Assembly (NCBI GenBank): GCA_020725385.1
Contig: DYFC01000040.1
Span: forward strand, 1 to 10,316
Reading direction: 5' to 3'
Source of the DNA: Nitrospira japonica
GTDB taxonomy: Bacteria; Nitrospirota; Thermodesulfovibrionia; Thermodesulfovibrionales; SM23-35
DNA length: 10,316 nt
Shown here: positions 1-10,316 of the stretch, in pieces
How positions within the stretch are numbered: the first letter of the stretch is position 1
How the letters are laid out: each line of letters opens with the position of its first letter
Translations under genes and position numbers: made by a program
Notes under the pieces: model-generated
Seen by the model: only the letters and a program-made list of their open reading frames with translations
Database searches by the model: none
Told to the model about the DNA's origin: nothing

Positions 1-42
1 GAAAAGTAAATCTCTAACAAATGGTGTTCTGGAAAGAGTCAT
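1..42 (-). CDS. Possible 5' end of the next gene downstream of comM, truncated by the window edge
   Basis: ATG at 42, 20 nt after the comM stop, open for 14 codons (MTLSRTPFVRDLLF) to the edge. It is too short to verify. Confidence 0.25.
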   Translation of the reverse strand, partial: MTLSRTPFVRDLLF

Positions 43-62
43 TGTTTACTGCATGCAAAACC

Positions 63-1595
63 TTAATACATCCCCCTATCTAATGTCCTATATTGTATTG
101 CCTCTGAGACGTGGTGGGATTGAATATCTTCCGATGCATCAAGGTCTGCAATTGTGCGGGATAATTTTAGTATTCTTGTATATGCCCTTGCAGAAAGACA
201 AAGCTTTTGCATTGCTGAATCAAGAATTACCTGTGCATCCGGATTTAGTTTGCAATATTTCTTTATATGCCTTGTCTTCATCTGTCCGTTTGAATAGACT
301 TTCCTGTCGTTTTTAAATCTTTCAAGCTGAATATTTCTTGCAGCAATAACACGCTTTCTTATGTCTTCGGACCTTTCTCCTGAATGTTCATTCGATAGGT
401 CTTTATATGGAACCGCAGGGACTTCAATATGAATGTCTATTCTATCAAGCAAAGGACCCGATACCCTGTGTCTGTAACGATGTATCTGTCCAGGCGTACA
501 TGTACATTGATGTTTAGGATCCCCCCAGAATCCACATGGACAGGGGTTCATTGCAGCAATAAGCATAAAAGAAGCTGGATAGGTAATTGAGGCAACTGCT
601 CTTGAAACTGTTACTTCACCATTTTCAAGAGGTTGCCTTAATACTTCAAGAACATTTCTTTTAAATTCTGGAAGTTCATCAAGGAAAAGGACTCCATTAT
701 GTGCAAGGCTTACTTCTCCCGGTTTTGGTGTCTGGCCTCCTCCAATTAAAGCAACATCAGAAATAGTATGGTGCGGAGATCTGAATGGTCTCACTGCCAA
801 TAAAGACTGGCTGTTTTTAAGCATGCCTGCAACACTATGGATTTTTGTTGTCTCCAGAGCTTCATCAAATGTCATGCCAGGAAGAATTGTTGCAAGACGT
901 CTTGCAAGCATGGTTTTTCCAGAACCCGGAGGCCCGATCATAAGGACATTGTGTCCTCCGGCAGCAGATACTTCAAATGCTCTCTTTGCAAGTTCCTGGC
1001 CTTTTACTTCAATAAAATCTTCTTCATATATTGAATTCTCTTCCATTGCTTTTTGAATATCTATCTGATAAGGTGTTTTTGAATTATTCATTAATGAATC
1101 TATTACTTCAGGAAGGCTTGAAAATCCGTATACTTTTACTCCATTAACTACTGCAGCTTCCGGAGCATTACTTTCGGGAAGGATTATTCCTTTTAAACCA
1201 TATTGCCTTGTCATGATAGCCATTGATAAAGCCCCTCTGATAGGATTTAATCTTCCATCAAGAGAAAGTTCACCTGCAAAAACAAAACCTTCAATTTTTT
1301 CATGAGGAAGTATCTCTTCAGCGGCTATTATTCCGATTGCAATTGGAAGATCAAAACATGAGCCTTCTTTTTTAAGGTCAGCAGGCGCAAGATTGACAGT
1401 AACCTGCTTAAGTGGAAATTGAAATCCGATATTTTTTAGGGCTGCTCTTACTCTGTCTCTTGATTCTTTTACCGCTGTATCTGGCAATCCAACCATTGAA
1501 AAATGAGGTAGACCCCTGGCAGTTATATCAACTTCCACTTCAACAGGATTGGCATCAATTCCTATAAGACTCGCGCTTAAAACTCTTGCAAGCAT
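63..1595 (-). CDS. comM: ComM/YifB family Mg-chelatase-like AAA+ ATPase (hexameric branch-migration helicase family)
   Basis: 510-aa ORF with the family's N-terminal motifs VGLPDTAVKESRDRVRAAL and VNLAPADLKKEGSCFDLPIA. It also has Walker A GPPGSGKT, RPFRSPHH, GEVSLAHNGVLFLDELPEF (Walker B), the Zn motif NPCPCG...CTC, SGPLLDRID and a C-terminal LSARAYTRILKLSRTIADL. Confidence 0.95.
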   Translation of the reverse strand: MLARVLSASLIGIDANPVEVEVDITARGLPHFSMVGLPDTAVKESRDRVRAALKNIGFQFPLKQVTVNLAPADLKKEGSCFDLPIAIGIIAAEEILPHEKIEGFVFAGELSLDGRLNPIRGALSMAIMTRQYGLKGIILPESNAPEAAVVNGVKVYGFSSLPEVIDSLMNNSKTPYQIDIQKAMEENSIYEEDFIEVKGQELAKRAFEVSAAGGHNVLMIGPPGSGKTMLARRLATILPGMTFDEALETTKIHSVAGMLKNSQSLLAVRPFRSPHHTISDVALIGGGQTPKPGEVSLAHNGVLFLDELPEFKRNVLEVLRQPLENGEVTVSRAVASITYPASFMLIAAMNPCPCGFWGDPKHQCTCTPGQIHRYRHRVSGPLLDRIDIHIEVPAVPYKDLSNEHSGERSEDIRKRVIAARNIQLERFKNDRKVYSNGQMKTRHIKKYCKLNPDAQVILDSAMQKLCLSARAYTRILKLSRTIADLDASEDIQSHHVSEAIQYRTLDRGMY

Positions 1596-1602
1596 TTGCT
1601 TA

Positions 1603-1632
1603 ATTATATTTTTAAACCGTTAAGAAAAGCAA
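1603..1632 (-). promoter_or_regulatory. Putative sigma70 promoter of comM (leaderless type)
   Basis: Minus strand reads TTGCTT (1632-1627), 18 nt, TATAAT (1608-1603), 7 nt, ATG (1595). No Shine-Dalgarno sequence is present. Confidence 0.6.
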
Positions 1633-1634
1633 TA

Positions 1635-1643
1635 TGTTAAAAT
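1635..1643 (+). promoter_or_regulatory. Putative extended -10 promoter element for gyrA
   Basis: TG-t-TAAAAT about 100 nt upstream of the gyrA ATG. The AT-rich context lowers specificity. Confidence 0.4.
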
Positions 1644-1654
1644 ATTAGCCATAC

Positions 1655-1671
1655 TTTAAATCTGATTTAAA
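1655..1671. promoter_or_regulatory. Perfect inverted repeat, possible operator, in the comM/gyrA divergent region
   Basis: TTTAAATC-T-GATTTAAA: 8-bp arms with a 1-nt spacer. Confidence 0.35.
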
Positions 1672-1730
1672 TAATTAGTCAAAAATGAAAGATTATCCTT
1701 TGAATTATTCAGACATTCAAGATTTGTTTT

Positions 1731-1736
1731 AAGGAG
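1731..1736 (+). promoter_or_regulatory. Shine-Dalgarno site of gyrA
   Basis: AAGGAG 5 nt upstream of the ATG at 1742. Confidence 0.8.
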
Positions 1737-1741
1737 ATTAA

Positions 1742-4150
1742 ATGGCAAAGGTACCTATTAGTATTGAAGAAGAAATGAAAGGCTCTTATCTTGATTATGC
1801 AATGAGTGTAATCATTGGTAGAGCATTGCCCGAAGTTAGAGATGGTTTAAAACCTGTGCAAAGAAGAATCCTATATGCAATGTTCAGGGAAGGACTTCTT
1901 GCAGGGAGAAAATATTCAAAATCAGCCGGTGTTGTAGGCGAAGTTCTAAAGAAATATCATCCTCATGGCGACAGCGCTGTTTATGATGCTCTGGTGAGGC
2001 TTGCTCAAGATTTTAATATGAGGTATCCCCTGATTGATGGTCAGGGCAACTTTGGGTCAATTGACGGAGATCCTGCTGCTGCCTATCGTTATACCGAAGC
2101 CCGGCTTTCTGCTTTAGCAGAAGAACTTCTTGCAGATATAGATAAAAATACAGTTGATTTTGTACCGAACTTCGATGAGACTACAGAGGAGCCTGTTGTT
2201 TTACCATCAAGAATACCGAATCTTATTATTAATGGTTCATCAGGAATAGCGGTTGGTATGGCGACTAATATTCCGCCTCATAATCTTGGAGAAGTTATTG
2301 ATGGATTAATTGCAATGCTTGACAATCCTGATGCAGGGTTAAAAGAACTTATGATGCATATCAAAGGTCCTGATTTCCCCACAGGCGGCATTATTCATGG
2401 AACAGAAGGAATTATGCAAGCATATAATGAAGGCAAAGGACTCGTAAAAATCAGAGCTAAAGCCCGTGTGGAACGTGAATACAGGGGCGGTGAGAACATA
2501 ATCATTAACGAATTACCTTACCAGGTCAATAAAGCAAAATTAATCGAAAAAATTGCTGAACTCGTGAGAGAAAAAACTATAGAAGGCATATCAGAAATCA
2601 GGGATGAATCTGATAGAGACGGAATCAGAATTGTTATTGAATTAAAAAGAGGAGAGATCGCTCAGGTTATTCTTAATAATCTTTATAAACATACTCAAAT
2701 GGAAACAACTTTCGGAATTATTCTTCTTGCTCTTGTAAATGGACAGCCAAAAATTCTTACCCTCAAAAAAGTACTCGGCCATTTCCTGCAGCATAGACGT
2801 GATATTGTTCTTAGAAGAACACGTTTTGAACTCAAAAAAGCTGAAGAAAGAGCCCATATATTAGAAGGATTAAAAATTGCTCTTGATCATCTTGATGAAA
2901 TAATAGCTTTAATCAGAAGTTCAAAGAACCCTGAAGAAGCAAGAATCGGTTTGATGACAAATTTCCCTTTAACAGAAATTCAGGCACAGGCAATTCTGGA
3001 TATGAAATTGCAGAGGTTAACAGGACTCGAGCGGGAGAAAATAGTAAGAGAATATCAGGAGACCTTAAAGGAGATAGCACGTCTTAAATCAATTCTTGAG
3101 AACGATGCGCTTGTTGTCCAGATAATTAAAGAAGAATTGCTTGAAATTAAGAATAAATACGCTGATGAAAGAAGAACAGAAATTTCCCTTGAGACAAAAG
3201 AAATAACTCTGGAAGATCTTATTACAGATGAAGAAATGGTTATCACTCTTTCCCACCAAGGCTATATCAAAAGGAATCCTTTGAGCGCTTATAGGAGTCA
3301 GAGACGCGGTGGCAAGGGCTTGATAGGCATGGAGACTAAAGAAGAAGATTTTGTCCGGGAATTATTTATCGGTGCAACCCATGATTATATGCTTTTCTTC
3401 TCAAATTTCGGCAGATTATACTGGCTTAAGATATATCAACTTCCTGAGGCAGGCCGGGCTGCGAAAGGCAAAGCACTTGTGAATCTTCTTGCTCTTTCAG
3501 AAGGAGAGAGGATAACAACTGCTCTTCCTGTCAGGGACTTCAGTCAGGGTTTTCTTGTTATGTTTACAAAAAACGGTATTGTCAAGAAGACAGCTTTGAG
3601 TGAATATAGCAATCCGCGCGGTAAAGGTATAATTGCGATAACACTCGAAGAAGGCGATGAGTTGATTTCAGTTAAGAAAACTGATGGACACAGTGATTTA
3701 ATTATCGGCACACATAACGGCTTGGCTATAAGGTTCAATGAAGAAGATGTTCGGGATACTGGCCGCACTTCTAAAGGTGTAATAGGTATTAGATTGACCG
3801 AAGGAGATGAAGTTGTTTCAGCAGAGGTAGCTTCAGACAAGACTGCCATACTTACTGTAACTGAAAAAGGTTTTGGCAAAAGAACAATGGTTGAAGAATA
3901 TCCACTTCAGGGACGGGGAGGCAAAGGAGTAATTTCAATCAAGTTAACTGAAAAGGGTGGCAAAGCAGTCGGTCTAATGAATGTAAGAGATGAAGATGAG
4001 CTTGTTATGATAACAAGTTCAGGAAAACTCATACGTACAGTTGCAGGAAGCATTTCTTTATTGGGCAGGAATACCCAGGGTGTAAAACTAATGGATGTTG
4101 ACGTTGATGATAAAATTGTCAGCATCGGCAGAGTGGCCGAGAAAGATTAA
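1742..4150 (+). CDS. gyrA: DNA gyrase subunit A
   Basis: 802 aa with [44 protein letters not shown], the catalytic Tyr in AAYRYTEAR (Y117) and [15 protein letters not shown]. The C-terminal beta-pinwheel has an intact GyrA-box QRRGGKG (3299-3319), which identifies it as gyrase rather than ParC. Confidence 0.97.
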
Positions 4151-4159
4151 GAGGTTTCG

Positions 4160-5197
4160 ATGAGCGAAACACAGGCAACATTAAAAGAATGGCAGAAACT
4201 TTATGAAGCAGCGATTGAATTCCGAAAACTTGAGCCATGGAAATGGGTGCATGAAACCGATATATTCGGTGTTCAGAATCCTGAAACCGGAGAAATAGGA
4301 TACTGCTGTATTATGGGTGAACTCGGAGAAATGCTCGCAATGGCAGTTTATAGGGGAACAGAAGGATTACAGGGATATAGAAAAATACAAAAAGGACATA
4401 TTGATACCGAAGATCCTGATTCACTTTTTGTCCAGGATTGTCTAATGCTTTCTTTTGAAAATAAAAAATTTGTACATGAAGATGACAGAGAAATTATCAA
4501 TGAATTAGGTTTTAGATTCAGGGGTAAAAACGCATGGCCTGTTTTCAGAAGTTACAGGCCTGGATATTTCCCCTGGTTCCTTAATAGAGATGAAATTATT
4601 TATATGACCTTCGTTATAAATCAGGCAATAAATATTTGCCTCAGAATGAAAGATAACTGGAGAATATTACTTGCACCAAGAAAGGGGTTATATTTAGTAA
4701 GAACTCCTGAAATGAGAAACGGCCAGTTAATATGGAAAGATAGCTGGATGCTTCCTAACCCAATCGAAGTAAGAAAAGAAAAACCCGGATTTAATATAGA
4801 TGAAAGCAAAATAAAAGAAATAAAAAATAAACTTTCATTTTCAACTGCTATATGGGAAATAGACTTCTTTTATTCTCCTGTCCCTATAAATCAGGGTGAA
4901 CAACCTTTTTTCCCTTATTCATTAATGGTTATTGACCATGATTCGGGACTTATAAATTTTATGCACATTGCCGAACCATTTAAATATCAAAAGGAGTTCG
5001 TTGATAAATTTATTGAATTTTTTGCAACAAATGGCATTATACCTCTTGAAATTCTTGTACGGAAAGAAGAAGTAAAAAAATTCCTGGAGCCTTTTGCTTC
5101 AATCCTCAATATAAAATTAACTTTAAAGAAAAAATTATATAATGTTGAACATGCCCGCAAAGAATTATTTAAATTCCTTAAAAGAAAATCTGTATAG
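4160..5197 (+). CDS. Conserved hypothetical protein, two domains; the C-terminal domain resembles a Tab2-like/RNase H-like fold
   Basis: 345-aa ORF starting 9 nt after the gyrA stop, with GAGG at 4151-4154. It has natural-looking motifs (LEPWKWV, GYCCIMG, WPVFRSYRPGYFPW, WEIDFFYSP). I cannot assign a function. Confidence 0.85.
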   Translation: MSETQATLKEWQKLYEAAIEFRKLEPWKWVHETDIFGVQNPETGEIGYCCIMGELGEMLAMAVYRGTEGLQGYRKIQKGHIDTEDPDSLFVQDCLMLSFENKKFVHEDDREIINELGFRFRGKNAWPVFRSYRPGYFPWFLNRDEIIYMTFVINQAINICLRMKDNWRILLAPRKGLYLVRTPEMRNGQLIWKDSWMLPNPIEVRKEKPGFNIDESKIKEIKNKLSFSTAIWEIDFFYSPVPINQGEQPFFPYSLMVIDHDSGLINFMHIAEPFKYQKEFVDKFIEFFATNGIIPLEILVRKEEVKKFLEPFASILNIKLTLKKKLYNVEHARKELFKFLKRKSV

Positions 5198-5226
5198 TTT
5201 TAACCAGAAATTTTTTAAGTATTAGG

Positions 5227-5261
5227 AAAAAAAGGTGGCAGAAGGGGGAAACTTCTGCCAC
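5227..5261 (-). terminator. Rho-independent terminator, minus strand
   Basis: Perfect 10-bp stem GTGGCAGAAG (5235-5244) / CTTCTGCCAC (5252-5261) with a 7-nt loop. On the minus strand it is followed by C and U7 (plus-strand A7 at 5227-5233). There is no U-tract on the plus side. Confidence 0.85.
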
Positions 5262-5298
5262 TAAAGGGGGGAGTTTAGAGGTTTGCGCCTCAAAATCT
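5227..5298 (-). ncRNA. Candidate small regulatory RNA (~70 nt) with three hairpins and two C-rich loops
   Basis: Minus-strand sequence AGAUUUUGAGGCGCAAACCUCUAAACUCCCCCCUUUAGUGGCAGAAGUUUCCCCCUUCUGCCACCUUUUUUU. It is a GC-rich island in an AT-rich gap, flanked by a promoter-like sequence and a terminator, and has no AUG. Confidence 0.6.
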
Positions 5299-5303
5299 AC
5301 CAA

Positions 5304-5331
5304 ATATTAGCAGATGCTAAAAAAGATACAA
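5304..5331 (-). promoter_or_regulatory. Putative sigma70 promoter for the candidate sRNA
   Basis: Minus strand reads TTGTAT (5331-5326), 16 nt, TAATAT (5309-5304), with an extended -10 TG at 5312-5311. The predicted start is about 5297-5298. Confidence 0.55.
5307..5320. promoter_or_regulatory. Palindromic operator candidate TTAGCA-N2-TGCTAA
   Basis: Perfect 6-bp arms with a 2-nt spacer, overlapping the spacer and -10 element of the predicted sRNA promoter. Confidence 0.55.
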
Positions 5332-5409
5332 CAAAAAGCAGAATAGTATCTAATTTTTTTTTAAAATATGATTATAAGAAAAGTATATAGGTATGTTTCT
5401 AAGTATTTC

Positions 5410-6024
5410 TTAGAGTTTTTTCAGACAGAGACTTACTCTGTAATATCTCAAGTCCTGTTTTTGATTATCGGGAGTAAAAACAATAGGTTCCTGTTTTTCG
5501 TCCATGAGTATAATTATGTTTTCTTTTATAATCATTTTTCTTATAGAGAGTGTTTTAGATGACCATACAAAAACAGTATCGCCACTATTTACAGGTTTAT
5601 TGGGTTCAACAAGAAGCAAATCACAATTTTCAAGTCCTCCGCATGAATTTATTCCTTTTGTAGTTATATAAAAAGCTCCGGGGTCATCTGTTGTTGCATA
5701 TTCAAAGCTTTTTGCTACCAAAGAAGGATAATCAAGGTCAATGCAATCACCCCATGCTTCAATCTGTGCTTCGTCAAGAACAGGGACTTTGCGTGATATA
5801 AACATTTTTTCGGATGCATCTGATTCAAGAGTTAACAATGTATCAAGAGGGACTTCAAGAGATTTTGAAAGTTTAAGCAATGTTTCCCTGCCCGGTTTTC
5901 TGATGCCTGTTATAAGCTGACTAACATAAGCACAACTGACACCCATTCTTTGAGCAAGTGTAATTGCTTTAATTCCCCTTGACTTCATTAATTTCCTGAG
6001 TTTATCACCAAATGTCATTTGCAT
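5410..6024 (-). CDS. XRE/Cro-CI family HTH transcriptional regulator with a degenerate S24 (LexA/CI-like) C-terminal domain
   Basis: N-terminal HTH_3-type domain FGDKLRKLMKSRGIKAITLAQRMGVSCAYVSQLITGIRKPGRETLLKLSKSLEVPLDTLL. The C-terminus follows the S24 pattern (KVPVL...AFYITTKG..DLLLVEP...SGDTVFV...SIRK). An alternative start exists at 6018. Confidence 0.88.
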   Translation of the reverse strand: MQMTFGDKLRKLMKSRGIKAITLAQRMGVSCAYVSQLITGIRKPGRETLLKLSKSLEVPLDTLLTLESDASEKMFISRKVPVLDEAQIEAWGDCIDLDYPSLVAKSFEYATTDDPGAFYITTKGINSCGGLENCDLLLVEPNKPVNSGDTVFVWSSKTLSIRKMIIKENIIILMDEKQEPIVFTPDNQKQDLRYYRVSLCLKKL

Positions 6025-6030
6025 TTAGTA

Positions 6031-6073
6031 ATTATAATATATTTACTATAGAATTTTAAATAACTTTTGCTAA
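6031..6073 (-). promoter_or_regulatory. Putative leaderless promoter of the regulator plus a partial operator copy
   Basis: Minus-strand TATAAT (6036-6031) lies 6 nt before the ATG at 6024, with a weak -35 TTAAAA (6059-6054). Positions 6060-6073 (ATAACT-TT-TGCTAA) match 9 of 12 arm positions of the 5307-5320 palindrome. Confidence 0.45.
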
Positions 6074-6139
6074 TCAGGTTAAATTTTTTATTTAAGCAAT
6101 TGAATTAATTTTAGATGTCTTTAACCCGAAAAACGTGTT

Positions 6140-7204
6140 TTATATTACTGTCCATTGTTGTGGTAAGAATAGTTTTTCGTATGTCATTAGAGCAAATCTA
6201 TCTGTCATTCCTGCAATAAAATCACATACAAAGCGGTGCTTTCTTTTTTCATCAGAAGATTCTTTGATATTTTCTTTTCCGGGCAAATCAATCAGTTCAA
6301 TATTATCGAGATAATACTCATATAAATCATTTAGAATTCTTTTTGCTTTCCTGAATTCTTTTCTTATTTTTTCGCTTTCATAAACCCTTTCATAAAGGAA
6401 ATCTCTTAACATGTAGATTGAAGAGGAAACCTCGTCACTAATGCATAAATACTCAATATCATTCTTTAACGTATTATGAATTGTATCTCTTACCATGGTA
6501 TCTATTCTTTTTGCATGGGTATCACCGAGAATTTTGATTATCTCAGAAGGAATGTCAGATTTTTTTATTACACCTGCTCTCATTGCATCATCAAGGTCGT
6601 GATTGACATATGCAATTATATCTGAAATCCTCACAACCTGGCCTTCAATTGTAACGGCTCGTTCATCTTCAGATTTAGGAATTATCTGCCCCTTTCCTTT
6701 TGAGTGTTTTACAATTCCATTCCTAACCTCGTATGTTAAATTTAATCCTTTTCCATTCTTTTCAAGATAATCAACGACCCTAAGGCTTTGTATAAAGTGT
6801 TCAAATCCTCCCGGATGAATTTCTCTTAGAATCTCTTCACCTGCGTGTCCGAATGGAGTATGTCCTAAGTCATGACCAAGAGCTATAGCTTCTGTAAGGT
6901 CTTCATTTAAACGTAATGCTCTTGAGATTGTTCTTGCAATCTGTGAAACCTCAAGCACATGGGTAAGCCTTGTTCGGTAATGATCTCCTTTTGGTGCAAG
7001 AAAGACCTGTGTTTTATGTTTTAATCTACGAAATGATTTGGAATGTATAATTCTATCTCTGTCTCTCTGAAAGCATGTGCGTATCTCACCTTCTTTTTCA
7101 GGTTTTAATCTTCCCCGTGTATTACAACTAAGACAGGCGCGATGATGAAGAATCTTACGCTCTATTTCTTCAGTCTGTTCACGTATTGTCAAATTTTCCT
7201 CCAT
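6140..7204 (-). CDS. dgt: Deoxyguanosinetriphosphate triphosphohydrolase-like protein (HD-domain dNTPase, short form)
   Basis: 354 aa with [77 protein letters not shown] and [10 protein letters not shown]. Confidence 0.93.
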
Positions 7205-7265
7205 TTATTATTGTACTTCTTTAGTATTATATTTATTTAAAAAAGTAAAAACAAATGTCAAAAGG

Positions 7266-7319
7266 TTGATAAATAACATTCAAAGAAGGTATATTATCAT
7301 TTAAACTTTTCAGGAGGTG
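7266..7319 (+). promoter_or_regulatory. Putative promoter and ribosome-binding site of yajC-secDF
   Basis: TTGATA (7266-7271), 18 nt, TATATT (7290-7295), then a strong SD AGGAGGTG (7312-7319) before the ATG at 7324. Confidence 0.55.
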
Positions 7320-7323
7320 TTTT

Positions 7324-7671
7324 ATGTTTTTAAATTTTATAGATATAGCAAATGCAATGGGTCCTGCTCCGCAATCAGGTGCCGGACAGGGTGGTCCTGC
7401 AGCTCTATTTGGCAGTTTAATACCGCTTATACTGATATTCGTTATTTTCTATTTTCTGCTTATAAGGCCCCAACAGAAAAAAGCAAAAGAACACAAAAAT
7501 ATGATTGACAACCTTAAGAAAGGTGATAAAATCATAACTTCAGGCGGGATTTATGGTGTGATAGAAAATGTTGGCACTAATACTATTACCTTGAAGGTTG
7601 GGGAAAATACGAGAATCAAAATAGGCAAAGCATATGTGGGTGCTTTAAGAGCTTCTTCTGATGAGGAATAA
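7324..7671 (+). CDS. yajC: Preprotein translocase subunit YajC
   Basis: 115 aa with a single TM segment followed by FYFLLIRPQQKKAKEH and LKKGDKIITSGGIYG. It lies directly upstream of secD. Confidence 0.96.
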   Translation: MFLNFIDIANAMGPAPQSGAGQGGPAALFGSLIPLILIFVIFYFLLIRPQQKKAKEHKNMIDNLKKGDKIITSGGIYGVIENVGTNTITLKVGENTRIKIGKAYVGALRASSDEE

Positions 7672-7712
7672 AAATTAATTATAAATATGATTCAATTCTT
7701 GTTGGAGGTTGA

Positions 7713-9335
7713 ATGAGGAAAAACATTCTTTTCAGACTTATTCTGATAGCTGTTACTGTAATTATTGCTATTATATTCTTTTTACCAAATACACCTGTCT
7801 TTAAATATATGCCCGAATGGTGGAAACAAAACATGCCTAATAAAGGCATTATCTTTGGTCTTGATCTTCAAGGAGGATTGCATCTTGTTTTTGAAGTAGA
7901 GGGTGATAAAGCTGCCGAAATAACCGCTGAAAGATATGCAGCTAAGCTTAAAGAAATGCTCGCAAAGAAAAAATTAAATGTTGAAGCAGTTTCAAACGGG
8001 TTACAAATATCTATAACGCCGGCAAATCCTCAAATCAAGAAAGAAATTGAAGATAACTTCCAGAATCTTGTGCCTGTTGAATCTGGCACAAAGCTGGTTT
8101 ATAGATTATCCGATAAAGAAGTCCAAAGAATAAAAGATACTGCAGCAGATCAAGCGCTTGAGACAATAAGAAATAGAATAGATCAATTTGGTGTTTCTGA
8201 ACCCACAATACACCGTCAGGGTACAAATGAGATAGTTGTGCAGTTGCCAGGCGTAAAAGACCCGAAAAGAGCGATAGAACTTATTGGTAAGACAGCCCAA
8301 CTTGAATTTAAGCTTGTTGAAGATGAAGCACGGATTGCTGCTGAGCTTCCCCACTCTGTTGCCCCGGGTGAAGAAGAAAAAGTAATACAAGAATTTGCAG
8401 GCAGAATACCTGAAGATACAGAGATATTATTTGAGAAAAAAGTAAATAAAGAAACTGGAATAATAAGAAAAATACCTATTCTAGTAAAGAAACAGGCGAG
8501 TCTTACCGGAGACCTGTTAAGCGATGCAAAAGTAAATCTTGATTCGAAATACAGCGAACCTTATGTATCAATTTCTTTCAACTCTTTTGGAGCAAAAGTC
8601 TTCGAAGAACTAACCGGTGCAAATGTCGGAAAAAGACTTGCAATTGTTTTGGACAATACAGTTTACTCTGCTCCAGTTATAAAAGATAGAATTGCCGGTG
8701 GTAATGCGATGATAGAAGGAAGATTTACAATGGAAGAGGCAAAAGACCTTAGCATTGTCTTAAGAGCAGGTGCTCTACCCGCTCCATTAAAAATGCTACA
8801 GAATGTAACAGTTGGTCCTTCACTTGGAAGAGATTCAATAGAGGCTGGAAAACTTGCAGGTATAATAGGAACAATTGCTGTTGTTTTATTCATGATTTTT
8901 TACTATAAACTGTCGGGGCTTATCGCTGATTTCGCCCTGTTTTTGAATATTATCCTCTTACTCGGAGCAATGGCATCATTGAATGCTACCTTAACTCTCC
9001 CCGGCATTGCAGGAATAATCCTTGCGATCGGAATGGCAGTTGATTCAAATGTTCTTATGTTTGAGAGGATGAGGGATGAACTAAGAGCTGGAAAAACACC
9101 ACGAGCTGCTGTTGATTCAGGTTATAAAAAAGCATTCTGGACAATATTTGACTCTCACGTTACAACATTGATAACTGCTGCTGTTCTATTTCAATTCGGG
9201 ACAGGGCCTATTAAAGGTTTTGCAGTAACCCTCAGTCTTGGTGTATCAATAAATCTTTTCACAGCGCTTATTGGAACAAAATCAATTTTCGATATTATCA
9301 ATACAAAACGCGAATTGAAGCACTTAAGTATATAG
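7713..9335 (+). CDS. secD: Protein translocase subunit SecD
   Basis: 540 aa with [41 protein letters not shown] and [21 protein letters not shown] at 7704-7709. Confidence 0.97.
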
Positions 9336-9343
9336 GAGAACAA

Positions 9344-10258
9344 ATGATTGAAATTATTAAGAACACAAAAATAGATTTTCTCGGGAAAAGGAAAATAGCC
9401 TTTATTTTTTCAGGAATTCTTGCAATAATCGGAATAATAGCAATAATTCAAATAGCAACCGGGAAGGCAAATCTCGGGATAGACTTTGCCGGTGGAACAG
9501 CAATTCAATTTAAATTCGAAAAACCTGTTCAACTCCATCCTATAAGAATAGCTCTTGAAAGTGCTGGTCTGAAGGATTTTGATCTTCAAGATCTTCCTAC
9601 TGAAAATAAGATATTAATAAGAGTTAAAAAGACTGAAACAACTCTCGGCCAGGTATCAGAATTGATAACAAATACACTTAGTCAAAAATTCCCTGATAAT
9701 AAATATGTAATCGACTCAACAACTGAAATAGGCCCGAAGGTAGGAGGAAGGTTAAGAGCAGATGCAGCGCAGGCAGTTGCAGTTGCAATTATTGGCATAC
9801 TTATATATGTTGCATTTAGATTTCAGTTCAAGTTCGGTGTAGGTGCAACCATTGCTACATTTCATGATGTTCTTGCAGTACTCGGTGTTTTCTTTATTCT
9901 TGGCAAAGAAATAAATCTAATATTAATTACAGCTTTGCTTACCATAGCAGGTTATTCTCTAACCGATACAGTAGTAGTTTTTGACCGTATCAGGGAAAAT
10001 TTAAAAATGAGACAAAAAGAAACAGTTGAAGCAATTATGAACATCAGCATTAATGAAGTTCTTTCAAGAACTATTGTTACATCGTTAACAGTTTTACTTA
10101 CTTCTTTTGCTCTCTTCTTTTTCGGAGGTGAGGTGCTTCACGATTTCTCTCTTGCAATGATTTTAGGAGTATGTGTTGGCACATATTCTTCTATATTTGT
10201 TGCGAGCCCTATTGTACTTGTCTGGGGTGGTAAAAGACCTTTTGCCAAAAAGAAATAA
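9344..10258 (+). CDS. secF: Protein translocase subunit SecF
   Basis: 304 aa with LGIDFAGG, HDVL, GYSLTDTVVVFDRIRE, SRTIVTS and GTYSSIFVASP. SD AGGAG (9334-9338) overlaps the secD stop. Confidence 0.97.
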   Translation: MIEIIKNTKIDFLGKRKIAFIFSGILAIIGIIAIIQIATGKANLGIDFAGGTAIQFKFEKPVQLHPIRIALESAGLKDFDLQDLPTENKILIRVKKTETTLGQVSELITNTLSQKFPDNKYVIDSTTEIGPKVGGRLRADAAQAVAVAIIGILIYVAFRFQFKFGVGATIATFHDVLAVLGVFFILGKEINLILITALLTIAGYSLTDTVVVFDRIRENLKMRQKETVEAIMNISINEVLSRTIVTSLTVLLTSFALFFFGGEVLHDFSLAMILGVCVGTYSSIFVASPIVLVWGGKRPFAKKK

Positions 10259-10316
10259 AATGAATTTTAACCACAAACAATGCAGACATTGCTCAAAAAT
10301 TTATTTAACTCGATGA

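Follow-up and report, generated by a model that had tools for sequence, protein, structure and literature searches.

The minus-strand segment 5297-5227 of the window (the whole 10,316-nucleotide stretch of DNA analysed here) is probably a stand-alone gene for a trans-acting small RNA (sRNA), whose run of cytosines would act as a seed that blocks G-rich Shine-Dalgarno sites and whose expression would be under the control of a CI/LexA-like repressor. In the mechanism that we propose, a sigma-70-type promoter of its own, with a weak -35 hexamer (TTGTAT), a 16-nt spacer and the extended -10 element TGCTAATAT, would start the sRNA, transcription would stop at the strong terminator hairpin H3, and the working part would be the nearly invariant, single-stranded CUCCCCCC(UUU) just 5' of that terminator. 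By pairing with the G-rich Shine-Dalgarno regions of selected mRNAs, possibly with the assistance of Hfq, the C-run would block ribosome access, as LhrC, RsaE and 6C do. A TTAGC-N4-GCTAA palindrome within the promoter would be the operator for a dimeric repressor, most likely the CI/LexA-like protein encoded immediately upstream, which has the same half-sites before its own, probably leaderless, gene.

The element was located within a 212-nt gap separating two convergent genes, in the AT-rich context of a 2.46-Mb, 96.6%-complete metagenome-assembled genome (MAG). The plus-strand DUF7309/DUF6930 gene (4160-5197), which starts 10 nt after gyrA, ends 30 nt from the U-tract of the element, and the gene of a 204-aa regulator, HTH204 (5410..6024, minus strand), lies on the other side. 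The predicted transcript of ~70 nt (5227..5297, minus strand) would begin 7 nt past the -10 box and end in the U-tract. The initial annotation of this DNA had described three abutting minus-strand hairpins here, and the letters and coordinates that it gave for H1, H2, H3 and U7 were all correct. H1 is GAGG-CGCAAA-CCUC (5278..5291), H2 is CUAAA-CUCCCCCC-UUUAG (5278-5261), a complementarity on paper that concerns the letters only, and H3 is GUGGCAGAAG-UUUCCCC-CUUCUGCCAC (5235..5261), followed by a C and then by the U7 tract of the terminator (5227..5233), which was recognized both in the sequence and by the terminator scan. The seed region AAACUCCCCCCUUUA occupies 5262..5276, with its single-stranded core CUCCCCCC at 5273-5266. 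In the window's RNA the linker carries AAACUCCCCCCUUU, the terminator loop UUUCCCCC and H1 a CCUC, and the two UCCCCC copies lie at 5272-5267 and 5249-5244 of the minus strand. The element is single-copy in its genome, as judged by BLAST and by a covariance model whose next match had E = 0.2. A small ORF within the RNA was considered and rejected; it has no ATG, and a conserved peptide is ruled out by the insertions and deletions that distinguish the genera in the 5' part.

Two of the three hairpins folded robustly. H3 was called as an intrinsic terminator of 10 pairs, 6 of them G-C, with a pairing probability of 0.98 at 37 C and 0.88 at 60 C, while H1 reached 0.99 and 0.85 at the same temperatures. 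The 77-nt stretch had a better fold energy than any of 200 shuffled versions (z = -4.57), owing chiefly to H3. H2, by contrast, was rejected as a hairpin, being absent from the MFE and the centroid structure, with its pairs at an ensemble probability of about 0.011; its folding energy by itself is -1.3 kcal/mol, and an extended H1 is a competing structure. As H2 does not fold, the first C-run lies in a single-stranded linker and not in a loop, and the mean unpaired probability of the window's seed region was 0.86. Among the predicted transcripts of 21 homologs, the motif was unpaired with a probability of at least 0.79 in 14 and partly paired (unpaired probability 0.30-0.63) in the other seven, mostly with an upstream GGG. 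The twin C-rich loops described initially were thus confirmed in part; both UCCCCC copies are present, but the first stands in the linker, and the copy in the H3 loop (UUUCCCC, 5251-5245, the second C-rich site) was found in 14 of the 39 homologs compared, all of the window's genus type. H1 is likewise specific to that genus, inside which its stem of 4-9 bp changes letters (AGAGG/CCUCU, AGGU/GCCU, GGGU/ACCU), and other genera have different 5' hairpins or none. RNAalifold on 12 sequences predicted H3 alone. With H1 genus-specific and H2 unfolded, the three-hairpin, twin-loop layout was abandoned as a conserved architecture.

The number of UCCCCC copies in the window is within chance (4 vs 2.47 expected; at least 4 in 46 of 200 shuffles), and the element stands above chance because it is conserved in relatives, not from single-sequence statistics. 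The covariance model R1, built from 12 sequences, scored 70.8 bits on the window's element (E = 3e-14) and had matches in 22 of 57 genomes and 8 of 26 genera of one Thermodesulfovibrionales family, these genomes being related and not independent samples. The element is confined to this one family of hot-spring and sediment bacteria, with nothing convincing in the rest of the order; across 151 genomes of the order, just four weak, non-syntenic matches to the model fell outside the family. Candidates L050-L053 (E 2e-5 to 6e-4), which had no regulator nearby and resembled unrelated terminators after coding regions, were rejected, as were L048 and L049 (G066:C72), which form one bidirectional terminator elsewhere. 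BLAST recovered the element in 8 of 41 relatives, the window's own genome counted, and the matches in relatives started at query positions 50-66 of 117, which corresponds to H1 or the C-run, about the predicted RNA start. A pattern scan with one genome per species returned 10 loci, all in MAGs assigned to Thermodesulfovibrionales, Nitrospirota or Nitrospiraceae, and a metagenome scan returned 33 loci, of which ~26 were true homologs with the same flanks and seven were discarded as GC-rich chance matches (L143/L162, L145, L147, L153, L158, L168 and L169).

Homologs were compared in a table of 39 sequences, made from 42 inputs of which L014 and L172 were left unparsed and one was dropped as a duplicate. 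The core CUCCCCCC was found in 32 of the 39, a count that is partly ascertained as the search patterns required the motif, and the others differed by one C or one base. The exposed C-run is the most conserved feature of the element, which upheld the earlier comparison with C-rich motifs of the LhrC, RsaE and 6C kind. The 5' part was variable in length (18 to 85 nt), with 21 to 86 nt from the -10 box to the motif, while both ends stayed fixed, as sRNA genes evolve. In one homolog (L011) the UAUAACUCCCC unit was duplicated. The outcome that the initial annotation had set against its own proposal, an H3 kept with a variable loop and an H1 and H2 not conserved across genera, was indeed observed, yet the linker C-run proved nearly invariant, which had not been foreseen.

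The terminator had at least 9-11 bp and a nearly fixed stem sequence. In an alignment of 23 rows, fitted to the model and including one row from the reverse strand, 98.4% of cells were paired, 3 of the 11 pairs changed on both sides, 4 never varied and 4 varied on one side only, and the covariation score was reached by none of 500 shuffles. Such constancy of the stem, which base pairing alone does not need, could mean that the RNA binds or titrates a protein, with the fixed terminator stem and the C-run as its recognition site, and Hfq is encoded in the genome (105.9 bits). We nevertheless regard this as very unlikely. Titration of the CsrA type was rejected, as a CsrA gene was not found in the genome and the RNA, poor in GGA, is without GGA motifs, and to our knowledge there is no bacterial protein family that reads C-runs. 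The exposed C-run beside a U-rich flank also matches a known pairing class, as characterized in one report (PMC4132741), and fits a base-pairing sRNA.

A search of Rfam gave no match at the gathering level in the window, which agreed with the initial statement that no known family was recognized; the element belongs to none of the curated Rfam families. At lax thresholds, the minus strand matched LhrC (RF00616) with 19.8 bits (E = 1, against a gathering score of 110) and sbrA (RF01489) with 18.6 bits (against a gathering score of 45), and neither match recurred in 10 homologs from other genera. RsaE/RoxS, 6C and CcsR gave no match at E up to 10, either in 5150-5450 or in 10 homologs. LhrC appears from the sequence to be the closest known RNA in function and layout, and membership fails on score, copy number and lineage. 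Published work on LhrC describes CUCCC...UUUU sites in a loop, a linker and the terminator loop that bind the G-rich region before a start codon (PMC4132741), and cmscan aligned the linker AAACUCCCCCCUUU and terminator-loop UUUCCCCC parts of the window's RNA with LhrC. However, LhrC has five copies and belongs to Firmicutes, whereas the window's RNA is single-copy and comes from Nitrospirota, its terminator-loop motif is genus-specific, and its H1 loop CGCAAA is without UCCC; LhrC also depends on LisRK, while control by a CI-like repressor is suggested here.

Two other groups invite comparison. RsaE/RoxS and further UCCC sRNAs of low-GC Gram-positive bacteria are described as pairing with Shine-Dalgarno sequences through accessible C-rich motifs (PMC2790875, PMC6158497). 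They share an AT-rich genome context with the present element, but its C-run has six to seven C where they have UCCC, and length, structure and lineage differ. The 6C RNA of Actinobacteria is reported to bind several mRNAs through C-rich loops of at least 6 C (PMC6486639) and to be tied to the SOS response in Corynebacterium (PMC5014011), a link that echoes the LexA/CI-like neighbour found here. The C-runs of 6C stand in two hairpin loops, in contrast to the present element, in which the conserved C-run is in a linker and a C-rich loop occurs in one genus only. For the Nitrospirota order Thermodesulfovibrionales we found no publication that deals with regulatory RNAs. The element may accordingly be described as a candidate for a new sRNA family of a familiar kind, not covered by Rfam.

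Upstream of the predicted start, several promoter features were conserved. An AT-rich block (CTTATAAT...AAAAATTAG, 5346..5378, minus strand) aligned across genera with only 60-70% identity in the neighbouring protein and was kept directly upstream of the -35 box in a relocated copy (L047); it might serve as an UP element or as the binding site of a factor. It is followed by the -35-like hexamer TTGTAT (5326..5331, minus strand), which is weak here (3 of 6 positions to consensus) and aligns with TTGACA or TTGACT of other genera. After a spacer of 16 nt comes the extended -10 element (5304..5312, minus strand), with the hexamer TAATAT at 5309-5304. The conserved form of the promoter is of sigma-70 type, TTGACn-17-TAATAT with TG. 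TTG was found at -35 in 29 of the 39 parsed homologs and TAATAT as the -10 box in 16, with spacers of 16-18 nt and a -10 box TAnnnT preceded by TG, these counts being approximate as the promoter was mis-assigned in L010, L013, L144 and L152. A promoter scan called TTGACA-17-TAATAT with TG in L016 and TTGACT-17-TAATAT with TG in L044, and it did not call the window's own site, where the -35 hexamer is poor. The initial proposal of an independently transcribed RNA with a start near 5297 gained support from this conserved promoter; counted from its -10 box, the predicted start falls at ~5297.

The putative operator lies within the same promoter. The palindrome TTAGCATCTGCTAA (TTAGC-N4-GCTAA, 5307..5320) is situated in the spacer and runs into the -10 box; it is perfect in the window, where it is the single exact match. 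All homologs retained AGC-N4-GC, and the arms were complementary at no fewer than 4 of 5 positions in 25 of the 39.

In 19 of the 22 genomes one contig carried both the regulator gene and, directly downstream of it, the element, 100-230 nt past the stop codon. Two further genomes showed it at contig boundaries, with sRNA and regulator on abutting contig ends in G064 and the sRNA 160 nt from the contig start in G055. In G066 the copy L047 kept its promoter and sat after a divergently transcribed queF, with no co-directional gene within 550 nt upstream. No convincing terminator was found between the regulator gene and the element, and read-through would therefore also place the element in the 3' UTR of the regulator gene. 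On these grounds, the same-contig linkage, the lack of an intervening terminator and the window's weak -35 hexamer, the element could be no more than the regulator gene's 3' UTR with its intrinsic terminator, conserved by slow evolution of the locus or for mRNA stability, with no separate or trans-acting RNA. We consider this unlikely, as most genera have a near-consensus promoter between the gene and the element, and the relocated L047, without a co-directional upstream gene, would be hard to explain if the element were just a 3' UTR. Moreover, at 57-73% identity of the neighbouring protein, conservation was higher in the C-run and the terminator stem than in the surrounding intergenic DNA, and terminators need neither a fixed stem sequence nor a fixed 8-nt single-stranded motif.

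The same linkage, missing terminator and weak -35 hexamer could be read in another way, with the RNA mainly processed from regulator read-through as a 3'-UTR-derived sRNA and the internal promoter of minor importance; the RNA would then still act in trans through the C-run. This too seems improbable given the conservation of the promoter, which comes close to consensus in most genera, and given that the copy in G066 stands without a co-directional upstream gene. No RNA sequencing run was listed as containing the stretch. A comparison of the window with the contigs of one metatranscriptome from the same study gave two short pieces less than 90% alike, in gyrA and secD, and no match at the element, and was uninformative on expression. 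The stand-alone gene with its own promoter is the reading that we prefer.

The downstream neighbour of the element was not constant. It is the convergent DUF7309 gene in the window and, in genus g11, a co-directional TGS-GTPase gene with its own TGcTATATAAT promoter, and a leader or attenuator role is therefore unlikely. This variation also bears on a role of the element in cis or antisense to the convergent gyrA-DUF7309 transcript. If transcription of that operon continued past the hairpin, its RNA would contain the exact complement of the sRNA. The convergent gene ends close to the U-tract, and UAAAGGGGGG, which comes after the hairpin on the plus strand, is so poor as a U-tract that read-through is plausible. 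We regard such a role as highly improbable, since the convergent layout is limited to the closest relatives, the flanks differ in g11 and G066, and the element is conserved in all of them.

The upstream neighbour, in contrast to the downstream one, was nearly constant. Regulator orthologs were found in 24 of the 57 family genomes, and the regulator was present in 21 of the 22 genomes with the sRNA, all but G055. Three genomes (G012, G018 and G024) had the regulator without the sRNA, of which G024 retained a decayed remnant of it. The regulator gene is chromosomal, syntenic with dGTPase and gyrA, and not part of a prophage. HTH204 matched Pfam HTH_3 (E = 2.9e-10), and its AlphaFold model (pLDDT 84.9) showed an N-terminal HTH followed by a beta-domain, like lambda CI and LexA. 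The best full-length fold matches were the lambda repressor (3bdn), a 186/lambda hybrid (7jvt), T. maritima LexA (3k2z) and 1jhf, with E 3e-7 to 2e-4, and they spanned both domains, the HTH and the C-terminal S24-type beta-domain. Pfam Peptidase_S24 was unmatched in HTH204 at E up to 0.001; Lys163 was nearly invariant among 23 aligned relatives, and the Ser at the catalytic position was missing in L064, L070 and L072. Self-cleavage is doubtful because the catalytic Ser is not invariant and Pfam S24 was unmatched; on the modelled fold HTH204 is CI/LexA-like, and self-cleavage is not claimed.

Upstream of the regulator gene (6025..6098, minus strand), a TATAAT at 6036-6031 lies six bases ahead of the ATG, and TATAAT was found 5-8 nt ahead of the regulator start codon in all 22 loci. 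With TATAAT this close to the start, the regulator mRNA is probably leaderless. The mRNA of lambda cI from PRM is also leaderless, and the 14-bp palindromic candidate operator overlapping the promoter is a further likeness to lambda CI; HTH204 differs from lambda CI and LexA in the unmatched Peptidase_S24, the catalytic Ser that is not invariant and the location of its gene outside a prophage. Half-sites resembling the arms of the palindrome, TGCTTAA at 6098-6092 and TTAGCA at 6073-6068 (minus strand), precede the regulator gene in the window. Across the 22 loci, the half-site T(T/A)AGC(A/G) occurred 36 times upstream of the regulator, against an average of 4.7 and at most 11 occurrences in shuffled sequences, and 18 of the 22 upstream regions had at least one. 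These shared sites suggested that HTH204 probably represses the sRNA via the palindrome in the promoter spacer.

The same arrangement was detected at other promoters. In the window's genome, promoters with the palindrome in the spacer numbered 11, versus 0 in the reversed genome, and a second pattern gave 14 versus 1. Of the seven ORFs examined downstream of such promoters, four encode multiheme cytochromes, and the products of the remaining three are a pilin-like protein outside any family, a NosD-like beta-helix protein and a protein with a PEGA domain. A further palindrome promoter, at G000:C10:56739 on the minus strand, was followed by a ~95-nt non-coding stretch ended by a terminator, for which no Rfam match was found. 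Family-wide, the palindrome-promoter pattern had 25 matches versus 2 in the backward control; 21 of them were in the 25 regulator-bearing genomes (G055 counted) and 4 in the other 32. This spread fits the operator idea, confounded as it is by kinship and base composition.

Candidate targets were sought by pairing the linker region with 3430 ORF start regions, among which HU ranked 3rd (-22.8 kcal/mol). In 30 of 30 genomes examined, HU has a ribosome-binding site with a G6 run 8-13 nt ahead of the start; it reads AAAGGGGGG, or AGAGGGGGG in two of these genomes. When the sRNA of each genome was paired with the HU leader of the same genome, energies ranged from -14.0 to -28.6 kcal/mol in 18 of 18 sRNA-bearing genomes. 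The G6 site was equally invariant in 12 examined genomes without the sRNA, and there is no co-variation between target and sRNA; the HU site may already have been fixed when the sRNA evolved to pair with it. In genus g11 the C-run is flanked by AUAU instead of UUU, by which the HU duplex is cut to ~7 bp.

Other G-run candidates included DUF485, the leader of an actP-type acetate permease operon, the neighbouring DUF294 gene, acetyl-CoA synthetase, SAM decarboxylase, cytochrome c7 and PilZ proteins. DUF485 was found in 15 of the 57 genomes, 14 of which have the sRNA, and a run of five or more G was present in 10 of the 15. Acetyl-CoA synthetase (ACS-1) was rejected as a target, its G5 occurring in the window's genus only and not being conserved. 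An exact search for G-runs was likewise set aside, with just 7 of 51 GGGGGAG sites before ORFs, and 11 GGGGGGAG sites showed no clear ribosome-binding site. On the predicted pairings and their conservation, HU would be the best target and the leader of the DUF485/actP acetate-uptake operon the second candidate.

A more far-reaching proposal would join the wider set of promoters and the predicted targets into one switch, which we regard as an unlikely, speculative extension of the sRNA model. A repressor with spacer operators in strong promoters would hold down both the sRNA and envelope respiratory genes, the repressed set in this genome consisting of at least four multiheme cytochromes, the pilin-like protein and the NosD-like protein. 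Once released, the sRNA would mimic the anti-Shine-Dalgarno sequence, its CCCCCCUUU resembling CCUCCUUU, which we take to be the anti-Shine-Dalgarno tail of 16S rRNA. It would outcompete ribosomes on mRNAs that have G where the consensus of the ribosome-binding site has A, and would hit HU and then acetate uptake. If this were true, nucleoid state and carbon entry would be coupled to the electron-transfer programme.

The stand-alone sRNA gene, which we prefer, offers a candidate with a defined seed, a candidate regulator and a short list of conserved candidate targets, namely HU and the acetate-uptake leader. The covariance model R1 is usable for annotating these MAGs, and natural knock-outs exist in the genomes that keep the regulator but are without the RNA. 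As far as its sequence features indicate, the C-rich-seed solution, known in Firmicutes, Actinobacteria and Alphaproteobacteria, may have arisen in another phylum.

An AT-rich block (CTTATAAT...AAAAATTAG, window 5346-5378) upstream of the promoter of the predicted C-rich sRNA was conserved across genera. The block was retained in the relocated copy of the sRNA in genome G066, where its spacing from the -35 box differed. At the sRNA locus of G004 (L011, 1500-1601), the UAUAACUCCCC unit was duplicated in tandem, which provides the predicted sRNA of that genome with an extra C-rich site. Downstream of the regulator gene in G024 (L075), the promoter and its palindrome were retained (TTGCTT-17-TAAATT with AAGCATATGCT), and the C-run and terminator of the sRNA had decayed, an apparent case of natural sRNA loss.

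A conserved ATATATTATAAT box preceded the start of the CI/LexA-like regulator gene, with its end 5-8 nt from the ATG, and a Shine-Dalgarno sequence was absent, both in the window (6025-6040) and at 22 related loci (L054-L076). This arrangement suggested that the regulator mRNA is probably leaderless. Translation from a leaderless mRNA is known for lambda cI.

The ribosome-binding region of HU, the best predicted target of the sRNA, read AUGAAAGGGGGGAAAUAUAG AUG and was near letter-identical in all 30 of the family genomes compared (L175-L204); its conservation is far beyond the needs of a Shine-Dalgarno interaction. Acetyl-CoA synthetase occurred in the family as two paralogs of ca. 43% identity (L101-L130). 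The paralog with the G-rich ribosome-binding site, found only in roughly the same genera as the regulator and the sRNA, carried a conserved extended -10 promoter, TGCTAAGAT.

Within the window (1742-5197), gyrA was followed after a gap of 10 nt by a DUF7309/DUF6930 gene, and the pair looks like an operon. Among the relatives, the latter gene was present only in the closest one, and in other genera its place was occupied by an oppositely oriented TGS-GTPase gene. A perfect palindrome, AAGCATTTGCTT (1590-1601), with a core identical to that of the putative operator in the sRNA promoter spacer, was located at the 5' end of a divergent Mg-chelatase-like gene and 140 nt upstream of gyrA.

Elsewhere in the same genome (G000), strong promoters carried a (T/A)AGC-N4-GCT(T/A) palindrome in the spacer, as at the sRNA promoter (C5:15110, C6:28586, C13:39986, C16:8233, C45:16025, C45:30819, and C51:9096; L131-L137). 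At L138 (C10:56258-56799), the spacer of a further promoter of this class (TTGACA-17-TAACAT) contained AAGCATATGCT, and a candidate RNA would run on the minus strand from about C10:56710. The G-rich stretch after this promoter, approximately 95 nt without an ORF, ended with a hairpin (GAGGGUAG/CUACCCUC) plus U-run, yielded no match in Rfam, and is a candidate second sRNA. The genes following the L131-L137 promoters encoded four multiheme cytochromes, a NosD-like beta-helix protein, a PEGA protein, and a pilin-like protein, and these promoters may constitute a regulon of envelope electron-transfer genes.
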